DNA from: Chthoniobacteraceae bacterium
GTDB lineage: Bacteria; Verrucomicrobiota; Verrucomicrobiia; Chthoniobacterales; Chthoniobacteraceae
Reading direction: 5' to 3'
DNA: 17,489 nt
NCBI GenBank assembly: GCA_031409655.1
Contig: JANNXQ010000010.1
Coordinates: forward strand, 1-17,489
In this document: piece after piece, positions 1 to 17,489 of the stretch
Layout of the letters: each line of letters opens with the position of its first letter
How positions within the stretch are numbered: position 1 is the stretch's first letter
Translations under genes and position numbers: made by a program
The notes under the pieces: model-generated
Seen by the model: only the letters and a program-made list of their open reading frames with translations
The model's database searches: none
Told to the model about the DNA's origin: nothing

Positions 1-1
1 T

Positions 2-643
2 GGCCTGTGGCATCACGTCGCCTGCACGTTCGAGAACGACGGCACGCCCACTTCGACGGACATCAAGCTCTACGTGGACGGCACGCTGGAGACGATCTCC
101 ACGAGCACGTCATTCGCCTTGAACACCACCGCGAGCGGCAATGTGAAGATCGGCGGCGACATCCAAGGCCGCTTCTGGAGCGGCACTATCGACGACGTGC
201 GCATTTACCAGCGTGCGCTCAGCGCCGCCGAGATCGCCACGCTGGCCACTACGCCCGAGACATCATCGCTCGCCTGGCACCGCCGCTATCTCGGCGCCGC
301 CGCCGTCAATTGGCTCGCGGATGACGACGGCGACGGCTTCTCCCGCCTGCTCGAATACGCCCTCGGCGGCCAGCCGCAATGGCGCGAGGACGCTCTCTAT
401 GACGGACCCTTCCCCGCCACGGACCACTTGCGCTGGAGCATTCCGCAGCGCAAAGCCGGAACGCACAATCTCAACTACATCGCCGAAGCTTCGCGCGACC
501 TGACGACTTGGAGCGTCCCCGTCACGCTCGTCGGCACCACGCCCCTCGATACTGAATTCGACGCCGCCACCTACGAGGCCGCGCCCGCCGCCAGCACGGA
601 AGGGCGCCTCTTCTTCCGTCTCCGCGTGGTGCTGCCGTTTTAG
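2..643 (+). CDS. C-terminal part of a large secreted/surface protein with a LamG-like (concanavalin A-like) domain and a Verrucomicrobia-type C-terminal domain; 5' truncated by the window edge
   Basis: The frame is open from base 2 (GLWHHVACTF...KLYVDG...GTIDDVRIYQRALSAAEI, LamG signature). It is followed by WHRRYLG...DDDGDGFSRLLEYALG...SRDLTTW...RLFFRLRV. TAG at 641-643. Confidence 0.85.
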   Translation, partial: GLWHHVACTFENDGTPTSTDIKLYVDGTLETISTSTSFALNTTASGNVKIGGDIQGRFWSGTIDDVRIYQRALSAAEIATLATTPETSSLAWHRRYLGAAAVNWLADDDGDGFSRLLEYALGGQPQWREDALYDGPFPATDHLRWSIPQRKAGTHNLNYIAEASRDLTTWSVPVTLVGTTPLDTEFDAATYEAAPAASTEGRLFFRLRVVLPF

Positions 644-722
644 TCAGCGGAAACAAGGGGCAGGCGACCCTTCTGACCTATTGCCTTTGTCCTTTCCATT
701 TGCATTCTCCGAACTCGCCCCC

Positions 723-2060
723 ATGACCCGACAGCTCTCGATCCTTCTCGCACTGCTGATCGCCCTTACGCTCCCAGCGTTGGCCGCTCCGCCCAAAGTC
801 GCGAAAGCCACTCCCGACAACAGCCAACTCGACGTCGATCCGAGCCTCTCCGAATTCCGCGTCGTCTTCGACCAGCCCATGCATCCCGGTGGCCGGTCGG
901 TGGTCAACTCGAGCCGCGGCCTGCTCCCCGAATTCATCGATAAACCCCGCTGGGAAGACGACCGCACCTTTGTCTGGAAAATGAAACTCCAGCCCAACAC
1001 CGACTACTGGCTGAGCATCAACAGCAGCCGCTTCACAAACTTCCGCAGCAAGTCGGGCGAATCGGCCGAGCCCTATCCCATCGCCTTTCGCACCCGTGGC
1101 GCGGTCGGCGCGGCCACACCCACCGCCACGCCGCCCGTGGCCGCAACGAACCGCGCGGCCATCGAACGTCTCAGGCAAGCCATCGACCGGGATTACTCCT
1201 ACCGCGACCTCCGCAAGGTGGATTGGGATGCCCGCTTCAAGGAGTTCACCCCGCAGTTGGAAGTCGCGCAGTCGCCGGCGGAGTTCGCCTCCATCGCGGC
1301 GCGGCTGCTTTCCGTCGCCCAGGATATTCACCTGACGATGAAAGTCGGCGAGCAGCGCATCGCCACGCACCGGCGGGATGTCTTCCCCTGCTTCAGCCTG
1401 CCGACCCTGGAGCGCACGGTTCCCCTGTGGAAGAAGTCGGGCGCCTTCACCTTCACCGGCCAGATCGCAGGCGGCATCCGCTACCTCTGCGTCGCATCCC
1501 TGCCGGCGGACGACGCGGGCTTTCTACGGGCCTGCTACGAGGCGATCGGCGAGGCCGCCGCGGCGCACCAGCCGCTAATCCTCGATCTGCGCCCGAACGG
1601 TGGCGGCGACGAGCCGGCCGCTCGAAAGATCGCCGGCTGCTTTGTGGAAAAGCCAACCGTCTATGCCAAGCACCGTATGCGCTCCGACGGTCAGTTCTCC
1701 GAGCCGCACGACCGCGTGCTCGTGCCGAACCCCGCCGGCCCGAGATTCCCCGGCAAAGTGGTCGTCCTCACCGGTCCGGGCACGGTCAGCAGTTGCGAAT
1801 CCTTCGTGCTCATGATGAAGCAGGTGCCCGGTTGCATCACCATCGGCGCCAGGACGGCTGGCAGTTCCGGCAACCCCCGCTCCATCGACCTCGGCAACGG
1901 CACGGCCGTCGCCGTCCCCCGCTGGCAGGCGCTGCGCCCGGATGGCACTTGCTTGGAAGGCGAAGGCCTCGCCCCGGACATTGAAGTCAAGGTTGGTCCC
2001 AAGGACTTTGAGCAACAGGATCCGATTCTGGCGGCGGCCATCAAGAAGCTGGGGGAATAA
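723..2060 (+). CDS. Secreted S41-family peptidase with an N-terminal Ig-like domain
   Basis: Signal peptide MTRQLSILLALLIALTLPALA; Ig-like segment (VVFDQPM...LQPNTDY...IAFRT); S41 motifs LILDLRPNGGG, TVSSCESF, IGARTAGSSG, EGEGLAPDIEV. ATG 723 is preferred over TTG 681 because it gives the signal peptide. Confidence 0.88.
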   Translation: MTRQLSILLALLIALTLPALAAPPKVAKATPDNSQLDVDPSLSEFRVVFDQPMHPGGRSVVNSSRGLLPEFIDKPRWEDDRTFVWKMKLQPNTDYWLSINSSRFTNFRSKSGESAEPYPIAFRTRGAVGAATPTATPPVAATNRAAIERLRQAIDRDYSYRDLRKVDWDARFKEFTPQLEVAQSPAEFASIAARLLSVAQDIHLTMKVGEQRIATHRRDVFPCFSLPTLERTVPLWKKSGAFTFTGQIAGGIRYLCVASLPADDAGFLRACYEAIGEAAAAHQPLILDLRPNGGGDEPAARKIAGCFVEKPTVYAKHRMRSDGQFSEPHDRVLVPNPAGPRFPGKVVVLTGPGTVSSCESFVLMMKQVPGCITIGARTAGSSGNPRSIDLGNGTAVAVPRWQALRPDGTCLEGEGLAPDIEVKVGPKDFEQQDPILAAAIKKLGE

Positions 2061-2351
2061 GCCCCCATCGCGCGACCCGGCGGGCAGCCACTACAGGTCT
2101 GTCCTTAGCATTGCGCCTGCGGTGGTCTTTGCGGGACCGCAGACTTCTGGACCAGATTCGATCACCCCCGTTGTTACCTGCCAGGCGGATCGCGGTCAGG
2201 TGCCGTGCCGTTACCTGGCGTTTTTCGGTGCGACGGCCAGCGGCGTCAGCAGACCGATGACGATGAAGAGCAACGGCATGATCGCGGATAAGGAGGCCAC
2301 GACAACAGACCTGTCCCGATTTGCACCAGTTGCGGATTCCCTTTTCACGCG

Positions 2352-2404
2352 GCAGGGGCGCCCTCGCCCGGAGGATCATGGGGCGGGGGCGCCCCTACTC
2401 CTTG
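2352..2404. repeat. GGAG/GTAG-type REP doublet (inverted pair), partly decayed
   Basis: gcaggggcgccctcgccc...ggggcgggggcgcccctactccttg; near copy of the 5910-5973 element. Confidence 0.75.
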
Positions 2405-2536
2405 ATTCCGCCGCCCGACCTTTATCACTCCCTGGACCCCGAGCGCATGAAGACAGGTTGGCCGAAGCCCGAAAGCAATAGACGAACCGTCCCGATTTGA
2501 GTGCGCAGGCTGAGTCCCGCCGTCGCGGGTGGCTCC

Positions 2537-3001
2537 TCAGATGAGCACCGCGAGCAGATGGCGGAGTTCGTCGTCCACGTCGGCCGCGCCGGACACCGTC
2601 TGCGCGATCTCGGCTTTCACCGTCTCGCGGAAGCGCTGGCGCAGGCGGTGAATGGCGACTTTCACCGCGCCCTCGCTCACGCCGAGCTGCTGCGCGGCGT
2701 CGGCTTGGGACAGCGCGGCGCTTTCACCGTTGAGCCACGGCTTGAGGGCGTCGAAGTGCGCACTCTTGCCGGCGTCGCGCAATTCGCCGCCGACGATTTC
2801 GAGCGCACAGGCGATCTGCGTCAGCGCCCATTGCCGATCGAAGATGCGGTCGTCGTCGCGCGTCGCGCTGTCGCTGCCCTGCGCTGTCGCTGCCTTGCGC
2901 TTGCGCGATGATGGTCCAGCGGGTCGCGGCGAAACTCCCATCGGGCGTGCCCTGCATCTGGGGGCGAGAGGGAGCAGATGATGCGGCGTGTCTGCATTCA
3001 T
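2537..3001 (-). pseudogene. Decayed ECF sigma-70 factor: internal deletion of region 2 plus frameshift; region 4 intact
   Basis: The C-terminal frame reads FDRQWA...SQADAAQQLGVSEGAVKVAIHRLRQRFRE...VDDELRHL (sigma4 of PVC-type ECFs). The family N-terminal motif SFAATRWTII lies in another frame (ATG 2957). The two are joined through a 16-bp tandem duplication at 2865-2896 and no sigma2 sequence lies between them. Confidence 0.75.
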
Positions 3002-3185
3002 GGTTGCGAAGGGCGGTTGGGTCCAGCGTGCCTGCTCCGCGGTGCATCCGTCCACAGCATGCGATGGTCGAGCGACGCGGGTCGTGCGCCAAGTGCCCGC
3101 GGAGCCCGGGCCCGCTTTTTGGGAAAGCGAGCGCGTGCCGCCGGACGCATTTTCAGTTTAGAAAAGTGTCGGTCTTTTTGTTCCC

Positions 3186-3671
3186 ATGAAACAGCCCGCC
3201 AACACCCCAGCCGCCAAGGAAAAGCCGCCGACTTCAACCGCGAATCACCCGGCGGATTACGCGATCTACAAACCAAACAGCCGCGGCACGGGAGGCGTGA
3301 TCCGCTTTGAGATCAATCGCGCGAAAGGCGCCGTGTTTGTGGATGCGGCCCTGCAGTCCGGCGACAAGCAGTTCGACTGGGAGCAGAAGATCACCATGAA
3401 GTGGGGCCTCGCGGACCTCGGTGCCGCGCTGGCCACGCTGCAAGGCCGCGAGCCGCAGGCGAAGCTTTTCCATCAGACCGAGAAAGCGAACAGCGCTTTC
3501 GAACTCACCCAGCGGGACGACGCGCAACGCGCTCCTTACATGATGAGCATGTCCCGGCAGGACGAAGCCGCGAAGACCGTGCGCAAATTGGCCATCCCCG
3601 TGAGTCACGCCGAAGCCGCGATCCTCGAAGCCGCCCTCCGCACGGCAGTGGTGCGGCTGCTGGGGTGGTGA
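3186..3671 (+). CDS. Whirly-like putative single-stranded nucleic acid binding protein
   Basis: 161 aa with normal codon usage. Motifs YAIYK, QFDWEQK, LFHQ, IPVSHAE and C-terminal LLGW occur in the same order as the plant Whirly motifs I recall (YSIYK, QYDWxxK, FFHD, IPITxAE, LIGW). Confidence 0.7.
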   Translation: MKQPANTPAAKEKPPTSTANHPADYAIYKPNSRGTGGVIRFEINRAKGAVFVDAALQSGDKQFDWEQKITMKWGLADLGAALATLQGREPQAKLFHQTEKANSAFELTQRDDAQRAPYMMSMSRQDEAAKTVRKLAIPVSHAEAAILEAALRTAVVRLLGW

Positions 3672-3736
3672 GCTGAGCGTTTCGGTCGGGCAGTTTGGGA
3701 GTTGGATGCCGGGCGCGGACGGTTCACTCTGGGCAG

Positions 3737-4252
3737 ATGAAGTCGTTCCTCCTCCTGCTCCTTGGTGCCGCGACGCTCCTCGCGCAGTCCGCCACGCCGC
3801 CCGCCCAGCCTCCCGGCGCGACGGGCAGCAATCCCAATCAACCGCTCTTCCGCTGCACTCTGCCGGGCGGGTCGTACGAAGTCGCCGCGCGCGCGATCGT
3901 CGCCGTCGCGAGTCACGAGTATCTCGTGGATGGCACCGTCCGCGTCACCGAGGTGAACATCGATACCACGGGTTCGTTGCTCGCCCGGTTTTATTTCATC
4001 GAGCCCGCGATCCCCACGACGCCGGGCGGAGTCGGCACGGCGGTGGCGGACAAGGCGCAACAGCTTTTTCAGGAAGCTGCGACTCGGACCGATGCTGAGG
4101 TCTGGAAGAAGGTCGTGAAAAATTATCCCACGACGACGCACGCGCGGACCGTGGAATACCGCGTCGCCGACAAGGCGCAGCTGACGAAGATTTACAGCGC
4201 TGCCGAGGAGGCTTTCCGGCTCGTGAAGACGGTGACTTTGAAAGTGGACTGA
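3737..4252 (+). CDS. Secreted hypothetical protein
   Basis: Signal peptide MKSFLLLLLGAATLLA, a Pro-rich linker, then a globular domain (SHEYLVDG...VTEVNIDT...VVKNYPTTTHARTVEYR). Typical codon usage. Confidence 0.8.
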   Translation: MKSFLLLLLGAATLLAQSATPPAQPPGATGSNPNQPLFRCTLPGGSYEVAARAIVAVASHEYLVDGTVRVTEVNIDTTGSLLARFYFIEPAIPTTPGGVGTAVADKAQQLFQEAATRTDAEVWKKVVKNYPTTTHARTVEYRVADKAQLTKIYSAAEEAFRLVKTVTLKVD

Positions 4253-4257
4253 CCTGC

Positions 4258-5142
4258 TCAGCGCCGCGCGAGCTGGCGGCGGCGACTGATGATCGTATTT
4301 GCCATGAGCATGGCGATCGTCATCGGGCCCACGCCACCGGGGACGGGGGTGATGGCGCGGCACTTCGGCGCGACCTCCGCAAAGGCAACATCGCCGACGA
4401 GCTTCGAGCCTTTCGGCGTCTCGGGGGCCGGGACGCGATTGATCCCCACATCGATCACCACCGCGCCCTCGCGGACCATCTCCGCGGTCACAAACTCCGG
4501 CCGCCCGATTGCTGCGATGAGGATGTCCGCGGAACGCGTGACTTCGGCGAGATTCCGGGTGCGCGAGTGGGCGACGGTCACGGTGGCATCGCCGCCGCGG
4601 CCTTTGTTCATCAAGAGCAGGGCGAGCGGCTTGCCGACGATCATCGAGCGGCCGAGCACGACGACACGCGCACCCGCCGTCTCGATCCCGCTCTCGATCA
4701 GCAGGCGCTGGCAGCCAAGCGGCGTGCAGGGGACAAAGGCATCCGCGTCGCCGAGCGCGAGTTTGGCGACATTCAGCGGGTGAAAGCCGTCCACGTCCTT
4801 CCGCGGATCGATGGTCTCGACGATTGCCCGCTCGTCGATCTGCGGCGGCGGTGGTGATTGCACGAGGATGCCGTGGATCGCCGGATTCGCGTTCAGCCGC
4901 TGGACGAGCGCCACGAGATCGGCCTGTGTGGTCTCCGCAGGCAGCTCGTGTTTTTCCGAATACATGCCCAGTTCCCGGCACGTCTTGTCCTTCGAGCGCA
5001 CGTAGGCTTGCGACGCTGGGTCGCTGCCGACGAGCACCACGGCGAGCCCCGGGGTGGCGCCCGCCGCCGTGAGTTCGGCAACGGCGATGCGGGACTCTTC
5101 GTTGATCCTGGCGGCGATGGCTTTTCCGTCGATGAGGTGCAT
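4258..5142 (-). CDS. folD: Bifunctional methylenetetrahydrofolate dehydrogenase/cyclohydrolase
   Basis: [70 protein letters not shown]. Confidence 0.97.
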
Positions 5143-5153
5143 GGGGAAGGGGA

Positions 5154-5244
5154 AAGTTGAGGGTTGAGTGGCGCGCCGATTTGCAGACGGTGCGCGCGGT
5201 TGAATCTAAGAGACTCTCAACACTCAACGCTCAACACTCAACTT
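5154..5244. repeat. Inverted pair of heptamer tandem arrays (unit CACTCAA)
   Basis: Left arm gttgagg gttgagt (5156-5169). Right arm ctctcaa cactcaa cgctcaa cactcaa (5214-5241). Confidence 0.8.
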
Positions 5245-5910
5245 CTCTTCCGCCTCGCCAATCTGCGGACGGAGCAATCGCTCGAGCCGCACGCGCTCAC
5301 TTTCAAATTCCGCCTCGTCGGCGGTCGCCGGCACTTGGTGGAGGACATCGAAGGTCACATGCACGGTTGCAAAGGGCTTCGGGATCATGAAGCCGTCCCA
5401 GCTCTTCAATCGCCAGCAGCTCGAGTACGTCACGTGGACGGGGAGGACGCTGCCGCCGGTGATCTGCGCCAGCTTGATGACGCCGGGGCTCAGCGAGTAG
5501 CGCGGGCCGCGTGGCCCGTCCGGCGTGATGCCCATGATGTAGCCGTCGGCGATCGCCCGCTTCATCTCCACCAGCGCCCGTCCGCCGCCGCGCGACGACG
5601 AGCCGCGGATCGCCCGCACGCCGAACTTCTTCAAAAACGCCGCGAGCATTTCACCGTCCTTGCTCGCGCTCGTCAGGGCCGCACCGTGCCGGTCCGGGAA
5701 GTAGCGCTCGAAGACGTGCGGCATGATGAAGAGCCGATTGTGCCAGAAGGCCCAGAGCAGCGGCTTCTCCGGCGGCGTAGCCATCAGCCGGGCGTGATCG
5801 GTGAAACGCACCCGCAGCGTGAAGAGGAGCACGCGGACCAGCCCCGAGCCGAGGGTCGCGACGAGCCAGGCTTTGCGTTCGGGAGTCACGGTAAGGATCG
5901 GTGACGCCAC
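5224..5910 (-). CDS. Lysophospholipid acyltransferase family protein (DUF374-like)
   Basis: AFWHNRL, SASKDGE, IRGSSSRGG, ITPDGPRGP, SWDGFMIPKPF. The start is uncertain (GTG 5910, GTG 5889 or ATG 5982). Confidence 0.88.
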   Translation of the reverse strand: MASPILTVTPERKAWLVATLGSGLVRVLLFTLRVRFTDHARLMATPPEKPLLWAFWHNRLFIMPHVFERYFPDRHGAALTSASKDGEMLAAFLKKFGVRAIRGSSSRGGGRALVEMKRAIADGYIMGITPDGPRGPRYSLSPGVIKLAQITGGSVLPVHVTYSSCWRLKSWDGFMIPKPFATVHVTFDVLHQVPATADEAEFESERVRLERLLRPQIGEAEEKLSVER

Positions 5911-5973
5911 CAAGGAGCAGGGGCGCCCTCGCCCCGAGTTGCTTCTGGGGGCGAGGGCGCCCCCACTCCTTGG
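5910..5973. repeat. GGAG-type REP doublet (long hairpin)
   Basis: ccaaggagcaggggcgccctcgcccc / ggggcgagggcgcccccactccttgg are 26-bp inverted arms with 2 mismatches. Each arm is itself GGAG plus a ggggcg-ccct-cgcccc hairpin. Confidence 0.85.
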
Positions 5974-6028
5974 AAGCTCCATCTCGTTCGCTCCTCTTGT
6001 TTGGAACTTGGAGCTTGGAGCTTGGAAT
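5974..6028. repeat. Heptamer tandem array (unit TTGGAGC) with a one-unit inverted remnant
   Basis: ttggaac ttggagc ttggagc ttggaat (6001-6028); inverted aagctcca at 5974-5981. Confidence 0.75.
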
Positions 6029-6037
6029 TTTTCTTTC

Positions 6038-6589
6038 TCATTCTCCTTCCGCCCACCGAAACGCGCCCGGACAGGGCAGTCCGAGCAGATCGAGGATGCG
6101 CGCCACCACGGTGTCCGCCACTTCCTCCACGGTCTGCGGCCGCGAGTAAAAGCCCGGCGACGCCGGCAGCACGATGGCACCGGCTTCGGTGACCGTGACC
6201 ACATTCCGCGCGTGGATGAGATTCCACGGCGTCTCGCGCGGCACGAGGATGAGCTTGCGCCGCTCTTTGAGAAAAACATCAGCGGCTCGCAGGATCGTCG
6301 AATCGCTGGTGCCGGCGGCGATGCGGCCCAGCGTGCCCATGGAGCACGGGCACACCACCATGCCATCGAAGCGCGCCGAGCCGCTGACGAAGGGGACGTT
6401 CATCGACTTGTCGCCGTGCTGGCGGACGCCAGCGGGGACGGTGAGTTCGCCCAGTTCCTCGCGAATGACCTGCCCCGCATAAGCGCTCAGGACGAGATGC
6501 ACCTCGTGCGCCACCGGATCGATCTGCGCGAGGAGGCGCTGGAGATAGATCGCGCCGCTCGCGCCCGTGGCGGCGAGGACCAGCCTCAT
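6038..6589 (-). CDS. ubiX: Flavin prenyltransferase UbiX
   Basis: TGASGAIY, SGS, PCSMGTLGRIAAG, RAADVFLKERRKLILVPRETP, PASPGFY. Confidence 0.96.
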   Translation of the reverse strand: MRLVLAATGASGAIYLQRLLAQIDPVAHEVHLVLSAYAGQVIREELGELTVPAGVRQHGDKSMNVPFVSGSARFDGMVVCPCSMGTLGRIAAGTSDSTILRAADVFLKERRKLILVPRETPWNLIHARNVVTVTEAGAIVLPASPGFYSRPQTVEEVADTVVARILDLLGLPCPGAFRWAEGE

Positions 6590-7266
6590 TTCACGACGGG
6601 CTCGGGTGCGGACTCATCCTGCACCTTCTTGAGATACGCCTGCATCGAGGCGTCCCACTTTGCCCAGTCCGTGCCGAAGTCGCCATCGAGGAAGATCTGC
6701 AAATCCGTGAGCGCCTCTTCCTGCGAGGGGTGATTGGGAATCTTCGCGATAGCCAGCAAGACCGGCAGCTTCACGGTGTCGTCGCGATTCATGAGGTCGG
6801 TGAAGAGCACATCGATCACCTCTTGCGGAGAACCCGGGTTTTTGACGATCGCCGCCACGCGGGCGTATTCCTTGTCGGGCAGAAGATTGGAGATGTGCTG
6901 CGCCGCTTCGGCCTGGCCCTCGGGTTTCAGCGTGGGCAGTAAATTGATGAGCAACTGCGCAGTCGAAAGATTGCCGGCCTCGGAGTTGTCCGTATTCGCC
7001 CGGAGCGCCGCGTCGATCTTGCGGTCGTCTTCGGAGATCGTCGCCGGGGGTGGCGGCTCCGGCATCTTCGGCGGCACGGGGTTTTCGGTCGCGGTGCGTG
7101 TTGGGGGATTCGTAGGGACCGTCTGCGTGAGTGGTGTAGTCGGAGTCGGGGTGGCGGTCACGACGATGGGCGCAGTCACCGGAGCGTCCCCTTTCAAAAA
7201 CCACATCACCCCTCCCACCATGGCGGCGACAGCGAAGGCGAAAATTGCGACAGTGCGAGAATTCAT
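6586..7266 (-). CDS. Hypothetical membrane-anchored protein with a Pro/Thr-rich linker and helical C-terminal domain
   Basis: 226 aa, N-terminal hydrophobic helix, typical codon usage. The stop codon overlaps the ubiX start (ATGA). Confidence 0.82.
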   Translation of the reverse strand: MNSRTVAIFAFAVAAMVGGVMWFLKGDAPVTAPIVVTATPTPTTPLTQTVPTNPPTRTATENPVPPKMPEPPPPATISEDDRKIDAALRANTDNSEAGNLSTAQLLINLLPTLKPEGQAEAAQHISNLLPDKEYARVAAIVKNPGSPQEVIDVLFTDLMNRDDTVKLPVLLAIAKIPNHPSQEEALTDLQIFLDGDFGTDWAKWDASMQAYLKKVQDESAPEPVVK

Positions 7267-7342
7267 GAGTAAAAGTTTGGGTTGCGAGCTATCCGGATAA
7301 CGTGCCGGACGACGGATATTGCCGCAAGAGTGAGGTTGCCAG

Positions 7343-7615
7343 CTATTCGAGTGGCTTCCCGCAGTGAGGGCAGTTGGCCTGCACTCTGAACGACTTCAGC
7401 TGGACCTTTTGGTCGCAATGGCCACACGGGCGTCCCTGCCGCCTAGTCATCCAGACGATCTCCTCAGCAACATAGGCTATGGCCAACGTTGCTGCGATGC
7501 CCATCCCGATGAACCAAAGTGGAGAGAGTTCAGGTGATCCTTTCATCAAGCGCAACGCGAGGATTGCCAGTGGGAAGATGAGCAGATGTTTCCACAGCCT
7601 ATATTGGATCCACAT
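7343..7615 (-). CDS. Small membrane protein with a C-terminal zinc-ribbon (CxxC...CxxC)
   Basis: 90 aa, two hydrophobic segments, CGHC-x15-CPHC. It fills the gap between xylB and the next gene and has visibly lower GC. Confidence 0.7.
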   Translation of the reverse strand: MWIQYRLWKHLLIFPLAILALRLMKGSPELSPLWFIGMGIAATLAIAYVAEEIVWMTRRQGRPCGHCDQKVQLKSFRVQANCPHCGKPLE

Positions 7616-7645
7616 ATTCTTTCGAGATGCCGAGCAACGGCACGC

Positions 7646-9145
7646 TTACAGATACCCCACAGCATGCAGCCGCCGGGTGAGGTCCGTCTGGCGGGTGAGC
7701 AGGTCGGCGTAGAGTTCCTTGTGGTCGGCGTTGGGTTTGGCGCGGGTGGTTTCGTCGAGGACGACGATCCTCGCGCAGAGTTCGCGGAAGGTCGTTTGTT
7801 TGCCTTCGGCGATGAGGCAGGCGTAGCCGGCTTGGATGGCGGAGCCGAGCGCGGCACCCTCGGCGGATTCGAGGCAGATGGTGGGCACGCCGAAAATATC
7901 CGCGGCGATCTGGCGCCAGACGGCGCTTTTGCTGCCGCCGCCAGTCAGGCGGATTTCCGTGGGCTGGATGCCGAGTTCACGGAAGCGCCCGAGGCCGTAA
8001 GCGAGGCCGAGGGTCACGCCTTCCATGGTCGCGCGGGCGAACTGCGGCGGTGCCATATTCTCCGCCGTGAAACCGTGGAAGACGCCCGTGCCGCCCGGCA
8101 GATTCGGGGTCCGCTCGCCATTCAGATACGGGAGGAAAAGGAGGCCGCCCGCGCCGGCGGGGCTGGCGTTGACGTTGTTTTCGAGCTGCTCGTGCGACCA
8201 GCCAAACATCTTCCGCGCGGCTTCCGTGGCCACGGTCACATTCATGGTGCAGACCAGCGGCAGCCAGCGATCGGTGCTGTCGCAAAACGATGCGACCTCG
8301 CCCAGCGGATCGATGACTGGCTTATCCGAAAAGGCGTAGAGCGTCCCGCTCGTCCCGAGGCTCACCGTGACATTCCCGAGTTGCACATTCCCGGTGCCGA
8401 TCGCACCCATCATATTGTCGCCGCCGCCCGCGCTGATCACCGGGCTCTTCGCCAGCCCCCAGGCCTCGCGCAGGCTGTCGCGGAGCAAGCCCATCGCGCG
8501 GCGCGAACTGGCCACCGGCGGCAGACGATCGGCCAGTTTCGGGTCGATGAACTCGATCAGCGGCTCGCACCATTTCTTTTCCCGCACGTCCAGCAGCCCG
8601 GTGCCGGAGGCGTCGCCGTACTCCATGCCGCGATCGCCGGTGAGGTGAAAATTGAGGTAGTCGTGCGGCAGGAGCACGGTGGCCAGGGCCTTGTAGTTCT
8701 TCGGCTCATTTTGCTTCAGCCAGAGGATCTTCGGCGCGGTGAAGCCAGGTGGCATCGCGTTGCCGGTGAGCTTGATGAGTTCGGCGGTCCCGCCAAATTC
8801 CTCCTCGATCTGTCGGCACTGCTCGGTGGTCGAAGTGTCGCACCAGAGCTTCGCCGGGCGGATGACTTTCCCCTTTTTATCCAGCGGCACGAACCCGTGC
8901 TGCTGCCCACTCACGCCGATCGCTTTCACGTCGTCTTTGCGCGGGCCGAGTTGCTCGAGCACGGCCTTCACGGTGGCGTCCACGGCATCCGCCCAGACCT
9001 GCGGATCCTGCTCCAGGTGGCCCGCGGGCAGCCCCTCGATGAGCCCGTAAGGCTGCGCCGCGGAGGCGATGATCTTCCCCGATTCGAGATCGAGGGCGAT
9101 GGTCTTGGTGCTTTGCGTGCCGCTATCGATGCCGAGGCAGATCAT
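7646..9145 (-). CDS. xylB: Xylulokinase (FGGY family)
   Basis: GIDSGTQSTK, GVSGQQHG, LWCD, FTAPK, DASGTG, GGGDN, SLGTSGT, LPYLNGERTP, GGGSKS. Confidence 0.93.
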   Translation of the reverse strand: MICLGIDSGTQSTKTIALDLESGKIIASAAQPYGLIEGLPAGHLEQDPQVWADAVDATVKAVLEQLGPRKDDVKAIGVSGQQHGFVPLDKKGKVIRPAKLWCDTSTTEQCRQIEEEFGGTAELIKLTGNAMPPGFTAPKILWLKQNEPKNYKALATVLLPHDYLNFHLTGDRGMEYGDASGTGLLDVREKKWCEPLIEFIDPKLADRLPPVASSRRAMGLLRDSLREAWGLAKSPVISAGGGDNMMGAIGTGNVQLGNVTVSLGTSGTLYAFSDKPVIDPLGEVASFCDSTDRWLPLVCTMNVTVATEAARKMFGWSHEQLENNVNASPAGAGGLLFLPYLNGERTPNLPGGTGVFHGFTAENMAPPQFARATMEGVTLGLAYGLGRFRELGIQPTEIRLTGGGSKSAVWRQIAADIFGVPTICLESAEGAALGSAIQAGYACLIAEGKQTTFRELCARIVVLDETTRAKPNADHKELYADLLTRQTDLTRRLHAVGYL

Positions 9146-9149
9146 GGGG

Positions 9150-9248
9150 ATTTCAGATGGCAGATTTCAGATGGAAGATTGAATGCGCTCGCAACCTATC
9201 GGACGCGGAGGCTAAATCTGAAACCTGAAATCTGAAATCTGAAAATCC
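9150..9248. repeat. Inverted pair of heptamer tandem arrays (unit AAATCTG / ATTTCAG)
   Basis: Left arm atttcag atggcag atttcag atggaag (9150-9177). Right arm aaatctg aaacctg aaatctg aaatctg (9214-9241). Confidence 0.88.
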
Positions 9249-9252
9249 GCCC

Positions 9253-9633
9253 ATGATCCGACGTCTCCTCCACACCCGCTACCGCGTCTCTGATCTGGAA
9301 AAGACCGCGTCCTTCTACCGCGACGTCCTCGGTCTCCAGGAGACGCGTCGGCACACCTCGCCGCGCGGGTCCGAGCTGGTCTTTTTTAAGGCGCCCGGCG
9401 GCGAGGAGGAGATCGAGATCTGCAAATTCGACGGCAGCGGCCCCGTGCAGGTGGGGCACGACATCACGCATCTGGCCTTTGAAGTGGACGACATCGAGAC
9501 CTTTGCCCAGCACTCCGCCGCCAAAGGCTACCCGCTCTCCGACGGCCCCACCGCCACGAGCAGCGGCAGCGTCATCGCATTCATCGATGCCCCGGAGGGT
9601 TACGAGATCGAGCTGATTCAGAAAGCGCGCTGA
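9253..9633 (+). CDS. VOC/glyoxalase I family protein (lactoylglutathione lyase-like)
   Basis: LLHTRYRVSDLEKTASFYRDVLGL, HLAFEVDD, FIDAPEGYEIELIQ. Confidence 0.9.
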   Translation: MIRRLLHTRYRVSDLEKTASFYRDVLGLQETRRHTSPRGSELVFFKAPGGEEEIEICKFDGSGPVQVGHDITHLAFEVDDIETFAQHSAAKGYPLSDGPTATSSGSVIAFIDAPEGYEIELIQKAR

Positions 9634-9655
9634 GAGCTCCGAGCTTTCCTCCCCC

Positions 9656-9937
9656 ATGGACTTTGACTGGCTCGACGCTCCTTTTGATCTGCGCAAGATC
9701 AGCCCCAAGGAGATCGAGGAATCCTTTGAGGATCCCTTCAGCCTGCGCCTGCTCCCCGAGGGGATCGAAGACGACACCGCCGCCCGCTATTTCAACCTCG
9801 GTAAATCCGTGGGCGAGCGCGCGATTTTCACGATCTTCTGGACGGATGGGAAACGCTACCGCGCCATCTTCGCCCGCGATATGACGCCCGAGGAAGTGAC
9901 TTTCTACGAGCGCAAGAACTCGGAAATGGGATTTTAG
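9656..9937 (+). CDS. BrnT-family toxin (type II toxin-antitoxin system)
   Basis: 93 aa; MDFDW, FEDP, RYFNLG, RAIFARDMTxxExxFY. It lies upstream of an RHH-type antitoxin. Confidence 0.8.
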   Translation: MDFDWLDAPFDLRKISPKEIEESFEDPFSLRLLPEGIEDDTAARYFNLGKSVGERAIFTIFWTDGKRYRAIFARDMTPEEVTFYERKNSEMGF

Positions 9938-9940
9938 CGA

Positions 9941-10037
9941 AAAGATCAACGACCAATGACAAAGGCCAACACGAGGAAGCTTCCAGTGAGCAATTGGGCA
10001 ACGGGCCGTGGTCATTGGTCATTGGTCATCGGTCATT
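9941..10037. repeat. Inverted pair of heptamer tandem arrays (unit GGTCATT / AATGACC)
   Basis: Left arm aaagatc aacgacc aatgaca aaggcca (9941-9968, degenerate). Right arm ggtcatt ggtcatt ggtcatc ggtcatt (10010-10037). Confidence 0.82.
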
Positions 10038-10050
10038 TCCCCTGCCACCC

Positions 10051-10314
10051 ATGAGAGTCATCACCACTTGGTCCGAAGTTCCGCATTTCGAAACGGAGGA
10101 AGACGAGGCCGCTTTCTGGGCGGAGACGCGGATCGATGCGCGGCTCATGAATTCCTCGCTGCTCAAGGCCGACACCCGGGAATCGACCACGATCACCCTG
10201 CGGTTTGATCCGCGGCTGCTGGCGCGGATCAAGCGGATCGCCCGCTCGCGCTACCTGAACTACCAGAGCATGATCAAACAGTGGCTGAGCGAGCGTCTGG
10301 AAAAAGAAATATGA
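10051..10314 (+). CDS. CopG/BrnA-type antitoxin
   Basis: VPHFETEEDEAAFW and TITLRFD...IKRIARSRYLNYQSMIKQWLSERL (ribbon-helix-helix). ATG 10051. Confidence 0.85.
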   Translation: MRVITTWSEVPHFETEEDEAAFWAETRIDARLMNSSLLKADTRESTTITLRFDPRLLARIKRIARSRYLNYQSMIKQWLSERLEKEI

Positions 10315-11168
10315 AAAGCATCAATCCTCATTTAATCCGTCCCTTCCTGGCGGCGGTGTTCCTCGTCTGCGGCTTCGTCGGTTGCAAGCGCGCCCCCATC
10401 CCGCCCCCAACCCCCATCCCGCCCCCATCCCCCGTCCTCCGCACGAGCGCGCCGGCCACCGACCCCGAAACGCTTGCGGAGATCGAGGGCGAGTTCCTGC
10501 TCGGGCCCGGCGAGAAACCGGTCTTTTCGGAGACCTTCACCAGAGGCTCCCGTTTTTCCCGCGATCGCATGGTCGTGCAGGACGGCTTTGCCCATGGGGA
10601 GAAGGGGGAAAATTGGCAGCAATTGACGTACTTCTTCGATCGCCCTCTGGATGTCCGCGCCGGTGAGATTGTCATTTATTGGGGTTTCCGCGCGGACCGC
10701 ACCCTGGGAGGGGAGGAGGTTACCAAGCTCTCGATGCACCTGCCTTTCACGGATTTGCCGACGGTGGGTCACCCGGAACCCGCCCACATTTCGTTTATCA
10801 TCCGGCCCGGATCGTGGTCCTGGTTGATCGTGGATCCGGGCTGGCAACTGACGCACCTCGCGGAGATGCGGATGGAGCCGCCGGTGAATCTTTTTCCAAC
10901 CGCTACGACGATCGAGAAATTCCGCGTGGCGGTTCGGTGGCTGGGGGGCGACGACGTGGAAGTCGAGCCTGCCTGTTGGAATGCGGCGACGGGTCAGTGG
11001 CAGAATTTCACCGAACAGTACAAGCCGGGTAATCCTCCCGGGATTCTAAAACTAAGCATCCAGAAACACCTGCTCGGCCACACCGGTTTCCGATCACTCT
11101 TCTTTCAGCCGTTCTCGGAGATCCCGCACCTCGACTCCGTACTAGTGACTTTCCGGCCTGGACCGTAG
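10311..11168 (+). CDS. Hypothetical lipoprotein
   Basis: MKSINPHLIRPFLAAVFLVCGFVG-C lipobox-like signal, Pro-rich linker, beta-rich body. The ATG overlaps the antitoxin stop (ATGA). Confidence 0.72.
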   Translation: MKSINPHLIRPFLAAVFLVCGFVGCKRAPIPPPTPIPPPSPVLRTSAPATDPETLAEIEGEFLLGPGEKPVFSETFTRGSRFSRDRMVVQDGFAHGEKGENWQQLTYFFDRPLDVRAGEIVIYWGFRADRTLGGEEVTKLSMHLPFTDLPTVGHPEPAHISFIIRPGSWSWLIVDPGWQLTHLAEMRMEPPVNLFPTATTIEKFRVAVRWLGGDDVEVEPACWNAATGQWQNFTEQYKPGNPPGILKLSIQKHLLGHTGFRSLFFQPFSEIPHLDSVLVTFRPGP

Positions 11169-11219
11169 TTGGAAAACGGGCACGGAACGCCAGTTCTCTT
11201 TTTGCTTCACACTCTCGGG

Positions 11220-11337
11220 GAAATAGCAGCTCGACTGGCCCTGCCAGAACGGGTCCCCCCGGTCCGTCCCAGCGATCCCCTCCAGTCGAGCTGCTCCCCT
11301 GTTTGAAAGTGTTTTTCCCGTCCGCACTCGCGGACAA
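11220..11337 (-). ncRNA. Candidate sigma54-dependent small RNA, GGA-rich
   Basis: Lies downstream of a -24/-12 element. It has a 5' hairpin gtccgc-gagt-gcggac, eight GGA trinucleotides, and a perfect 14-bp stem (11225-11238 / 11282-11295) followed by attt. No convincing ORF. The boundaries are inferred. Confidence 0.45.
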
Positions 11338-11346
11338 TCACCGTCC

Positions 11347-11363
11347 TAGCAGCGCCAGTGCCA
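11347..11363 (-). promoter_or_regulatory. Putative sigma54 (-24/-12) promoter
   Basis: The minus strand reads TGGCACTGGCGCTGCTA: GG-N10-GC spacing, one mismatch to TGGCAC-N5-TTGCW. Confidence 0.6.
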
Positions 11364-11465
11364 CGCGTGGCACGGCGGGGAAAAAACTTCCGCTTTCAGA
11401 GGAGAAAAATCTTTCGGCACTGCGGAAATGGAAGGGCATCGTCCGGATGCACGGCTCGCCGCGTG

Positions 11466-11478
11466 GTCGATTTTCGAC
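11466..11478. promoter_or_regulatory. Possible enhancer (bEBP upstream activating sequence)
   Basis: Dyad gtcga-ttt-tcgac about 130-140 bp upstream of the inferred sigma54 start site, with A/T tracts in between. Confidence 0.3.
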
Positions 11479-11524
11479 ACGGAGAGCGATACGCCCGCAA
11501 AATCTCGTCACCGGGGCCGCCGCC

Positions 11525-11651
11525 CCTGGGAGCGCCGCCGTCTCGGGCGGTATCCCAAGCCCCGCGCGGCGCGCCATTCTTCGCCCGCTGGGATGAGAGC
11601 AGGCGCTGCGCGCTGGCTGACGATGCCGTCCGAGACGACGGCGCTCCCGGG
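11525..11651. repeat. GGAG-type REP doublet directly after the murQ-fusion stop codon
   Basis: cctgggagcgccgccgtctcgggcggtatc (11525-11554) and gatgccgtccgagacgacggcgctcccggg (11622-11651) are inverted arms matching at 26/30. Each arm contains its own hairpin. Confidence 0.82.
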
Positions 11652-11652
11652 A

Positions 11653-13413
11653 TCACTCCCCGCCGTCGAGGCACGCCCGCACCTTCCATCCCGCCTGTTC
11701 CAGCCGGAGCCGCGCTGCGTCGTAGGGAAGGTGCAGCGCCTCGGCCACGATCCGGGTGCCGCGGTCGCGCAGCTTTTCATTCGAGATGTCCAGATCGATC
11801 ATCACATTCCCGCGCACTTTCCCGAGCCGGATCATCGCGCAGGTCGAAAGGAGATTCAGCGCGACCTTCGTCGCCGTGCCGGCCTTCAGACGCGTCGAGC
11901 CGGTCACGATCTCCGGTCCCGCGGGCAGATCGATCTCCACGTCCCAAGGCCGTGCTGACGGTCGCCGCGCCGGATTGCACGTGAGCAGCACCGTCTGCGC
12001 GCCCAGCTCCCACGCCCGCTCCAGCGCTCCGAGGACGAAGGGCGTGCGCCCGCTCGCCGCGATCCCGCAGACCACATCGTCCGCGCGCACCCCGCGATCC
12101 AGCACCGCCAGCGCGCCCGCCGCTGGCTGATCCTCCGCACCTTCCACCGAGCGATGCAACGCCGTCGCGCCGCCCGCGATGATCCCCTGCACGAGTTCCG
12201 GCGGTGCCCCGAAAGTCGGCGGGATCTCGCTCGCGTCCAGCACCCCGAGCCGCCCACTCGTCCCCGCGCCGACATAGAAAAGCCGCCCGCCTGCCTGCAA
12301 TGCCGCGCTCACCAGATCGACCGCCGCCGCCAGCTGCGTCCGGCACGCGTCGAGCGCCGCCGCGACGGCGCTTTCCTCGCTGATGAAAAGCTCCACGAGT
12401 TCCGCCGTCGTCCGCTTTTCAAGATCCGCCGAACGCGGATTCCGCTGCTCCGTCGCTGCGACCACGAGATCCTCGCAACCCTCGATCTTTTCCATTTCCG
12501 ATTTTCCATCTGCCATCTCCCCGCGCATCGCCAGCCAGGCCGCACCCATCGCTCCCGATACCGTGCAGAGGCTCGCCACTGCACCCGGCAGCAACCGGCT
12601 CAGATGCATGGTGAAAAGGCTCACATACTCCGGGTGATGACCGAAAATCCCACCAAGCAGTTTCACCGGCGCCGCGGGAAATTCGAGCCGCTCCGCCACT
12701 GCCTGCGTGTACTCCGCCAACACCCGCGCCCCGGCATCGATCGTCGCGTGCATCTCGTGTTCGCCGACTTTCGCTCCGCGGAAAATGGCGGGGGCCAGCC
12801 GCGCCACCGACATCTTGTCCGCCTGCATCGCCCAGCCGACCAGATCGTCCAGCCGGTTGAGCGCGAGCGAGCGCAGGATCTCTTCCGTGAGCGGGGTGAT
12901 CTCCCGGCTGAGATCGTAGTGGGTGAGCACCAGCCGCAGCCCTTGCATCGCCAGATCGTAGCCGCCGCCGCGATCCCCGAGGAGTTGCCCCCAGCCGCCC
13001 GCCTTTTCGATATGCGCGCCCTTCCGCCCATGCACCGCCGCACCCGTGCCAGAGATCACCGCGATCCCATCCTCCGCGCCGAATGCCGCCGCCAGCCCCG
13101 AGTCCCGATCGCTCCCGATCGCGAGTCGGGCCTGCGGCCAGGCCTCCGCCGCGAGCCGCCGCAGCCGTGCGCGATCGTCCTCCGTGGCACACCCGGCGAG
13201 GAAGGCGCCGACCTGCGAGACGCCCTGCGGCAGCACCGAGAAAAGTCGCGCGAGCTGCGCGTCGTCGATCAGCCGCAGATTCGACGCGGGCAGCTGGCCG
13301 CGCTCGAGGATCGTCTCCCGCCCGTCCTCGACGGCGAGCAGCAACCAATCCGTCTTGGTGCCACCACCTTCGATTCCGAGGACGCGCTGGGGAATTTGCA
13401 TCACGGCATCCAT
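11653..13413 (-). CDS. murQ: Fusion of a BadF/BcrA-type amino-sugar kinase and N-acetylmuramic acid 6-phosphate etherase
   Basis: N-half GIEGGGTKT, ISGTG, GGWGQLLGDRGGG. C-half TEQRNP, GAGTSGRLGVLDASEIPPTF, EGAED, IAASGRTP, GPEIVTGSTRLKAGTATK, SNEKL. One uninterrupted ORF. Confidence 0.92.
   Translation of the reverse strand: MDAVMQIPQRVLGIEGGGTKTDWLLLAVEDGRETILERGQLPASNLRLIDDAQLARLFSVLPQGVSQVGAFLAGCATEDDRARLRRLAAEAWPQARLAIGSDRDSGLAAAFGAEDGIAVISGTGAAVHGRKGAHIEKAGGWGQLLGDRGGGYDLAMQGLRLVLTHYDLSREITPLTEEILRSLALNRLDDLVGWAMQADKMSVARLAPAIFRGAKVGEHEMHATIDAGARVLAEYTQAVAERLEFPAAPVKLLGGIFGHHPEYVSLFTMHLSRLLPGAVASLCTVSGAMGAAWLAMRGEMADGKSEMEKIEGCEDLVVAATEQRNPRSADLEKRTTAELVELFISEESAVAAALDACRTQLAAAVDLVSAALQAGGRLFYVGAGTSGRLGVLDASEIPPTFGAPPELVQGIIAGGATALHRSVEGAEDQPAAGALAVLDRGVRADDVVCGIAASGRTPFVLGALERAWELGAQTVLLTCNPARRPSARPWDVEIDLPAGPEIVTGSTRLKAGTATKVALNLLSTCAMIRLGKVRGNVMIDLDISNEKLRDRGTRIVAEALHLPYDAARLRLEQAGWKVRACLDGGE
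12488..12516. repeat. Intragenic heptamer array (minus-strand unit ATGGAAA/ATGGCAG) in the kinase-MurQ linker
   Basis: Plus strand ttttcca tttccga ttttcca tctgcca; encodes MADGKSEMEK. Confidence 0.65.
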
Positions 13414-13426
13414 AGCAGGCCGCCCA

Positions 13427-16400
13427 CTATTTCAGCGACAGCAAGTAAGCAAAGAGATCGCTCACCTGTTCCGCCGGCAGCACATCGAGCAGCCCTTCTG
13501 GCATCAGCGAGCGGCGGAGGTATTGCGTCTTGGTGATGTCTGATTTTGCGATGCGGCGGTCTGGCATGCCCGGGGCGCGGATGACCACCGCCTCCTTGTC
13601 TTCACTCACGAAGAAGGCATCGACGATGTCGCCGCTCTTCAGTTCCACGCGATAAATGCGGTAGCCGTTTTCCATCGCCGCATTGGGCGTGAGGATGTTC
13701 CGCAGGATGGCTTCCGTACCCATCGCGCCGACGCCGCTGAGGTCCGGCCCGATGGCGCCGCCCTGGCCTTTGAAGAGGTGGCAGGCGGAGCAAAGCATCG
13801 CGGTATTTTTGCCCCGTGTGGCGTCGCCGGATTGCAGCGCGAGCGCGCGATACTTGGCAAACTTCGCATCGAGCGCGGTCGCTTCGGCGGCGCTCAGCAC
13901 CGGTGGAAAGTCGCTCGTCTTCGTGAGCTTCGCGCCGGGTTGGAGCTTGCCCGGGCCTGTGAAGACGAGTCCGGCGGGCTTTGCGTTTGCGTCGAAGGTG
14001 CGGTCGAAGTCGCGGCGGATTTCATCCGCGGTCCTAGCGATGTTCCAGATGCGGAATGCATCGAGCGCGCCCGCGGTGCCGCCTTTCGTGCCGGTCCAGC
14101 CGAGGCGCACGTTCTCAAATTTCCGCGGCGCGGGCTTGGTCCCTTCGGCGGTGAGTTCGCCATCCTGGTAGAGCCGGAAGCGGCCCTCGGCATCGCGCAC
14201 CGCGGCGACGTGCGTCCAGAGGCCGGCGGTCACGGGCTTCGAAGACACCGCGACATCGTGCAATCCGTCGCCGACCCACACGCGGAATTTCTCGCCGAAG
14301 AAATTCATGTCGAGCTGGCCAGGCGCGCCGAGGATGCCGTCGTCGTTCCCGATCTTCGGCTCGAGCCGCACCCAGCACTCGACGGTGAAGGGGCCGTCGA
14401 GCGTCACGCCCGTTTCGGTCCACGCGTCGTCCTTTCCATTGAGCGTGAGCACGGGGCGGAAAAGGGCCGCGAGTTCGCCGAGCAGCGCGGTGAGTGCGGG
14501 ATCGTTGCCGAGCACGGCCTGGAGTTTTTCCACGGTCGGGCCGTCGAGTTCGTCCTTCTGCAAAGTGCCTGCGCCGATCGCGCTGACGATGCTCTTCGCG
14601 CCGGGCTTGGTGGAAGCGAGGCGTTCGAGGGCGGTCCGGCGCTGGGTGGGGGAAAGGTCTGGCCAGAGCTTGAGCAGACGTTCGCTGGCATCGGGTGCCT
14701 TCGAGGCGGCGAGCGCGGAGATGGCTTCGTCGCGGAGCTGCGGGTCGCTCGCGGTGGTGGCGAGCTTCGCGAAGAGTTCGCTCTGTGTGCTGCCGATCTG
14801 GCTGAGCGCGCGGAGTGCAGAGAGTGCGACGGGTAGGACGGGCGTCCCGCCTGTTGCGGCGGGCGTCTCGCCCGGTGCATCCGGACGCGGGTTCGCGTTC
14901 GGTTGCGGTTCGACGTTCGGGAGGGTTCCGCGAGACGCGGAACCCGACGGGCGGGACGCCCGTCCTACCCGTTCCAACAATGCGACGAGTGCGTCCTCGA
15001 CATTCGTGAGCTGGAAGGCGCCGGCGAGTTGGAGGCCGAGTTGCACGGCGGATTCGTCGGGGCTGGCGAGGAGTTGTTTCGCGGCGTCGGTGAGGAGCGG
15101 CGCGAGCTTTGCGCTATCGAGCCGCGTGCGGGTGGCGAGCAGGGCTTCGAGCACGCCGGTGCGGGTCGCGGGATTGTTCAGCGCGGCGCGCAAGGCCTCG
15201 CCGACGCCGGGCTCGTCGGGGAATTGCGCGAGGCGCAGCACTTCCTCCTGCCCCGGCGCGCGCTGGAGTTGCGGCAGCAGCTTCGCCACCCGCGCCGCGC
15301 TGGCCTTCGGCTCCAGCGCGAGCGAGGCGAGCAGACCTTCTTCGGCAGAAAGCGATTTGCCTTCGGCGGAATCGAGAAATGCGATGACCGCTTCCGGCTG
15401 GCGCTCAAGGTACGTTCGCGCAAGGAAGCGCTGGAATTCGCGGTCGTAGGCTTCACGGACCTTGATCAGTTTTCCACCGCGGCTGCTCGGCACGAGGAGT
15501 TCCGGCCGCGGATTGGGATCGGGTTCGATGGTGTTGGTTACGAGCAGAGGTACTGCTGCCGGACCTCCCTTGGCGAGCGTGCGAATGACCTCGGCAGCGA
15601 CTTCCGGATCGGGATCGCCGGAGAACATTGAGATTCGATGTACGAGAGTCTGGCCGGCCAGACGCCCGTCCGGGCTAGGATGCTGGAAGGTCTCCGACGT
15701 CACCGTTGCCGCTCGCAACCCCTCGCGGCGGATATTGCGATCCTCATCGCCCAGGAGTGGATCGACAATCGAGACGTTGAAATTCTTCAGCGCACGCAAT
15801 CCCCAGAGTGCTTGAACTCTTCGGGAAACAGAAACGCCTATATCGGTAGCGATGTCGTCCAACTTTGCCGCCATCGTCGTGTCGCCGCGATCCACAATCG
15901 CCTGCCACGCCAGATGGCTCTGCGCCAGCGGCTCCGCGCCGAGCTTCGCGATCAACTCATCCCCGCTCAGCTTCGTGAAATCCGGGATCGTCACTGGCGC
16001 GGCGCCTCTTGCTTTCACCCGCCAGATGCGGCCGCGGGTTTTGTCGCGGTCGGGGTGGGCGCGGGGGACTTCGTTGTGGCTGATGATCTTGTTGTACCAA
16101 TCGACGATGTAGATGCAGCCGTCGGGGCCATTGGTCAGCGCCACGGGGCGGAAGAAAGGGTCGTCGCACGTGATCAGATCGGGCCCTTGCTCGAGTTTCC
16201 AATACGGGCCGTCGCGGTGCATCGCGAGCGTTTGAACTTTGGACGTGATGGGATTCGCCACAATCATGCACAGGCCGTCGGCCTTCAGTGTCGGCGTGAG
16301 TTTTCTGAATGCACCTTCGCCAAGTGCGAGGCCGCTGAGGCCGGAGCCGCCCATGCGGAATTCCGCGGCGGGCGGGAATTCGGGCTGGTAGCTCTTGCGG

Positions 16401-17488
16401 AGCGGCTCCATGCCGCCGGGGTAGTAGGCGTATTCGTGGAAAGGCATCACGGGGTAGCCGTAGTCATTGGCCTCCTGGATGAAGGTCTCGCCTTCGCCGG
16501 TGATGACGAGGCCCCAGATGTTGTTCGGCCCCGTGCTCGTGACTTCAAACCCGCTGCCATCGGGCCGCATTTTCGCCATCGAGCATTTCGGCCAATCGAC
16601 GCCGGCCTCGCCGTCGGGCTTGCGCACTTTGCTGTTGTTGAAAAGGCCCTGCGCCATCCAGATCCAGCCGCCGGGCGCGCGGGTGAATTGATGCGGGAAG
16701 AGATGCGAATCCTGCACGCCGAAGCCAGTGAGGATGACTTCGTGGGTGTCGGCGCGTCCGTCGCCGTCGGTGTCCTTGAAGAGCTTCAGGTCGTGCCCGT
16801 GCTGGATGTAGCAGGTGTCGCCCGCGCCCCACGGCAGGATGCCGAGCGGCATCGCGAGACCATCGGCGAAGACGGTCGGATGCGTGAGGCCGCCAGCAGG
16901 AAGCGGCGCGTTCAGCGCTTCGCGCGGATAGACCACCACTTTGTCCTTCGCCTTGGACTGGTAGAGCGCGTCGGCGGCGGCTGGGTTTTCGTTGCCATCC
17001 ACCGGGTACTCGAAGGCGGTCTGCGTCCACATCCGCCCGCGCTGATCAAAATAGACGCTGACGAATTTGCCGAGGCCCTCACTTTCCTGCACGACGAGTT
17101 CGATCTCGTAGCCGTTGGGGAGGTGAAAGAGCTTCTGCTGCTCCGCGGCGGTTTTCGCGGTGCCTTGCACGGCGTTGTAGCTCGTGTCGCGCTTCTGTCC
17201 TTTGATGTTCTGGAATGGCGCGGCGGCGGCATTCGGCTTCGGTTTTGGCGGAGGTGCGACCTTGGCCCGCGCGGCCTCGACGCCGCCGAGCGACTCCCAA
17301 GTCGGCGCGCCCGGCGTAGGTGGCAGTTCCTCGATGGTCACGTCCTTCACCTGCACGAGCGTGACGCCGCCGCTGTGGACCTGCGGCCCGATCTGGCCGT
17401 CGAGCGCGATGTTCGGGTCCGTTTCCGTGTAGTCGATGGCGAGCACGCCATTGATCCACGTCTGAATGCGCGGCCCCTCGGCACGGAT
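13427..17488 (-). CDS. PVC-type heme-binding CxxCH protein: DUF1080, sugar-dehydrogenase-like beta-propeller, HEAT repeats, LamG and cytochrome c; 5' truncated by the window edge
   Basis: The frame is open to the window edge (IRAEGPRIQTWINGV...GQIGPQVHSG, DUF1080). Further motifs: LPNGYEIELV, DTDGDGRAD, FRPVALTNGPDGCIYIVDWYNKIISH...RGRIWR, FTVECWVR...WTHVAAVRD (LamG), CSACH...IGPDL...SLMPEGL. Confidence 0.92.
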   Translation of the reverse strand: MRAEGPRIQTWINGVLAIDYTETDPNIALDGQIGPQVHSGGVTLVQVKDVTIEELPPTPGAPTWESLGGVEAARAKVAPPPKPKPNAAAAPFQNIKGQKRDTSYNAVQGTAKTAAEQQKLFHLPNGYEIELVVQESEGLGKFVSVYFDQRGRMWTQTAFEYPVDGNENPAAADALYQSKAKDKVVVYPREALNAPLPAGGLTHPTVFADGLAMPLGILPWGAGDTCYIQHGHDLKLFKDTDGDGRADTHEVILTGFGVQDSHLFPHQFTRAPGGWIWMAQGLFNNSKVRKPDGEAGVDWPKCSMAKMRPDGSGFEVTSTGPNNIWGLVITGEGETFIQEANDYGYPVMPFHEYAYYPGGMEPLRKSYQPEFPPAAEFRMGGSGLSGLALGEGAFRKLTPTLKADGLCMIVANPITSKVQTLAMHRDGPYWKLEQGPDLITCDDPFFRPVALTNGPDGCIYIVDWYNKIISHNEVPRAHPDRDKTRGRIWRVKARGAAPVTIPDFTKLSGDELIAKLGAEPLAQSHLAWQAIVDRGDTTMAAKLDDIATDIGVSVSRRVQALWGLRALKNFNVSIVDPLLGDEDRNIRREGLRAATVTSETFQHPSPDGRLAGQTLVHRISMFSGDPDPEVAAEVIRTLAKGGPAAVPLLVTNTIEPDPNPRPELLVPSSRGGKLIKVREAYDREFQRFLARTYLERQPEAVIAFLDSAEGKSLSAEEGLLASLALEPKASAARVAKLLPQLQRAPGQEEVLRLAQFPDEPGVGEALRAALNNPATRTGVLEALLATRTRLDSAKLAPLLTDAAKQLLASPDESAVQLGLQLAGAFQLTNVEDALVALLERVGRASRPSGSASRGTLPNVEPQPNANPRPDAPGETPAATGGTPVLPVALSALRALSQIGSTQSELFAKLATTASDPQLRDEAISALAASKAPDASERLLKLWPDLSPTQRRTALERLASTKPGAKSIVSAIGAGTLQKDELDGPTVEKLQAVLGNDPALTALLGELAALFRPVLTLNGKDDAWTETGVTLDGPFTVECWVRLEPKIGNDDGILGAPGQLDMNFFGEKFRVWVGDGLHDVAVSSKPVTAGLWTHVAAVRDAEGRFRLYQDGELTAEGTKPAPRKFENVRLGWTGTKGGTAGALDAFRIWNIARTADEIRRDFDRTFDANAKPAGLVFTGPGKLQPGAKLTKTSDFPPVLSAAEATALDAKFAKYRALALQSGDATRGKNTAMLCSACHLFKGQGGAIGPDLSGVGAMGTEAILRNILTPNAAMENGYRIYRVELKSGDIVDAFFVSEDKEAVVIRAPGMPDRRIAKSDITKTQYLRRSLMPEGLLDVLPAEQVSDLFAYLLSLK
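14829..14972. repeat. 144-bp GTAG-type palindromic (REP doublet) element inserted in frame in the CxxCH gene
   Basis: acgggtaggacgggcgtcccgcctgt (14829-14854) and acgggcgggacgcccgtcctacccgt (14947-14972) are inverted arms matching at 25/26. Internal hairpins cgggcg-tct-cgcccg and gggttccgcg-aga-cgcggaaccc. Confidence 0.9.
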
Positions 17489-17489
17489 G

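Follow-up and report, generated by a model that had tools for sequence, protein, structure and literature searches.

The window, a stretch of 17,489 nt, carries on its minus strand a conserved, structured RNA gene of 120 nt that is apparently undescribed. Comparative sequence evidence makes us nearly certain of this gene, and from its promoter it is highly probable that the RNA is nitrogen-regulated as a member of the Ntr regulon. As the best overall model, we propose a nitrogen-starvation sRNA that would pair with C-rich mRNA starts independently of Hfq, a reading to which we give slightly less than an even chance.

On the minus strand, an 18-bp dyad (11480-11463) is followed by two T-tracts, read in the sequence at 11409-11405 and 11386-11381, a sigma54 box (11363-11347), and approximately 120 nt without a credible reading frame. 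The locus is flanked by a same-strand gene for a kinase-MurQ fusion and a convergent lipoprotein-like gene, both of which end here. An earlier note on this DNA had likewise let both neighboring genes end at this site, and the dyad, tracts, box, hairpin, GGA motifs, and stem that it named were all found on the minus strand where it had placed them. Based on folding, covariation, and homologs, the small RNA is predicted to cover approximately 120 nt at 11217-11337, with inferred ends. Its 5′ hairpin P1 (11320-11335) covaries and has been lost in some lineages. The hairpin is followed by a purine-rich linker (11296-11319), consisting of a G-run and then an A-run in 81 of 110 homologs, and by the 5′ arm of stem P2 (11282-11295), in which sequence and pairing are both conserved. 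In the predicted fold, P2 encloses an internal loop, whose 5′ side starts with AGGG (11274-11281) and whose 3′ side is AGGG (11239-11242), and between these two sides stem P3 with its apical loop (11243-11273), variable in sequence and near-constant in length. The apical loop itself, YY-G6-A (11253-11263), is the most conserved element, and the same module is found in a sister RNA family described below. The 3′ arm of P2 and a pyrimidine tail, U-rich in about half of the homologs, complete the RNA (11217-11238; all elements on the minus strand). In this copy, P2 is a perfect 14-bp stem (11295-11282 paired with 11238-11225) followed by ATTT, and at least five T were counted within the next 12 nt after the 3′ arm in 55 of 105 homologs; the P2 hairpin probably also ends transcription.

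The RNA stretch folds with a z of −6.5, and none of 200 shuffles was equally stable. The 14-mer arm of P2 occurs only once in the genome, so the stem is not a repeat, let alone the high-copy repeat that the earlier note had raised as an objection to its own proposal. Perfect inverted repeats of 14 bp are common per se (275 in the genome), and the eight GGA motifs at 11323-11256 (minus strand), present as noted earlier, reach a P of only 0.053 against dinucleotide shuffles. What exceeds chance is that promoter, enhancer, and structure are all conserved. Separate from the RNA unit, a palindromic intergenic repeat (11525-11651), present in 42 copies in the genome, is inserted just after murQ.

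Similarity of its proteins puts the host genome in Verrucomicrobiota, and its order is probably Chthoniobacterales. By BLAST, the RNA was found in 11 other genomes of 60. A first covariance model, built without the promoter, had matches in 33 of 61 genomes and recognized 44 of 44 metagenome loci and none of 80 decoys, the latter being unrelated loci returned by too loose a pattern scan of contigs. With a second covariance model, the RNA was recorded in 81 of 151 genomes of the host order and in 12 of its 16 families, a count that includes the weakest matches near an E of 0.01, which were checked in part. Some genomes hold two or three copies, which stand in tandem in one case (G288). Outside the host order, a phylum-wide search of 150 genomes gave no credible match at the low sensitivity of 24 candidates scored per genome; two matches there were rejected, as they lack a sigma54 box and their positions overlap a birA-like coding frame at its end.

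The homologs share one architecture, composed of the 5′ hairpin, the purine linker, a P2 of 12-14 bp, the AGGG/AGGG internal loop, P3, and the apical YY-G6-A. The latter is present in 94 of 110 homologs and a run of at least five G in 109 of 110. Between P2 and the loop, the distance hardly varies (20-24 nt). Two homologs (L296 and L297, from genomes G308 and G266) keep P2, promoter, and enhancer and carry the G6 run in the 3′ internal loop, together with an apical loop of four G. In a plain, unfitted alignment, both sides change in 17 of 30 base pairs. After fitting, the 63-sequence alignment showed covariation in 26 of 30 pairs at 95% pairing, which was reached by none of 500 shuffles, while slid controls gave 30-50%. 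A fitted alignment of 44 further matches, four of them on the opposite strand, had changes on both sides in 28 of 30 pairs, and G-U changes in the homologs favor the minus strand. The search for stem and promoter in related genomes that the earlier note had suggested was thereby carried out, and it returned strong covariation with the promoter kept.

When compared with Rfam 15, the RNA reached no gathering score (best E of 0.12, for a plant microRNA hairpin), and none of six homolog loci was matched. Together with the conservation across relatives, this agrees with the undescribed, stand-alone sRNA of the earlier note. The 6S and SRP RNAs were rejected as identities, as both are located elsewhere in the host genome (G000), the 6S match just under the cut-off. 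A small peptide was rejected as well, because an ATG is limited to 38 of 76 homologs and the indels break the frame, and so was a 5′ leader or riboswitch: the genes downstream of the homologs differ in identity and direction and are mostly convergent. Moreover, RNA and promoter are cleanly absent between murQ and brnA in two genomes (G045 and G059), where the two genes abut. We therefore regard the RNA gene as self-contained and dispensable.

The neighborhood also bears on two cis-acting readings. Antisense action towards the lipoprotein/toxin-antitoxin operon, as considered in the earlier note, is not supported: the lipoprotein gene lies downstream in only one of 76 loci and is private to this genome, and the brnT/brnA-like coding sequence never overlaps the RNA and the pair exists without it. 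Genes of the brnA/brnT type are nevertheless a frequent and old convergent neighbor (approximately 40 of 115 loci, in several families) and sometimes end 11-50 nt from the RNA 3′ end, which would suit a bidirectional terminator or antisense RNA serving the convergent gloA-brnT-brnA(-lipoprotein) operon. We consider such a cis element very improbable: the majority of loci have no brnA/brnT-like genes, the operon also occurs where the RNA is missing, a conserved promoter and enhancer belong to the RNA itself, and the conservation of the loop sequence exceeds the needs of a terminator. In the window, the trio of glyoxalase-like, BrnT-like, and CopG/BrnA-like genes occupies 9253-10314 on the plus strand. 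The BrnT-like protein occurs in 48 of 61 genomes at 51-96% identity, nearly always in single copy, a pattern that resembles a core gene more than part of a mobile toxin-antitoxin pair. On the minus strand, 11653-13413 encodes a fusion of a BadF/NagK-like kinase with N-acetylmuramate-6-phosphate etherase (MurQ), which is common in Verrucomicrobiota; among 76 loci, 41 have it upstream of the RNA, and murQ is a lineage-specific neighbor. Further away, at 3186-3671 (plus strand), a 161-aa protein matches the Pfam Whirly family (E of 2e-08), a single-stranded nucleic-acid-binding fold.

A sigma54 box was found at the expected distance in 76 of 76 distinct first-round homologs, recovered with a model that did not include it. 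Among 40 later homologs, 34 had a strict box, four more a near-box, one was a tandem second copy, and one had none; these promoter counts exclude opposite-strand matches, five from the metagenome-locus set and four from the later set. In the window, the −24/−12 box reads TGGCAC-N5-CTGCTA (11347-11363, minus strand; compared with the sigma54 consensus as quoted in PMC4253122) and is kept in homologs, and it puts the predicted +1 at approximately 11337. The earlier note had predicted sigma54-driven transcription from a start near 11337 and under an upstream activator site, which the comparison supports, and rpoN is present in the host genome. A T-tract with a CTCTG box and then a second T-tract (11381-11409, minus strand) stand out by positional enrichment. 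The T-tract and CTCTG box (11397-11409) keep a fixed spacing of approximately 39 nt before the −24 box and recur in amtB promoters (L223-L226, L232); the region is probably a DNA-bending site, and an IHF-like protein of unusual specificity may bind there. Elsewhere in the host genome, a top-scoring sigma54 box without a predicted gene downstream (contig C197, position 4470, minus strand) may belong to a short uncalled gene or to another RNA.

The dyad as first spotted (11478-11466) proved to be the center of a conserved 18-bp site (11463-11480), usually located 104-118 nt before the −24 box, with the consensus GTGGC-N8-(G/A)CCAC that is common to amtB, glnA, and glnK promoters. Among 237 sigma54-like boxes in the host genome, a strong box was combined with a high enhancer score only at the RNA and at amtB-glnK. 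Of 30 amtB loci in relatives, 24 carry a sigma54 box, and 21 of those 24 exceed an enhancer score of 9, a level that 28 of 34 held-out RNA promoters also pass; the threshold was derived from 70-nt shuffle windows and is slightly lenient for these scans of 100-120 nt. An unbiased search of 151 genomes for the pattern of enhancer, gap, and sigma54 box gave 82 matches versus 6 in a reversed control. Thirty of the pattern loci were read: nine precede glutamine synthetase III, six Amt, three P-II (one called by Pfam, two from reading the start), three amino-acid permeases, and one an isochorismatase-fold protein, two are copies of this RNA, and six are other loci. In addition, a porin-like gene and a urea-transporter-like operon of the host genome (both named by eye) have a weaker enhancer site in front of them, and one RNA homolog is divergent from a glnK-like gene.

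In other bacteria, glnA, glnB/glnK, and amtB are given as core NtrC targets (PMC12799797). A pattern that lands on glnA, amtB, P-II, and permease genes as well as on the RNA places the RNA, with high probability, in the nitrogen regulon. The RNA appears to share its control switch with the genes for ammonium uptake and glutamine synthesis and is therefore probably switched on when nitrogen is short. Judged by the promoters that carry it, the dyad is the predicted enhancer of this regulon, a point absent from the earlier note. Relative to the E. coli NtrC box as described in PMC8743547, the 18-bp site has a similar length and an A/T-rich center but other half-sites. Ten clear enhancer-binding proteins are encoded in the host genome, all of them candidate activators, and the gene neighborhood singled out none of the ten. 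The PEP-CTERM/PrsR enhancer, considered for a TTTACA-like word, was rejected, as the regulon consists of nitrogen genes and that motif is, according to PMC1569441, reported in Proteobacteria only.

The function suggested in the earlier note, titration of CsrA, had been drawn from the GGA motifs, and eight of them in this copy together with a csrA gene in the host genome would indeed fit a CsrA/RsmA-titrating RNA. However, only one of the eight is predicted to be unpaired, and the single ANGGA is paired. Across the family, the number of GGA motifs varies from two to nine, an accessible ANGGA is absent in 82 of 110 homologs, and two or more occur in only 5 of 110; the conserved single-stranded feature is the G-runs instead. 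Nor is the presence of the RNA tied to csrA: over 61 genomes, 11 have both, 27 only the RNA, 10 only csrA, and 13 neither, so that csrA was not matched in 27 of 38 RNA-bearing genomes, and 20 of these 27 are at least 90% complete. The one csrA of the host genome, whose presence the earlier note had asked about, adjoins fliW and flagellin, a protein-antagonist arrangement. According to PMC7652899, CsrA favors GGA in short hairpin loops, a preference that does not fit this RNA, and FliW can hold CsrA instead of an RNA. As a family function, CsrA titration is already largely refuted, and we give it next to no probability. The likeness to CsrB, RsmY, and RsmZ, as these are described in PMC7652899, amounts to the raw GGA count in this one copy, whereas their repeated short GGA-loop hairpins are missing here and the RNA is distributed independently of csrA.

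The conserved single-stranded parts of the RNA are G-runs, namely the apical G6, the AGGG/AGGG internal loop, and the linker. Start-codon regions of the host genome are C-rich (54% C at −2), GGAG is depleted before starts, and there is no Shine-Dalgarno signal. In the two 30-nt windows around the start, 181 and 156 of 3584 predicted genes contain CCCCC, compared to 65-75 further upstream, while GGGGG falls to 34 and 12 genes from 66-70; the gene starts in these counts come from a simple in-house gene predictor. The C-richness of the starts may be a general low-structure bias. No match to Hfq was obtained in the host genome, which is 94.9% complete.

The G6 loop is also carried by a sister family of short RNAs, in which a small hairpin, GTTCY-G6-AAC, leads into a second one that covaries and resembles a terminator, with a T-run after it. 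A seed hairpin followed by a terminator is the usual layout of sRNAs, and the sister family shows it. Its two copies in the host genome (C4:11246-11305 and C96:3702-3760, plus strand) are the only intergenic ones with stem and T-run among 125 G6 sites. Eight matches were obtained in five of five genomes and none in the reversed control (loci of the family: L336, L344, and L431-L438); the family has no Rfam match and occurs also in three genomes that gave no match to the main RNA. Its promoters, read by eye, look sigma70-like or ECF-like and not sigma54-dependent. Finding one G6 loop in RNAs that are controlled differently points to a shared partner. A scan of viral contigs for the sister motif gave eight loci, two of which (L441 and L445) have hairpin and T-run by eye and may be due to chance.

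In the proposed mechanism, an NtrC-type enhancer-binding protein would occupy the 18-bp site when nitrogen is short and activate the sigma54 polymerase at the RNA promoter, so that amtB-glnK, glnA, nitrogen-scavenging transporters, and the RNA would be co-induced. The RNA would then fold into its long hairpin and expose the G-runs of the apical loop, the internal loop, and the linker. Most likely, these would pair in trans, independently of Hfq, with C-rich regions around the starts of several mRNAs, and pairing would either block initiation or trigger mRNA decay. By analogy, this scheme would be the mirror image of C-rich sRNAs pairing with G-rich Shine-Dalgarno sites. Base-pairing is favored by the analogy with C-rich loops of the cuckoo and RoxS type, whose counterparts are G-rich sites (as described in PMC4615179 and PMC8216469), and the exposed conserved seed YY-G6-A, the C-rich starts, the missing match to Hfq, and the seed-plus-terminator layout of the sister family point in the same direction. 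Against it, the apical loop can fold back by CC-GG pairing, leaving four G exposed, and limited tests gave no conserved target: perfect loop complements near starts in five genomes had no gene in common, no conserved site was found in sucA (29 loci), in an ECF sigma factor, or in rex, and a single-genome duplex scan yielded no stand-out target. As the mechanism of the RNA, we consider base-pairing evenly balanced.

The sequence of P2 is conserved although paired, and the distance from P2 to the loop is near constant, features that fit recognition by a protein equally well or better. The RNA may accordingly be nitrogen-induced but titrate or scaffold an RNA-binding protein other than CsrA that recognizes the G-rich hexaloop and the internal loop, in which case that protein would also be the one titrated by sister RNAs expressed from other promoters, and small RRM proteins would be the obvious candidates. 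Several Rsm or Crc RNAs titrate one protein under different promoters in just this way. Besides the fixed geometry, the symmetric AGGG/AGGG loop, the loop module common to RNAs with different promoters, and the multiple copies in some genomes all speak for such a partner, as do the limited target searches, which returned no conserved mRNA; RRM genes occur in 61 of 61 genomes, and an RRM protein is described as a global sRNA binder in Bacteroides (PMC11697453). On the other hand, RRM genes are present also where the RNA is absent and thus discriminate nothing, the sense-strand loop motif is rarer near mRNA starts, where the site of a translational repressor would be expected, and each RNA offers a single apical loop, unlike multi-site sponges. 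Overall, we regard protein titration as possible, but rather unlikely.

The G-runs might also act on other RNAs. A sponge for C-rich small RNAs would match the several G-rich single-stranded regions in an Hfq-less organism, in line with the description of RosA and RsaI in PMC8216469. However, the intergenic loop complements followed up in the host genome turned out to be sister G-loop RNAs read from the opposite strand, and no C-rich sRNA family was among these sites, which makes a sponge quite improbable. Ribosome parking, in which GGAGG pairs with the 16S anti-Shine-Dalgarno during starvation, or a quadruplex formed by the G-runs would draw on the GGAGG of the internal loop in 75 of 110 homologs, on the avoidance of GGAGG by the mRNAs of this genome, and on the several G-tracts. 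Both are very doubtful, with GGAGG absent from 35 of 110 homologs, no such loop in the sister family, P3 setting the G-tracts apart by about one helical turn, and the 16S 3′ end not identified in the assembly. With regard to the sister family, a broader reading is that of a lineage-specific riboregulation code, mirrored relative to the familiar one, in which a set of Hfq-independent G6-loop sRNAs would throttle C-rich mRNAs or titrate one global G-loop-binding regulator; we offer it tentatively and as rather improbable. An equally tentative part of this reading is that the G6 module would be under at least three promoter types, i.e., sigma54/nitrogen, sigma70-like, and ECF-like, the latter two assigned by eye.

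If the nitrogen-starvation sRNA with G-run loops is taken as the working model, the RNA is a conserved candidate with a clear predicted induction condition, and its enhancer is predicted for the nitrogen regulon of the whole order. The loop module and the C-rich starts together would give a handle on translation control in an abundant soil phylum without Hfq or Shine-Dalgarno signals. The full-text literature searched, which comprised few subscription papers and no supplements, contained neither the RNA family nor its G-loop module, the sister family, or the enhancer, and no description of a nitrogen-regulated sRNA in Verrucomicrobiota was found there.

The functional class itself, i.e., nitrogen-regulated sRNAs, is already known from NrsZ, GlnZ, and NfeR1 (PMC4253122, PMC9731577, PMC10746234). 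Such RNAs are few, a review counting approximately 15 as involved and five as acting directly (PMC9170634). NrsZ of Pseudomonas aeruginosa is, as described in PMC4253122, likewise a stand-alone sRNA between tail-to-tail genes with an RpoN promoter, induced by NtrBC under nitrogen limitation and acting via a conserved hairpin-loop motif. It differs by its row of repeated hairpins with a ACAGGCAG loop and by its processing to short forms (PMC4253122), whereas the RNA here is one long hairpin with G-run loops from another phylum and a genome without a match to Hfq; no likeness in sequence or structure was detected between the two. GlnZ of enterobacteria is, according to PMC9731577, excised from glnA's 3′ UTR, requires Hfq, and represses sucA, while our RNA has its own promoter and sucA shows no conserved complementary site. 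The loops of our RNA also resemble RosA and RsaI of Firmicutes, whose G-rich single-stranded regions pair with C-rich RNA without an RNA hub protein; PMC8216469 describes these two as sponges of other sRNAs and as sigma-A driven or carbon-regulated.

GlmY and GlmZ are sigma54 sRNAs of amino-sugar control, and this class was rejected, as their partner RapZ was not matched in the 94.9% complete host genome. A further parallel is offered by NfeR1 and the cuckoo RNAs of alphaproteobacteria, in which variable stems present one conserved, homopolymer-like loop as a reused module (PMC10746234, PMC4615179), and NfeR1 is described as nitrogen-responsive and as pairing with a translation start (PMC10746234). 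Their loops are C-rich and directed against the Shine-Dalgarno sequence, and NtrC represses NfeR1 (PMC10746234, PMC4615179), whereas our RNA combines G-rich loops with a promoter of the activated sigma54 type, in a genome whose mRNA starts are C-rich.
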